64,000 bases of DNA from a virus. This document shows positions 1 to 64,000 of this stretch, one piece after another (the stretch's first letter is position 1; each line of letters opens with the position of its first letter). The stretch spans positions 32,001 through 96,000 of the IMG/VR virus record IMGVR_UViG_3300042691_008788. The stretch is one strand, 5' to 3'. Position numbers and translations under genes: made by a program. A model generated the notes under the pieces. It was not told where the DNA came from, did not search any database, and saw only the letters and a program-made list of their open reading frames with translations.

Positions 1-1728
1 GGCATTGAGGACAAGACGGGAAAGATCCACAAGGTCAGGGTGGACTTCCATCAACTTGGTGGAGAGAGACACGAAGGAGAGATGCCACGACATGAGGTGT
101 TGAGTAGATTGAGGAAGGGAGACATCAGCGTTGCAAAGGCTGGTCGTCTTCGCAAGGCGGTTGCATCTGGTGATACAGAACTAGCACATGAACTCATGCC
201 AAAGCACATGAATAAGCCAAAGTACTTCGGCATGATCAAGTCCGCACAATCGAAGATAGCAAAGCCAAAGAAGAAGGTGGTGAAAGAAGGCTACATGTCC
301 TTCGCTGAGTTTGTTTCGGAGGACATCGAACTGATTCCCGTAACTAGAGATAGAGATGCAGGGAAGCCAAGGAAAGCAGAGGTTGTCCACAAGGACTATG
401 GAACGAAGACCTACTCATCCGACAAGGTTGTGACTCGAAAGAATCATGGAGAGATTCATCCTGGTTACGAACTTCATCAGCACTCCGTCGAGATGGACAA
501 CAACAGACCGAGTGGACCACAAAGGATTGTGAAGCACAAGTTCACGATAGTACACAAGGCAAGCGGAGATATCGCTGGAGAAATGCACGCTTGGGGTGGC
601 AAACTTCATCCGAAGAAGGGCGTTGTGTTTGGGTCAAAAGGCAAGGCACTGAAGGTATCTCATCTTGAGATGCATCCCGAACACGGCAGCAAGAAGGTCG
701 GAGCATCTTTGCCCGTTGAAATGTACAGACATCTTCATAGAAGAGGACATGCCATTCAATCTGATTCAGTACAGAGCCACGGTGGAGCGCATGTGTGGAA
801 CACAATGCGTAATGATCGTGAACTCAAGAAGCACATGATGATCCATGATGATGACAAGGTAGACACGAAGCAAAAACATGCATTTCAGACTCGCGCATAT
901 AGAAGACCAGAGAGACACATTTGGCACCAGTTCAGCAGAAGTTGGAGTGGCGGAAGAGATAATCCATCAAAGGTAGAACCAGAGTATGGAGTTGATCCCG
1001 ACTTCAAGAGGACATTGATTCTTGCTGGTAAGAAGCGCAAGAAGAAGCCCGCTGTTGTATCGGAAGACATTGAGATGGCTGATATTCTTGTAAAGCCGAA
1101 GAGCGGTGGACTGAGTCCACGAAACTTTGAGAAGATGGTCGCACACAAAGGGTTGAAGCCAAAGAGATCTGGTAAGATTGCAAAGGGATACACTCTCTAC
1201 ACATCGGTTGATGCAACACATCCCGAATTTGAAGATCACCATATCGTGCATGATGCAACAGGACATGTTGCGGGTGAAGTTTCGACTCGCACATCTGGCA
1301 ACGACCACACGGTCATTCACACAGATGTTCATGGAGATCACACACAGAAAGTAATAGGAAAATCCCTTGCCGTGCTTGCATATAAGCACCTTGCAAAGAA
1401 GAAGGGAAACCTACACAGCAGCAGTCTACAGAGTCCTGGTGGTGCATCCATATGGAATAGACTTCGCAAGAATCCAAAGATGAAGGGTCAGGTCTTTCAT
1501 AAGATGAGAGGACAGGCAGAGGTTCCTGCACACGATCTACCCGATAAGAAGATATGGGCAACAGATGTCAAAGGTGGAATGTCATCATCCAACAAAGATA
1601 TTCCAAAGCCTCTTCCTCCATCGAAGCATCATGCCGCAGAGCATGAAAATGTGATAGGATCGCGTCTTGTGATCAGACCCATAAAAAAGACTAAATATAA
1701 AAGTACCAAAACAGGAGAAACAAAATGA
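1..1728 (+). CDS. 5'-truncated multidomain putative virion-internal polyprotein: C-terminal end of a cytidylyltransferase-like domain, then two GNAT-like domains
   Basis: Frame is open from base 1. AGRLRKAVASGDTELAHELMP resembles the SASKMR..A..GD end of T4-like phage cytidyltransferases. Two homologous blocks (LPVEMYRHL..IQSDSVQSHGGAHVW / LAVLAYKHL..LHSSSLQSPGGASIW) resemble phage GNAT domains, each preceded by VSE|DIE. Confidence 0.6.
   Translation, partial: GIEDKTGKIHKVRVDFHQLGGERHEGEMPRHEVLSRLRKGDISVAKAGRLRKAVASGDTELAHELMPKHMNKPKYFGMIKSAQSKIAKPKKKVVKEGYMSFAEFVSEDIELIPVTRDRDAGKPRKAEVVHKDYGTKTYSSDKVVTRKNHGEIHPGYELHQHSVEMDNNRPSGPQRIVKHKFTIVHKASGDIAGEMHAWGGKLHPKKGVVFGSKGKALKVSHLEMHPEHGSKKVGASLPVEMYRHLHRRGHAIQSDSVQSHGGAHVWNTMRNDRELKKHMMIHDDDKVDTKQKHAFQTRAYRRPERHIWHQFSRSWSGGRDNPSKVEPEYGVDPDFKRTLILAGKKRKKKPAVVSEDIEMADILVKPKSGGLSPRNFEKMVAHKGLKPKRSGKIAKGYTLYTSVDATHPEFEDHHIVHDATGHVAGEVSTRTSGNDHTVIHTDVHGDHTQKVIGKSLAVLAYKHLAKKKGNLHSSSLQSPGGASIWNRLRKNPKMKGQVFHKMRGQAEVPAHDLPDKKIWATDVKGGMSSSNKDIPKPLPPSKHHAAEHENVIGSRLVIRPIKKTKYKSTKTGETK
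1691..1697 (+). promoter_or_regulatory. T4-like late promoter motif (CTAAATA)
   Basis: ~30 nt upstream of the ATG at 1725; variant of T4 TATAAATA that recurs before many genes. Confidence 0.55.
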
Positions 1729-2525
1729 GCATTCCAAACATTCAGCAGCAACTTTACCTCAAGAAAGCACTCAATGAGGACACCGATGGGATGTTCGATC
1801 ATCCAACTCTTGATGAAGGTTCCTATGTTCACTCAAAGAAGCAACTCAAGAAAGCCGTCAAGGGTTCAAAGAGAGAGATTGTCAAGGCACTCAAGCGCGG
1901 CAACAAGAAAGATGCTGAGTTTTGGATGCAGAACAAGAAGGACGCAGAGTCACAAATGTCTGAATCCATTGCTGAAGGTTCTTATGTTCACTCAAAGAAC
2001 CAACTAAAGAAGGCTGTCAAAGGTTCAAAGAGAGAGATTGTCAAGGCAATGAAGCGCGGCAACAAGAAGGATGCAGAGTTTTGGATGCAGAACAAAAAGG
2101 ATGCAGAATCACAAATGTCTGAATCCATTACTGAAGGTTTGCTCCGCAGATACAACGAACTCACAGAAGGATCACGCGGTCTTGCTCGTTATCAGCGCAT
2201 CGTAAAGGCATTGACAAAAAAGGCCGCTTCTTTGAAATCCACCCCAAAGCCAACAACAATGGCTGGTGATGAAGCACTTCATAAGAGAACTATGAATAAA
2301 CTAAAACTTTCAAAGGGTCAGCAGTTGCGTGACCGTGTGCAGATTTCTCGCGAACGCATGAGGGCTGGATTGGCTCCAAGCATTCCATCAAAGACCGTGA
2401 GTCCCGCTCAAGGTGATGAGACAGGAACATGGAGAATCAAGTCTGGTGCTGATCGCGCGCCAAAAACAGTTTTAAAGTATCGCGCAGCATCGGCAGCAAA
2501 AGCAGCAAAAGGAAAGGCCAAGTAA
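1725..2525 (+). CDS. Basic hypothetical protein, putative internal head polyprotein with a 53-aa tandem repeat
   Basis: GGAG RBS; Lys/Arg-rich segments separated by LDE|G, IAE|G, ITE|G, LTE|G. Confidence 0.75.
   Translation: MSIPNIQQQLYLKKALNEDTDGMFDHPTLDEGSYVHSKKQLKKAVKGSKREIVKALKRGNKKDAEFWMQNKKDAESQMSESIAEGSYVHSKNQLKKAVKGSKREIVKAMKRGNKKDAEFWMQNKKDAESQMSESITEGLLRRYNELTEGSRGLARYQRIVKALTKKAASLKSTPKPTTMAGDEALHKRTMNKLKLSKGQQLRDRVQISRERMRAGLAPSIPSKTVSPAQGDETGTWRIKSGADRAPKTVLKYRAASAAKAAKGKAK
1815..2138 (+). repeat. 159-bp direct tandem repeat (2 copies)
   Basis: GAAGGT recurs at 1815, 1974 and 2133; the GSYVHSK...ESQMSES units are nearly identical. Confidence 0.95.
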
Positions 2526-3554
2526 ATGAACAATCAGTTTCTACAACATCTCAAGTCCATCACTCCTCAAGGCAAGGCCGAGGAGAAGAAGATATTCATC
2601 TCAGCAGAACGACTCAAGGAGTTGGAGGCAGAAGAACTTGATGAGGCCACACGCTCCAAGTATCTAAAGGTATATGGTAAGCACAAGGTTGGAACTGATA
2701 CAGGCGCACTTGAACTTGCAAGAAAGAAGCACGATGCTGCCATCATGCGTCGCGGTGGTGCTTCTCCAGAGGCAGTTAAGAGGGGACTAGCCAATGAATA
2801 TGGCATAGACCACGAAGTTGATATGGCAAAGTATAGATTTGCAAACAAGAGGGCTAAACACTTAGATAAAGCGATTGCCAATTATAATAGAAAAGCAAGC
2901 AAGTCAACGAACGAGGCCGTATCAACCAATGACCCAAACAGAGGTCGCATGGGAAGAGCAAAGCCAAAACTACCACCTGGTCTAGATCCTTATGATATGT
3001 ACAGCAAGGGTGAGATTCAACCATATGGTGGCAAACTTCAGAAGAGACTTCGCTCAATGAGTGCAGAAGATCGCAAGAGATACTATCAGCAGATCGGCAT
3101 TCGTTCACGCGCTGCAAGCCGTAGTGGAAAGACTCAGAGATTGTTTCCTATGACTGAAGGCGTTAAGAGGATGCGTAGGCTTCGCTCTGCGCGATTTGGG
3201 CAACAGGGAACCACGAAGGAACTTGATGCTGCCTATGATAAGGAACTCTCCAAGGTGAGCGCAAGCCGTCTTCGTCGTGGCGGTGCGCCAAAGCAGACCG
3301 TTCGTGCGTTCTTCACAGACAAGCCAACCACAAAGGCAGCGGACAAGGCATATTCGAAGTTCTCCAAGGATGCAATGAACAAGGCAAGTGCCAAGGGCAA
3401 GAAGATCTTCGAAGCAACTAAGGTTGGCAAGAAGATCAAGCGCAAGATTGTGAAAGCAAAAAACAGGCTTCGCAACATCGGAAGAAGAGTAGTAGATACA
3501 CTTGGAACTCCCCAAGATAATACAGATTACATGCTCACTGGTAGGAAGTTCTAA
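2526..3554 (+). CDS. Basic hypothetical protein, putative internal head polyprotein
   Basis: Four basic segments bounded by LDE|A, TNE|A, MTE|G, IFE|A. Confidence 0.75.
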   Translation: MNNQFLQHLKSITPQGKAEEKKIFISAERLKELEAEELDEATRSKYLKVYGKHKVGTDTGALELARKKHDAAIMRRGGASPEAVKRGLANEYGIDHEVDMAKYRFANKRAKHLDKAIANYNRKASKSTNEAVSTNDPNRGRMGRAKPKLPPGLDPYDMYSKGEIQPYGGKLQKRLRSMSAEDRKRYYQQIGIRSRAASRSGKTQRLFPMTEGVKRMRRLRSARFGQQGTTKELDAAYDKELSKVSASRLRRGGAPKQTVRAFFTDKPTTKAADKAYSKFSKDAMNKASAKGKKIFEATKVGKKIKRKIVKAKNRLRNIGRRVVDTLGTPQDNTDYMLTGRKF

Positions 3555-3566
3555 AAGGAAATAACA

Positions 3567-5009
3567 ATGAAGACTAGAGATCTTAAATCACTATCAGAAA
3601 CAATCGCATCCGTGGTCGATCCAATCGATAAGGAACGCGCACAGATGCTACAGGAAGGCTTTCTCAACTCGTTGACCGAGAAGGCTCGTCAGATCGCTTC
3701 CAAGGAAATGGAAGATGAAGGCGAAGAGGAAGAAGACGAGGACGAGATGGAGGATGAAGGCGAAGAGGAAGAGAAGCCAACCTCCAAGAAGAAAAAGGCC
3801 AAGATGGATGAGGCTTATCCAACGACTTATGTACCAGAACCAAAGCCAGTAAAGCCAGAACCAAAGCCAGTAAAGCCAAAGAAGAAATTGAGTGATTATA
3901 GATCAAAGCCTTATCCAAAACTCACCAATGAGGACATCGAACTTGCAGAGAAGGCAGCACCTGGCTATGAGGATTGGGCATCCGATCCCAAGGTCAAGGC
4001 ATCCTTCAAGAAGCAATACGGCAAGCGTTGGAAGGAAGTCATGTACGGACACTCATGGAACCTTGCCAAGCAGGAAAACAAGTTGGGTTTGGATGAAGAA
4101 GAACAGTTGGATGAATTGACTGATGCCCTTATTAGCAGGGCAAGGAACAAGGCAATCCTACGAGGTCCAGAGAAGCGTGGTTTTGTTAAGAAAGCAACAA
4201 AGAGACTCCAATCAAGCGGAGCAATGGCTCCACGACCAAGCACTTCGACGGAACGCGATTCACAGTGGAACAAAGCATTCAATGAAGAAACTGATTTGGA
4301 TGAAGCAGTATCCGCCAAGCGTATGCGTATCATCCGCAAGTATGTCAAGGGAAATAAGAGAGTTCCAGAGCATCTGAAGGACTACATGGAGAGATCCTTC
4401 AAGAAGAAGAGGTTCAAGGACAAGCAACTCTCCGATGGTAGAGGAGCAGTCGGTGCATTGGAGACTCGTATGCGTAGGAAGTCTGCTGCACTAAGAGCAA
4501 GAGGCATTGAACCAAAGGGTGTTGCACCAGGATACCTTGAAGAAGGCATCCTCAAGAAACTTCGCAGGGCCAAGGGAGCAGCATATGCTGCCATGCAAAA
4601 GGGAGAGGGAGACAAGTATGCCAAACTCCATGGAGTGGCATCTGGACTTGAGTCAAGGTACAAGGCAAGTATGGCTCGTCGTGGTGAAGCAACACAAGAG
4701 ACAGTAAGGGGTGCGGGAAGCCGCCTTTCCAAGAAGGGCAAGTATACTCTCAAGGCAGGAAAACTAGCCACACAGCATGACAATGCAATCTCCCGTTTCC
4801 GCACGAAGGTTCGCACGGCAGAGTTGTTTGGCAGGGAAACCGATAAGGGAGCAAAGAGAGAGCGTCAACAGGCACAGGCCAAGTTCCGCATGGATGCTCG
4901 TCACGGAGATTTTGGTTATAATGACATAATTACTCCCGAGATCAAGAAGGCTGGCCTGAGAGCGCGTTACAACTACGAAAAGAGATACGGTAGACTAAAG
5001 GGAAAGTAA
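3567..5009 (+). CDS. Hypothetical protein with acidic tract and basic modules, putative internal head polyprotein
   Basis: Acidic EMEDEGEEEE x2 and PEPKPVK x2; a KASFKKQYGKRWKEVMY module of the kind seen in T4-like phage head proteins; LQE|G, MDE|A, LAE|K, LDE|L, LDE|A, LEE|G junctions. Confidence 0.75.
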   Translation: MKTRDLKSLSETIASVVDPIDKERAQMLQEGFLNSLTEKARQIASKEMEDEGEEEEDEDEMEDEGEEEEKPTSKKKKAKMDEAYPTTYVPEPKPVKPEPKPVKPKKKLSDYRSKPYPKLTNEDIELAEKAAPGYEDWASDPKVKASFKKQYGKRWKEVMYGHSWNLAKQENKLGLDEEEQLDELTDALISRARNKAILRGPEKRGFVKKATKRLQSSGAMAPRPSTSTERDSQWNKAFNEETDLDEAVSAKRMRIIRKYVKGNKRVPEHLKDYMERSFKKKRFKDKQLSDGRGAVGALETRMRRKSAALRARGIEPKGVAPGYLEEGILKKLRRAKGAAYAAMQKGEGDKYAKLHGVASGLESRYKASMARRGEATQETVRGAGSRLSKKGKYTLKAGKLATQHDNAISRFRTKVRTAELFGRETDKGAKRERQQAQAKFRMDARHGDFGYNDIITPEIKKAGLRARYNYEKRYGRLKGK

Positions 5010-5025
5010 TAAAAGGAGATAGATC

Positions 5026-5142
5026 ATGGCAAAAGTGAAGACACCCGCAAGACCACGCATTCGGGAACTAAAGCATCAGTTGTACATCAAGGCATTGAAC
5101 CGCAAGAAGAACCTTGATGGGTGCAATGGTAGAAAATACTAA
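5026..5142 (+). CDS. 38-aa basic small protein (absent from ORF track)
   Basis: AAGGAGA RBS; MAKVKTPARPRIRELKHQLYIKALNRKKNLDGCNGRKY-TAA. Confidence 0.65.
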   Translation: MAKVKTPARPRIRELKHQLYIKALNRKKNLDGCNGRKY

Positions 5143-5145
5143 ATA
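5139..5145 (+). promoter_or_regulatory. Late promoter motif CTAAATA
   Basis: Overlaps the upstream stop codon and precedes ORF 5218. Confidence 0.55.
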
Positions 5146-5217
5146 TTCAAACACGCACTGATATTCTAGAACCTATCAGCGCACTCACATAGTTTCGAAA
5201 CTACGAAAGGTAAGAAA

Positions 5218-6204
5218 ATGGCAATCAATAGAGACGCATACAAGTCACTCGTAGAGTCAGTCAATGAGGCTGTCTCTGCACCATCAGTGGGTGCATCAAA
5301 GGGTGCAGCCCGTGTAAGAGGCGGAAGAACTTCCTCGACTGCATCATCCAAGCCATCGAATCTCCAATGGGGTTCATCGGCAATCGGTGGAGCAATGAAC
5401 GCAACTGAACTTGCACAATGGCTTGCATCACAGCAAGGAAGTGGAAAGCAAGGCCCATCAGTCGGCGTTGCTGACACAGCAATGGGTGTTGCGAAGGGAT
5501 CGGCAGCAAAGAACCTCTCCAGCGTATCTGGAAGAGGTGGCTCAAACACACAGCGTGCAGCAGCATCATCTTCTGGGTGGGGTGGCTCTGGTGTCTACGG
5601 TGCAAAGAATGCAGAAGATCTTGCCCGTATCCTAAATCAAATGCAGAATGATGGGCCATCTGTTTCGACGGGTGCATCAAAGGGTGGCATGAAGTCACGA
5701 AACAATCCACTCTCAAGTCGCAAGCCAGGATCAACGAGTTCATCTAAGCCAGCAGCAAAGAAGCCAACCGTTTCCGTTGCTGATGTTCAAGAAGCACTTG
5801 ATATCCTTGCAGAGGCTCAACTAAACGAGTGGCCGATCAATATTGGTGGCCGCACTGCAAACAATGCATCTGAACTTGCACAGATCCTAAACTCAATGCA
5901 GAATTCAGGAAAGCCATCGGGTTCAACTCCATCTGTTTCTAAGGGAGTTGCTGGTGCTGCCCCAAGAGGAAACCTCCTATCAAACCGTAGACCAGGTACA
6001 ACTACAACGGCAAAGCCAGCACCAAAGGCTCCAACAGTTGGAGTTGGTGGCATAGGAGCAATGTCTGAAGAATGGGACATCCTTGACGAGATCCTCGCAG
6101 AAGGTCTTGAACTCTACGGGGAAGAAGGACTCGCAGAGATCCTTGCTCACTTCGCAGAGACTGGCGAGATGTCCGAAGAACTCGCTGATCTTCTTGGCGA
6201 ATAA
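5218..6204 (+). CDS. Low-complexity Gly/Ser/Ala-rich protein with three NAxxLAxxL repeats and an acidic C-terminal helix region
   Basis: AMNATELAQWL, AKNAEDLARIL, ANNASELAQIL; VNE|A, LNE|W, MSE|E junctions. Confidence 0.75.
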   Translation: MAINRDAYKSLVESVNEAVSAPSVGASKGAARVRGGRTSSTASSKPSNLQWGSSAIGGAMNATELAQWLASQQGSGKQGPSVGVADTAMGVAKGSAAKNLSSVSGRGGSNTQRAAASSSGWGGSGVYGAKNAEDLARILNQMQNDGPSVSTGASKGGMKSRNNPLSSRKPGSTSSSKPAAKKPTVSVADVQEALDILAEAQLNEWPINIGGRTANNASELAQILNSMQNSGKPSGSTPSVSKGVAGAAPRGNLLSNRRPGTTTTAKPAPKAPTVGVGGIGAMSEEWDILDEILAEGLELYGEEGLAEILAHFAETGEMSEELADLLGE

Positions 6205-6229
6205 TCAAACTTAGTTAAACTTAGTCACA

Positions 6230-6260
6230 AGGGGAGAGGGTAAAACCTCTCCCCTGTTAT
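6230..6260 (+). terminator. Rho-independent terminator hairpin
   Basis: AGGGGAGAGG-gtaaaa-CCTCTCCCCT followed by a T-rich tract, just after the 6204 stop. Confidence 0.75.
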
Positions 6261-6263
6261 TTC

Positions 6264-6270
6264 ATAAATA
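6264..6270 (+). promoter_or_regulatory. Late promoter motif ATAAATA
   Basis: Directly after the terminator and before ORF 6275. Confidence 0.65.
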
Positions 6271-6274
6271 CATC

Positions 6275-6841
6275 ATGGAGGATTATCTTGGAATGGCCGA
6301 TTCTTTAACATCAAGCATCACTAGAGTTCTCATGGAGAGTCATGATACGGACTTGTCTGGCAAGTTCTCATTATTCACTCTTTATTCGGACAACAGTTCA
6401 GTTCTTCACATCTTCGAAGACGAGGAAACCTTTGAAGCCATGAAATACAAGTTTTCATCAGATGACAACATCAAGCGTCTCGGTGCCTCAAGGTTGCCAG
6501 AGAACACTACCTTCAAGAAACTTTCAGAATCAATAGAGCGCAAGTTCGATGTGCCAAGAGAAACAATCTCAGTCCGCACACACGATCCCATGCCCAAGGA
6601 ACAGCCACAGCCCAAGAAGGTTGTGAATGAAATGAGGAAGGCTCCCATGCAGCCCAAGAAGGGTTCCGTGGTAGAGAGCGTCCTCAAGGGCAGAGAAAGA
6701 TTCTCAAACCAACCAAGACAGCAGATGCCTCAGATGGAGGCACCCAAGGAAGAGCCTACAATCAACTCCTTCCGCCCCGCAACGAACCAAAAAATAGATC
6801 TGTCCAAGTTGAACAGCGGCGACAGACCAATGCTAGGATGA
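6275..6841 (+). CDS. Hypothetical protein
   Basis: Long ORF after a late motif; real start may be the second ATG (6293), which follows GGAGG. Confidence 0.7.
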   Translation: MEDYLGMADSLTSSITRVLMESHDTDLSGKFSLFTLYSDNSSVLHIFEDEETFEAMKYKFSSDDNIKRLGASRLPENTTFKKLSESIERKFDVPRETISVRTHDPMPKEQPQPKKVVNEMRKAPMQPKKGSVVESVLKGRERFSNQPRQQMPQMEAPKEEPTINSFRPATNQKIDLSKLNSGDRPMLG

Positions 6842-6844
6842 ACC

Positions 6845-7318
6845 ATGGCCGAAAAGAAAGATAAAGAATCAAAAGAGAAGTCATCATCCAACGAGAAAAC
6901 ATATCTCGTCAAGTACAGGCTCAAGGGCGAGAAGGGAAGGACTCCTCGCAAGATCACTGTACAGGCATTGAACCAAGCCGATGCCAAGAAGACTGCAATA
7001 GCAACCATTCCTGGTGCAGAAGTTGTCGGTGGGGCAAAGGAACTCAGCGAAGGTGTGCTTGACTTTGCGGGTCGATTGGGTAAGTTTGCAAGTAGATGCG
7101 CTGGTAGACTCTGCCATGCCTATTCAAGTAGCCCAATCAGGGACAAGGGAAGCATCTCCACCACAAGAAAGATATTCACAAGAGAACTAGCCCACATGGC
7201 TGGAAACAAACTCATGGATATTGGTGGAGAAGATGCAAGACCAATGTCAAAGATGCGATTCTCAAGTGGCAGAAAGAAGAAAAAGACAACTACTAGAAAA
7301 AAGAAACGATCACCATAA
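6845..7318 (+). CDS. Basic hypothetical protein
   Basis: Contiguous ORF; LSE|G junction; poly-Lys C-terminus. Confidence 0.7.
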   Translation: MAEKKDKESKEKSSSNEKTYLVKYRLKGEKGRTPRKITVQALNQADAKKTAIATIPGAEVVGGAKELSEGVLDFAGRLGKFASRCAGRLCHAYSSSPIRDKGSISTTRKIFTRELAHMAGNKLMDIGGEDARPMSKMRFSSGRKKKKTTTRKKKRSP

Positions 7319-7333
7319 TACTTGAGGTGAGTA

Positions 7334-8485
7334 ATGGCATTTGAATACAAACCAAAAGACTTTGGATTTTCTGGTAAAGAAATCGCATTTGAGCAGTATG
7401 TAAAAACTGTTAAGTCTGTAGTGAATAAACTATCAAGCAAAGATCATCCTGTAAGATACATGATGTCACTTGTTGAACATGCCAATGGCGAGATAAGCAA
7501 TGCAGATCTTAAAAAAGTCTGCGATGCAACTAAACTCAGCACCGCACAAAAAAACAATATACAAAAATACTTTGCTGAAGTTGTTGGTCCTATTTGGTCA
7601 ACGCAGAACAATGTATTTGGTGATACGCCAAATCCCAAGAAATGTTTTGTGTTTCATCCATCTGCGGCAAATACTCCATTGACTGATTATGAAGTTCGTA
7701 TCGTTGGTAGCGATGGTAAAAAAACAGCACATGCTAGACAAAGTACAAAGAAAAAACTAAACGAAGCAAACTCTGCTATGCGTTCGATGAGAATATCGGC
7801 AAAGTCTGGCACCACTACCAACACAGTAAAAGCAAAAGACATACTCAGTGTTCTTCGTGAAAGAAATGGTATAAACGAAAAAAACTGGAAGGGGTCTGTG
7901 GAAGAACAATTACTTGAGGTTATTGCAGACTCAAGCACTTCAGTTGGTCCATTGAGTGGTGCCATATTACTCACTCAGAAGAAAGTAATTACCAACTATA
8001 CTCCTACCACAACTCTACAAAAACTTGTGGATACTTTGTCTTCGGGCGGAACAGCAAAGACATTACTAGGAAAGTCTGTTGATACTGTGCTAAATGACAA
8101 AGAAGTTCAGTCTCTAAAGCCAATAGTAGAGGCAGAAAAATCACTGAATCACTTCATAAACAACAAAGGAAAAGTAGTTACTCATTCAAACAAGGATTCA
8201 TTGATTGTTGGATATATCTGCGTTGCAGTAGAAAGATATCTGCAAAAGATATCACAAAAATCAGATAAACTCGAACTTGATGGGATTTTTTCAGATGCTA
8301 TTGGTGGCATCATAAACTATGTTGAGTTCACCATTGATTCTTCCAATTTTCCAAAATGGAAATATTATGGAATGAAAGAATTGAACAACATAGATGGTTA
8401 CTTGCGTTCAAAGAATAGTCTATCAACTCGTTTGGCAAAGCGAGGAATGGCCGACTCACTTGGATTCCAACCTGTATTCAAATAA
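7334..8485 (+). CDS. Putative PD-(D/E)xK restriction-endonuclease-like protein
   Basis: PSAANTPLTDY...ISAKSG catalytic-like motif; GAGGTG RBS; more AT-rich than neighbours. Confidence 0.5.
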   Translation: MAFEYKPKDFGFSGKEIAFEQYVKTVKSVVNKLSSKDHPVRYMMSLVEHANGEISNADLKKVCDATKLSTAQKNNIQKYFAEVVGPIWSTQNNVFGDTPNPKKCFVFHPSAANTPLTDYEVRIVGSDGKKTAHARQSTKKKLNEANSAMRSMRISAKSGTTTNTVKAKDILSVLRERNGINEKNWKGSVEEQLLEVIADSSTSVGPLSGAILLTQKKVITNYTPTTTLQKLVDTLSSGGTAKTLLGKSVDTVLNDKEVQSLKPIVEAEKSLNHFINNKGKVVTHSNKDSLIVGYICVAVERYLQKISQKSDKLELDGIFSDAIGGIINYVEFTIDSSNFPKWKYYGMKELNNIDGYLRSKNSLSTRLAKRGMADSLGFQPVFK

Positions 8486-8498
8486 CCTAAATATTTGC

Positions 8499-9074
8499 AT
8501 GGGTCATGAACTACACATCATCGCGGGAATCGACTACTCGTTGTGTGGTCCTTGCATCTGCGTCTTTGAAGGTGGTGCAAAGTTCTCGTTCGATGACTGC
8601 TGCTTCTACTTCCTGACAGATACCAAGAAGTATGCAAAGGTTTTTCTTGGAAACATCCACGGAGAGTTGTTCTCTGAGTGGGAACAAGACATGGAGCGGT
8701 ATCAGAGCATCGCTGATTGGGCTGTGGATATCCTCAAGAATGTCAAGCAAGTCGCACTTGAGGGATATGCATACTCAGCCACGGGAAAGGTCTTCCACAT
8801 CGCTGAGAACACGGGAGTCCTAAAGTACAAGTTGTTCAGTGAAGGCATTCCCGTGACTATCATACCACCAACAGAAGTGAAGAAGTTCGGTAGTGGCAAG
8901 GGCAATGCTGACAAGACCGCTATGCATGAGGCATTTCTAAAGGAAACGGGAATCGACCTCAAGGCCATCATGACACCCGACAAGAGAGATGTTGCATCCC
9001 CCGTGTCTGATATCGTTGATGCCTACTACATCTGCAAGAAGATGCACGGCGAGTTGATCCTATCGTCTATTTGA
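8499..9074 (+). CDS. RuvC-like Holliday junction resolvase
   Basis: IAGIDYS, VALEGY, KKFGSGKGNADK and DIVDAY motifs; CTAAATA at 8487 just upstream of ATG 8499. Confidence 0.8.
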   Translation: MGHELHIIAGIDYSLCGPCICVFEGGAKFSFDDCCFYFLTDTKKYAKVFLGNIHGELFSEWEQDMERYQSIADWAVDILKNVKQVALEGYAYSATGKVFHIAENTGVLKYKLFSEGIPVTIIPPTEVKKFGSGKGNADKTAMHEAFLKETGIDLKAIMTPDKRDVASPVSDIVDAYYICKKMHGELILSSI

Positions 9075-9945
9075 CGAGTTTGGATCTAATCTCCTTGACG
9101 ATCTTCTGAGTCGATGCCTTCTGAACCTTACGAGCAATACCATCATCACCGAAGATCTTGTTCTTGACCTCTTCGGGAACCTCGGTCTTGATGCTCTCAA
9201 GCAACTGCACATTGTCGGCAACTGCTTCCTCTGTCTTCTTGGAGCGGAAGATGAGATATCCAACTGAGCCAGCGGATACAAGGAATCCTATGATGAAGAC
9301 CACAAGACCAACGGTTGCGATCTCCTGATAGTAGTATTGATTTGCGGCAGCAAGACCAACAGATACGAATCCAGCGCATAGAATCATACCACCGATTATT
9401 CTGTGGAAGTATGCGACGATCATGCCAGCGACGATCATGGCAAAGCCAACCATCCAGAAGATGCGAACGATCTTCTGAATCTCTGCTGTGGAAGCAGCCA
9501 CAAGATCATCGTATTTCTTCTTCCAATCGCTGTTGGTTTTTTCAAGTTCTTGGATCTGATTAAGCAATGGCTGAGTCTTCTCTGCCACTATCTCTTGCTT
9601 GACCATCTCTGTTTCTTTCTGTATTGAGATGGTTGCATTCTCGACCTTGTTGCTCTCGACAACGATCTTAGATGCCTCTTCGGTTATCTTTGGATCATCC
9701 GTGCTGTCCTTGATGATCGTTGCTGATTCACTTATAGCAACCGCAGATTGCTTGATTTGCTCTGTTTCGGCAGCAATGTTCTCAGTAGCAGTCTCAACCT
9801 TCTCAATGTTTTGATACACGGTTGTTGCAACTGGTGTGGTTGGCTTCTCTATCTTTGGTGTAGATGGTGTAGATGTACACTTGACACCCATCATCATGAC
9901 TCCAAGTGTAAATATCGCGGCCACTCGCATCATCATGTTGTTCAT
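9067..9945 (-). CDS. Membrane protein: signal/lipobox-like N-terminus, coiled coil, ~3 TM helices
   Basis: Hydrophobic N-terminus ending GVKC; heptad-rich middle; IFWMVGFAMIVAGMIVAYF, IIGGMILCAGFVSVGLAAA, IATVGLVVFIIGFLVSAGSVGYLIF. Confidence 0.75.
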   Translation of the reverse strand: MNNMMMRVAAIFTLGVMMMGVKCTSTPSTPKIEKPTTPVATTVYQNIEKVETATENIAAETEQIKQSAVAISESATIIKDSTDDPKITEEASKIVVESNKVENATISIQKETEMVKQEIVAEKTQPLLNQIQELEKTNSDWKKKYDDLVAASTAEIQKIVRIFWMVGFAMIVAGMIVAYFHRIIGGMILCAGFVSVGLAAANQYYYQEIATVGLVVFIIGFLVSAGSVGYLIFRSKKTEEAVADNVQLLESIKTEVPEEVKNKIFGDDGIARKVQKASTQKIVKEIRSKLVK

Positions 9946-9946
9946 A

Positions 9947-10966
9947 TCATCGCACCATCGACTTTCTTTTCTTCAAAGACTTTGCTCTCTTGCGGTTTGC
10001 TGCTGCTCTCTTCTTCTTGGACTTGCGAGCAGACTTCTTTGCTTGTCTTGACCTCTTGGCTTTCTCAGCCCCACCCATCTTGATGCAAGCCTTGCCACCA
10101 CGCTTTGCCAACTTCTGTCCCTCTGGACACTTGAAGACGATGCGCTTCTTTCCACCACGAATGACGATCTTGCGCTTTGCACCCTCGGCAAGCATCTCAA
10201 GTTCCTCGACGGGAATCAAATCAACTACCTGATCCATGGTGATGTCATCAACGCCATGAATGATGTAGTGTGTCTCCGTGAGCGAGGTGTTCGTGATGTC
10301 GAGTGACAACTTCATCTCATTCACTGGTTCGGACTGCTGTCCCTTGGCGAACCTTGGATTCTCAAAGTTTTTCTTGGGGAATCCCTTCGGACCCTGACGA
10401 ACCAACTTGACCTGTGTGGCATTCTTACCCTTGCCAAGCGTGGATACGAGTCCCTCATGCTCCTCGCCATCATGTGTCTTTATGTCGAACTGATGCTCAT
10501 GCCCACGGAACTCATCAAGCATGTGGTGAGTTGCCTGAGCGATGTGATGGTGTGCCTTGAACAATGCCTTGAAGTGGTGGACATTGTCATCGATGTCCTT
10601 GTGCAGTTCACCGAGTTTCTTTGCCCTACCCTTCTCGCTCTTTGTGGTTCTGTCAACCCACTTCTTTGCATGAGCCTTCAACCCTTCGACGCTGCGGAGT
10701 CCCGTTGTCCTTGCTGCGGTGTTGGAGTAGTTCCTCACCATGTCATGCATCTGCGAGTGAACACCTTCTCCACTTGCAAGCCTACGGGAGAACTCATGCA
10801 CTTCTGGAGTCAGGTGCTTCTGTGCGGCGGCAAGATGCTTGGTGATCTGCCTGTCGCGATTCGCTGCAAGGGACAACTTGATCTTCTTGTTGATGGCAAG
10901 ATCGGGAGCATGGACTCCTTCACCCTGTATCTGACTCACATCTGGATGGCTTGAGACTTTCTTCAT
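9947..10966 (-). CDS. C-terminal half of a DUF6267-like (ligase/nucleotidyltransferase-like) protein fused to a gp68-like basic prohead-core domain
   Basis: HEGLV...VKLVRQ..F.K.NF motifs; after LAE|G: KRKIVIRGGKK..KCPEG...KRAKSLKKRKSM, like T4 gp68-family proteins. Confidence 0.6.
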   Translation of the reverse strand: MKKVSSHPDVSQIQGEGVHAPDLAINKKIKLSLAANRDRQITKHLAAAQKHLTPEVHEFSRRLASGEGVHSQMHDMVRNYSNTAARTTGLRSVEGLKAHAKKWVDRTTKSEKGRAKKLGELHKDIDDNVHHFKALFKAHHHIAQATHHMLDEFRGHEHQFDIKTHDGEEHEGLVSTLGKGKNATQVKLVRQGPKGFPKKNFENPRFAKGQQSEPVNEMKLSLDITNTSLTETHYIIHGVDDITMDQVVDLIPVEELEMLAEGAKRKIVIRGGKKRIVFKCPEGQKLAKRGGKACIKMGGAEKAKRSRQAKKSARKSKKKRAAANRKRAKSLKKRKSMVR

Positions 10967-11721
10967 GCCTTTGTTCCTGTCTTGGGAAGTTTATACTGCG
11001 AGTGAGCGGCAATGGTCAATGTCGCACCAGGCTTTGTCTTGTAGGTGATCGTATTTGGCTTTGCTGTTTCCGATTTGGTATCGGTATGATGGACGAGATC
11101 AGCCTGAAATGCATGACCAGGCTCGATGTTCATCTTCTTGACATGACGCAGAGCGGGTATGAGGTCACGGACATAGTGTTCCTTGCCTGTCTTATGAATG
11201 TCTTCCTCGCTTGTGAAGGTGGCATCCTCATTGCCGTGCTTGGAGCGGACAAAATGAGTTCCATCATGATGGCGACCTATCACGATGCTGTGACCGCCAT
11301 CGACCTTGAGGGATGGTTGATGTCCCTTGGTGATCTTGCCCTTGAACCTCTGATGCATGGCAGTCATGTGCTTCATGGCAACCGATGGATCACCATGGTA
11401 GAGATAGTCCGCGACATGTTCAAGATGTCCCGTGGTGGCTTTCTTGCTCCTCTTGAGTGCCATCTCCATGAGATCGGACTTTTGCTTTGGCTTCCTGCGC
11501 CAGATGCCTCTACCAAACTCTCTTTGCTTGTACTTGGGGGAGACAGGCTCGCCATCCGAAACCATGGCAAGACCAGGAGCAGAGGCCGTGTTTGCAACCT
11601 CTTCATCAAAGAACATCTCAAGGATATCCATCTTGTCTTGGTCGAGCATTGCCTCTGCAACAAGAAGCCGTGCCTCGGCTTCGATGCTCTCAACAAGGAA
11701 TCTTTCGTAACTCTTGCTCAT
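10963..11721 (-). CDS. N-terminal half of a DUF6267-like protein with a capsid-targeting-like leader
   Basis: MSKSYERFLVE start; GHLEHVAD, LKVDGG.SIVIG, FQADL, PNTITY motifs. Confidence 0.6.
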   Translation of the reverse strand: MSKSYERFLVESIEAEARLLVAEAMLDQDKMDILEMFFDEEVANTASAPGLAMVSDGEPVSPKYKQREFGRGIWRRKPKQKSDLMEMALKRSKKATTGHLEHVADYLYHGDPSVAMKHMTAMHQRFKGKITKGHQPSLKVDGGHSIVIGRHHDGTHFVRSKHGNEDATFTSEEDIHKTGKEHYVRDLIPALRHVKKMNIEPGHAFQADLVHHTDTKSETAKPNTITYKTKPGATLTIAAHSQYKLPKTGTKA

Positions 11722-12095
11722 ATTTTCCTCAGTTCCTCCAGCAGTCCCTGTTCCATGGGAATGGCCGCTAGATCTGCTTCTGGTATCTCAAGGTGAAGAA
11801 CATTCAGAAAATATAGAAATGTCTTCAATCTCGGGTAAAACTTCTCTTCCATTCTGTAGAAGAGTATTCTATTTCCCTCTTCTATTCCAAACACATTCGT
11901 CATTATGATGAGATGATTCAGTATCAACCTGTTTCTCTGTCCAAGATCGCCATCTTCACGATTCATCAGCCTCTTTATGTACTTGATCCTGTCTAAATCC
12001 TCATAGAACTCCTCAAGGGAGCCGCATTGAGGATTGTCATAATGTTGAAGGGCGAAGGACAGGAAGTCCTCATCACAAAGAGGCTTTTCACACAT
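11718..12095 (-). CDS. Conserved T4-like phage hypothetical protein
   Basis: FALQHYDNPQC..EEFYEDL.RIKYIKRL..RLILNHLII..NVFG signature common in large T4-like phages. Confidence 0.8.
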   Translation of the reverse strand: MCEKPLCDEDFLSFALQHYDNPQCGSLEEFYEDLDRIKYIKRLMNREDGDLGQRNRLILNHLIIMTNVFGIEEGNRILFYRMEEKFYPRLKTFLYFLNVLHLEIPEADLAAIPMEQGLLEELRKI

Positions 12096-12101
12096 GATGG
12101 A

Positions 12102-12617
12102 TTAGTCGTGCTTGCCTTTTGAAGATGCCATATAAAGTTCGGCATCGATCATGTAGAGTCCACCAGGAACCATCGATGTCTTGATCTTCAACTTGCCGTG
12201 CATACGAGAGCGGAGGAAGATCTCGTCATCGATGTACTGATCACCAGTGACTGGATGATCGCTTGTCTTTCTTCCATACTGATACACATTGTATGTTCCG
12301 TCTCTTCCATTCAACATGAAGTTTTCGTCTCCGTCATCGACATGAAGACCGATTGTCTGCAACTGAAGAAAGAGGCGATTCAATCTGTCGCTTGGATCAA
12401 GATGGGTACCAGATACGAATCTCTTGATGAATGCATTGATGACTTGCATATTCTCTGGCTTCTCGACATAGAACAAGGCGCGGTCATCGATAGCAGACCT
12501 GTGGTTTGTGTTGTATGTGGACTCAAGAAGAGCCTCAATAAGGGTCTGATTGCGACTCTTGTCCAAGGTATTTGATGCTACATCTGCCAACGAGTCTCTG
12601 CGCGTGAATGGGTTCAT
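12102..12617 (-). CDS. Hypothetical protein (start MNPFTRRD)
   Basis: GGAG RBS before ATG 12617; TATACATA motif at 12643-12650; LLE|S junction. Confidence 0.7.
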   Translation of the reverse strand: MNPFTRRDSLADVASNTLDKSRNQTLIEALLESTYNTNHRSAIDDRALFYVEKPENMQVINAFIKRFVSGTHLDPSDRLNRLFLQLQTIGLHVDDGDENFMLNGRDGTYNVYQYGRKTSDHPVTGDQYIDDEIFLRSRMHGKLKIKTSMVPGGLYMIDAELYMASSKGKHD

Positions 12618-12650
12618 TTGAATCTCCGTGAATTTATAAAAATATGTATA

Positions 12651-12679
12651 AAAGAAAACGGTGGCATTGCTGCCACCGT
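12651..12679 (-). terminator. Rho-independent terminator
   Basis: ACGGTGGCA-gcaa-TGCCACCGT followed by TTTCTTTT on the minus strand. Confidence 0.85.
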
Positions 12680-12708
12680 ATCCCTGATCCTTGCTTGTGG
12701 TCAGTTGT

Positions 12709-12822
12709 TCACTTGTTCCAAGGAAGTTTGGTCGAAACCCACTTCCAGAGTGGCGCACCGATGAGCGCACCAGCAACGAACATTAGAACACTCCACCAAG
12801 CCGTACCTAGAAAATCTGCCAT
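12709..12822 (-). CDS. 37-aa single-TM membrane peptide (absent from ORF track)
   Basis: AAAGGAGA RBS; MADFLGTAWWSVLMFVAGALIGAPLWKWVSTKLPWNK-TGA; own terminator. Confidence 0.8.
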   Translation of the reverse strand: MADFLGTAWWSVLMFVAGALIGAPLWKWVSTKLPWNK

Positions 12823-12926
12823 TTGTTTCTCCTTTGTAAATAGAAACCCTATACATCTATATATGGTTGGATTTCGGGATTTCCTAAATCGACCCCATGC
12901 TAAATATGATTAGGAGGAATCTCTAT

Positions 12927-13151
12927 ATGAATATGCAGTACACAGAATCATTCAATATCCCAACTGGAGGATGGACAGGCGGGGCAAGTGGTATTCTAAA
13001 TGGAACAACCGCTGGCATCACCGCAGACATTCGTCTATGGCGCGACAATTCCGCCACAGCAGCAAGACGAGTCAGCCTTGCACCAGGCGAGATTCTACCA
13101 GTAAAGGTTCGCTATGTCAATCACAACTCGACGGTGACTGGATTCAACTGA
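12927..13151 (+). CDS. Small hypothetical (possibly virion) protein
   Basis: CTAAATA at 12900; AGGAGG RBS; MNMQYTESF...ILPVKVRYV. Confidence 0.7.
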   Translation: MNMQYTESFNIPTGGWTGGASGILNGTTAGITADIRLWRDNSATAARRVSLAPGEILPVKVRYVNHNSTVTGFN

Positions 13152-13798
13152 TACCACTGCTTGTACAACTGAATCGCTCTAAGAAGCCCAGGGACACCCT
13201 CCGTGGGCTTCTTTATAAATTCTTGTAGAGTTCCTGTCTCACAGGCAATCAGGATCACAACCTGTTCGATCTTGCGTCCCGTGAGTTCCTGAAACATCAA
13301 GGAATATGCCGTGGCTTGCTGAAAGTAGTTCTTGATCCCACTCTCGTACTTCTCGCGAGTGGAACCCTTGAAGTCAACCACTGATAGTTTCCCATCGTAG
13401 TCGCAGATGCAGTCCACTCGACCCGCAAGACCCACGCTCTCACTCCACATGTGCTGTTCAAGTGCATAGACATTGTCGATCTTGGATTCAACATGGCTCT
13501 TGAGCATTTCATAGAGTTCATTAACAGCAGAATGTTCGCAAAGAGCAACATCCTCGTTCTTGAGGAGATGTTCCATCATTGAGTGAATGAGGTTTCCGCG
13601 ATCAACAACTCTCTGTGCCTCGCGTGGATTCGATCTTTTCCATATCTCAATTCCGTCCTTGCCTTCGAATCCCGTGACCGTGGTGACGGATGGTAGATGC
13701 TTTCCCGATGGCGTAATGTAGACTCTTCCGTTCTTTGTTTCAAGAACTTTTAGTTCGGGGAGGTTGAGTTGGATTGGTTGGTAGTTATATTGCTTCAA
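13121..13798 (-). CDS. PD-(D/E)xK exonuclease (Cas4/RecB-like) of T4-like phages
   Basis: PSVTTV, RGNLIH, AGRVDC, VVDFKGS, YFQQATAY. Confidence 0.9.
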   Translation of the reverse strand: MKQYNYQPIQLNLPELKVLETKNGRVYITPSGKHLPSVTTVTGFEGKDGIEIWKRSNPREAQRVVDRGNLIHSMMEHLLKNEDVALCEHSAVNELYEMLKSHVESKIDNVYALEQHMWSESVGLAGRVDCICDYDGKLSVVDFKGSTREKYESGIKNYFQQATAYSLMFQELTGRKIEQVVILIACETGTLQEFIKKPTEGVPGLLRAIQLYKQWYQLNPVTVEL

Positions 13799-14101
13799 TC
13801 ATTTGTCCATTTCACATGGAGGAGTAGGAAAGTCTCTGCTCCTCTTTGATATATCCATCATCTGACCTGGTGTACGAACCTTGGTCTTCTTATCTACATC
13901 CTTCTTCTCGGAAAGCACTTCCTTGAAGTGGGCCACAGTCTCACTAACGGACATGTTATTGTAACGCGCTTCTCTTATGATGTCAACATAGTTCTGATTA
14001 GAAACTATTGCTTGCCACGGAAGATTCATTCTATCGGCACAACGACGAGCAAACGAGTAATCAGACTCATGCTTCTCTGTCAGTTTCTTCTTTCGTGCCA
14101 T
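13799..14101 (-). CDS. Hypothetical protein
   Basis: ORF contiguous with neighbours. Confidence 0.65.
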   Translation of the reverse strand: MARKKKLTEKHESDYSFARRCADRMNLPWQAIVSNQNYVDIIREARYNNMSVSETVAHFKEVLSEKKDVDKKTKVRTPGQMMDISKRSRDFPTPPCEMDK

Positions 14102-14270
14102 TTGATTTCTTCCTTTTTGGCATCTTTGGATTTAACAAAGATTTTTTATCTTTCTCCGTCAACCCAAAGAATCCGATATCCATGAGCAACTTGATTCTTT
14201 CTTTCTTCAACTGATCGTCAGAAGCAAGTATGGTCTTCAATGATTCAATGAGTTGCTTGTCTTTCTTCAT
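14067..14270 (-). CDS. Small hypothetical protein (start MKKDKQ)
   Basis: CTAAATA (minus, 14276-14282) immediately upstream; the longer ORF-track version runs through an RNA structure and a terminator. Confidence 0.55.
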   Translation of the reverse strand: MKKDKQLIESLKTILASDDQLKKERIKLLMDIGFFGLTEKDKKSLLNPKMPKRKKSNGTKEETDREA

Positions 14271-14302
14271 GCCAGTATTTAGGGTAAGAGATCTTTGTGG
14301 AT

Positions 14303-14337
14303 AAAAAAACTGCCTCTTGCGTTTAGACAAGAGGCAG
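14303..14337 (-). terminator. Rho-independent terminator
   Basis: CTGCCTCTTG-tctaaacg-CAAGAGGCAG-TTTTTTT. Confidence 0.9.
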
Positions 14338-14448
14338 CGGTAGCGAAGTTCCTTGTTCGGGTGAGTTACCTCCCGACGCGCAGTGAATAGCGTAACGACG
14401 CTTGCACTGTCCCCACGCCGACTCAGTGAGAAGACTGGGGCGAACACC
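14303..14448 (-). ncRNA. Candidate structured non-coding RNA downstream of gene 32
   Basis: GC-rich; three hairpins plus a possible closing helix; TATACATA motif just upstream and a terminator at the 3' end. Confidence 0.6.
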
Positions 14449-14462
14449 AATATGTATAAAAA

Positions 14463-15404
14463 TCACTCGTTTGCGAGTCGCTTGAAGTAGTCAAGAGCAT
14501 CATCATCCTCATCGGAATCCTCTGTCTTGCTCTTTGGCTTTGCTTCCCGACCAGGTGACTTCGCTTCAGCCGCAGGGAACTTCGGGGTGAACTTCTTCTG
14601 AGGAGTTTCCTCTTCATCCTCCGAAAGATCCATGTTCTCTGCCTTTGCAGTAGATGAACCATTGATGACAGATTGGAACTTTGTCTTTAGTTCACCATAC
14701 TGCTTGAACTGATCTGGCTTGACAAAGTCCTGTAGCGGGTACTCCTTGCGCCACAGAGCCTCAAGAGCCTTCTCATCGCCCTCAAGGAGAGGAGATGCAG
14801 CAGAGAACTCGGACTTGTCATAGTTGCGATATCCATCAACATTGCGAATCTTGATCTTGAAATTCGCACCCTGCCAGAAGTCGAATGGATTCACGGGATC
14901 CTCGTCCTTGTACTGCGGATTCATCTTGTCGTTGATCTTATCAAAGATCTTCTTGCCATAGCGATAGAGGAAGATCTTTCCGTTGTTGGACGGATTCACA
15001 GGGTCATCAATGACGAGAATGTTGCTGATGTATGACAACTTCCGCTTGCGGTCACGGGCGATGTTCTTGTCATCATCATTGCCACTGTTCCAAAGTTCGT
15101 TATTGGCTTCGCAGACAGGACACTTCTGTCCGATGGTGGTGGGACAATTCTCAATGTACCAACCCCCCTTTGACTGAAAGCCGTGGCTGAAGACACGAAC
15201 CCAAGGAAGATCTTCGCTTGGGGGAGCAGGAAGGAAGCGGATCACCGCATAGCCATTTCCCGTCTTGTCCACTTCTGGTTGCCACATGCGGTCATCCTTG
15301 TAGGAGTTCTCACCCCCACCCTTCGTGACCTTCTCAAGTTCCTTTGCAAGCAGATTGCTTGCATTCTTGGAATTCTTCTTCATACTTGCGAAATCGTTTG
15401 CCAT
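14463..15404 (-). CDS. 32: Single-stranded DNA-binding protein gp32
   Basis: DDRMWQP.VDKTGNGYAVIRFLPAP, WYIENCPTT.G..CPVCE, NPFDFWQGANFK.KIR, acidic tail DALDYFKRLANE. Confidence 0.97.
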   Translation of the reverse strand: MANDFASMKKNSKNASNLLAKELEKVTKGGGENSYKDDRMWQPEVDKTGNGYAVIRFLPAPPSEDLPWVRVFSHGFQSKGGWYIENCPTTIGQKCPVCEANNELWNSGNDDDKNIARDRKRKLSYISNILVIDDPVNPSNNGKIFLYRYGKKIFDKINDKMNPQYKDEDPVNPFDFWQGANFKIKIRNVDGYRNYDKSEFSAASPLLEGDEKALEALWRKEYPLQDFVKPDQFKQYGELKTKFQSVINGSSTAKAENMDLSEDEEETPQKKFTPKFPAAEAKSPGREAKPKSKTEDSDEDDDALDYFKRLANE

Positions 15405-15450
15405 GTATTTCTCCTTGTGCTAGGTGTACTGAGTATCTGACTATGTGCTG

Positions 15451-15478
15451 AGTATACAGCGTGTACGGCGTGTGTCAA
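15451..15478 (-). promoter_or_regulatory. sigma70-like promoter of gene 32
   Basis: TTGACA-N16-TATACT; the -35 box contains the TGA stop of gene 33. Confidence 0.75.
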
Positions 15479-15690
15479 GCAAAAGGCAATGATTTCTTCC
15501 GCGGTAGAAGATTGATTTGCCTTGCCTCGTTCTCAATGTTTTCGATGATAGGTTTGGAAAGATGCTTTGCAACAAGCGAAGCATCTACCGAATGTTCCTC
15601 ACAGACCTCAAGGACAGCCTCCATATAGGAGATTTTCCTATTAGAAACCATGCGTTCAATGAGAGTGGATATCTGTGTGGGGTCTATCAT
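15475..15690 (-). CDS. 33: Late-transcription coactivator gp33
   Basis: IERMV....SYMEAVLEVCEE...LSKPIIE.IE.EA...NLLP; adjacent to gene 32 as in T4-like phages. Confidence 0.85.
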   Translation of the reverse strand: MIDPTQISTLIERMVSNRKISYMEAVLEVCEEHSVDASLVAKHLSKPIIENIENEARQINLLPRKKSLPFA

Positions 15691-15697
15691 GGTGAAG

Positions 15698-15724
15698 ATT
15701 GTACCTTATGTATGGTGCTGTCAA
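15698..15724 (-). promoter_or_regulatory. sigma70-like promoter, probably leaderless gp33 mRNA
   Basis: TTGACA-N15-TACAAT, 7 nt before the ATG, no SD. Confidence 0.55.
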
Positions 15725-15728
15725 GGAG

Positions 15729-15736
15729 TATAAATA
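15729..15736 (+). promoter_or_regulatory. T4 consensus late promoter TATAAATA
   Basis: Exact consensus upstream of structural gene 15772. Confidence 0.8.
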
Positions 15737-15771
15737 AGAAAGACAAATAGAATCAAAAAGGAACCCAAAAC

Positions 15772-17400
15772 ATGTCCGACATCTACGATGACAACTTGAC
15801 CATCAATCCAGGCACGGGTGGAGCAATTGTAGCCACAGACTATTATGATGATGCACACTTTCAGGTTGTCAAGATTGCATTTGGAAACACTGGAGAAGCC
15901 ATGCGGGTAAACAGCAGCACTGGTCTGCCAGTAAACCTAGTGACTTCTGGTGCAAATGTCAATACATCCATAACATCCATTGGTGCTGGTCTGAAGGTTG
16001 GAATCAATGGAAATGTTGCAGTTTATGGAGTTGCTGGAGCAACGGCAGTTGGGGTGACTGCATCGGATCTTGATATCCGTTCCCTGACTGCGGGTGATCC
16101 AAGCACGGGACTTGCACCTGGCGCAGACTTTGTCCGCGTGGTTGGCCTTTCGGGTGCATGGCCTGTCGGTGTCACTGCAACAAATCTAGGCATCCGTGCA
16201 TTGACCGCTGGCGATCCAACCACAGCGGGTGCTGCGGGACAGGACACAGTTCGCATCGTCGGTTACTCAGGAGGATGGCCCATTGGTGTCACCGCTGTTG
16301 ACCTTGACATCCGCTCATTGACATATGGTTCTGACAGTGTGTCTGTATTGAATACTGTAAATATTGACTATACGGTGGATTCTCCATACTCTGTAAGTAT
16401 AGCAGATGGATTCCCCACCAGATTGCTAAGAGCCACCAAATCAGCAGACCCATCTGGTGATTTTCCAACTCTAAATGCAAATATTTCTATTAGTGGAAAT
16501 GTAGAAGACACAGTCCGCGTCGTTGGTCTATCTGGTGCATGGCCCGTCAATACATTCGCTCATGGCCTCACAAACATCAACAACTATGACACCAAGTTGC
16601 CGATGCTTGTTGATGCCAGCGGTGCCTTGGCTGTTTATCTTGCATCTGGTTCTATTTCTGTAACGGCTGATGTTGGAAGTCTAAGCATCGGTGATGTCAC
16701 CATGAGTGGCATCTCGCTTGCATATCCAACTGGTCTATCCAAGACAATCCCAATCGTAGGATATACAGGATCAGATGCTGTACCAGTTGCGGTAACTGGT
16801 TCGGTGAACATCATGGGCATGGGACTCACTCACCTGAACGACATCAGCGTCAATACAGCGCGTGTGCTTGGCGCAAGCGGTGATTATATTGGAATCACAG
16901 GTGATGTAAGAGACAAGATAAATGATATTGAGTTTACTACTGGTCCTTCTGGCCTAAAATACTTGCAAGTTTTTGATTTGAACTCAAGTGCAATAAACAC
17001 CAGCGCAACCACAGTCGCTGCCGATAGCACCGCCATCAAAAATATCTTTCAAGCGACTTCAGCATCTCCCAATAAACTTGCATCACAGGTAGATGGAGTG
17101 AATGCGGTAAATGTAGATGTCAAGAGGATAGCCCAACCCACAGGTGGAACATCTGGTAGGATTGCAGCACCATCTGGAGGAACACAGATGGGTAGTTTGA
17201 ACCTCGAAAGCGGAATTCATTTCAAGAGTGACTTGAGCAACTCGGGAGTTGTATTCGTAGGTTTCAATAATCAAGTTTCAACACAGATAGGATTCCCACT
17301 CTATGCAGGTGATCAGATATTCATAGAAACCAACAACCTCAATAATATGTATGTGTCATCAACTATAAATGGCGCAACAGTCTACTTCATAGGAACATAA
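15772..17400 (+). CDS. Putative virion structural/fibre protein with internal repeats
   Basis: Repeats VGVTAxDLDIRSLT and DTVRVVGLSGAWPV; Gly/Thr/Val-rich; late promoter. Confidence 0.7.
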   Translation: MSDIYDDNLTINPGTGGAIVATDYYDDAHFQVVKIAFGNTGEAMRVNSSTGLPVNLVTSGANVNTSITSIGAGLKVGINGNVAVYGVAGATAVGVTASDLDIRSLTAGDPSTGLAPGADFVRVVGLSGAWPVGVTATNLGIRALTAGDPTTAGAAGQDTVRIVGYSGGWPIGVTAVDLDIRSLTYGSDSVSVLNTVNIDYTVDSPYSVSIADGFPTRLLRATKSADPSGDFPTLNANISISGNVEDTVRVVGLSGAWPVNTFAHGLTNINNYDTKLPMLVDASGALAVYLASGSISVTADVGSLSIGDVTMSGISLAYPTGLSKTIPIVGYTGSDAVPVAVTGSVNIMGMGLTHLNDISVNTARVLGASGDYIGITGDVRDKINDIEFTTGPSGLKYLQVFDLNSSAINTSATTVAADSTAIKNIFQATSASPNKLASQVDGVNAVNVDVKRIAQPTGGTSGRIAAPSGGTQMGSLNLESGIHFKSDLSNSGVVFVGFNNQVSTQIGFPLYAGDQIFIETNNLNNMYVSSTINGATVYFIGT

Positions 17401-17401
17401 C

Positions 17402-17824
17402 ATGCGTAGTGACTTTATAAACAAGAGAGATTTTCAGAGAAAACGGAATGCTACATCCACTCAGAATTTTGTAGATGGTGAGATTATAATCATTCCCGAG
17501 TTTGACACCATGTTTCTTCACGAACCAAATGTGTTTGGGACACAAACCGTTGAGAGATGGAGCGACATTCAAAATATACCACCAACTCTTAGACCAAATC
17601 CAGATTTCAATACAATGCCAGAAATGGCAATAGGATTGTTGAATCCTTGGGATGATGGTCATCAAAGACCAGACAATGCTCCTGGACAGATTACAACACA
17701 AACCAGGCCAAGAACACCAACTAGGATAGCAATGGCATTCAACCTTGCCAGCCTACCTACAAATGTACAAATTATCGATGCAAATTTAAATCTCACGGTA
17801 ACACAAAAAAGAGATTGGGATTGA
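17402..17824 (+). CDS. Protein carrying the N-half of a DNRLRE/CBM96-like beta-sandwich
   Basis: RIAMAFNLASLPTNVQIIDANLNLTV motif near the C-terminus. Confidence 0.55.
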   Translation: MRSDFINKRDFQRKRNATSTQNFVDGEIIIIPEFDTMFLHEPNVFGTQTVERWSDIQNIPPTLRPNPDFNTMPEMAIGLLNPWDDGHQRPDNAPGQITTQTRPRTPTRIAMAFNLASLPTNVQIIDANLNLTVTQKRDWD

Positions 17825-17860
17825 AAAATTGAAAAATATTGAAATAAGTGAGGATCACTA

Positions 17861-20800
17861 ATGCCATTTGAACCAACAATTATTACTCCAAGCGGAGCAA
17901 CAAACGCCTTCACTACACTAGACCAACCATACCCAGTAGTGTTTGGAACTGCTGCTGGTAGTCCTGGTATTTGGAGGGGAGACGCAGAAACATCCATAGC
18001 CGATCAACTAACTGAACAGGGACTGATACCCGATGTGTCAATTGCCGCACAGATACAATCGGAACAGATAGGATCTGACAAGAACGCAGTCTGTAGGTGG
18101 ATTACCCCACCATTTCAAACAGTTGGTGGAAATGGGAATCCAGAGTACATTGATGTTGGTGTTATGGCATTTCATTACAGTGGAATACAAAAAGTTGAGT
18201 TTTTCCTGAATGGACCAAATAATAAGGCTGTTGTTACTGAGGTAACTTACAACCCAGAACAAGATGTCTCGGCATACTGGATACGCATAACTGCGGACAA
18301 TTTGGACGATTCTGGAGATTTGTGGCACACTGGACTTGATGCAGTTTCTGGAGGTGGAGCAAACCTCGGTAGAGCAAATGGCCCAACATACAAAAGACAT
18401 CATGAATTACAGGCGGTCGTTTATCCAAAAAATGGACCGCCAAGAATACTTCATGGAAAACCAAATAACTCATTTGACAATATCCTGTATAACGAGATAC
18501 CATCTCATACAAGATCTGATGGGATCCGCTACGGCTCAAAAGAAAACGGAATACGCTCATTCTACTTTTCTAGCAATCGAAACAACACTCTCTTCAACGG
18601 CTCAGTTTATGTCGATGCAGTAAATGGAGTCGATGATCTTTCAAGAAGCGGAACAGAACAGGAACCAATGTACAGCATAGAGTTCGCATTTAGAAAACTT
18701 ATGCGAATGAAATTCAAGCATTACAATCCAAGCAGTAATCTTGATCTGCAATTGATAACTGAAGGAGATGTTGGTGGTGGAAAAATATACCTCATGGATC
18801 TTGGAGATGGGCCAGCCAGTTTTGCTGGTCATAAAATGGGATATAAGAACCTGGCGGATCAGACAGCACCATCCACCGTAACCATTAAAAATGGAAAATA
18901 TGATACTGGATTTCCATTTAAGTGTTTTGCCCACAGGTGGGTGACGATATCACCAGCACCAGGAGTAACTGATAAAAAGAGAGCGAAGATAAAGGGATTC
19001 CACCCTCAGCAAAATATAGCCTTTTACAAGCAAGCAGCAAACTTCGGAATAGTATGCACACTCGTCAAATACGAAAATTTGTATATGGAATCAGACTATC
19101 CATATACTGAATATCTTTTCGGCATTGGTCCAGTACTTGATCAGAATGAAACAACATCACAACTTCAATATACAGACAAGTGGAGAGTAAAAAGAGGAGT
19201 TGCTTCCGATCCACCAAATCCAACAACTGAAGATCCATCGGATCAACTATGCTGTATGTGGGGATTCAGGCATACTTCATTAGCCACATTTGCTCCAGTT
19301 AACGCTGTTTCCAATATTTCTATTAGAGAAAATGTAAAGTTCATAATGCCTCCTCGGGCATGGTTCCATGAAGTAGATGTGGATGCAGACACAAGAACAC
19401 CAGAAAGGATTTATAAGTGGGCTGATGCATATGGTTTGACATACACCACCACGATGATAACTCCATTCAACCATAATACATTGACAGCAGCAGATCTAAA
19501 GGCTAATACCAAGGGATTCACCTGGCAAAATGCACACATTGGAATACAGCACAAGGACGGCACACTTGCTTTTGGCGGAACATATGGAAATGGATCTTCT
19601 CCAGGTAATCCTCTACAACTCGACAAGGTTCCATCCATATTCGTGAAGACTCTGACTCCAATGGCTGGATTCTGTGCAGATGCTGGATATACCTTCAACT
19701 TCTCATGGGTAAATCCAGTAGGATCACATACAAATGCACAGTTCGATACGGCAGCAACATCTTATATCTTCATGACCAACAGTGTCATTAGAAAGAGTCA
19801 AGAACCAGGTCAATGTCGTTTCGACATGTGCATCAACTCCACCATAGATCAGACTCAAGGAGATATTTTCCTCGGAAACGGTGTTCTATATCAGCCATTC
19901 ATTATAAATGGATATGCAATGTCAAACACCGTAAATGCTGGTAGTGCGGTGTTTGGTAGACCGCACTCAGACATTCTCCAATCCAATGGAGGAGAATTCT
20001 CGTTCTTGGCAAGAGAAGTTGGCATGAACAATGTAATCATGTACAGACTCAACAACCCAAGCCCAAGGAGTCCAAGATACGACAATCCAGAAAAAAGACA
20101 TTTTGTTCCTGGAACTGGAAAGGTCACGAATCCAAATAGACAAGGACAAGCATTGTTCTCTGGTCAGGTCAAAGAAGGAAAAGTCTTCTATGAAGGAGTT
20201 ACATACACCTATACAGGAACCCCATATAACAAAGATATTGTCCTTTGCGATAGTCTAATAAAGACAAGAGACGCCTCTCAACAATGGATATTGTCTTGTA
20301 GGCATGAAAATATTCTTGCATACAACACACAGATGATGTCAAGCAATCCCGACACTCCAATTCCAAACAACACTATGATTGGAATGGCTGGTGGACCAAA
20401 TGGAGCGGTCAGGAGATATCAGGATGCTGTACCATCATATCCATTCCTACATAGACCAAATAGCAATACAGCAGGATTTAAGATACACTCAAGTTTTGAT
20501 CTATTCTTACTCGACAATGTACAGACATATAAGGTAGATCCAAATTTTGAGGATGAACAAAATCAAACATTCAATCAACCAAGAGAAAAATTGCAGTTGT
20601 GGGTCAGTGCAAATCAAACCGCGAATAGTAGTGGAATTGCAAATACAACTAAAGTCGGAATAGATTTAAGACAGACAATAGACAATAAGCCACTACCACC
20701 AATTGATGAAGATGTTGTTATTTCAAATCTTGAATATCCATTTGAATTGAACGGAAAAGTTGGCAATGATCAAGCAAAGATATTCTTCCCCGTAGTCGAT

Positions 20801-22693
20801 TTAGACAAGGATGCCTATCTACTAGAACCAATAATAGATGGTTCACGACCACAACCAACAGCCACGATCAGAGGAACCTGGTGGACAAATACACTACCAA
20901 GCACTGTAAATGGTGCGCCGTATGGTTGGTGGCCGTCTGCCGTGACATATGAAAACTTCAGAAATGGTGACAATGGTGATGGTGCTGCTGGCGATATTAG
21001 GGTGTATTGGAATACTGAAAAACTTGGTACAGGTGGAGATCCAACACTTGGCACAGGAAAATCAAATCCACAGCCAACCGATCCTGGCTACAATCCTAAT
21101 CAAAGAGGATTTAGAAACACAATATTGTATAGGTACACAAATTTTGATTATGATGGAACTAGAGATGATAATGGTGTGGTAAGACAAAGAAGCGAGTTTG
21201 AAGGTGATAGCACACAAGTGGACACTCAACAAGGAAATCCACCAACACCATTGCAAAATCATCCAATAACCATCAGACTTACTACCACGGACATAAAGCA
21301 AAATATGTCTTGGACAATGAAAGACAACATAGATCCTAGTGCTGGAACAACACACGGACCAGATGGAATATATCCTTCAGCGGACATAATACAGATACCA
21401 AATTATCTTGATAGAATAGAGGAAATAACCGATCCAAATAATAGTCCAGAGATAGGACCAAGTGTAAATTCAGAGATAATTGGCAACACATTCGCTTACA
21501 TAAATCAGGGTGGTGTATATGTCAGTGGTGGTGTAGTAGACAATATACAACTCAATACAAATTTTGGTGATACCAATAAAATTGTTATAACAAATCTTGC
21601 AACTACATTCCTAAACAAAGCAAGAAAAAATAACGGCATGACCATGTGTTTAATTATACATGGAAAAAGCAACCCAAGTTCTGAGTTCGGTGAATTTAAA
21701 TACCTGGCTGCCCCACCAGAGGAAATAGATCCAGATACTGGATTGCCAAGACAAGGTGACTTTGATTTTGATGAGGTATTCTATGAAAACTTCTACAAGA
21801 AGTTTGCTTATATTGCGTTCAATAGTAAGGAATCACCTGTAACCCAATCTATAACAAGCAATCAGTTCTCATTTAGAAAATCCGCACACCACACATACAT
21901 CAATTTCAGTAGACCAGAAATGGATGGGTTGTCTCTGTCTAGTGCATTGAACGGAACATCAATCATCGACATGGTAACTCCTTTTGTTAGCACTCCAAAG
22001 TTGGCTAAATTACAAACAGCAACAATAGGTTGCACATGTAACTTCAACTCATATGGAACAGAAAATACTTCAGCGAGCAGAGTTGCTGGTACAAGCCCGA
22101 CTACAATAACTTGCAAAAGTATTAGCCTTGAGTATCTTGGTTTTGATGGAAATCAAATTAGATTTAAGAATAAAGCAGCATCTTCAATGTTCTCAAGCAG
22201 AACTCCAGCATATCAACACAGTGGAGCAATAGGATCTGCCAATCAAACATTTCAATTCAATAGTTCTATAAATGACTATAGATTTGATATACCATTGAAT
22301 GAACCAGATGTACCACCAACACCAGAACAATCGATAAACATCAGATTCTTAAATCCAGTTGGTTCTGGTTCCAAGAATCTATTGGGATATAAAGTTCCCG
22401 CTGCTGGTGTACGCTTGTTTGGCGGAACAAATAATATTGGTATCACCGCTGGCTCTTACATCAGGGTCAGCAACTCACCATCAAATAATGGAATCTATCA
22501 AGTATTGTCTGTAATAGATGGTATTGATGGCGATACACTTTCAAACACGGCTACAAATGGATCTACTGAATATCAGTATCTTGAACTAAGTAGAAGCATA
22601 ACTGCACAAGAACAGGCTGTTGGAAATAGCATAGTGATTGAGAATGTATCACATCTACCGATACTTCATGTGAAATATCGACAACCACTATAA
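17861..22693 (+). CDS. 1610-aa virion-associated protein: Ig-like + pectate-lyase/beta-helix-like region + DNRLRE-like C-half
   Basis: VGVMAFHYSGIQKVEFFLNG; VYVDAVNGVDD..GTEQEP..SIE; HSDILQ; later IAFNSKE. Confidence 0.6.
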   Translation: MPFEPTIITPSGATNAFTTLDQPYPVVFGTAAGSPGIWRGDAETSIADQLTEQGLIPDVSIAAQIQSEQIGSDKNAVCRWITPPFQTVGGNGNPEYIDVGVMAFHYSGIQKVEFFLNGPNNKAVVTEVTYNPEQDVSAYWIRITADNLDDSGDLWHTGLDAVSGGGANLGRANGPTYKRHHELQAVVYPKNGPPRILHGKPNNSFDNILYNEIPSHTRSDGIRYGSKENGIRSFYFSSNRNNTLFNGSVYVDAVNGVDDLSRSGTEQEPMYSIEFAFRKLMRMKFKHYNPSSNLDLQLITEGDVGGGKIYLMDLGDGPASFAGHKMGYKNLADQTAPSTVTIKNGKYDTGFPFKCFAHRWVTISPAPGVTDKKRAKIKGFHPQQNIAFYKQAANFGIVCTLVKYENLYMESDYPYTEYLFGIGPVLDQNETTSQLQYTDKWRVKRGVASDPPNPTTEDPSDQLCCMWGFRHTSLATFAPVNAVSNISIRENVKFIMPPRAWFHEVDVDADTRTPERIYKWADAYGLTYTTTMITPFNHNTLTAADLKANTKGFTWQNAHIGIQHKDGTLAFGGTYGNGSSPGNPLQLDKVPSIFVKTLTPMAGFCADAGYTFNFSWVNPVGSHTNAQFDTAATSYIFMTNSVIRKSQEPGQCRFDMCINSTIDQTQGDIFLGNGVLYQPFIINGYAMSNTVNAGSAVFGRPHSDILQSNGGEFSFLAREVGMNNVIMYRLNNPSPRSPRYDNPEKRHFVPGTGKVTNPNRQGQALFSGQVKEGKVFYEGVTYTYTGTPYNKDIVLCDSLIKTRDASQQWILSCRHENILAYNTQMMSSNPDTPIPNNTMIGMAGGPNGAVRRYQDAVPSYPFLHRPNSNTAGFKIHSSFDLFLLDNVQTYKVDPNFEDEQNQTFNQPREKLQLWVSANQTANSSGIANTTKVGIDLRQTIDNKPLPPIDEDVVISNLEYPFELNGKVGNDQAKIFFPVVDLDKDAYLLEPIIDGSRPQPTATIRGTWWTNTLPSTVNGAPYGWWPSAVTYENFRNGDNGDGAAGDIRVYWNTEKLGTGGDPTLGTGKSNPQPTDPGYNPNQRGFRNTILYRYTNFDYDGTRDDNGVVRQRSEFEGDSTQVDTQQGNPPTPLQNHPITIRLTTTDIKQNMSWTMKDNIDPSAGTTHGPDGIYPSADIIQIPNYLDRIEEITDPNNSPEIGPSVNSEIIGNTFAYINQGGVYVSGGVVDNIQLNTNFGDTNKIVITNLATTFLNKARKNNGMTMCLIIHGKSNPSSEFGEFKYLAAPPEEIDPDTGLPRQGDFDFDEVFYENFYKKFAYIAFNSKESPVTQSITSNQFSFRKSAHHTYINFSRPEMDGLSLSSALNGTSIIDMVTPFVSTPKLAKLQTATIGCTCNFNSYGTENTSASRVAGTSPTTITCKSISLEYLGFDGNQIRFKNKAASSMFSSRTPAYQHSGAIGSANQTFQFNSSINDYRFDIPLNEPDVPPTPEQSINIRFLNPVGSGSKNLLGYKVPAAGVRLFGGTNNIGITAGSYIRVSNSPSNNGIYQVLSVIDGIDGDTLSNTATNGSTEYQYLELSRSITAQEQAVGNSIVIENVSHLPILHVKYRQPL

Positions 22694-22695
22694 AA

Positions 22696-22730
22696 GCAAA
22701 ACCCCCCGTGTGAAGAGCGGGGGGTTTGCA
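22696..22730. terminator. Bidirectional terminator hairpin between convergent units
   Basis: GCAAAACCCCCCG...CGGGGGGTTTGC flanked by A/T runs. Confidence 0.8.
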
Positions 22731-22770
22731 CATGTGGGTGTCAAATCATAACCCACTCGCATCTATCTAT

Positions 22771-22802
22771 GAAAAGAAACAACCCCCATTTCTGGGGGTT
22801 GT
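22771..22802 (-). terminator. Terminator of the PEP-CTERM gene
   Basis: ACAACCCCCA-gaaa-TGGGGGTTGT-TTCTTTTC on the minus strand. Confidence 0.85.
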
Positions 22803-22840
22803 CGGCCAAGAGATGCTATCTCAAGGGGGGTTGTTACTAT

Positions 22841-23506
22841 TTAGCGGCGACGACGGCCAACAAGACCCGCCATGCCAAGAAGAGCGATTGCTCCTGGTGA
22901 TGGAGCAGAAAGAACAAATGCCCCACCCGCTGTGCTTCCAATCGACGGTGGAAGCGGATGCCAAGAACCCCATCCACCAGGTCCGAATGGACTGGTCTGC
23001 CAGAATCCCGCTGTGTTCTCTCCCTGCGACCATACGAACTGATCCCCAGCAGCATCATTGAGAAGAACACCGATGTTCATGAAATATGAACCCGCTGCAA
23101 TCTCAAATGCAAGAGGAACATAGAACTCATATACAGGTTGACCAAAGAAGTTTTCATCTCCAGTCGGTGTTGCGGTGATATTTGTCATGCTGATCTTGGT
23201 TGAGAAAACCTGATCGCTGAAATCATCATTCCAAACAACGACCTGAAATGCATAGAAGTTTGTGATTCCCTGATCATTGAAACCATTGGACGAACCCCAC
23301 CAACGAAGCGAGGATGTCGTATAGGAATCCTCAAGGGAGAATGCCTGTGCGCCACTTTGTGCATAGGTATATGTTCCCTTTGAATTGAATGCGTCAGAAT
23401 AGAATCCAACCGTGTCTGCCACTGGATTGTTCACAACTACAAATTCTGCCTTTGCTACCGAGCCACACATCACGGCTGCTACCAAACCAACAATAAAATT
23501 CTTCAT
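22841..23506 (-). CDS. Secreted PEP-CTERM-type (exosortase-targeted) surface protein
   Basis: Sec signal MKNFIVGLVAAVMCGSVAKA|E; C-terminal APSPG-AIALLGMAGLVG-RRRR. Confidence 0.85.
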   Translation of the reverse strand: MKNFIVGLVAAVMCGSVAKAEFVVVNNPVADTVGFYSDAFNSKGTYTYAQSGAQAFSLEDSYTTSSLRWWGSSNGFNDQGITNFYAFQVVVWNDDFSDQVFSTKISMTNITATPTGDENFFGQPVYEFYVPLAFEIAAGSYFMNIGVLLNDAAGDQFVWSQGENTAGFWQTSPFGPGGWGSWHPLPPSIGSTAGGAFVLSAPSPGAIALLGMAGLVGRRRR

Positions 23507-23554
23507 TCTATCTCCTTTGTTTTACTGCCACCACCATGGTGGTCAGTTGTTGTC

Positions 23555-23582
23555 ATTATATTCGTTTTTTATTGACTGTCAA
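23555..23582 (-). promoter_or_regulatory. Consensus sigma70 promoter of the PEP-CTERM gene
   Basis: TTGACA-N16-TATAAT; the -35 box overlaps the nrdJ TGA stop; AAAGGAGA RBS. Confidence 0.85.
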
Positions 23583-25507
23583 GCAGTAAGATCAACGATT
23601 TCGCACTTATCACCAGAGCAAGCAAATGTCTGTGAACTTGCTGTTGCATCCACCTTCTCATATTGCTTCAACATCGACCAATCGACTCCTACAGGCATCT
23701 TTTCAAGAAGTGCATCGTATTGTGCCTTCGTGCATTCTTGATATGGAGCCTGTCGGTACGAGTGGTCCGAGTGGGGCAGGAACGAGATGCCGCTGATCTC
23801 ATCGAAGTGCTTGTAAACAAATGCACCTACATCCATCCACTCATGATCGCGAACAGTGATGGTGATAGATGGCTTGTGTTCACACCAGTGACGCTGATAT
23901 GCCAACCACAACTCAAGGTGTTCTATTGCCGTGAGGTCATTGCGGGTGACAGAACCCTCTGCCTTCTGCGGGAACGAGAAGACCATGGTGTGGTCGGGCT
24001 TCATGACGCACGGCTCATGGGGGAAGCCAAGATCCACCATCATCTGACAGAGTGGATCTTTGCGATCTGCACGAACGGTGCGGATGTAGTATTCGCTATG
24101 TCGTGGATGGATACCCGACGCAGAATCGGTTAATTGGCTGACAGTTCCAGAAGGTTTGACACATGTGATTGCAGCAGCGGGATTGATTCCAATCTTCTTA
24201 GACCACTCAAGATTTGTCTCAATGGCGTGTTCTTTGAGAGCGATCAGAATATTTGCACTATTTTTCGTATCACTCATCATCTTATTGTCAAGAATACCAG
24301 TCAGCGAAAGGCCAAGCAATGCCTCTTCTTCACAGTTCTTGTTCCATGATGATGAAAGATAAGGGAAGTGTGTTAGAGATGCTTGCCATGTGCCTAGAAT
24401 AGATGCTAGACGAACCTTGCGCTTCAGGGATTCTGCCGTGTCATCTGCTCTTACAACGACCTCGGTGAGATTACAGAACTCACAGTCGCGAAGAATGATC
24501 TCTGAACATGGATTCGTTCCAAAGTCATAGTTTGGATCGCGACGATCACCCAACTTTGCCACAGTCTTCTTTGCTGCATCGCGGTTGAATATTCCACGCT
24601 CACCGCTCTTGGACTTGTAAAGTGAAACCCACTCGTCCATGAACACACCGATCTCGGGCTTTTCCTTGTATGCAACAGAGTTGTTCGCTAGTGCGCGTTG
24701 TGCATTGTCATTCCACCATGCACCCGTCTTGGCATCGCGCATTCTTTCGTCTGTCAGGTTTGAAAGCGAAATGAGAGCAGAGCGTCGTACTCCTCCGACG
24801 ACGACAATCTCCGCAACCTTACAGACGATATCATGGCATTCGATGGATGTAAGTTTTCGTCCTGCGGCTCGTCTAAAGGTGTCAACGGTGAATCTAAAGA
24901 GATCCTCCAATGGCTTTGGTCCACTCGCGCGACCTCCAAATGTCTTAAGTCTTGCTCCCGCAGGACGAATCTTTGATAGATCCCATTGGGGTACTTGACC
25001 TCCAATAAGAAGAGAGATGAGTTCGCGGAACGCCTTAGCCCAACCAGCCTTTGAATCCTGCACAACAATCGTCGTATCGGAATCAGTGAACACTTCAGCG
25101 ATTGTAGGAAGTTTCTCGACATATTGCCTTTCCACGGAGAAGCCTACACCTGTACCGCACATCAATATGTAGAGGATCTCATCAAATGCGCGGACACGAT
25201 TGACTGCAACATAGGAGCAGTTATAACCAGCCGTATTGTCGCGCTTGAGGGCTTCTCCTGCGGTCATGAGCGAACGCATGGAAGGCATGATCTCAAGGTT
25301 CAGAATGGCTGTCTTCAGTTCCTGTCGAAGTGCGGGATCGACATTGTAGTTCTTGTTGTTGGCAAGATGATCGTCAAAGAACCTGAAGTAACGCTCAACA
25401 GTCTCTTCCCAAGTCTCCCGTCTACCCTCCTTCTCAAGCCATCTGGCGTATCTGGAAATGAAGATGAAGTGCTGATAAGGTGTTGGAAGACTCTGAAATG
25501 AACTCAT
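23579..25507 (-). CDS. nrdJ: Class II (B12-dependent) ribonucleotide reductase
   Basis: SRYARW..RRETWEETV, GYNCSY, GGVRRSALISL, GTNPCSEI, CVKPSGTVS, C-terminal ACSGDKCE. Confidence 0.93.
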   Translation of the reverse strand: MSSFQSLPTPYQHFIFISRYARWLEKEGRRETWEETVERYFRFFDDHLANNKNYNVDPALRQELKTAILNLEIMPSMRSLMTAGEALKRDNTAGYNCSYVAVNRVRAFDEILYILMCGTGVGFSVERQYVEKLPTIAEVFTDSDTTIVVQDSKAGWAKAFRELISLLIGGQVPQWDLSKIRPAGARLKTFGGRASGPKPLEDLFRFTVDTFRRAAGRKLTSIECHDIVCKVAEIVVVGGVRRSALISLSNLTDERMRDAKTGAWWNDNAQRALANNSVAYKEKPEIGVFMDEWVSLYKSKSGERGIFNRDAAKKTVAKLGDRRDPNYDFGTNPCSEIILRDCEFCNLTEVVVRADDTAESLKRKVRLASILGTWQASLTHFPYLSSSWNKNCEEEALLGLSLTGILDNKMMSDTKNSANILIALKEHAIETNLEWSKKIGINPAAAITCVKPSGTVSQLTDSASGIHPRHSEYYIRTVRADRKDPLCQMMVDLGFPHEPCVMKPDHTMVFSFPQKAEGSVTRNDLTAIEHLELWLAYQRHWCEHKPSITITVRDHEWMDVGAFVYKHFDEISGISFLPHSDHSYRQAPYQECTKAQYDALLEKMPVGVDWSMLKQYEKVDATASSQTFACSGDKCEIVDLTA

Positions 25508-25625
25508 GTGAAACTGTACTCCTGTTTTTGTTGTTGAGTCGAATATGTAGACTGTAGTATAGCACAAAATTTGGCTTTGGAAGACCAAAGTATTTGGATT
25601 AACATTTGATTTTTATTGAGTTGTG

Positions 25626-27131
25626 TTACTCAAAATATCCATCAAAAGAAACGCTTCCACGCAACACTAATGTGTTGCCCGTTACGGTTCCAAATGGACG
25701 CACTATCAAATTAATGAAGTGACCCGCAGGAATAACAAGTGGAGATGTAAATTCCATGTTAAATCCTGGTTTATGGGCACCAGCCGCATCAGTTGCCAAA
25801 AACCCATGACCGCCGATTACAATGGATTTACCAGATACAGTTGTTGCCGAATCTGATGTATTGGTTGCGGAGGCACTTGAGCCAACAGTGACAATATATG
25901 ATATAAAAATAGGGTTGGTTGAGGCTCCTACCGATGGAACAGTATCTCCAATGCGAACACCTGTGATGTATAGGGTTTTGCCTGGTCGTGCAGCAGTTCC
26001 TATCGGATTCTGAAATGCAAACACTGGATAATCTGCATCGGATGTCAGAGTAGAAATAGCAGGAGATGTCCACAGACCACCAAGGTTATTGAGAGCAGGA
26101 GCAGATGTTGCCGTCCATGTACCCGCAGTACGAGCAGTCGCACTTGCTGGATGTCCTGTAGAAGCAGAAGCGCGAGTCACCGTTGGTCCTGGAGTGTTTC
26201 CAACATGTAGATGATATGATCCACCACCACTTCCCACCATTGCATGTGACCAAGGCTTATCTGTGTTCTGATCACCAAATCCAACATTCACACATCCAAC
26301 ATTGATTTGTCTGATAGTAGATGGGACTGCGGTATTTACCGTTCTGAATCCGACAGGCAAAGCCGATGCGTTAGAAAACTGTGACTGCGATGATGGACAC
26401 CTAATGCTTCCTACGAGTACATCATTGATCCAAAATTTCACAATATTGTTGTCAACAACAATGAGGTAGTGATTTATTTCCTCCTCTTTAAATAAACCGT
26501 AACCATCTCGGGAAGGAACATTTCTTGTATCTAATGTTATTTCTGTAATATCAATTTGGTTGCTTGTAATGATACCTTTCAGTTGACCACCTGAAATGCA
26601 TCTGAAAAAGATTCCATCAATGGGTTGTTGTGTGGCTTGATTCAAGAGGTACAACAATCCCCATTCACTGATGGCATTCACCGCCAGAGGACCACCTATG
26701 GAAATCCACATGTCCACATAGATGGGATAAGTTCCGAATGTAGGAAAAGTTCTCCATGTCCTCACATATGCAGCAGCACCGCTTGTAATCATCGCAGCAA
26801 TCGCAGCAGAATTGACCGTGAGAACTCCGTTAGCCTGTACAGAACCAGTGGTTGTTGCAAAAGAATAGAAATGTGTAGTGAGTATTACGCTTCCTTCAAA
26901 TGTCGCATTGAAGACAGTTTGGTCCGATCCCACGCGAACGCGATAGTCATCAGAGGACTCAATGGCTTTTAAATCACGGGAGCCAAGAATGCTTCCCGCA
27001 TCTATTTCTGTACTCAAACTAGCAAATCCAGCACTTATTTCAGTCTGTGGTGTCACCACCTTGAGTTGGTGATATGCATCTATATCCACCAAGTCATTTG
27101 AACGGTTTCCATTCGTAATCTTCACACTCAT
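25626..27131 (-). CDS. Virion structural/tail-associated protein, paralog of 27433-28929
   Basis: Colinear with that gene over the full length (LQVVTPQTE ... GYFE). Confidence 0.75.
   Translation of the reverse strand: MSVKITNGNRSNDLVDIDAYHQLKVVTPQTEISAGFASLSTEIDAGSILGSRDLKAIESSDDYRVRVGSDQTVFNATFEGSVILTTHFYSFATTTGSVQANGVLTVNSAAIAAMITSGAAAYVRTWRTFPTFGTYPIYVDMWISIGGPLAVNAISEWGLLYLLNQATQQPIDGIFFRCISGGQLKGIITSNQIDITEITLDTRNVPSRDGYGLFKEEEINHYLIVVDNNIVKFWINDVLVGSIRCPSSQSQFSNASALPVGFRTVNTAVPSTIRQINVGCVNVGFGDQNTDKPWSHAMVGSGGGSYHLHVGNTPGPTVTRASASTGHPASATARTAGTWTATSAPALNNLGGLWTSPAISTLTSDADYPVFAFQNPIGTAARPGKTLYITGVRIGDTVPSVGASTNPIFISYIVTVGSSASATNTSDSATTVSGKSIVIGGHGFLATDAAGAHKPGFNMEFTSPLVIPAGHFINLIVRPFGTVTGNTLVLRGSVSFDGYFE
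26003..26212. repeat. Near-identical segment shared with 27810-28019
   Basis: 88 nt identical (26003-26090 = 27810-27897), then further long identical runs; offset 1807. Confidence 0.9.
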
Positions 27132-27148
27132 CTTATAGTCCTCTCCAT

Positions 27149-27433
27149 TCAGATTGCATCAATAGTAGCAAAAGAAAACTCAACTTGAGTCTTTACATAC
27201 GCATATGCATCAGCAACGGTAAATCCCGATGGGAAAACTGTTGGCATATCTGTGGGTTGAACTGTGTATGTAATCTGTCGTAACACTTCACACTCCCGTC
27301 CACGGGCAGTTTCATCATAATATCCATCTAGTCTTATGGTGCAAGACCCGTTTATATTAAAAGTAACCGCAGCAATTTTCCAGTACAAAGCGGGAACACC
27401 GTGTGGAGTTTGTACAATTTGTATAAGTGCCAT
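27149..27433 (-). CDS. Small tail-fibre-associated protein
   Basis: MALIQ.V.T.HGV...YWKI ... AYAYVKTQ.EF..A type found beside tail-fibre genes. Confidence 0.6.
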   Translation of the reverse strand: MALIQIVQTPHGVPALYWKIAAVTFNINGSCTIRLDGYYDETARGRECEVLRQITYTVQPTDMPTVFPSGFTVADAYAYVKTQVEFSFATIDAI

Positions 27434-28929
27434 TATTCAAAATATCCGTTTACTGCAAGGCTACTTGTAACTACAAGAGTATTGCTTGCTACTGTTCCAA
27501 ATGGACGCACAACGAAGTGAAAATAGTGTCCTGCGGGAACCATTAAAGGAGAATCAAACCGCACTTCAAATCCAGGTTTATAGTTTCCCACGACTTCAGT
27601 TGCCAAAAACCCATGTCCACCCACCGTGATGGATTTTCCCGATACAGTTGTTGCGGAATCTGCTGTGCTTGTGGCAACCGCACTGTTGCCAACCATAACA
27701 ATGTATGATAGAAAAATAGCGTTGGTTGAAGCCACAGTGGAAACATATGCTTCTCCAACACGAATACCTGTGATGTATAAAGTCTTTCCTGGAAGTGTCT
27801 GAGTTCCTGTCGGATTCTGAAATGCAAACACTGGATAATCTGCATCGGATGTCAGAGTAGAAATAGCAGGAGATGTCCACAGACCACCAAGGTTATTTAA
27901 TGCTGGTGCAGATGTTGCCGTCCATGTACCCGCAGTACGACCAGTCGCACTTGCTGGATGTCCAAATGTTGCACCAGCGCGAGTCACCGTTGGTCCTGGA
28001 GTGTTTCCATTTGCAAACTGATATGCTCCGTTACCCAAACCACACAGAACATGCGTCCAAGGCTTGTTTGTATTCTGATCACCAAATCCAACATTCACAT
28101 AACCAATGGAAAGTTGACGAGCAGAAGATGCTGCACCCGTATTTACTACACGGAATCCAACAGGATTACCAGATGATGCGGAGAACTGTGCCTGTGCAGC
28201 AGGACATGGAATTTCGGCAACAAGCACATCATTAATCCAAAAGCGGACTATGTCATTGTGGAATACAAGCAGATAGTGATTGGATTCAGTTGGATCAAAT
28301 GTGCCAACACCGTCTCGCGCAGGAACATTTGTCGTGGTGATGGTGACATCAGCAACATCTACAGAGTTATTAGTAACGATTGCCTTCAAAGTACCACCAG
28401 AAGTACGACGGAAGAAAATACCGTCAATGGGTTGTTGTGTGGCTTGTGCCGTGAGGTACAACAATCCCCATTCGCTTATTGCATTTGTGGCAGTGACATT
28501 GGCTTCACGAATCCACATGTCCACATAGGTGGGATAGGTTCCAAATGTTGAGAAATGCCTGTGTGAACGAACATAAGCAGCGTGACCTGTTGTGGTCGAT
28601 GTTCCATTGTTTAGCACCATGAATCCTGTGGCTTGTGCAGTTGTCATCGATGTGAGCAACTGACTCCATGTGGTTGTGAGGATGGTGGTACCTTCAAAGG
28701 TTGTATTGAACATTGTCTGGTCAATACCGACACGAAGACGATAGTCATCAGAGCATTCGGGGGGAATGACAGTACGAGTTCCCAATACATCACCACTATC
28801 CACTTCCGTACTCAACTGTACAAATCCTGCATTCTCCTCGGTCTGAGGAGTTACCACTTGCAATTCGTATGTTGCACTCACATTTGCAAGCCCTGCTGAA
28901 TTGTTTCCGCCCTTAATATTCACAGCCAT
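27433..28929 (-). CDS. Virion structural/tail-associated protein with a lectin-like beta domain
   Basis: Thr/Gly-rich; VRFWINDVLVA; AAGGAGA RBS; in the tail-fibre operon. Confidence 0.75.
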   Translation of the reverse strand: MAVNIKGGNNSAGLANVSATYELQVVTPQTEENAGFVQLSTEVDSGDVLGTRTVIPPECSDDYRLRVGIDQTMFNTTFEGTTILTTTWSQLLTSMTTAQATGFMVLNNGTSTTTGHAAYVRSHRHFSTFGTYPTYVDMWIREANVTATNAISEWGLLYLTAQATQQPIDGIFFRRTSGGTLKAIVTNNSVDVADVTITTTNVPARDGVGTFDPTESNHYLLVFHNDIVRFWINDVLVAEIPCPAAQAQFSASSGNPVGFRVVNTGAASSARQLSIGYVNVGFGDQNTNKPWTHVLCGLGNGAYQFANGNTPGPTVTRAGATFGHPASATGRTAGTWTATSAPALNNLGGLWTSPAISTLTSDADYPVFAFQNPTGTQTLPGKTLYITGIRVGEAYVSTVASTNAIFLSYIVMVGNSAVATSTADSATTVSGKSITVGGHGFLATEVVGNYKPGFEVRFDSPLMVPAGHYFHFVVRPFGTVASNTLVVTSSLAVNGYFE

Positions 28930-28941
28930 CTTTTATCTCCT

Positions 28942-32163
<3,222 letters not shown>

Positions 32164-32168
32164 TTATC

Positions 32169-32387
32169 CTAGAAAAGTCCACCGTCCAGCACAGATGGAA
32201 ATGATCCTGTCGCACCTGTTGCTCCCTGTGGTCCTGTAGCACCCGTTGATCCTTGGGGTCCAGTTGCACCAAGGTATCCAGTAGCAGTTGATACTTTGTC
32301 CCAAGCAGAGCCATTCCATGCCCATGTGATGTTTCCATACACATAGGTCTGATTGAGTGAGGGGCTGTTGGGAAAGTTTATCGACAT
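32169..32387 (-). CDS. Small collagen-containing virion protein
   Basis: INFPNSPSLNQTY..GNITWAWNGSAW, GATGPQG repeats, LDGGLF. Confidence 0.75.
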   Translation of the reverse strand: MSINFPNSPSLNQTYVYGNITWAWNGSAWDKVSTATGYLGATGPQGSTGATGPQGATGATGSFPSVLDGGLF

Positions 32388-33622
32388 TAGACTAATTCAA
32401 ACCATGAGAGATCGCAATAAGCATTCAATCCGTCTTCAGTTGGTGTCAATGTGAGAACAAATGTATCGGATACTCCTGTTTGAGTTCTCCCGAGTTGGAA
32501 GTTGAAATCATTTATATTCGAAATATCAAGTGATCCGCTGCTGCTGATGTATCCGCCGATGATATCGGTTCCACCAGTGACTTCTGTTGCTGTTACATTA
32601 TAATCAACATTTCCATTGAAATGTGTTGACCAGGTATTTCCCGTCAAAGTTGGATTCAGAAGAATCCTGTATTGAACCGTGACTGGCTTGTTGTTTGTTC
32701 CTGGCTCAAGGACCACGCTTATATTTGAAGGAATGATCACCGAATCAATACGATTTGGATTCAGCCTTATCGCCATCATGGGATACTGAACATCCTGAGT
32801 TGTAAGGGTGGTGGGATTTGAACCATTCTTGGTGATGTTATATCGTCTGCTGAATCCTTCGTATCCACCTTCACTCATGACCGTGGTGCATATTTGGTGC
32901 AATGTACTTCCACTTGCCTGTGCCGTCTTGTTCTCAAGTTCATATCTGCAAGGAAGGACTGCCGTTGTCATGTATGTCGTTGGATGCACATTGTCGTTGT
33001 GGAATGTGTGTGCCACCACAGGTTTTCCATCAACGAAGAATCCTGTACGCACATCACCAACACCGAGCCATTCAATGTCCGTCCAGAAGATGTTTCCCTT
33101 GGTGATATCAATCGTTCTACCCGATGTTCCGCTTCCATCGAACACATCTCCATTCCAAGATGATTGCTCCACTTTTGTGATCGTATTCAATGACTGACTT
33201 GCAAGGCATATGGATAGGGTTAGTCCATCCTGCTGCAAGTAGACTCCATTGGCAGGAGTTCCAAATGTTGCTCCACCAGAGATGCCAAAGTATCCAACTC
33301 TCTGTAGCAATCCATCCTTTGGTTGGTTCATTGCGAATGTGTTGATCACCAACAGGGACTTTCCTGGCTGATATGCAAATACGCGCTTAGTCTCTCTAGT
33401 GACTTTGCTACCCGCCGTTGTCCCAACAGAAAGAAGTACAGCACTTTCATTCACCGCATATGTGGCAGTTCCACCAGTGACACCAAAGGTATCCCACTTG
33501 TCATTCGCCTGATATCTGTGCTGTGAATCGAAGAGTGTGAATGGCTGAGACACCTTGAGGCGATTGAAGCCATCTACCGCATTCGGAACGAATCCAACCT
33601 GATTGTTGAAAAGATAACTCAT
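32387..33622 (-). CDS. Conserved T4-like virion structural protein
   Basis: DGFNRLKVSQPFTLFDSQHRY, YQPGKS, DIEWLGVGDVR, CTTVMSEGG; ATGA overlap with the upstream gene. Confidence 0.8.
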   Translation of the reverse strand: MSYLFNNQVGFVPNAVDGFNRLKVSQPFTLFDSQHRYQANDKWDTFGVTGGTATYAVNESAVLLSVGTTAGSKVTRETKRVFAYQPGKSLLVINTFAMNQPKDGLLQRVGYFGISGGATFGTPANGVYLQQDGLTLSICLASQSLNTITKVEQSSWNGDVFDGSGTSGRTIDITKGNIFWTDIEWLGVGDVRTGFFVDGKPVVAHTFHNDNVHPTTYMTTAVLPCRYELENKTAQASGSTLHQICTTVMSEGGYEGFSRRYNITKNGSNPTTLTTQDVQYPMMAIRLNPNRIDSVIIPSNISVVLEPGTNNKPVTVQYRILLNPTLTGNTWSTHFNGNVDYNVTATEVTGGTDIIGGYISSSGSLDISNINDFNFQLGRTQTGVSDTFVLTLTPTEDGLNAYCDLSWFELV

Positions 33623-35214
33623 ATGATTCTCCATCCATTCCTATAGATCATCTGTATGGCTCCATTGTTCAGATTGAGTATCGCGCTGCTCTGATTGTCG
33701 ATGTAGTGCCCAGTAGAACCTTGTATCGTGATTTGCCTATGCACTCCATCACCAGCATGACCGCTCTCGTCTTTCACCACCATCTCCTTGCCGTTGACTA
33801 TGTTGCCAGGAAGTATGACAGTCACAGGACCAGCATAACTCACACCGATGTAGTAGTCATTTGGAGAGGCATAATAGGTAGCACCCGTGATTCCTGTGGT
33901 GTTGTAGACCGCATTCAATGCACCATTGCCTATGAAGTCAACCCATATGATTCCAGAGTCGTCTGTAACGGCATGGTAGAGAAGACCAGCATCGGTATCG
34001 AACCACATGTCTCCTGCGGACATGCCAGTGGGAGCATTGTCCTGCTCATAGAAGTGAACGGTTCCCGATCCACCACCACCCGTGATGTTGACGATGACAC
34101 CGCCACCAGACTGAGTTACTGACACCCCGCTACCACGGAAGTCGATGTCATTGATGGTGGAGCGAATGTACTTGCCATTCAACTTTACACCAACGCCACC
34201 ACCCGATGCAGCAAGCCAATCCAACTTGGACAAGTCGAAGTTCTTGTTTGCAAGCGGAGCAAAGATGTGCTGCAACTTCTCAAGAAGGTTCTTGCTGTCA
34301 AGGGTGACTATCTTCTTTGTCTTGTCATAGACAAGTGGGTATTGAACATCGATGATGGCATCTTCACCAGCATCACCCTTTTCACCCTTGTCGCCTTTGT
34401 CTCCCTTAAGACCTTGAGTACCGACATCACCACGAAGACCCTGCGGACCTACTTCGCCCCTCTCGCCTTTCTCGCCCTTTGGACCTTGGAGTCCCTGCGG
34501 ACCCCTTTCTCCTTTTTGACCTTTGATGCCGCGTTCGCCCCGTTCTCCTTGGAGTCCTCTTTCTCCCCGCTCTCCTTGGAGTCCTTGCGGTCCTTGTGGA
34601 CCGACTTCTCCTTGGTCGCCCTTTTCGCCTTTTTGACCTTGGTCGCCTTTTGGTCCTTGTTCTCCTCTTTCTCCTTGGAGTCCTTGTTCCCCCCGCTCAC
34701 CTCTTGGACCAGGCTCGCCAGTATCTCCCTTTTCGCCTTTCTCGCCGCGTTCTCCCTGCGGCCCCTGTTGTCCCTGCGGCCCAACTGGACCTCTTTCTCC
34801 AGGGAAGCCAGTATAGCCTCGTTCTCCGCGCTCACCTTTTTCCCCCTTTGTACTCGGTATTCCACCAGTTGCTTTACTTTGTTCCGTAATCGCTTCAGGC
34901 TTTTCTTTCCGAGTCTTCTGCTCATGGGGCTTCTCCTTTGGAATACTCCTCTCCACAAGTGAGAACATCATGTCTATCTTCAGGGGATCTCCCTTGAGGA
35001 TAACATGTCCGACATCTTCATTGAAGAGACAGAGTCTACAACTGCCTTCACCTTTTTTGTAGATCGCGGGGAACACGGCTTCCGATTCGGAAACCACGGA
35101 GAACTGCATTCCACGCGGGACATCCTTTAGGTTGGCTGTCAACGAGAAAACATCGCCAAGTTGTCCCTTGGAGATGCTTCCTGAGCCAATGAAGCCGCTA
35201 AAGTTGTCTTGCAT
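33619..35214 (-). CDS. Collagen triple-helix protein (fibre/whisker-like)
   Basis: Long G-X-Y tract (GERGEKGDQG...); GDMWFDTD and DYYIGV/VKDESG fibre motifs; ATAAATA at 35237-35243. Confidence 0.85.
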
Positions 35215-35239
35215 CCTATGGAAAACCCTCTCGTCCTAT

Positions 35240-35929
35240 TTATGAAAACTCACGAAGAGCCTTCCAAGAATAGGGGAAGAAGGGTTCCACAATGTCAGAA
35301 ATGGCCTTGGCATACTCCCTGACCTCCCATTGGGCATGGGAATCCGATCTCAACTTGCAGACACGGGCATAGGCAGATAGAGATCCCGTCCACCACCACT
35401 CCGTATAGGTTCCCTGTGGGAGGGCAAACCTTGCCTGTTCTGGTGCCACTCCCGCGCTCAGAAGATCCCTGTAGGTATCAAGGGCATCATCACAGGCATT
35501 TCTGTAAGTCTCATCCTGCATGGTCGTGCCTACCATGAAATCAGAACTTCCCTGCTTGGCTCCATCGGTCGGAGCGGATCTCCATGTCGGCACATAGTAC
35601 TCAGGATCGTCCTTCACATAACGGCGGGACACTTCATTCTCAACGAATCCAACCTTGTGCTTGAAAAGTTGGGTGCGGATTGAGATGGGTGCCTTGATAT
35701 GGAGACATATCTGAGGATGGGCGAACGGAGTCCAGTGCTTGTGTTTGGAAAGGTAGTTTATAAGTTTCTCATCTTTGTCTGTGAACTGAGAAACTTCCTT
35801 GGCAAAGGACACTCGCGCTGCATTGACCACCATGAGATCACTTCCCATGTGGTCGATGTACCTCACGAATCCCTTGTCGAGGACATCAATCTTCTTGTCC
35901 GTCTGCCGTACATCCTGTGTTGTCAACAT
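35240..35929 (-). CDS. thyX: Flavin-dependent thymidylate synthase
   Basis: VVNAARVSF, HWTPF, QLFKHK...NEVSRRY, PEQARF.LPQ, HAQWE. Confidence 0.95.
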   Translation of the reverse strand: MLTTQDVRQTDKKIDVLDKGFVRYIDHMGSDLMVVNAARVSFAKEVSQFTDKDEKLINYLSKHKHWTPFAHPQICLHIKAPISIRTQLFKHKVGFVENEVSRRYVKDDPEYYVPTWRSAPTDGAKQGSSDFMVGTTMQDETYRNACDDALDTYRDLLSAGVAPEQARFALPQGTYTEWWWTGSLSAYARVCKLRSDSHAQWEVREYAKAISDIVEPFFPYSWKALREFS

Positions 35930-36113
35930 ATGTAAATTCCACTCCCTCCACATCTGTGAATGTCTTTGAATAATCAACAGCCCTCTTCCAAAGTTCAGGA
36001 TTCATCTCACGAATATATTCCTGAAAATGATGTGTGAACTGGAGGAATGCCTGAGTTATCTTCTCGGCTTCCTCATGGTCGATGTCATCATCTAGATCGT
36101 CACTTTCTTCCAT
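35886..36113 (-). CDS. Small acidic hypothetical protein
   Basis: ORF between primase and thyX. Confidence 0.6.
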   Translation of the reverse strand: MEESDDLDDDIDHEEAEKITQAFLQFTHHFQEYIREMNPELWKRAVDYSKTFTDVEGVEFTYVDNTGCTADGQED

Positions 36114-37150
36114 TTAGCAAACCTCAGTTTCGCTTCAGCACCGCTGCATGTGCCTTGTTTGATGGCCTTCATGATGGAAGGGATGTCTATTCCCGCCATC
36201 ACCATGTCATTGATGTCCTTGTGTGTCATGGATGAATCCCATATCACCACATCGTGTCCAAGATCGATGTGCTTCTTCAACTGAGTGATGACAGCGACAT
36301 TCCTCGGCTCGTTATCTATGCAGAAAATCAGTTTTCTTCCCTGCAAAGGCTTTGGAATATTTGAACCATCATTGATTCCGATCATTGCAACTGCATTTGG
36401 AATGAATAGTGAATCAAGCGGACCTTCAAAGACATAGACAACTCCATCCTTGTCCAATCGCTCCATTCCATACCACAACTTCTCAATGGTCTTGTCTCCC
36501 TTGAGAGTGATGTAACGGGCTGTCCTTCGTGCATTCCTGTCATCCTGAACTGACAATGCTCGACCCTGAGCCGCTACCATGTTTCCATGCTTGTCAAAGA
36601 TAGGAATGACAAGGCGCGGTACAGCCTCAAGTCTAACATCGGGATCAACCAATCTTGACCATTGACCAAAGTCCTGAGCATAATAGAGTATGTCCCAATG
36701 CTTCTGTGGAATCTTTCTGAGTTCAATGAACTGGCGACACTTGTGGTTATCTGGTAGTTCAGAGACTTTCTGTAGTTCATCTAGTGGTGAACCTTTCTTT
36801 GCTTCGAAGGGCTTCTTGAATAGCCCGAACATCTCATCCTCCTTGGGTTTGGTGTAGTTGCAATGGCCTGTGTCTCCATTCCTCCACCGCTCAAGGGAGT
36901 ATTCCTTGCACATTGCGGGGGCGAACATCTCAAGAAACTTGTACATCGTGTGACTCGCACCACAGTTGTGACATCTGTAGTACATGTCGTTCTGCTTCTG
37001 ATAGAAATACCCACGCGCCTTTGCCTTGTTTTTCTTGGAGTCTCCGCACAGGGGACACCGAAAATTCGCAAGATCTTGTTTCTTCCAAGCGAATCTTTCG
37101 AGTCTAGGGGAGAGCAAGTTTATGTACTTCTTGTCGATGAATAGAGACAT
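36092..37150 (-). CDS. 61: DNA primase gp61
   Basis: NFRCPLCGDS..CHNCG zinc finger; EGPLDSLF; DNEPRN; KDINDM. Confidence 0.96.
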   Translation of the reverse strand: MSLFIDKKYINLLSPRLERFAWKKQDLANFRCPLCGDSKKNKAKARGYFYQKQNDMYYRCHNCGASHTMYKFLEMFAPAMCKEYSLERWRNGDTGHCNYTKPKEDEMFGLFKKPFEAKKGSPLDELQKVSELPDNHKCRQFIELRKIPQKHWDILYYAQDFGQWSRLVDPDVRLEAVPRLVIPIFDKHGNMVAAQGRALSVQDDRNARRTARYITLKGDKTIEKLWYGMERLDKDGVVYVFEGPLDSLFIPNAVAMIGINDGSNIPKPLQGRKLIFCIDNEPRNVAVITQLKKHIDLGHDVVIWDSSMTHKDINDMVMAGIDIPSIMKAIKQGTCSGAEAKLRFAKWKKVTI

Positions 37151-38544
37151 CAGTCGAAGTTCCAATCGTCATATTTATCTGCTGCGGAAGGTACTCCGTT
37201 TCGCTTTCCGCCATTCTTAACATTGTCTTCACTATCGTTGAAACCCCTGTCATCCACGACATCGCTGCCGACATCAATGAGTTTCATCTTTGATCTGTCA
37301 ATGCCAATCACGAACTTCTTGTTCCTTGAGACATCATTGTAGCGATTCTTCAACTGCTTGACCATGACCTGACCCTGTTCCTCAAGTTCCTCTGTGGAGA
37401 TGAGGGCAAACATAAGATCGGCTGTGGCGGGAAGACCGAATGATTCTGATGTATTCTCAAGACCAACATCTGAGTTGTTGAACCCACCGCGATTGACCTG
37501 AGTCGCTGAAAAGATGGGAACCTCAAACTCCTGAGCAAGACTACGAATTTCTTCAGCGATTGCCTTGATGAAAGTATAGGAATTCACACTTGCAGACATC
37601 TTCAATCTTGCGGATGCACAGATGTTCAGATAGTCGATGAAGATGATATCTGGTTCAAAGTTCTTCTTGGTCTTGAGATCATTCAACAATGCTCGGAAAT
37701 GGTTTGCATTTGCCGTTGCCGTTGGATACTCCTTGATGATGAGTCTACCCGTGTACTTCTTACGAATCTGCTGCATCTTCTTGTTGTACAAGTCCGCTGG
37801 CAGTGCCTTGAGATCATCCATGGCTAGATCCATGAGGTTTGCATCGATGCGTTCCGCGATCCTCTCCTCTGCCATCTCACAGGTGATGTAGAGAACATCA
37901 AGATTCTGTGTCAAACAGGCAGATGCATGGTGACACATGAATAGAGACTTGCCGACACCCGTACCCGCCATCACGATATTCAAGGTTTTGCGAGGAACAC
38001 CACCATTGGTGATGGTATTGAACTGCTCAATGTCAAATGGAATCTTGTTTTCAACGCGATGATAGAACTCGTACCGCTTGCCGTAGTCTTCGATGTAATC
38101 GTGACCGATGTTGGTATCGAATGACACCGCAAGGGCATCGGATAGCATCTTTGGTAAAGATCCAACATCCTTGTCCTTCGACTTTCCGTCGATGATATGG
38201 ATTGATTCAAGAATTGCATTGTAGAGTGCCTTGTCCTTGCAGAACTTCTCAGTCTGCTCCACAAGCCATTCAAGATCTGGACTCTTTATGTCTTCGAACA
38301 TCTTGTCTAGATTCACGATGCATTGCTTCATCGTCTCGGGTTCGATGTTCGTCTTGGCATCTAGGAGGATTTCCAAGGCACCGCGAGTCGGCATGGAGTT
38401 GTATCGCTGAATATAGTCAGACACCATTCTGAACAAAATCTTGGTGTCCCTATCAGCGAAATAGTCCTCCTTGAGGAAGGGGAGGACTTTTCGGAAGTAC
38501 TGGTCGTTGCGCGTCAGTTCACGCAGGATGGTCAGTTCGATCAT
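37150..38544 (-). CDS. 41: Replicative helicase gp41
   Basis: AGTGVGKS, EMAEERIAERIDAN, IKEYPT, IDYLNIC, SESFGLPATAD, KQLKNRY. Confidence 0.97.
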   Translation of the reverse strand: MIELTILRELTRNDQYFRKVLPFLKEDYFADRDTKILFRMVSDYIQRYNSMPTRGALEILLDAKTNIEPETMKQCIVNLDKMFEDIKSPDLEWLVEQTEKFCKDKALYNAILESIHIIDGKSKDKDVGSLPKMLSDALAVSFDTNIGHDYIEDYGKRYEFYHRVENKIPFDIEQFNTITNGGVPRKTLNIVMAGTGVGKSLFMCHHASACLTQNLDVLYITCEMAEERIAERIDANLMDLAMDDLKALPADLYNKKMQQIRKKYTGRLIIKEYPTATANANHFRALLNDLKTKKNFEPDIIFIDYLNICASARLKMSASVNSYTFIKAIAEEIRSLAQEFEVPIFSATQVNRGGFNNSDVGLENTSESFGLPATADLMFALISTEELEEQGQVMVKQLKNRYNDVSRNKKFVIGIDRSKMKLIDVGSDVVDDRGFNDSEDNVKNGGKRNGVPSAADKYDDWNFD

Positions 38545-38551
38545 GTAGGTA

Positions 38552-38579
38552 AGTATAGTGTGAGATCAAGTGATGTCAA
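38552..38579 (-). promoter_or_regulatory. sigma70-like promoter, probably leaderless gp41 mRNA
   Basis: TTGACA-N16-TATACT, 7 nt before the ATG. Confidence 0.75.
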
Positions 38580-39495
38580 GATTCTTTATCCATTCCTCTA
38601 CAGATATTTTTGGTTCCCACTTAAGTTTGGATGTTATTCTTTGAATGTTTGCCTCTGTGATCTTTGCCTCACCCTGTCTTGGCGGTAGGAATACAAATGG
38701 TTCATTGCTATCCCATCGTTCTTGCATGAGTTCCGCAATCTTTCTGATTGTTATGCTCTTTCCCGTACCAACATTATAAACAGTTCCATTTTGTGGTTCA
38801 TTTGATTCAGCACCAGCAATCAATGCCCTACAAACATCCTCAACATGGATGAAGTCCCTGCTTTGGTGTCCATTGCCCGTGATAGTAAGTGGCTTGCCCT
38901 CTTTTAGAAGTCGCTGAAAGATTCCCATCACAAGAGCATACTGACCCTTCTTTGGCATTCGGTTTCCATAGATGTTGAATCCTCGGAAGCACACAGTGTC
39001 AAGTCCATAGTTCGTAGAGTACATCTTGCAAAGTTGTTCACCGAAATACTTGGAATATGAATATGCATTCAGACAATCAGGAACATCCCATTCGAGATTT
39101 GGAGGTTCGCAGAGTCCATAGATCGCAGAGGTACTCATGAACACCATGCGAGAAGCACACCCATTATCATGTTTTCTACACAAAGAAAGCATTGTTTGTG
39201 TACCCATGACATTTGTTTCCATGCAGCGACTAGGGTCATTCATGCAGTTCTGTATACGAGCCTCTGCTGCAAGATGAAAGACCACATCGGGTCTGTGTCT
39301 TTCAAATACCTCGCTGCACATAACATAATCAGTTATGTCATAGTGGTAGTACATTACATTGGGATTGAAGTAGAACTCATCGTGAGCATCGGATGAAAGA
39401 TTATCGATGCCTACGACTTCATGTCCCTGCTCGACAAGCATATCGACAAGATTGGAGCCGATGAATCCGCAGGAGCCTGTTACTAGGTATTTCAT
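38566..39495 (-). CDS. NAD-dependent nucleotide-sugar epimerase/dehydratase
   Basis: VTGSCGFIG, FHLAA, YSYSK, FNIYG, RDFIHVED. Confidence 0.93.
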   Translation of the reverse strand: MKYLVTGSCGFIGSNLVDMLVEQGHEVVGIDNLSSDAHDEFYFNPNVMYYHYDITDYVMCSEVFERHRPDVVFHLAAEARIQNCMNDPSRCMETNVMGTQTMLSLCRKHDNGCASRMVFMSTSAIYGLCEPPNLEWDVPDCLNAYSYSKYFGEQLCKMYSTNYGLDTVCFRGFNIYGNRMPKKGQYALVMGIFQRLLKEGKPLTITGNGHQSRDFIHVEDVCRALIAGAESNEPQNGTVYNVGTGKSITIRKIAELMQERWDSNEPFVFLPPRQGEAKITEANIQRITSKLKWEPKISVEEWIKNLDIT

Positions 39496-39501
39496 AAAGC
39501 A

Positions 39502-39529
39502 AGTATAGCGCGGGATCAGCGAGAGTCAA
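39502..39529 (-). promoter_or_regulatory. sigma70-like promoter, probably leaderless
   Basis: TTGACT-N16-TATACT, 6 nt before the ATG; the -35 box contains the upstream TGA. Confidence 0.7.
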
Positions 39530-40146
39530 GACTTCCTTACAAGAACAATATTTTCAGCGTTCAGAGCGGCAGCATCATACTTGTCTTTAAATTTATCGTA
39601 GATAGCCTGATACTTTCCATCATGTTCTATAACGATTGCATCAACATCAAATCGTTCAAAATCAAACTTCATGGAAAGATCAAAACTGGTTCCTTCAACA
39701 TCAATGGACACCAAATGCAACTTTTGTGGTAGGAAAGTATATAATTCTTCCAATGATATTGTTGATGCCACATAAGGAACATGCTTTCTTCCAAGATGGT
39801 TCAGGTAGCCAGCCCACTTATCCTTATGCCATCCCTCAGTAGTAGTTAGCGCACCATCAGTTCTATCATCCTTCGGTACCAACCAAGACTTGATGGGCGG
39901 TGTCTTTTCAAGCGTGACTGCTGCACCAACTATCAGAATCTTGTCGTTGGTCTTGTATTCATTCACAAGATCAACAAGACTATAGGGAGACATGTCCACC
40001 ATGACTCCACCCCAACCCTTCTCGACCAATGCACGGGTGTTGGATAGATTCTTTGGGTGAAATGCTCCGATTTCAAGGAAAGAGCCATTTGGAATATTTG
40101 AGAAAAATGTTGCAAGAATATCATCTTCATTATTTTGAGCGTACAT
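39526..40146 (-). CDS. FkbM-family methyltransferase
   Basis: YAQNNED, FLEIGA, LSNT..L...GW.G, SIDVEG. Confidence 0.85.
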   Translation of the reverse strand: MYAQNNEDDILATFFSNIPNGSFLEIGAFHPKNLSNTRALVEKGWGGVMVDMSPYSLVDLVNEYKTNDKILIVGAAVTLEKTPPIKSWLVPKDDRTDGALTTTEGWHKDKWAGYLNHLGRKHVPYVASTISLEELYTFLPQKLHLVSIDVEGTSFDLSMKFDFERFDVDAIVIEHDGKYQAIYDKFKDKYDAAALNAENIVLVRKS

Positions 40147-40576
40147 GCGTTCTCCATTCTTTTGCGTAATCAGTGCATACTCCCCACATTTGAGGAATGT
40201 CACCTTCGGGCTTTCCCAACCACACCGTGACACCAAGACGAGAGTGGTTGTCAGGATACATCCACAACAATCCATCACTCGTCAGGGTCATCTTGTCCGT
40301 TTCATGCCAGAAACAAGTTATGCCATATGACGAAACGATCATTTCCTCAAAGGCTTCCTTGTTCTTTGCATGACACCACAAAGACTTTCCACGAAACCAC
40401 CAAGGATCAACAAAGTATGTCGGAGCATCATGCCCAAGAAAGAACTGACCATCGACATACCAAACATCCACTTCTACATCGAACCCAAGATCCAAAGCCT
40501 GTTGGATATAGGTTGGATTGTTCTCACACTCAGGTTTCCTACCATCTAGATTGCCACGATGAGATATAATTTTCAT
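40130..40576 (-). CDS. GDPD/PLC-like phosphodiesterase-fold protein
   Basis: IISHRGN, EN.P.YI, DVEVDVW, LGHD, WCHAKN, GVCTDY. Confidence 0.85.
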   Translation of the reverse strand: MKIISHRGNLDGRKPECENNPTYIQQALDLGFDVEVDVWYVDGQFFLGHDAPTYFVDPWWFRGKSLWCHAKNKEAFEEMIVSSYGITCFWHETDKMTLTSDGLLWMYPDNHSRLGVTVWLGKPEGDIPQMWGVCTDYAKEWRTHVRSK

Positions 40577-41289
40577 TACTTTCTACCGAGGAAAGAATTC
40601 AAATCTTCGGGGGTTCCTATTCCATGCATCCTGTGTACAAAGAAAGGAATCAGTGTCTTTCCAGACTGAATCAGTTCATTGTAGACAGGGGCGATATAGA
40701 ACTCGTTGTTCACCCGTATGTTCTTCTGAATCATTGTCTCAGCACAAGAAACAAACTCAGAACCCCTGCGATACCAGTAGATGCCACAGGTTGCAATGTC
40801 TGATATCGGATTCTTTTCGGCAACCTCAGTGACAACTCCCCGTGAATTTGTCTTCACGAAAGACCACTTGGGATGTACGGCATGAAAGGTGAATACTATC
40901 GCATCGGCGGCAGTAAAGTTCTTGAGATAGTTGAAGTTCTCAGGACTATATTCGATTATCTGATCCGAATTTGCTATTAACAGATCCTCGTCGTTGTTGA
41001 TGTATTCCTTGGCGAGCAATGCCGTACATGCCGCACCTTCAGTTAAACCATCCACCTCGACAACCTTGTATCTCCCATTAGTAATCCTCGCAAGGGTTGT
41101 CTCCAACCCAGCGTACTTATCAAGATGCTCCTTGCGAACAAGGAAGATATACTCTGCATCGAAGTCGAGATTCTCGACAACGCGCTGAATCATCGGTTTG
41201 CCTTCCACATCAATGAGAGGTTTTGGGAAGGTATATCCTTCCTTTGCGAACCTACTACCTTCCCCAGCCATTGGTATTAAAATCTGCAT
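40576..41289 (-). CDS. Nucleotidyltransferase (NTP_transferase, GT-A)
   Basis: IPMAGEGSRF..GY..PKPLI, TEGAACT, EK.PIS..ATCG.Y, GTPEDL. Confidence 0.9.
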   Translation of the reverse strand: MQILIPMAGEGSRFAKEGYTFPKPLIDVEGKPMIQRVVENLDFDAEYIFLVRKEHLDKYAGLETTLARITNGRYKVVEVDGLTEGAACTALLAKEYINNDEDLLIANSDQIIEYSPENFNYLKNFTAADAIVFTFHAVHPKWSFVKTNSRGVVTEVAEKNPISDIATCGIYWYRRGSEFVSCAETMIQKNIRVNNEFYIAPVYNELIQSGKTLIPFFVHRMHGIGTPEDLNSFLGRK

Positions 41290-41918
41290 AGTTCTTTGTA
41301 ATAATAAAGCCCATCAACAAAATTTGTGTAACTCTCTCTAGTCACTTTTGTTGAGTTATCAACTTTCCAAATATATTCTGCTAGGCTGCTCTTTGCAGAT
41401 TGCAAACCAAACATAGAGTCCTCAACACAAATGCACTTTTTAGGATTTGCGTTCATCTTTCCGATTGCCAAATTATAACAGTCTGGATGAGGCTTGTTTC
41501 TATTCACCATTTCGTTACTAACGATAAGATCAATAAATGGAATTTGTCCAGTGGCAGTAAGCATCTCTATTGCGGTGTCTCGTATTGAGTTTGTGACACA
41601 TGCTATTTTGATATCCAAAGACTTCAAATGCTGATGTAGTTCGATCTTCTCTGGCATAAGAGTAGCATTTTTCCTGATGACATCAATAGTGTGTCTTTGC
41701 TTTTCCTCATTAATCTTTTCAGCGATTTCTTTTGGCACATTCATCATTTGTAACTTTATCCGCGTTGGTAATCCATTATATGTCGATTCATGAGCATTCC
41801 TGCTGATTTCAGGATAGCCATGTTCTTTTAGGGCCATATTCAACGCCTCGTAGTGCCATTCGCAGGCGTCCACAAGAACTCCATCCAAATCAAAAAGAAC
41901 AAAATCAATATCTACCAT
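41277..41918 (-). CDS. HAD-family phosphatase
   Basis: FDLDGVLVD, KPHPD, VEDS. Confidence 0.92.
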   Translation of the reverse strand: MVDIDFVLFDLDGVLVDACEWHYEALNMALKEHGYPEISRNAHESTYNGLPTRIKLQMMNVPKEIAEKINEEKQRHTIDVIRKNATLMPEKIELHQHLKSLDIKIACVTNSIRDTAIEMLTATGQIPFIDLIVSNEMVNRNKPHPDCYNLAIGKMNANPKKCICVEDSMFGLQSAKSSLAEYIWKVDNSTKVTRESYTNFVDGLYYYKELCRF

Positions 41919-41919
41919 T

Positions 41920-42630
41920 TCAGTATTGCCTCATGTTTGGACTATTAGCATAATAAAAAGACTCATCTAGTCTAACTATCTCAGAATCGAATAGCGTCTG
42001 ACATATGTCAAATAGATTTTTGTGTGTGTCTACGAAAGAGCGGGTGTTATACACTTCATGTGAAAAGAGACGAAGTAGATGAGAAGATTTCCCAATCATG
42101 ACTCCATCATGAAGATGATCCTTCATCTGAGAAAAAACTAGCAGATCTTTGTCTGTTTTGCTGAATCTACTAATTGAGTCATTTATGTAATCTATCGAAG
42201 AGGGCTTGTGCGGAAATATATCTGGTCTTGTGAGTATCACTATATCATCCGACAAAGATGGTTGTGTTGACAAGAACTGATTCAATGCCATGTAACGATG
42301 CAAAATTTGCATCTTGTAACTAGACTCTCTGTAATATGGTCTTTCTTTACAAACGGGCAGGGTCTTATATTGAGATAACAGAAGATCTCGCGTCGATAGA
42401 TCTATAAAATCTACGGCATCAAAAAACTCAAGATCCATCAGTTTTTGTAGATTTACCTTAGAAGTGTCCGCAGACATAGTTTTATCCATGTCTCCTGTCC
42501 ACCATCCGAGTTCTTCGTGCGTAAAAATAACTCTTTTTTGACAAAGAAACCTTGATAGATGTCTCTCTATGAATGGTGTGGGGTTGGAATAAAAGTTTCT
42601 CAGATGTCCAGTGACGAAAAGAGTAGGCAT
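41920..42630 (-). CDS. Putative glycosyltransferase-like protein
   Basis: TGHLR and ILTRPD motifs; glycan-island context. Confidence 0.5.
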   Translation of the reverse strand: MPTLFVTGHLRNFYSNPTPFIERHLSRFLCQKRVIFTHEELGWWTGDMDKTMSADTSKVNLQKLMDLEFFDAVDFIDLSTRDLLLSQYKTLPVCKERPYYRESSYKMQILHRYMALNQFLSTQPSLSDDIVILTRPDIFPHKPSSIDYINDSISRFSKTDKDLLVFSQMKDHLHDGVMIGKSSHLLRLFSHEVYNTRSFVDTHKNLFDICQTLFDSEIVRLDESFYYANSPNMRQY

Positions 42631-42631
42631 G

Positions 42632-43210
42632 TCATTTTCTCCGCACTATGAACATCAAGTCATCGTAACGACCCTTTGTTGCTCGCAGATCAACTATATC
42701 GAACTCATCTGTCTCTTGTTTTACTTTCTCAAATGCATTACAAAGAACTGGCATCCAATCGATTGACTGTACATCTTCTATTGCAAGAACTCCACCACTG
42801 TTAAGTTTACGAAGATAGATGTTAATACAAGATACCATAGAGTCTAGGGTGTGTGGTCCATCATCTATAATGATGTCGAAATTTGGCAATCCATCTGAAA
42901 CTCTAGAGTTGTATGCGTCATCTATTGTGATAACTATGTTATCGTTTTGCAATGCTTCTTGGACAATCTTCCCACCATAATTGTCAAGTCCATAAACCCC
43001 AGTGTGATTAGAAAAATACTTGTCCCACAAGAGCAGCGAATGACCAGAAGCGATTCCAATCTCAAGGATTTTTACTGCCTTGTCCCTATATTTGGAAAAC
43101 TCCTGCTCATAAAAGCCGTCAATGTAGTTGTGTGTGGTATTTTTGTCGGTGGCAACTCCACATTCCCCCGACCACTTGCTTTCATTCAATATTTCGTTCA
43201 AAGTTTTCAT
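42632..43210 (-). CDS. Class I SAM-dependent methyltransferase
   Basis: TDK...H.Y..FY, LEIGI..G.S, FDIIIDDGPH, GG...IED. Confidence 0.88.
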   Translation of the reverse strand: MKTLNEILNESKWSGECGVATDKNTTHNYIDGFYEQEFSKYRDKAVKILEIGIASGHSLLLWDKYFSNHTGVYGLDNYGGKIVQEALQNDNIVITIDDAYNSRVSDGLPNFDIIIDDGPHTLDSMVSCINIYLRKLNSGGVLAIEDVQSIDWMPVLCNAFEKVKQETDEFDIVDLRATKGRYDDLMFIVRRK

Positions 43211-43233
43211 AGTTATTTTCTCAATCAAAATTT

Positions 43234-44397
43234 TTAAGAGTAAATCTGTATCTCAGGGAGCAGAACCACTATCTTTCCTCCAAATGATTGCCTGAGAGAG
43301 TGTATTATGTGATCTTTGAAGTTGTGTATCAGCACTATGATGTAGTCTGGTTTGTCTGTATTTATACGAGTTCTATCAACAACTTCTAACTTTGTTCCTG
43401 GAATAAACTTTCCTTGCTTACCTGGAGTGTCATCAACAACATAGAGAAATTGATCAACAAGAGATTTATCTATGCAATTTAAATAGACACAACTCTTAGC
43501 CCCAGCACCGAAACAGGCAACCCTGCCACCATTCAATAGACTTTGGATGAATATCTCATCGGATTCTATTTTATTCCTAACAGACTTTCCCCACGAAGCA
43601 AAATCAAAATCTTTCTCTATTTGAATATAGTTTTGAACTTCGTCAATATGACCTCTACCTCTGTTTGTAGACACCACTCGGATAGTTCCTCCGTGGATAG
43701 GATGTTCTGTTATAGAAACTATACTCAACCCATATTCAGAAAACAACTTGGCTAAAGGGGTTATTAGCCAGTAAAAGTAATGCTCATGATATATCTGATC
43801 AAATTGATTCGTCTGTGCGGTTCTTAAAAAATACGGAAATTCTAAAACCCAAACCCCATCTAAGTTTGATTTTATAGACCTCAAAAACCCATGGACATCC
43901 GAGTTGTGTTGAAACACATTAGTAGACACAATGAGATTTGCTTTTCCATCAATTTTGCAATCTGCCCAGAACTTTCTCTCATAGATGATGCCCGATGCTA
44001 TGTTTTCTTCCACAAAAGAAACGCTTGGATCAACATTGATAAGTCTTGTCTCAACTCCATCTGGCATCCTCTCCTTAAACACCTTAAGAAGAGTTCCATC
44101 ATTTCCTCCTATATCTACAATCGTAGAAATCTCTTTAGCATACATCGAAAGATGCTTTTTAATGTCGTTCCACATTGCTCGGCAATGTTGCTTATACGGC
44201 TCGTTCACAGAAGACCTATAGAGATATTCGTGAAACATCTCTGTTGGGTCAACCTGTGTGTCCAAGCGAAATATCATGTCTTCCTCAACCATTTTCAATG
44301 AATATCTTTTGGCAGAAATGGAAGATTCAGCAGTTGTTTTCAGGTTATTTGCCAAAGGTATTGTGTTCAGATCAAGTATAGTTCGTTCGTTGCTCAT
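43234..44397 (-). CDS. NDP-sugar C-methyltransferase
   Basis: PLAN, DIGGNDGTLL, FDQIYHEH, HGGTIR, GAGAK, KQGKFIPG. Confidence 0.9.
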   Translation of the reverse strand: MSNERTILDLNTIPLANNLKTTAESSISAKRYSLKMVEEDMIFRLDTQVDPTEMFHEYLYRSSVNEPYKQHCRAMWNDIKKHLSMYAKEISTIVDIGGNDGTLLKVFKERMPDGVETRLINVDPSVSFVEENIASGIIYERKFWADCKIDGKANLIVSTNVFQHNSDVHGFLRSIKSNLDGVWVLEFPYFLRTAQTNQFDQIYHEHYFYWLITPLAKLFSEYGLSIVSITEHPIHGGTIRVVSTNRGRGHIDEVQNYIQIEKDFDFASWGKSVRNKIESDEIFIQSLLNGGRVACFGAGAKSCVYLNCIDKSLVDQFLYVVDDTPGKQGKFIPGTKLEVVDRTRINTDKPDYIIVLIHNFKDHIIHSLRQSFGGKIVVLLPEIQIYS

Positions 44398-44415
44398 TTC
44401 TGTTCTCCTCGAAAA

Positions 44416-45099
44416 TTAATGAATCTCTTCATTTCCATGTACTGCTATCTTTCCCTTTATTCCAATTGGAGAATCAAAGAACTGATAGCGAGAAGGGTTC
44501 AATGTAGTCACATAGTTGTATACCATTTTTTCCATCGAAGTCTGATCACCAGAAGCGTATCTGTTCGTGGCATAGTTCAAAAAATCCATGTATTTCTCTC
44601 TGCATGATACCCGATAAAGTGATGGAATCGATGTAGAACCCTCCCAAGGAGTATTGTACATCACACGGACATTGAAGTCTTTATTCATGTCAAATCTTTC
44701 TAGTTTAAAACTAGAATCAATGATATATCTTCCACTGATCTTATAGATGTCGTTGGAAAAATCAATCTTTGATACTACTTCACGCAGGATAAAAGCCTCC
44801 CCAGCACTCTTATTTGGAGAGTGTACCCACTTAGCCACCTCTTGAGTTGAAGACAAATCTACAAACTTGTCTTCATAACCAAGAACTTTTCTTATTTTAA
44901 AACTATTAGCCGAACTCCAATCAAATGCACTACAGTCTGCAAGGATAATCTTAAATTGAGGTAACATATTCTTGATCGACAGAATAGTTTCGATAGTCTG
45001 CTTTAGTCTAGAATCAACATCAAAAACACTTCGTGTAGCAGTGTAATTCAAAGGACTATTAGTCGGGTGTATAACTGATGTTATTATGATGGTACTCAA
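44416..45099 (-). CDS. Glycan-island hypothetical protein (GT-like)
   Basis: ITSVI, R..QT..TI.S, NKS.GE, KISGRY. Confidence 0.55.
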   Translation of the reverse strand: MSTIIITSVIHPTNSPLNYTATRSVFDVDSRLKQTIETILSIKNMLPQFKIILADCSAFDWSSANSFKIRKVLGYEDKFVDLSSTQEVAKWVHSPNKSAGEAFILREVVSKIDFSNDIYKISGRYIIDSSFKLERFDMNKDFNVRVMYNTPWEGSTSIPSLYRVSCREKYMDFLNYATNRYASGDQTSMEKMVYNYVTTLNPSRYQFFDSPIGIKGKIAVHGNEEIH

Positions 45100-45111
45100 A
45101 ATTTAGAACTC

Positions 45112-45861
45112 CTAAAATGAATAGTGCTTCTTGTAGTGATGTAGAATTGAATACTTTTCTCTTAATGTATCTTCTACCCCATCGTAGTTTTTTTTGCTAT
45201 GATCTTCTCCCCATCTACCAAGTTCATAAACTTCTGCATTAAACTGATGTTTCTTTCCTGCTAGCATGAAGGCAATTGAATTCATACAGTCAGTCCATCC
45301 TATTGTTGGATAAATCTTCTGTATAGCATCAAAGTTCTTGTCAACAAATGATATCAGATATGGATATATCATCTGAAATGTTTCTCGCTTAAATATCCCC
45401 CCACCACCAAGACCATAGTGATTGTCTGAATTTTCTCCACTAACATTTCTTATAAACTCTAGTAACGACGGGTGAATGTAGTTCTGTTTGCAGTTTTCTG
45501 TTACATACATCTCAACATCTATCGGAACATTGATAGAGTTTATTACACACACATCATCTTCCATTATCAGAATATGAGATGATTTGCACAAAGAAACAGC
45601 CGCAGAAAATCTCCTCAGATATTCCATCATCTGTGATTTCTTGTAACCAAATACTTTTTCGGGATATCCGATGTTCTCTTGGGCGTGAATATAAATGCAA
45701 TTGTGGTTACGACAAATATCGGAAAAATCATCACCGCCATCACATACAACCACATAGGTAGAATCTGGATTATACTTACGAAAACTTGATATCGCAGCAT
45801 CACTGGCTACTTTGTTTTTATAAACTAAGTGAAGTGCATCGATACTCAAAACACACCCCAC
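45112..45861 (-). CDS. GT-A fold glycosyltransferase
   Basis: VVCDGG, MEDD, GGG.IF. Confidence 0.65.
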   Translation of the reverse strand: MGCVLSIDALHLVYKNKVASDAAISSFRKYNPDSTYVVVCDGGDDFSDICRNHNCIYIHAQENIGYPEKVFGYKKSQMMEYLRRFSAAVSLCKSSHILIMEDDVCVINSINVPIDVEMYVTENCKQNYIHPSLLEFIRNVSGENSDNHYGLGGGGIFKRETFQMIYPYLISFVDKNFDAIQKIYPTIGWTDCMNSIAFMLAGKKHQFNAEVYELGRWGEDHSKKNYDGVEDTLREKYSILHHYKKHYSF

Positions 45862-46628
45862 TTGCTAGTATCTACTCTATCATACTGATGTATAATTGGT
45901 ATTACACTTCCACCGACAGATGGGAGTTTGCTTTCATCCCATGTAGGCTTCTCAATCAACTTGTCACGGAACTTCTGAACTCCAACTGTCCCAAGGTGAA
46001 CCATAAGTCCATCGGATGGCCGAACCATTCGTATTGACCTTCTTCCAAACTCAGTACCCATGAGGATGTTGAAAGACGATTGATCTGAAACGCTTGCAGG
46101 ATTGTGGTAGCACATGGTGAAGATCATCAGACACAATTCAGCAACTGCTTCTACAGTTCCACAGAGAACGCCGACATTGCATATCTCCTGTTCCTTGTAC
46201 TCGTCATAGACATAGCCAAATCCCTCACGAAGATTTCCGTTCCCCCAATGCTCATCTTGATAAGCAATACATTCGCTGCCACAGACTATATTTCTACTAC
46301 CTAGAAGTTGAATCAAGCGGGGAAATGGATCTCCATGAAAATAGACATCCCTGCTATCTGTTAGAACAACATATGAGTATATGTGCTTCACAGACATCAG
46401 GTACTTGTATTGAAGTAAAAAGCGTAGGTTGTGTGGAGGCTTGTTCATCGGTGGAAGATGATATGGAACAACCATAACTCTGTTATCTGTACAATCCTTT
46501 ACAAGTTGATCATTTGAATTAATAAGGATATTACAAACATCATGCCCCGTCTTTTTTGCAGACAAGTTCCAAGTCTTTATTTGATCCCAACCATAACCTG
46601 AAGATGATGATAGAAATAAATTTTTCAC
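45846..46628 (-). CDS. GT-A fold glycosyltransferase
   Basis: LTDSRDV.F, NVGV..G, DQ..FN, IIHQYDR. Confidence 0.75.
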   Translation of the reverse strand: MKNLFLSSSSGYGWDQIKTWNLSAKKTGHDVCNILINSNDQLVKDCTDNRVMVVPYHLPPMNKPPHNLRFLLQYKYLMSVKHIYSYVVLTDSRDVYFHGDPFPRLIQLLGSRNIVCGSECIAYQDEHWGNGNLREGFGYVYDEYKEQEICNVGVLCGTVEAVAELCLMIFTMCYHNPASVSDQSSFNILMGTEFGRRSIRMVRPSDGLMVHLGTVGVQKFRDKLIEKPTWDESKLPSVGGSVIPIIHQYDRVDTSKWGVF

Positions 46629-47527
46629 TTGGTATCCATTACCTTCATAATAAAGTTCTTGAATATCTGTCGCCCATTGCGAATGTACTCATCTGCACGA
46701 TATCCTGTGATTGGATCAACAAAGGACATCGTCTGTAGTCTGTCTTGATCGGATAGCAAAGAGAATATATCTTGTACAGATCTAGTTACAGACTCTTGGT
46801 TGGTAGAATCAAATCTGATATACGATTTAGGATTAAACTCAAGCGCAATATCTTCGGCTCCCCAATAAATCGGAACTGAGTTGACAATAAATGCCTCATA
46901 GATCTTTTCTGTAATATATGACTTTTTTGCAAGATTTTCAAATGCAATAGCAGCCGAATACTTTGAAGTGAACTCCAACTTGTCAGAAACTTCACCAACA
47001 TTATTGCATACCCTTCCACCAGAGTCACATACACCACTCTGAACAAGATACTGAATCAATGTTGTTCTCAAGCCATTGCTTGGATTAGAAACAACTGCTG
47101 ATATCTTTCGCGTCTTATCCTTACGAAACTTTTCTCGCAGTTCTTCAAATGAATCACAGCCGTGCTTGTCAAGATAGTCCTGATGGTAGATCGCATATAG
47201 AGGAAACCTAAGTGCCATCATACCATTCGGCATATCCTCTTCAAGATCAAATCCAATGTATGCATCACATCCTGGTGTCGTGGAGACGATATCATAACTT
47301 TCTCCAGTAAAAGCAATTTTTTTACAGTTAATCTTGTTCATATCTGCATATGACGGAGAACCAACCATCGGTCGATATATTGAAATGACCAAATCAACAT
47401 TAGTATTCACTCCAAGTTGTATTTCACATTTTGGAAATATCTCCTTAAGCAATCTACTGATAATAAAACTATCTGTCGTACAATTATTGTCAAATCCACC
47501 CCAAGTATTGACATAAGCAATCTTCAT
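46625..47527 (-). CDS. GT10 alpha-1,3-fucosyltransferase-like protein
   Basis: FTGE, VVSN, IAFEN...YITEKI, VPIYWG, FNPKSYI. Confidence 0.88.
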   Translation of the reverse strand: MKIAYVNTWGGFDNNCTTDSFIISRLLKEIFPKCEIQLGVNTNVDLVISIYRPMVGSPSYADMNKINCKKIAFTGESYDIVSTTPGCDAYIGFDLEEDMPNGMMALRFPLYAIYHQDYLDKHGCDSFEELREKFRKDKTRKISAVVSNPSNGLRTTLIQYLVQSGVCDSGGRVCNNVGEVSDKLEFTSKYSAAIAFENLAKKSYITEKIYEAFIVNSVPIYWGAEDIALEFNPKSYIRFDSTNQESVTRSVQDIFSLLSDQDRLQTMSFVDPITGYRADEYIRNGRQIFKNFIMKVMDTK

Positions 47528-48183
47528 ATACTCACCTTTATCAATATTCTTTCTGGTGTTTCGTTGCGATCAAGAACAGAATACTTGCAGGAATTGATTC
47601 CTTCATTCTCCCAATCCAACTTCTTCAACCACATCTCTCTAATACGCTCTATGTTCTTCTTGTAATCTTGCTCATCAATCTTCCTGTCATGGTTCAATGA
47701 CTTCAGGATACCAGGCGACTGCCTTTGAACCTTCAACCCTGCGAGGTGGCAACGATAGAGGATGTCATCATCTTCTGCTCCCCAACCCCAATACTCGTTG
47801 CTGTATCCATTCACCTTGTTGAATGAGTTCCTACTGAACATAGTGACTCCACCAAAGTATCCTTCGTATGGAAGCCCATAGTTGAACTGACTTGCGGATG
47901 CAGCAAGGTGTGTTGGTAGTTCCTCATAGTTGTAACTTACATTCTGAGGAAGCATGTCAACATCATGAAACACAAAGTAATCGCAGTCCGTGTCTGCCTC
48001 AAGAAAACCAATATTCAACAACTTGGCTCTATTGAATGGCTTTCCAACTTCCTGCTCTATGATATAGATGTTGTGCAGTACATTCTGCTTGTCCAAGTAA
48101 CTCTTCATGTGAGGAAGGAACACCCGAAGGTGTTCCTCACGATCACGATATGGAACTACTATAGCAAGTTTATGTGTGGTCAA
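47524..48183 (-). CDS. GT7 beta-1,4-galactosyltransferase-like protein
   Basis: VPYRDR, FNRAKLLNIG, FHDVD, YFGGV, NGYSN.YWGWGAEDDD. Confidence 0.93.
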   Translation of the reverse strand: MTTHKLAIVVPYRDREEHLRVFLPHMKSYLDKQNVLHNIYIIEQEVGKPFNRAKLLNIGFLEADTDCDYFVFHDVDMLPQNVSYNYEELPTHLAASASQFNYGLPYEGYFGGVTMFSRNSFNKVNGYSNEYWGWGAEDDDILYRCHLAGLKVQRQSPGILKSLNHDRKIDEQDYKKNIERIREMWLKKLDWENEGINSCKYSVLDRNETPERILIKVSI

Positions 48184-49034
48184 AAAGCACCACCAGACAT
48201 TTTTTTCAAAGAATATCTCAAAGCATCCAACTCAGTTCTACAATGCATCATCGGATTTTCTTTTTGTATTGTTTCTAGACAGATATTTGCTCTTGGAGCA
48301 GAAAGAGAAAGTTGTTCTAAAGTCTTCAACTTCCAATTTGGATTCCCAAATCCAAATTTTTGCATTTCCGTAATGAACTCCTCGGTGTTAAGTGGATTTG
48401 GATTTATCATGTGATAAACCCCACATGCATCTACGAGAATACCACTTACAAGCATTTGCTCTATCGCAGAACACAAATCATCCATACAAGTTTTTGAATT
48501 TCTATAATTAAGAATATTGTCATAATTAACCAACTTACAAATCAAATTTCTTTGAGTAGTTTCTGAGTTAAAAGGAAGTCTGATCCTTAAATTTGAGTTC
48601 GGGAGATGTTTAGATGACAACTCATAAGCATGTTTAGTTTTTGTATAAAATGATGGTTCATTGAACATTCCAAAATTTGGAGTGTCTGATTCATTCCAAA
48701 CTTTATTATAACCATCGAACAAACAACCAGTGGAGATATGAACATAAGAAATGTTCCTATTAGCACACAAAGTATTGACCATAAGAGGAACACTGACATT
48801 CAAATTCCAACATTCTTCTTTTTTTGACTCGGCTTCGTCTATGTTTGGTCTGCCTGTGAATCCAAAGCACCCAAAGACAATATCTGGTCTAAACGACTGC
48901 AAATGACTATCCAAAATAGATTTGTTATGATAATCAAGAATATTTCTAGGAAAAACCAAGGTTTCGTGGGTTTTCACCAATTGCTTGTATAAGTTGCCAC
49001 CAACATATCCATTTCCCAGTATAGTTATTTTCAT
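48180..49034 (-). CDS. RmlD/NRS-ER-like NDP-sugar epimerase-reductase
   Basis: GNGYVG, GFTGRPNID..E, ISTGC.F.G, SFYTKTK, LRIRLP. Confidence 0.85.
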   Translation of the reverse strand: MKITILGNGYVGGNLYKQLVKTHETLVFPRNILDYHNKSILDSHLQSFRPDIVFGCFGFTGRPNIDEAESKKEECWNLNVSVPLMVNTLCANRNISYVHISTGCLFDGYNKVWNESDTPNFGMFNEPSFYTKTKHAYELSSKHLPNSNLRIRLPFNSETTQRNLICKLVNYDNILNYRNSKTCMDDLCSAIEQMLVSGILVDACGVYHMINPNPLNTEEFITEMQKFGFGNPNWKLKTLEQLSLSAPRANICLETIQKENPMMHCRTELDALRYSLKKMSGGAF

Positions 49035-49070
49035 AGTGATTAACATCCCCTACTGATTTTATTATCCAAT

Positions 49071-50090
49071 TCAAGCACTTCCATACTTAAACTCCTTTGC
49101 CACAGCATCCTCAAGCCGCTTCATCACATCATCGGTGAAGTACTTCTGTGGATTCTCATTGATGTTCTTCTCAAATGCCGTGGTGCCATCGGGAAGTTCG
49201 ATGCGAGTCGATACCTTCTTGAAGATTCCATGGTTGAGAGCGATCTCGGTAAGACCATAGTAGCGGTTCAGACCAGTATCATAGTTCAACTGAACATCGA
49301 CCTGTTGATTCTCTTTGGTCAAACGAGATTTGTACAACTTGCAATGAATGATGTTTCCCACCACATCCCCATCTGCATTCTTTTCCTTCTTCTTTGAGAG
49401 ATAGACGATGGTGGATGCGGCGTACTTCAAACCGCTGCCACCACCCATCTCCTTCGTCGGAACATACGCGCCAATGACATCGTATGTGTGATTGGTCATC
49501 ACAAGAGGAATCCTTGCCTTACCCAACTTCATGGTAAGGACACGGAATGTTGCCTTGACTCCCTGCGAACGAGTCATGTCGCGGACATTCTTACCCTCTG
49601 CTGAATCGTTGACTTCCTTCTCGGTTGACAACATTCCAAGTGAGTCAAGGACGATCATCATCGGCTTGCGATCTGATTCATCCATCTCAAGAACCTTGTC
49701 AACGATTGTCACACATTGAGTCTTGAACTCCTCAATCGTGGCAACGGGAAACACAGCGACTCGCTTGGCATCAACACCACGACCTTCGAACATGTCGGAT
49801 GTCACCGCTTGCTCTGAGTCAAAGTAGAGAACCATGCCCTCGGGATTGTTCTTGAGGAACTGCGCGACAATCCCAAGGGTAAAGTAGGTCTTTCCCGTGG
49901 CAGACTCACCCGCAAGGGCGATGATCTTGTTGTCGGCAACTCCACCATACAACGATCCTGAAAGGAGCGCATTGAAAGCATAGGAGCCTGTGTCAACGAA
50001 TCCCGCGACATCGGCACCTTCGATTCCATCCTCAACGATACTGGCAAACTTGTTGCCAGATTCCTTCACAATCTGCTTTAGAAAATTCAA
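49071..50090 (-). CDS. uvsX: RecA-like recombinase UvsX
   Basis: DTGSY.FNAL.SGS, AGESATGKT, DSLGML, NHTY, MGGGSGLKYAAS. Confidence 0.95.
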   Translation of the reverse strand: MNFLKQIVKESGNKFASIVEDGIEGADVAGFVDTGSYAFNALLSGSLYGGVADNKIIALAGESATGKTYFTLGIVAQFLKNNPEGMVLYFDSEQAVTSDMFEGRGVDAKRVAVFPVATIEEFKTQCVTIVDKVLEMDESDRKPMMIVLDSLGMLSTEKEVNDSAEGKNVRDMTRSQGVKATFRVLTMKLGKARIPLVMTNHTYDVIGAYVPTKEMGGGSGLKYAASTIVYLSKKKEKNADGDVVGNIIHCKLYKSRLTKENQQVDVQLNYDTGLNRYYGLTEIALNHGIFKKVSTRIELPDGTTAFEKNINENPQKYFTDDVMKRLEDAVAKEFKYGSA

Positions 50091-50094
50091 TGTA

Positions 50095-50400
50095 TTACTC
50101 TCCTGACAACTTGAGGCTTACTGGCTTGACTCCACCCGTTGGCATCACAAGACCCGAACCGAATCCCGTGCTGTACTCGTTTGCCGTATTGTCCTCTGCA
50201 TCGACGCAGTACAGAACCTTATCTGCTGCAATCGTGACCGACTCTTCCTTCGCAAATGGAATCCAAGGAACAAGACCAACCTCGCCCTTGTTGATCATCA
50301 CGATCATTGCTGGCTTCTTGAGAGTATAAGAAGTGCCATTGTCCGTCGTGTTTGCGAGAAGATTCTCACCCGTAACCAATCTAATCAACTTTGTAGCCAT
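50095..50400 (-). CDS. Small Sm-like-fold T4-like hypothetical protein
   Basis: KLIRLVTGE, GL.PW.PF, Y..GFGSGLV.P. Confidence 0.7.
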   Translation of the reverse strand: MATKLIRLVTGENLLANTTDNGTSYTLKKPAMIVMINKGEVGLVPWIPFAKEESVTIAADKVLYCVDAEDNTANEYSTGFGSGLVMPTGGVKPVSLKLSGE

Positions 50401-50432
50401 GATATATCTCCTTTTGTTAGGCTTTCACTTCA

Positions 50433-50460
50433 AGTGTACTGTATTTATGACCATTGTCAA
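50433..50460 (-). promoter_or_regulatory. Overlapping sigma70-like and late promoters
   Basis: TTGACA-N16-TACACT with ATAAATA (50442-50448) inside the spacer. Confidence 0.7.
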
Positions 50461-50469
50461 TGACTTCAA

Positions 50470-51135
50470 TCAAGATTCTTCATCGTAGTTGAACTTAGTT
50501 GCCTTCGATGCACTCCACCTGTCCTGATTCTCGCAGTACCAATTCCGCGTCGAGAATCTGAAGTATGGAGTCTGTAGTTGCGATGTTGGAGTCTGTGACT
50601 GATGCTTCCAAATGATTCTATTGTTGGGCTGTGCAGCGAACTGTCCATTGTCTAACTTTATGATGTTGAAAGACTTGTGTTCATTTGGTGTTTCTGCCCA
50701 TGTCACATTCACCTCATTGGGATCAGATGCACAGGTATCCACGGTGAACAAATAGTAACCAGGTTCCTTCGTTCTATCTTTCATCACAACTTCACATCGT
50801 GCATTTCTCAAACGCTCTTTGCGAATAACAGAAATATTGTATGACATTCCATCCCAAAGTTGCAACCAATCCAAGGGATACAACTTGCTTGGATCAACAT
50901 TCTTGCGCCACACATAGGCATGTAGTGGCAACTTGTCATACACAGCACCGTATTCATGAATCAATGATTCAAAGTACAATGCCTGATTCGGAATAGACTT
51001 CACCGTAAGCCAGTGAGCAGATTCATATTCACCAACACCACAGATTTTTCCATCTTTGTCTGTAAGAAAATCATATAGGAATTCCTTACGAACAAATACC
51101 TCAATTGGTGGAATGTTTGCTATCAAATATGCCAT
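50470..51135 (-). CDS. Conserved phage hypothetical protein
   Basis: MAYLIANIPP..VFVRKEFLY, LQLWD, EHKS.N...LDNGQFAAQPNNR. Confidence 0.8.
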   Translation of the reverse strand: MAYLIANIPPIEVFVRKEFLYDFLTDKDGKICGVGEYESAHWLTVKSIPNQALYFESLIHEYGAVYDKLPLHAYVWRKNVDPSKLYPLDWLQLWDGMSYNISVIRKERLRNARCEVVMKDRTKEPGYYLFTVDTCASDPNEVNVTWAETPNEHKSFNIIKLDNGQFAAQPNNRIIWKHQSQTPTSQLQTPYFRFSTRNWYCENQDRWSASKATKFNYDEES

Positions 51136-51136
51136 A

Positions 51137-53677
51137 TCAGCAGAATAGTCCTTCCAATGTCTGTACTGGTTCTTCCTTCCATCCAAGTACGCCAAGGATG
51201 GTGCGGAGAGGTTCGATGAATGACTTGTCAAACTGCAAATCGTAATCAATGAATCCATCAAGATCAAACTCGGTTGGGATCTTTGATCCGAAGGCAACAA
51301 CCTTCTCATGCAAGGGATTGGGAGTCTTGAGATAGATGAACTTGATCTTGTCTCCCTCGCGGATCTCCCGATACTTACCCGTCAACTTGTTCTTGCGAAG
51401 ATGGTGGTTGAACAGAAGAGAACCCTTCGTGGCGATTGGTGTTCCCTTCTTGTAGACCATCGTGCTGTCCCCATACTCCTTGAGGCCGTTGCAACTTCTT
51501 GGGAATGCAACCTTCTCGGGGGGAAGGCTCTTGAAAACATTCCTGAACGATGCCACAAACTCTTGCACATGACCTTCGTCCTTGTTCATGATGATTGAGA
51601 TTGTTTCCTTGAGGGCGTTCCTGACCACCTCTGGCGTGGACGAACGAGCAGTCTCAATGCCCATGATCTTGAGTTCGGGAACCTTTAGATAAACATTCTC
51701 CTCGCCCATGCGTACATTGAGCATATACCGCTTCTTTGCAGTCCATATACCGCTTGAGGCAATAGACTCCCGCTTCATACGCATCTTATTGTCATAGGCA
51801 TTCATGTACTCAGCAAGAGAATCATATGACTTGTTTATGACTTTCTGAATGGCCTCGTTCGATGCCTTGTCGATGAACTTGGTGATCTTCTCCTCGTCCT
51901 TCTCGTTTGGCATGATCTTTGCCACAAGAGGACCAAGATTCAAATACACAGAGTCTGTATCGATTGCAATCACATAATCGACACCATCAGTCTCCATTGC
52001 CTTGTTAAGATAATCATTGATGGATTTCTCAACCCATCGAACGGACAACTGACCCGACAGAGTGATGGCCTCTGCAATCTCCTCGTCATAGTAACGGAAC
52101 CACTCGTTGCCAACAGCACCGAAAGCAGAGTTCAACTGAATCTTCCGAACCAACTGAAAGTTGTGGTACTTGGAGATCAAGTCAGAAAGATTTTTCCTGT
52201 CTTCGGGTGGCGCGTCAGATGGAAGGTTTTTGAGAGCCGCCTTTGTCTCAAGCATGAGTTTCTTGTAGTGACTTCGTTCACTATACATACGCTCCATGAG
52301 GTGCGGAAGAAATCCCCTAACATCCTTTCGATAAGTTGTACCATTGGCAGCAAGACACAATCCATGCTTGATGGCCTTTTCTCTCTCCCCCATCGCAACT
52401 GGTCTGCCCTGTAGGAGCGTATCAGGCGTAGCCGATCTGCGTATACCGTGCTTGGTCTTCGTCTCGGGGGATAGATTGTACTGCATGATGAGATGGGGGT
52501 ATAGTGAGTCGAGGTCGAACGACACCACCCACTTGTGCATCCCAGTTTTCGGATCTTTGACATACGCACCTTCGAATGAAGCATCCTTCTTTCCTTTCTT
52601 CTTCGGTGGAATGACCACCTTCTTTTCGTGCAAATGATGATAGATGATCTGCTCCCAAGTCCTTACCTGAGAGAAAACATCGTTGAGATTCACCTTGGCA
52701 GAGTAGGCAAGCGACACCGCAAGTTCCATGAGGCGCAACTTGGCCTCAAGTTTCTGCACAAGGATGGTGTCTTGAATGTTGTAGAGTACGAACTTCGTGA
52801 AATCATTCTTGTAGAAGTCAGAGAAGTTGTCATATTCAACATATGCAATCTTAGTTTCGCCAAGTTCTACCTGAGCGATATGCCCCAACTTGTAAGTCTC
52901 GCGGGTGACATATGTGAACTTCTTGTATAGATCATAGTAGTCCAAGGTATTGATGCCCACGATCTCGTAGGTAATGCTATCCTTGCCCATGATCTCGACC
53001 TTGCGTTCCTTGAGTTTACCCCAAGGTGAAAGTTTCTTGGCAAACTTCTCGCCAAAGAGACTAGTCAATCTGTTCACAATGTATGGAATGTCGAAGAACT
53101 GAACATTCCACCCCGTGATGACATCGATGTTGAGGCTTTGCCAAGTCAACACGAAGTCTCCTAGCATCTGCTCTTCGTTGTCGTACAGATTGACAAGCAC
53201 ATCACCTGGCATTTGTGACTTGTCAACCTTGCCAAGAGCATAGGTGTACTTCTTGTGTCCTACGATCAGAGTGATGACATTGATCTTCTCATTGGCTGTT
53301 TCGATGTTGGGAAATCCCTCCTCCGATTCAGTCTCAATGTCAAGATATGCGATCTTCATCGCACTCATGTCATAGTTGATGTCGCCTTGATACTCGTTCC
53401 CAATGAACTGATAGATGTAGTCTGTGTTTCCGTAGATTGGATAATCATTCACATCCTTGTACTTGTCGGAGAACTCTCGCGCAGAATCAATGTCATCAAA
53501 GACAATCGGTTCCACAGTCTTGCCGTCCAAGGTTGTCCACACAGAACTTCTCTTGCTCAAAACGAACAGCGTGGGCTGAAAGGAAGCCTCCTCCGAAAAG
53601 GCGACTCCGTTTTCATACCCACGATGCAGAATGCGATTGCCACGAATGGCGACATTCGTATAGAACTTCTTGCTCAT
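51137..53677 (-). CDS. 43: Family B DNA polymerase gp43
   Basis: DIET, GWN...FD.PY, SFDLDSLYP, KIQLNSAFG, DTDS, KKRY, GIETARSSTP. Confidence 0.98.
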   Translation of the reverse strand: MSKKFYTNVAIRGNRILHRGYENGVAFSEEASFQPTLFVLSKRSSVWTTLDGKTVEPIVFDDIDSAREFSDKYKDVNDYPIYGNTDYIYQFIGNEYQGDINYDMSAMKIAYLDIETESEEGFPNIETANEKINVITLIVGHKKYTYALGKVDKSQMPGDVLVNLYDNEEQMLGDFVLTWQSLNIDVITGWNVQFFDIPYIVNRLTSLFGEKFAKKLSPWGKLKERKVEIMGKDSITYEIVGINTLDYYDLYKKFTYVTRETYKLGHIAQVELGETKIAYVEYDNFSDFYKNDFTKFVLYNIQDTILVQKLEAKLRLMELAVSLAYSAKVNLNDVFSQVRTWEQIIYHHLHEKKVVIPPKKKGKKDASFEGAYVKDPKTGMHKWVVSFDLDSLYPHLIMQYNLSPETKTKHGIRRSATPDTLLQGRPVAMGEREKAIKHGLCLAANGTTYRKDVRGFLPHLMERMYSERSHYKKLMLETKAALKNLPSDAPPEDRKNLSDLISKYHNFQLVRKIQLNSAFGAVGNEWFRYYDEEIAEAITLSGQLSVRWVEKSINDYLNKAMETDGVDYVIAIDTDSVYLNLGPLVAKIMPNEKDEEKITKFIDKASNEAIQKVINKSYDSLAEYMNAYDNKMRMKRESIASSGIWTAKKRYMLNVRMGEENVYLKVPELKIMGIETARSSTPEVVRNALKETISIIMNKDEGHVQEFVASFRNVFKSLPPEKVAFPRSCNGLKEYGDSTMVYKKGTPIATKGSLLFNHHLRKNKLTGKYREIREGDKIKFIYLKTPNPLHEKVVAFGSKIPTEFDLDGFIDYDLQFDKSFIEPLRTILGVLGWKEEPVQTLEGLFC

Positions 53678-53683
53678 GTTGTA

Positions 53684-53711
53684 AGTATACCTCAATGCAT
53701 CAGAGATGCAA
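53684..53711 (-). promoter_or_regulatory. sigma70-like promoter, probably leaderless gp43 mRNA
   Basis: TTGCAT-N16-TATACT, 6 nt before ATG 53677. Confidence 0.65.
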
Positions 53712-54633
53712 GGGTCGTTGGGATTTCTTCTTTGATTCTATTCTCTGCCAACTGAATGTATTCGGGATTCAGTTCTGTCCCAACAAAGTTTCTATTGTTC
53801 TCAAGTGCAACAATAGCCGTGGTTCCCGATCCCGTGAATGGATCAAGGACGGTTCCGCCTTCGGGACATCCCGCAAGTATGCATGGAAGAATAAGATTCT
53901 TTGGATAGACTGCGAAATGTGCGCCCTTGTAACCACGGGTGTTCACCGTCCACACGGAACGCTTGTTCTTCAGCGGATTGTCCTCATCGGGTTTTCCCTT
54001 GAGTCCGTGGTGCTTCAACTTCGGATCAGTTGTTCCGTCACGCATCTCATCGCGATTGCGAGTTCCCCAGTTTCGTGCTGGCTCCTTGATCGCCTCATGG
54101 TCATAGTAGTAGTGCGACTTCTTGGAGAGCAGGAAGATGTACTCATGACTCTTCGTACAGCGATCAGTCACCGACTCAGGCATGGGATTGGGCTTCGACC
54201 AGATGATATCCTGACGCAGCCACCACCCATCTGCCTGTAGGGCAAATGCCACTCGCCAAGGGATGCCGATGAGATCCTTGTGCTTCAGACCCTTCTGTTT
54301 TTTTCGATTGCCTGGAATGAAATCGCTAGGCATTCCACGCTGACCACCAATTGTTTGTGGAGGAGGAGCAACATTATATTGAGCGATATACGAATCACCA
54401 AGATTCAGCCACAGAGTGCCATCAGGACGAAGACAGCGGCGAACTTCGCGAAAGACATCAACCATTGCCTTGACATATTCTTCGACTTCCTGTTCTGATC
54501 CAATCTCACCTTCTCCTCCTCCGTAGTCACGAAGTCCGAAATACGGAGGTGAGGTAACGCAAGTATGAACAGAGTCTGAATCAACTTGCTTGAGTGCTTC
54601 ACGACAATCTCCCTGAATGATTTTGTAGTTCAC
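53692..54633 (-). CDS. N4-cytosine/N6-adenine DNA methyltransferase (beta class)
   Basis: TSPPY, WLNLGD, IIWSKPNPMPES, HFAVYP, LDPFTGSGTT; GTG start. Confidence 0.93.
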   Translation of the reverse strand: MNYKIIQGDCREALKQVDSDSVHTCVTSPPYFGLRDYGGGEGEIGSEQEVEEYVKAMVDVFREVRRCLRPDGTLWLNLGDSYIAQYNVAPPPQTIGGQRGMPSDFIPGNRKKQKGLKHKDLIGIPWRVAFALQADGWWLRQDIIWSKPNPMPESVTDRCTKSHEYIFLLSKKSHYYYDHEAIKEPARNWGTRNRDEMRDGTTDPKLKHHGLKGKPDEDNPLKNKRSVWTVNTRGYKGAHFAVYPKNLILPCILAGCPEGGTVLDPFTGSGTTAIVALENNRNFVGTELNPEYIQLAENRIKEEIPTTLASLMH

Positions 54634-54634
54634 T

Positions 54635-55012
54635 TTAGTATCCCTTGCCTCGGACGAAGTAATGTTCTTCAAACGATGCGAAACCAAAGCATTCCCGCGC
54701 ATAATCAAAGATGATCTTCTTGTCGAAGTTGTTGCAGGAATATACATCCAGCGTGATGAAGTGGGTGGGTTCGATTGAGTGGATTTGAATACCACTTTCA
54801 ATCAGAGGAACCCACCCACTTACACCAGCCTTTGCTGGATAGAGTTCCCTGCCAAGGTGAGTCGGACCATGTATGACAATAGGTTGGCTCATGCGGGTCA
54901 TGCCGATCTTATCGACAACCCGCTCAAGGAAACGATAGGTGAGTTCCATATCGTCTGCTGTGCCAGACCTACAGTTGTACATGTCAAGATAGTATGAATA
55001 TCCAAATGCCAT
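54635..55012 (-). CDS. speD: S-adenosylmethionine decarboxylase proenzyme-like protein
   Basis: GVSG.V.LIES.I.IH, LDVYSC. Confidence 0.75.
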   Translation of the reverse strand: MAFGYSYYLDMYNCRSGTADDMELTYRFLERVVDKIGMTRMSQPIVIHGPTHLGRELYPAKAGVSGWVPLIESGIQIHSIEPTHFITLDVYSCNNFDKKIIFDYARECFGFASFEEHYFVRGKGY

Positions 55013-55279
55013 TTACTCGCGCTCCACCATGTAGATGTGATCCTGATGAACTATGTCAAACTCCTTGTAGTGATTTCCCTTTATCTTGGTGATATCCCAC
55101 AAGGCACGATCTCCAACCTTAATGTCCTCTGTGACTCCCTCACCGACCGCAATCACCTTCGACCACACAAGACGAGAAGTCACCTTCTCGTTGTAGATGA
55201 TTCCCGCATCGGTTGTCTTCTGACCACCGAAGTCCTTGAGCAACATCACATTCTTGCCAACGGGCTTGAGTCCACTCAT
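55013..55279 (-). CDS. GroES-like co-chaperonin
   Basis: LKPVG..V, TTDAGII, VIAVGEGV...IKVGD. Confidence 0.8.
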   Translation of the reverse strand: MSGLKPVGKNVMLLKDFGGQKTTDAGIIYNEKVTSRLVWSKVIAVGEGVTEDIKVGDRALWDITKIKGNHYKEFDIVHQDHIYMVERE

Positions 55280-55659
55280 GAAAGTTCCCTTGTGGTGCAG
55301 TTGAATAGAGAATCGCCATACTGCTTCTTGAGTTGCTTCTCCTGACGATACGCAGAAAGAAGAACGATATAGTTAATGACATCCACAAGCGTGTCATCGA
55401 ATGTCTCATTTGTTACATTCGTCTTTCCTGATTGAAGAATGGATGATAGACGGCTCATCTTATCCGTGAGACGAACCATAAAACCTTGTTCAGTCGAGCA
55501 AATGCCCATGGCCTCAACTCGCGTGAAGTTTGCAAATGGTTCCTTACCGTCGTTACCAGCATAGTCGCGGTTCTTCTTGTCCATCAGATCCCTTGCTTGT
55601 TTGCAAAGGACTTCGTGGTGCTTCAACAGTTCTTCGCGTGTCATGTCACCTCCGTACAT
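55276..55659 (-). CDS. Nucleotide-modification-associated helical protein (DUF1599/Nmad1-like)
   Basis: KKNRDYAG, PFANF, RLTDK.SRL, DTLVD.INY. Confidence 0.7.
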   Translation of the reverse strand: MYGGDMTREELLKHHEVLCKQARDLMDKKNRDYAGNDGKEPFANFTRVEAMGICSTEQGFMVRLTDKMSRLSSILQSGKTNVTNETFDDTLVDVINYIVLLSAYRQEKQLKKQYGDSLFNCTTRELS

Positions 55660-56156
55660 TATTTCACTCCTGTGCTTCCGAATCCACCATTTCTGGTAGT
55701 CTTCTTACCTGGTTTTTCCAAGGATTCGAAGATTACATACTCCAAGTTCTTGACCATCTCTGCCTGAGCAATCCTCATGCCATGCTCAATCGTGATTCTG
55801 TTTAGAGAATCATTCTTGAGCATCACAAAGCACTCCTCGACATAGTCGGAGTCGATTATACCTTCGGCATTCTGAGTTACAAGTCCATTCTTGAAAGAAA
55901 GTCCAGATCGTGGATGAACTCGTACAGAATGATTTTCAGGAATATCGAAGATAAGACCAGTTGGAATCAATACGCGAAACTCAGCGGGGATCTCAACCCT
56001 ATCCGTGCAGTAAAGTTCCATTGGTTCGTTTGTCCGCGTGTATGCCTTGATCTTCTCAACTCCAAGCAAACATGCTGTTAGATCAAAACAAGCAGACTGC
56101 TCGGTGGCAAAAGATGGAATGACAGCATTGGGGTTCACCTTGAACGCTTTCAGCAT
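55659..56156 (-). CDS. dut: Trimeric dUTPase
   Basis: SACFDL, PRSG, GIIDSDY, RIAQ, RNGGFGSTG. Confidence 0.96.
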   Translation of the reverse strand: MLKAFKVNPNAVIPSFATEQSACFDLTACLLGVEKIKAYTRTNEPMELYCTDRVEIPAEFRVLIPTGLIFDIPENHSVRVHPRSGLSFKNGLVTQNAEGIIDSDYVEECFVMLKNDSLNRITIEHGMRIAQAEMVKNLEYVIFESLEKPGKKTTRNGGFGSTGVK

Positions 56157-56174
56157 AATATAGACTCCCTTGTT

Positions 56175-57452
56175 TTAACGACGGGCTTTCTTCTTATTCT
56201 TATTACGATTCATCAGCATGTCAAGACGCTTGCGCTTTGCGGCATCATCTTCCTGCTGCTGAAGCATCTTTTCAGTTGGGCTTTGTTGTGGAGCAACAAC
56301 TTTTTGCCCTTCCATATCTCGCATGGCTTGTACCACCCCACCCATTTCCTGCATCTTTACCTTGTACTGATTGAGGTTTACTTCCATGCGCTGACGCTCT
56401 GTATCGGGGAATGATGGGTTCTTAAGAAGAGATTCACATGCTGCAATACCTTCATCAAACTTATGGAGGAAGAATGCAGTTGCTGCAATCTCATCATCAC
56501 ATTGCCACCTGTAGATGTCCTCATCAATAAAGAGAATATCAAACTTTGGATATGGCATTGTCTTTGCCATTGAAGCATACAGATATGCTAGTCGTGGCTG
56601 ATTTACCATTCTATACATCTTTGCAATCTGATATAAGGGTTCTGCGCGGATGGGGCGATAGTTCCATGACATCAAGAACTTCTCTTTGATTTCCCCAAAT
56701 GTCTTGTTTGTGATGGCCGCAATCATGGCGATTCTGTACAGTGAATAGAAGACTTCTTCTTCCCATCCACCCATCTCAACACGCTTGCGATAAGATGCAT
56801 CTGCCTTATCCCATTGCTGAGAGTCAAAATAAGACTGTGCAAGATAGAATTGGTGGCGGGTATTTGTTGGATCTTCCAACATTGCCTTTTCAAGGACTTC
56901 TGCATCTCTACTGTACTTCTCGACTGGAGAGATACCAACATTTCTTGCTCCACCCATGGTACGAGCGCAGATGTTGTACTTACCTTCCAACTTTACGATC
57001 TTTGGATTTGGCTTTTGGCAAGCCGCATATTCGTGCAGAACGCCCTTGTATTCCCACTTGGCATCCAACTTGAATACTTGATTGCGCCACCAGAAGAAGG
57101 ATCCCCGCTTGATGCGTAGAGCATAACTGTCAATCTCTGTTGTCTGCGGTAGGATCAGTTCGCCTTCAAGATAATCATCGGCATCAATGACCCATGCATA
57201 ATCTGCCTTGCCCTCTGCCGCCTTGAATGCAAGACTTCTATTGTGTCCGAAATCCTTCCATTCATGGTCGTGGATCTCGCCAGGAATACCCTTCTCCTTG
57301 AAGAAGTTGGTGATGATTTCTTTTGTATTGTCCGTGGAACCCGTATCACAAATAACCCAATAGTCGATGTACTTGTATACGGAGTTAAGGCATTCAAGAA
57401 TGATGTGTGATTCATTCTTGACGATCATGCACAGCGTAAGCGTTGGCTTCAT
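56175..57452 (-). CDS. GT2 glycosyltransferase with TPR repeats
   Basis: CMIVKNE, DTGSTD, FGHNR, IDAD, GVLHE, FYLAQSY, RAEPLY. Confidence 0.9.
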   Translation of the reverse strand: MKPTLTLCMIVKNESHIILECLNSVYKYIDYWVICDTGSTDNTKEIITNFFKEKGIPGEIHDHEWKDFGHNRSLAFKAAEGKADYAWVIDADDYLEGELILPQTTEIDSYALRIKRGSFFWWRNQVFKLDAKWEYKGVLHEYAACQKPNPKIVKLEGKYNICARTMGGARNVGISPVEKYSRDAEVLEKAMLEDPTNTRHQFYLAQSYFDSQQWDKADASYRKRVEMGGWEEEVFYSLYRIAMIAAITNKTFGEIKEKFLMSWNYRPIRAEPLYQIAKMYRMVNQPRLAYLYASMAKTMPYPKFDILFIDEDIYRWQCDDEIAATAFFLHKFDEGIAACESLLKNPSFPDTERQRMEVNLNQYKVKMQEMGGVVQAMRDMEGQKVVAPQQSPTEKMLQQQEDDAAKRKRLDMLMNRNKNKKKARR

Positions 57453-57485
57453 AACGAAAAATCTCCTTGTTGGTTCACTTATGTA

Positions 57486-57902
57486 TTAGGGTTTCTTGCG
57501 ACCGATATGGTATTTCGGAACCAGTTCCCAATTGCTCTTGTCCTTGTGTGGGATTATCTTCATCTGAGCAAGGGAAACTATTGGATCTCCAGCCTTCTTC
57601 TTGTCAACCACATCGACAAGACCCCACTCCTCAAGAAGATTGGCAATGGTGTTCCGTCTGCCAATGTCTGTATCATCAATGTCTGTAGGCAGACCATCAA
57701 GAGCAAATAGTTCCTTGAAATGAACAATATAGAACTTGCCTCTCTTGTGGAGTATATGGCAACTCTGATACAACTTGTTTTCTTTCTTAGAGGAAACTCC
57801 TATGCGGGTAAGTGTTTCTCTTACTTTTAGGAAATCGTCCTCTGCCTTTAGTGTCACCTCAAGCAAGTCCTCTGCATTGAGGGAAAGTATTCTTTTTTCC
57901 AT
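57486..57902 (-). CDS. regA: Translational repressor RegA
   Basis: DDFLKVRETLTRIGV, LYQSCHILHKRG..YIVHFKELF, WELVPKY.IG; CTAAATA at 57945-57951. Confidence 0.96.
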   Translation of the reverse strand: MEKRILSLNAEDLLEVTLKAEDDFLKVRETLTRIGVSSKKENKLYQSCHILHKRGKFYIVHFKELFALDGLPTDIDDTDIGRRNTIANLLEEWGLVDVVDKKKAGDPIVSLAQMKIIPHKDKSNWELVPKYHIGRKKP

Positions 57903-57955
57903 ATCGACCTCGCCAATCAATCAAGCATGTGTGAATAACTGAAATATTTAGCATT

Positions 57956-58345
57956 TCAGATTCCTCCACGCATCTCGGATCCCCTTTTGAGGATCTTGGC
58001 TACGGTCTTCTTGTCCAAGGTCGCCTTTATCTCTTCTGCTTTCCTAACGGAACACCCAAAGATATCCATAATCTTTTGGGTAGTCTCTGCATCGTCTTTC
58101 TTTGCCCACTTTGCGAATCTTTTTCTTGGCCTCAGAGAGTGAAGCAGATACTCATACTGCATCTGCTTGTCCAAGTGGCAATGAAGATTCATCTCATTTG
58201 CATACATGATGGAGTCTGCAAACTGCGACAGACCTTTGTTCATGAGATAGGGGGCATATTCAGATGCCCCCCTCCCCTCATCACGGATAAGATTTACCTT
58301 GGTCTGGTTGATGCTGTTGAGAAAGTCGAATGGACTGTCGTTCAT
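57956..58345 (-). CDS. 62: Clamp loader small subunit gp62
   Basis: PFDFLNSIN, Y.PY..NK.LS, ANEMN, RKRFAKW. Confidence 0.9.
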   Translation of the reverse strand: MNDSPFDFLNSINQTKVNLIRDEGRGASEYAPYLMNKGLSQFADSIMYANEMNLHCHLDKQMQYEYLLHSLRPRKRFAKWAKKDDAETTQKIMDIFGCSVRKAEEIKATLDKKTVAKILKRGSEMRGGI

Positions 58346-59289
58346 TTCTTGAACTCGCAGGAAACCATCAGTTCGCTTAGACAGGCCATTGTGTTGATCT
58401 CCTGATCAGCCACGAATGCTGCCTTGTATTGATATTCAGCAATGGTAAGAATGGCCTGTGGGATCGACTGTGGCTCTAGGATGTCATGTAGACCATCATA
58501 GACGGAGCGGAACAAACCCACATGGTCATTGTCGATGTTGCTTGCCACCCACTTGCGAATCGATCCAAACTCCTTCTTCTTCATGAAGGCAATAAGATCG
58601 TTGATCTTGTCCGAAGCACTTGTGCCAAGTATGCCAACATCGATCTTTCCACCCAAGGAATACTTCTGAAGGTCATTGATGAGTCTGCGGAAGTCGGGGA
58701 ACCTACGCATGACAAGTTCAGCAACCACCTTCTGATCATACTCAATGTCCTCAGCATCAAGAATGGCACACACCCGCTTCAGCATCTGCTTGGCGAGTTT
58801 TGGCTTGTCTGATGATGGGATCTTGAAGTCGATGACCGTGCATCGTGAATGCAGAGGCTGAATGATTCGATTCTTGTAGTTGCAAGTCAGAATGAATCGA
58901 CAGTTCTTGGAGAACTCCTCCATAAAACCACGAAGTGCTGGTTGCATAGATTGTGGGTTGGAGTAGTCGAACTCGTCAAGGATGACCACCTTGGCCCCAC
59001 CGCTGAAAGAAACCGCACTTGCAAACTCGCGGATTCTTGTACGCAGGGTGTCGATATTTCCATCTTCAGAGCAGTTGATGAGGATGTAATCACACCTAAG
59101 TTCCTCACACAATGCCTTGGCAACGGTGGTCTTGCCTACACCAGGCCCACCCGACAGAAGCATGTTCTGAATCTGTCCTTGTTTGATTGTTTCCTCAAAT
59201 GTATTCAGAAGTTCAGGAGTAAGGACACAATCTGCAATCCTCTTTGGCCTGTACTTCTCTGACCACAGATATTCATCTGTAGCAAGCAT
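58342..59289 (-). CDS. 44: Clamp loader large subunit gp44
   Basis: WSEKYRP, GPGVGKTT, ILDEFD, HSRC, FPDFRR, FVADQEIN. Confidence 0.97.
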   Translation of the reverse strand: MLATDEYLWSEKYRPKRIADCVLTPELLNTFEETIKQGQIQNMLLSGGPGVGKTTVAKALCEELRCDYILINCSEDGNIDTLRTRIREFASAVSFSGGAKVVILDEFDYSNPQSMQPALRGFMEEFSKNCRFILTCNYKNRIIQPLHSRCTVIDFKIPSSDKPKLAKQMLKRVCAILDAEDIEYDQKVVAELVMRRFPDFRRLINDLQKYSLGGKIDVGILGTSASDKINDLIAFMKKKEFGSIRKWVASNIDNDHVGLFRSVYDGLHDILEPQSIPQAILTIAEYQYKAAFVADQEINTMACLSELMVSCEFKK

Positions 59290-59297
59290 CTTTCACC

Positions 59298-59975
59298 TCA
59301 CTTGGTTTCTGGACGAAGAGCAATCCAATAGGTAACGCCGTTCTTTGCACCAGTCAACTTTGCAACTGCCGATCCGCCGATTTGGAACAAGTAGTCATCG
59401 GGAATCATCTTCAAAAGTTCAATGTCAAGATACACCGCAAAGGTTGATGGAGATTCATTGGTCTTAACCACCATGCTGTATTGATTTGACGAACCGTTGA
59501 TACCGATCTTACGGTCAAATGCAACGATCTTAATATCTGCACCATTGTTCTGAATGCAGATGGTGTCAAGTTGAAGAACGGATGCAGACCTCTGAATCTC
59601 CGTGATCTGATTTGCCGTTAGCACAAACTCTGCGGTCAGGGTTGGCATCTTGATGGTCTTGTCTGCCTTCTCCACCAACTTGGAGTCTGCATAGCAGTAA
59701 CGAACCGTGCTTCCATTTGGAGAATTCACCACAACAAACTTATCGCTGAAATTGAAGTCATAGTCTGGTTCCGAGAACAGACTTGTAGTCGCAATGAACT
59801 TGCCAAGATCGAAGATGGCAAAAGGAGAAGGAAAAGATTCATCGACCTTTGCCTCTGCCATTATGTTCTTGGCTGTAGAGACCGTGCGGATGACATTTCC
59901 CTTGTCCACATAGATGGATGAGCGAATGCCTGAAAAGTTCTTAAGGATGTCAAATGTCTTCTTGCTGATCTTCAT
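59298..59975 (-). CDS. 45: Sliding clamp gp45
   Basis: MKISK.T..ILKNFS.I, F.I.DL..F, YWIAL; position in the 45-44-62-regA operon. Confidence 0.92.
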   Translation of the reverse strand: MKISKKTFDILKNFSGIRSSIYVDKGNVIRTVSTAKNIMAEAKVDESFPSPFAIFDLGKFIATTSLFSEPDYDFNFSDKFVVVNSPNGSTVRYCYADSKLVEKADKTIKMPTLTAEFVLTANQITEIQRSASVLQLDTICIQNNGADIKIVAFDRKIGINGSSNQYSMVVKTNESPSTFAVYLDIELLKMIPDDYLFQIGGSAVAKLTGAKNGVTYWIALRPETK

Positions 59976-59978
59976 GAT

Positions 59979-60173
59979 TTAGTCCTCCTCCTCAAGGTCG
60001 TCCATGAGGTCTTCGTCAATGTCTTCACCACCATTTACCATGTCTTTTACATCGCGCAGATGATGCTTGCTTTCATGTCTGTGTCCTCTGCGTTCGTGCT
60101 TTCGACCGCGAGAGGATGAGCGTCCACCCGCAAATGGGTCGTGATCTCCGTTGTCCTTCCAGTTCCTGCTCAC
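59979..60173 (-). CDS. Small charged hypothetical protein
   Basis: Overlap-coupled ORF; basic then acidic. Confidence 0.6.
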   Translation of the reverse strand: MSRNWKDNGDHDPFAGGRSSSRGRKHERRGHRHESKHHLRDVKDMVNGGEDIDEDLMDDLEEED

Positions 60174-60604
60174 TTCTCATTCTCCTTCTCAATCAGTAGT
60201 TGAGACAAGTAGTCTACACCAAATGTGTTCTCAATCAACCTCTTTCTCTCGTTATTCTCCGAGATTGTCAGAGGAATATAGTTGCTGAATCCTGGCATTT
60301 GTTTCGGGCAATGAACTCTAGGATAGTCCAATTTTGAATAATGCCCATCATCAACATTAGTCAGTTGTGTCTGTCCAAAATCTCCACAGTTGCAAGCACG
60401 ACATATGAATGATTTTGGATATTTCTTGCTTTCTTCTCGCTCTTCACATGGCGATAAGCCCATCTCTGATGATCCATGACAGGATATCTCACGAATGTCT
60501 TTTATCTCTTCCGACACAGTTGCTCCTGCAAGTCCACGCGAGATCAGAGAATCTGCAAACTGCCAAGCCTTGGTGAATCTATTTCTGAGAAAGTAGTCTT
60601 TCAT
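60170..60604 (-). CDS. Cys-rich hypothetical protein (probable metal-binding)
   Basis: SCHG..PC..CRACNCGD..HCP. Confidence 0.65.
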   Translation of the reverse strand: MKDYFLRNRFTKAWQFADSLISRGLAGATVSEEIKDIREISCHGSSEMGLSPCEEREESKKYPKSFICRACNCGDFGQTQLTNVDDGHYSKLDYPRVHCPKQMPGFSNYIPLTISENNERKRLIENTFGVDYLSQLLIEKENEK

Positions 60605-62328
60605 TGGTTTATCCTGCTGAAGTTGTTCTTCTTGCTGAATGTAAGCACATCTTGAAACTTATCTACAAGTTGATCAGTCTTGTGCGAAATGACAAACACA
60701 TTGCATCTCTTACCAAGGGTTCTGATCAGTTTCATAAACTCGTCCATGCCTGTACTATCAAGGCTTGAATCAAACACTTCATCAAGAACCAAGATATTGC
60801 AGTTGGTGCTATTCTTCAATCGTGCGATCTCTCTCCATGCAAGAAGAAGAGAAAGATCGATACGCATCTTTTCTCCTTCGCTGAAAGAAGCATAGGTAAA
60901 CTCATCCCTATGTCGTGACTTGATTGTTTCATTGAAACTCTCATCAAGATTGAACTGTACGAAGAAGTCCATACAAGCGAGATAGTGATTGATCAACTTA
61001 TTCATGATTGGCAAATAGTGCTTGATCACTCTCGTCTTGATTCCGCTATCCTTGAGTATACCCTGTGCTGATGAGAGAAGTTTTTGCTCATCCTGTTTTT
61101 CATCGTAGTGCTTCTTGGCATCATCACACTTGTTCTCAAGTTGGTCTAGTGTGTCTTGTTCTGTTTGAAGATTCTGCTGCGATTTTTTGATCTTGTCGGC
61201 ATCAGAAGATAGACGCTCAATCATTTTCTCTGCTACGGCTAGTTTCTGTCTATGTTCGTTCAATATTGTCTGAAACTTATCGTAGTCCTGTTCCACATTG
61301 GTCAACTTATTGTCAGTAATGAATTTTTCCTCAACCGCTATTCTTTTCTCAACATCAAGAACCGCAATACGCATCTCTTCGCGCTTTGTCTTCTTGCTGT
61401 CTATCTCTCTGTTCCTATGCTGCTCTGTAAGAGGCTGTCCACATGACGGACAAGGAACTTCCTCGGTTGTCATTATCATAGACAACTCCATATCAATGGT
61501 GTTCAACTTGTTGTCAAGAGTGGAACGGATCCTCTTCAAGTCTGTGATGGTCTGTTCCTTCTTGCGCTTCAAGTCCCTGTTTTTTGATAGATTACTCAGA
61601 GTGTTTCCACCCTTGACAACAACAGAAGATAGAGAATCCCGAACTACTTCATTTTTCTTTATCTCTTCATCGATACCTTCAAGGGACGAGCGACTCTTTT
61701 CCTCAAGAGCATCAAGATACTTTTTCTGAGTATCCTTCTTGCTCTCAAGAATCTCCATTGTGGTTTCACAGGTGCGAAGGTCTTCCTTGTTGGAGGAGAC
61801 TCTGTCCTTCAAAACAGTATTCATTGAAGAAAATACGCTGATGTCAAGCAAAGACTCAACGATGGCGCGTCGGTCTGCGGCGGGTAGACGCATGAAAGGC
61901 ACATAGTTGGTAGATCCAAGAATGACAACTTGACAGAATGCCTTGTATGACATCTTGAGAATCTGTTCCTCAAGCATCTTCTGATAGTCCTTGGACTTGG
62001 AGTCCTGATCTATCATCTTGTCATCTTTATGGATCTCAAATAACTTTGGAGCAAGTCCTCGTCGGATAAGATACTTCGTGCCACCGATCTTAAAGATGCA
62101 TTCAACCACACAGTCCTTGGTGTTGATGCTGTTGGCGAGTTGCGGAATGTTTATGTTGCGGAACGGCTTGCCGAATAGACAGAAGGTCAAGGCATCAAGG
62201 AAAGTCGTCTTTCCCGCACCATTTTCTCCACAGATCAGAGTCATCTCTGACTTGTCGAGTTTTAGTTCAGTCCAATAGTTACCGTATGAAAGAAAGTTCT
62301 TCCAGCGAATGGATTCAAAGACGATCAT
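60601..62328 (-). CDS. 46: Rad50/SbcC-like recombination ATPase gp46
   Basis: WKNFLSYGN, GENGAGKTT, CPSCGQ hook, FSEGEK, LDEVFD, VISH. Confidence 0.97.
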   Translation of the reverse strand: MIVFESIRWKNFLSYGNYWTELKLDKSEMTLICGENGAGKTTFLDALTFCLFGKPFRNINIPQLANSINTKDCVVECIFKIGGTKYLIRRGLAPKLFEIHKDDKMIDQDSKSKDYQKMLEEQILKMSYKAFCQVVILGSTNYVPFMRLPAADRRAIVESLLDISVFSSMNTVLKDRVSSNKEDLRTCETTMEILESKKDTQKKYLDALEEKSRSSLEGIDEEIKKNEVVRDSLSSVVVKGGNTLSNLSKNRDLKRKKEQTITDLKRIRSTLDNKLNTIDMELSMIMTTEEVPCPSCGQPLTEQHRNREIDSKKTKREEMRIAVLDVEKRIAVEEKFITDNKLTNVEQDYDKFQTILNEHRQKLAVAEKMIERLSSDADKIKKSQQNLQTEQDTLDQLENKCDDAKKHYDEKQDEQKLLSSAQGILKDSGIKTRVIKHYLPIMNKLINHYLACMDFFVQFNLDESFNETIKSRHRDEFTYASFSEGEKMRIDLSLLLAWREIARLKNSTNCNILVLDEVFDSSLDSTGMDEFMKLIRTLGKRCNVFVISHKTDQLVDKFQDVLTFSKKNNFSRINQ

Positions 62329-62346
62329 TGGTCACTCCACCTGTAT

Positions 62347-62841
62347 TTATCGGGTGGACTCTAGATCAAGGTAAGGATTTTTTGAAGAAAACCAAAGAGG
62401 AGTTGTGCTATTCTTCCAAGCCGCAAATCGCGACTTTTCTCCGATGTAATACTTTCTATATGCTACCACAGCATCAACATCCTTGTATTGTTCTGGCATT
62501 GCCTGTGCAAAAGGAGTCAGTTCCTTGATTGGAATATTTGGTGGGTAGTTGGCATGACACCACCGAATGATGTCTTCGCTCTTATGAATCTTGCCATATC
62601 TCTTTGTGTATTCGTCACATAGAGCAAGACCATGCAGACACAGCCAATTGTAGTTGGCTATGCTTGCTGATGCCCACAGAGTGCATGGATGCTTTCTATG
62701 GGTTGGTTTGTATGTCGCAGTCCCCTCTGGGTGTGCAGAACAAAGCATCTGCGCTGTTTCCAAAATCATCTTGACAATATGCTTATCGCACATGTCTTGT
62801 GCTGCCTTGCGTGGATTGCTGTTTACTACAAAGATGTTCAT
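62347..62841 (-). CDS. Pyrimidine-dimer DNA glycosylase/endonuclease V-like protein
   Basis: MNIF, DKHIVKMILETAQML, YK.TH..HPC..W, PFAQAMP, AYR.YY. Confidence 0.85.
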   Translation of the reverse strand: MNIFVVNSNPRKAAQDMCDKHIVKMILETAQMLCSAHPEGTATYKPTHRKHPCTLWASASIANYNWLCLHGLALCDEYTKRYGKIHKSEDIIRWCHANYPPNIPIKELTPFAQAMPEQYKDVDAVVAYRKYYIGEKSRFAAWKNSTTPLWFSSKNPYLDLESTR

Positions 62842-62847
62842 GGCGAG

Positions 62848-62876
62848 AGCATAACCTAATAAGTGAGTGGTGTCAA
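62848..62876 (-). promoter_or_regulatory. sigma70-like promoter, probably leaderless
   Basis: TTGACA-N17-TATGCT, 6 nt before the ATG. Confidence 0.7.
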
Positions 62877-64000
62877 CTATGAGTAGATCGGAATATTTTC
62901 AAAGGCTATGTCTGCAAACTGCGGTAGGCTTTGCTTGATTGCCTGTAGACCAGATGAAGAAAGTTTGAAGTCTTTGTTTCCATAATTTAAGAACCATCCA
63001 GATCCTCCAGCCACACTTGCAAAAGTTATACCACCAATAGTAAACCCACCATAAAGAGTTCCACTTGCAGAATATACCTTCTCAAAGAAAGCATATGTTG
63101 CCCCCGTTGTCGTACCTATACAAACATTGTTGTTTGCTATCACAAGATTAGATGGATTGTTTATCTGAGATAGATTTAGTTGAATGTTTGTTCCATCAAA
63201 AGACATTATGCTGGTTAGATGAGGATATTGACTCACCCAAGGCAAATTTCTGATGTCAACCTTGTTGTATAAACCGAAATAATCGCTATTACCTTGCTGC
63301 ATGGTGGCTTCACCATAATTTGTTTCATAGTACGAGTACGGAGTATATCCATATCTACGATCCGTTGTTGGAATTGTACTAGACCTTTCAAGCCACTCAT
63401 CTCCATCAATGTTAAATGTGGAATACTTGAGTCCATTTGCTTTCCATAGACTGTTCCAGTTTCCTTCATTGAATTTCACAAATGTTGATGGTCTAGTACA
63501 TTCTATGAAAATATTGTTATTGATTTTGATGTTTGTTCCGCCGATGAAGATGGCGTTGTCAACATCAGACATTGTGCTACCGCATCGATAGAACACATTT
63601 CTTATGATGTTGTCGCCACCACCGCTGTAATCGAAATATATTGCACAAGCATTGTGTAGAGAATCAACTCCGCATATTCCATAATAAGGTCCACCTGGCA
63701 AGCGGGATCCGATGTTGTTAAAGAAGTTTCCACGAATGACATTTCCCACATGAGATGGGTCTGCATACTTGTAGACAGCACCCATGTCATCGTTGTAGAA
63801 ATTTAGATTTGTGAAGTTGTTTGACTCTATTATATTGTTGTTACCAGAGTAGTCTATTCCCTTTCCATTTCCATCAGCAATCAATGTCTTTTGTATGATG
63901 TTTCCGACACCAGACATTTGAATTGCAGCACCGTTTGAACTGGAAAGTCTACCGAAAGACTTTATAACACAGTTGCTTACTACATTGCCAGATCCCGATA
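62877..64000 (-). CDS. Right-handed parallel beta-helix protein (5'-truncated by the window)
   Basis: NNNIIESNNF, DMGAVY, GNVIRGNFF, AIYFD, NIIRNVFY repeats. Confidence 0.75.
   Translation of the reverse strand, partial: SGSGNVVSNCVIKSFGRLSSSNGAAIQMSGVGNIIQKTLIADGNGKGIDYSGNNNIIESNNFTNLNFYNDDMGAVYKYADPSHVGNVIRGNFFNNIGSRLPGGPYYGICGVDSLHNACAIYFDYSGGGDNIIRNVFYRCGSTMSDVDNAIFIGGTNIKINNNIFIECTRPSTFVKFNEGNWNSLWKANGLKYSTFNIDGDEWLERSSTIPTTDRRYGYTPYSYYETNYGEATMQQGNSDYFGLYNKVDIRNLPWVSQYPHLTSIMSFDGTNIQLNLSQINNPSNLVIANNNVCIGTTTGATYAFFEKVYSASGTLYGGFTIGGITFASVAGGSGWFLNYGNKDFKLSSSGLQAIKQSLPQFADIAFENIPIYS

Follow-up and report, generated by a model that had tools for sequence, protein, structure and literature searches.

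The minus strand immediately downstream of gene 32 in this phage raises a simple question: what is the function of a short segment that carries a promoter motif, several hairpins and a terminator and yet has no credible ORF? The window analyzed here is a 64,000-nt stretch of the 157-kb record of a T4-like phage from freshwater (genome 86% complete; the assignment rests on gp32, gp33, RuvC, and exonuclease genes matched by PHROGs). Eleven tRNA genes, one of them a tRNA-Ile with a TAT anticodon, lie beyond the window (G000:C1:5766-18865). A first-pass annotation had proposed a novel multi-stem non-coding RNA, and every motif that it quoted was recovered at its place on the minus strand: the promoter motif (14458-14451), three hairpins, a GUUC/GAAC closing helix, and the terminator. 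The RNA unit spans approximately 14448-14303 on the minus strand, about 145 nt including the terminator, with a body of 112 nt; from the position of the promoter motif, we infer a start site near 14448-14446. The features of the locus are as follows, with 23S rRNA positions in E. coli numbering throughout.

14463..15404, minus strand: gp32 single-stranded DNA-binding protein gene, a neighbor outside the element (phrog_224, E 1e-116).
14451..14458, minus strand: late-type (gp55-type) promoter motif, TATACATA variant; T4 late-type, enriched upstream of genes in the same genome.
14430..14450, minus strand: 5' leader, non-complementary to 23S rRNA; supplies the 5' strands of P1 (14445-14442) and P2 (14440-14436).
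14339..14429, minus strand: antisense block, reverse complement of 23S rRNA nt 1929-2013.
14381..14409, minus strand: hairpin P3, with a loop (14397-14394) that lies opposite 23S 1977-1980 and follows the host alleles in its variation.
14357..14376, minus strand: hairpin P4; mirrors 23S H71, with a variable inserted loop.
14339..14356, minus strand: 3' tail, complement of 23S 1929-1946 (H70); predicted to be mostly single-stranded; candidate seed or toehold.
14303..14338, minus strand: intrinsic terminator, 12-bp stem plus T7; one-directional.
13121..13798, minus strand: Cas4-like PD-(D/E)XK exonuclease gene, about 0.5 kb downstream of the RNA (phrog_298, PF12705).

Both transcription signals appear to be genuine. 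ATAAATA and ATACATA are among the top enriched upstream 7-mers of the phage genome, with 13 of 19 and 5 of 14 sites, respectively, located within 70 nt of a gene start. This motif class is the one most enriched before phage genes; it also precedes replication genes, so the timing of RNA expression is uncertain. A sigma-70 region 4 family search of the genome did not detect gp55. The terminator stem (14338-14310) is followed by seven T residues (14309-14303) and is predicted on the minus strand only. With promoter and terminator on one strand, the element constitutes an independent transcription unit at the sequence level. At 14465-14478 (minus strand), overlapping the promoter motif and the stop codon of gp32, a weak hairpin of 5 bp followed by a T-rich tail may give the gene 32 mRNA and the RNA some degree of separation. 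In four freshwater or aquatic studies, the element is covered by RNA-library contigs, which carry no information on strand, ends, or level and may be derived from DNA. Several bridge into gene 32, including one identical contig that runs from inside gene 32 to 14341, and none lies downstream of the terminator, although such contigs cannot show transcript ends.

Known classes of element do not account for the segment. A single ORF covers the whole body (TTG start, 14450-14067, 127 aa), and the homologues described below do not conserve it, so a coding role was rejected, in line with the earlier judgment that no credible ORF is present. A search of the window against Rfam 15 gave no match at the gathering threshold and only chance matches (E 2-9) at E ≤ 10, which upholds the claim of novelty, and ARAGORN detected neither a tRNA nor a tmRNA. 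A box C/D or H/ACA guide was also rejected because alignment A3 contains no such conserved motifs and snoRNA models scored at chance level. The possibility of a switch, raised from an alternative pairing with CGAACA, was abandoned: this motif is not conserved (other copies read CGCACA or CCGACA), the neighboring genes vary, and the alternative stem does not overlap the terminator. Likewise, the GNRA-type loop singled out in the third hairpin is a GUAA tetraloop limited to the window genome or its nearest kin.

Comparison with rRNA was more informative. The plus strand at 14339-14430 aligned with E. coli 23S rRNA 1929-2013 at a score of 76, compared with a mean of 26.7 for shuffled sequences (sd 3.1, maximum 44, n=1000); thus, the strand between promoter and terminator is antisense to 23S rRNA. 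This is the sole rRNA-like stretch in the 157-kb genome (E 2e-8, permissive scoring). Default blastn against E. coli genomes missed the match, which permissive scoring recovers, and this explains how such elements escape annotation. From the standard 23S map, of which H71 and the H61 core were checked in this analysis, we take nt 1929-2013 to be H70, H71, and the 3' strands closing H67, H64, and H61. The 3' tail is a perfect 18-nt complement in the window, and the RNA departs from the complement at 1983-1986 (in nearly all homologues, where the change builds P3), at one inserted C, and in the P4 loop. Approximately 91 of the 112 body bases belong to the complement, which points to pairing with rRNA instead of the protein decoy, antitoxin mimic, or packaging/replication RNA suggested previously.

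Homologues were collected through gp32 searches and through sequence patterns on three blocks, yielding 27 distinct copies in viral contigs of T4-like phages, all of which retain complementarity to 23S rRNA. A late-type promoter motif lies a few bases upstream in 26 of the 27, the remaining copy being cut by a contig end. Four or five variants of the motif occur and interchange among homologues (TATAAATA, CTAAATA, CATAAATA, and TATACATA), while the distance to the body is constant. The tail is followed immediately in all 27 by a strong hairpin (about -20 to -25 kcal/mol) of variable sequence. An rRNA gene fragment introduced by assembly contamination was rejected as an explanation on the basis of these diverged copies, with their common boundaries, own promoters and terminators, and phage gene context. 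The cultured phages in INPHARED contained no copy, only whole-rRNA records resembling contamination, and model R1 found none in 18 records of more distant gp32 relatives (fragments, 5-35% complete).

The first-pass annotation had proposed collecting homologues downstream of gene 32 in related phages; many of the copies lie elsewhere. The RNA sits beside other genes in L099, L249, L381-L385, L389, and L391-L394, one copy is located away from gene 32 in a phage with 57% gp32 identity, and gene 32 of L011 and L019 ends in a separate terminator ahead of the RNA. The tie to gene 32 is therefore incidental, and the many copies found away from it indicate that the RNA is a free-standing gene. The gp32 of L011 is almost identical to that of L009, yet the L011 RNA has diverged and lies behind a GIY-YIG endonuclease gene, which suggests endonuclease-driven replacement of the RNA allele. 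Free-standing GIY-YIG/NUMOD3-type genes were seen at L011:3940-4506, L013:4074-4586, and L391 ~13344-13856, immediately flanking the RNA gene on the opposite strand; of these, L011 is the one with a Pfam match. By eye, the slot after gp32 in a more distant clade seemed to hold a tRNA-like (L021) or tmRNA-like (L022, L028) element, and in some more distant phages a terminator alone; the slot seems to collect non-coding RNA genes.

The homologues also bear out the multi-stem fold with its closing helix. It is a three-hairpin junction in which P1 closes P2, P3, and P4. Over 26 homologues, 93.5% of cells are paired, compared with 34-46% when the partners are slid, and two-sided changes occur at 4 of 27 pairs, a modest level of covariation. 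P1 is paired in 100% of cells and includes one compensatory change (U-A to C-G in L381/L390) that also retains a G-U pair to U1940; P3 is paired in 99-100% of cells and includes an A-U/G-C switch. In 23 of 27 homologues, the minus strand, on which the promoter and terminator lie, has the more stable fold of the two, and one-sided helix changes yield G-U pairs on this strand. The body alone (112 nt) folds at -36.0 kcal/mol with a z score of -0.36 relative to shuffles; the terminator, not the body, accounts for the z score of -3.1 obtained with the whole segment. In the predicted ensemble, the 3' tail is only partly paired; the closing P1 is weak (4 bp) and would leave the tail, complementary to H70, partly open. 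The last 9 nt of the tail differ in just two of 27 homologues. An apparently invariant 18-nt tail proved to be an artifact of the search pattern, since patterns placed on other blocks gave variants at 1938, 1940, and 1943-1944. The changes at 1938, 1940, and 1944 still allow Watson-Crick or G-U pairing with 23S rRNA, whereas one at 1943 does not; a mismatch opposite U1943 is present in nine homologues. The earlier interpretation is thus partly supported: it was right that the locus holds an undescribed, folded phage non-coding RNA, which is also conserved; what it missed was the complementarity to 23S rRNA.

Four-fold sites in gp32 are 40-54% identical to the window, whereas the antisense part is 81-91% identical in eight out of the ten comparisons made and 63-68% in the remaining two, those with the diverged copies; at the level of sequence comparison, this shows the RNA to be under purifying selection. 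Unpaired bases complementary to 23S rRNA are 93% conserved versus 72% for non-complementary unpaired bases, a contrast that is inflated because some conserved positions lay in the search patterns; the columns are also not independent. Substitutions compatible with G-U pairing to 23S rRNA outnumbered the opposite transitions 16 to 8 overall and 7 to 2 in unambiguous blocks, a difference that is suggestive of pairing but not significant. The fold itself is built by departures from the complement (1983-1986, the inserted base, and the P4 loop), which implies that two constraints act on the RNA. Pairing with 23S rRNA is favored as the second, judging from the conserved unpaired complement, the alleles of the P3 loop, and those of L011 and L019.

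These alleles also bear on the host. Natural 23S genes from a metagenome scan fit the RNA much better than E. coli 23S does, and the genes flanking the matching copies are of Phycisphaerales/Planctomycetota. One of them, L355, is a full-length LSU rRNA of Phycisphaerales type, with which the window RNA can form 77 Watson-Crick and two G-U pairs over 85 nt. The RNA matches L355 at bases that differ from E. coli, for example, G1938, G1962, C1963, U1967, and A1972. The calculated duplex energy is -144.5 kcal/mol with L355 and -115.6 with E. coli, compared with -36 for the RNA's own fold. Mean duplex energies were -135 over 28 Phycisphaerales-type 23S sequences and -111 over 119 other bacteria; because the former set was picked for matching, this contrast is inflated and establishes that a near-perfect natural target exists, not a blind prediction of it. 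In a GTDB 23S sample, base frequencies at 1938, 1962, 1972, 1979, and 1980 were set by the search pattern and are not evidence. The triplet reading 1979-1981 is TCA in 10, TGA in nine, and CGA in six of the 27 homologues, with a 1-nt deletion in two; the Phycisphaerales-type 23S sequences have TCA (25), TGA (7), CGA (1), and TAA (1) at the same place. Twenty-five of the 27 copies thus have, in a P3 loop left unpaired by the RNA's own fold, one of three alleles also present in the host-type 23S, and on the gp32 tree these alleles changed three times or more. At 1986-1989, the diverged L011 and L019 agree with other host alleles. In addition, the phage encodes a 221-aa PEP-CTERM-like surface protein (window 22841-23506, minus strand) that has PxPG, a transmembrane segment, and a GRRRR sorting tail at its end; it has more than 120 relatives, and the nearest bacterial cluster is of Planctomycetota. 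The host, deduced here from sequence in place of an isolate, is probably a planctomycete. Because the RNA sequence matches one bacterial lineage, it could be used as a host barcode for uncultured phages.

The complementarity could in principle be mere ancestry: a piece of rDNA captured once and then exapted as a structured RNA, for example, as a protein decoy. The conserved fold, built by the very changes that break the complement (1983-1986, the inserted C, and the P4 loop), fits such a history, and protein binding could likewise conserve unpaired bases. However, the complementarity persists despite turnover of synonymous sites and terminators, even where gp32 is only 57% identical; the loop variants coincide with host alleles through their repeated changes on the gp32 tree; and the compensatory P1 change in L381/L390 preserves the G-U pair to U1940. 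We consider this history unlikely. The reading that best accommodates the data is that a stand-alone phage RNA acts by pairing with host 23S rRNA, and we regard such pairing as likely.

How pairing would affect the host is less certain, and we hold it slightly more probable than not that the RNA blocks 50S maturation by invading nascent 23S rRNA or the pre-50S particle. The RNA would have originated as a fragment of the host 23S gene that the phage captured and inverted. Its fold would shield it from RNases while the 3' tail and loops stay exposed. The tail would seed on H70 (1929-1946), as might the loops, and pairing would then zipper along the 3' strand of domain IV. A full duplex would be feasible only on nascent 23S rRNA or the pre-50S particle, where H67-H71 are still unfolded. 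Domain IV would be kept from closing, new 50S subunits would stall, and their rRNA would probably be degraded, whereas mature 70S ribosomes, which the phage needs, would be spared. The phage would benefit from nucleotides, phosphate, and capacity no longer spent on making host ribosomes. H67-71 are highly unstable in late pre-50S intermediates, and domain IV is among the last regions to mature (PMC3737534). A synthetic antisense PNA to neighboring H69 inhibits growth of E. coli (PMC7038079), which indicates that the region is vulnerable. For the account as a whole, namely that T4-like phages of Phycisphaerales converted a captured, inverted 23S piece into an RNA that folds on its own, acts against the ribosome, co-evolves with host rRNA alleles, and captures the strand closing domain IV to block 50S assembly, we judge the chances to be even. 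T4 shuts off host transcription; if this phage does the same, little nascent 23S rRNA would be left late in infection, which argues against a block of maturation.

Pairing with 23S rRNA might instead serve counter-defense, with the RNA masking H70 from a ribotoxin, soaking up cleaved 23S rRNA, or splinting cut rRNA for repair. All of the complementarity evidence fits this equally well, working ribosomes are needed late in infection, and H70, which the tail covers, is a known toxin target, being cleaved by MazF-mt6 (10.1101/432989). Nevertheless, an 85-nt complement reaching into the buried H64 and H61 far exceeds what masking requires and would probably itself disable the subunit interface. 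Searches of the 86%-complete genome found no RtcB or Rnl2-type ligase (the search for Rnl1 lacked a working control). A protective role therefore seems improbable, about as much so as exaptation.

A function as a guide RNA directing a phage nuclease, such as the Cas4-like exonuclease, to 23S rRNA or rDNA is still less probable. The exonuclease gene is the most constant neighbor of the RNA, within about 1 kb downstream in most loci (~0.5-0.9 kb) and steadier than gene 32, and a closing helix with a long complement is a guide-like layout. The gene was, however, not seen beside the RNA in L249, L381, and L384. T4-like phages commonly carry this exonuclease gene in their core genome, so shared synteny suffices to account for its proximity elsewhere. 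No C/D, H/ACA, or CRISPR features were found in the RNA, nor an RNase III gene in the genome. Finally, the idea that the plus strand is functional as a sense 23S mimic, or that the element acts in cis at the 3' end of the gene 32 mRNA, draws on the strandless RNA-library contigs that bridge the two and on apparently sense-oriented 23S pieces in other phages, but is very improbable because no plus-strand promoter or terminator bounds the element, one-sided helix changes give G-U pairs on the minus strand, a fragment without its partner strands and with H71 disrupted would be a poor mimic, and many copies with their own promoter lie away from gene 32.

We therefore return to pairing with host 23S rRNA as the preferred reading. 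If the RNA works as proposed, it represents a new route of host takeover that could halt new ribosomes without harm to existing ones, and it would reveal which part of 23S rRNA can be invaded while the subunit is being assembled, a point of interest for antisense antibacterials and for the folding order of the 50S subunit. The target is known to the base, and the natural allele pairs are ready-made compensatory controls. The open-access literature yielded no virus-encoded RNA that targets rRNA by base-pairing, although absence there is not proof.

Other phages carry short matches to 23S rRNA. In 364-kb phage contigs, an intergenic element (L238:6017-6053, also L242) between an ATAAATA motif and a hairpin comprises a 17-nt complement of 23S 1929-1945, a 9-nt spacer, and a 9-nt complement of 1920-1928 (H69). 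Like the window RNA, it is phage-encoded and antisense to the H69-H70 junction, overlapping the target of the 3' tail; in contrast, it scores 20.6 bits with the window RNA's model and is apparently of a different sequence family, which suggests independent origins aimed at one site. Separately, a 35-nt match to 23S 1053-1087 (L11/GTPase-associated center) is common to several cultured phages (GAP32, XacN1, CBB, BF, fHe-Yen9, pEa_SNUABM, 4_4572, Milchi, and Astolliot). In Cronobacter phage GAP32 (L371:1501-1535) and Aeromonas phage 4_4572 (L372:1501-1534), it is intergenic and in the sense orientation with respect to the flanking genes; in these two it is possibly an rRNA mimic or decoy.

Judged by its features, the window RNA can be classed as a candidate trans-acting antisense sRNA that lies outside any described family and has rRNA as its putative target. 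Hfq-type sRNAs, CopA/CopT, and RNA I/RNA II are trans-acting or plasmid base-pairing small RNAs with mRNA or primer RNA targets. The phage RNA shares with them its own promoter and intrinsic terminator, a length of ~100-150 nt, a folded structure, and exposed loops or a tail that could seed an extended duplex. It differs from them in having rRNA as its putative target and in its complement, which is 85 nt long and derived from the target gene itself although a virus encodes it in trans. In archaea and eukaryotes, box C/D and H/ACA guides and U3 pair over 10-21 nt and use core proteins absent from bacteria. The likeness to these is that of a small RNA pairing with pre-rRNA during ribosome assembly, as proposed here; unlike them, the phage RNA would act in a bacterium and has neither box motifs nor an Rfam match. 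MazF-mt6 has the same target site in H70 but is a protein endoribonuclease that acts on the sense rRNA. Synthetic antisense PNAs to 23S rRNA, including helix 69, are likewise antisense to domain IV and inhibit ribosome function (PMC7038079); these are artificial and short, whereas the phage RNA is natural and self-folding and covers 1929-2013.
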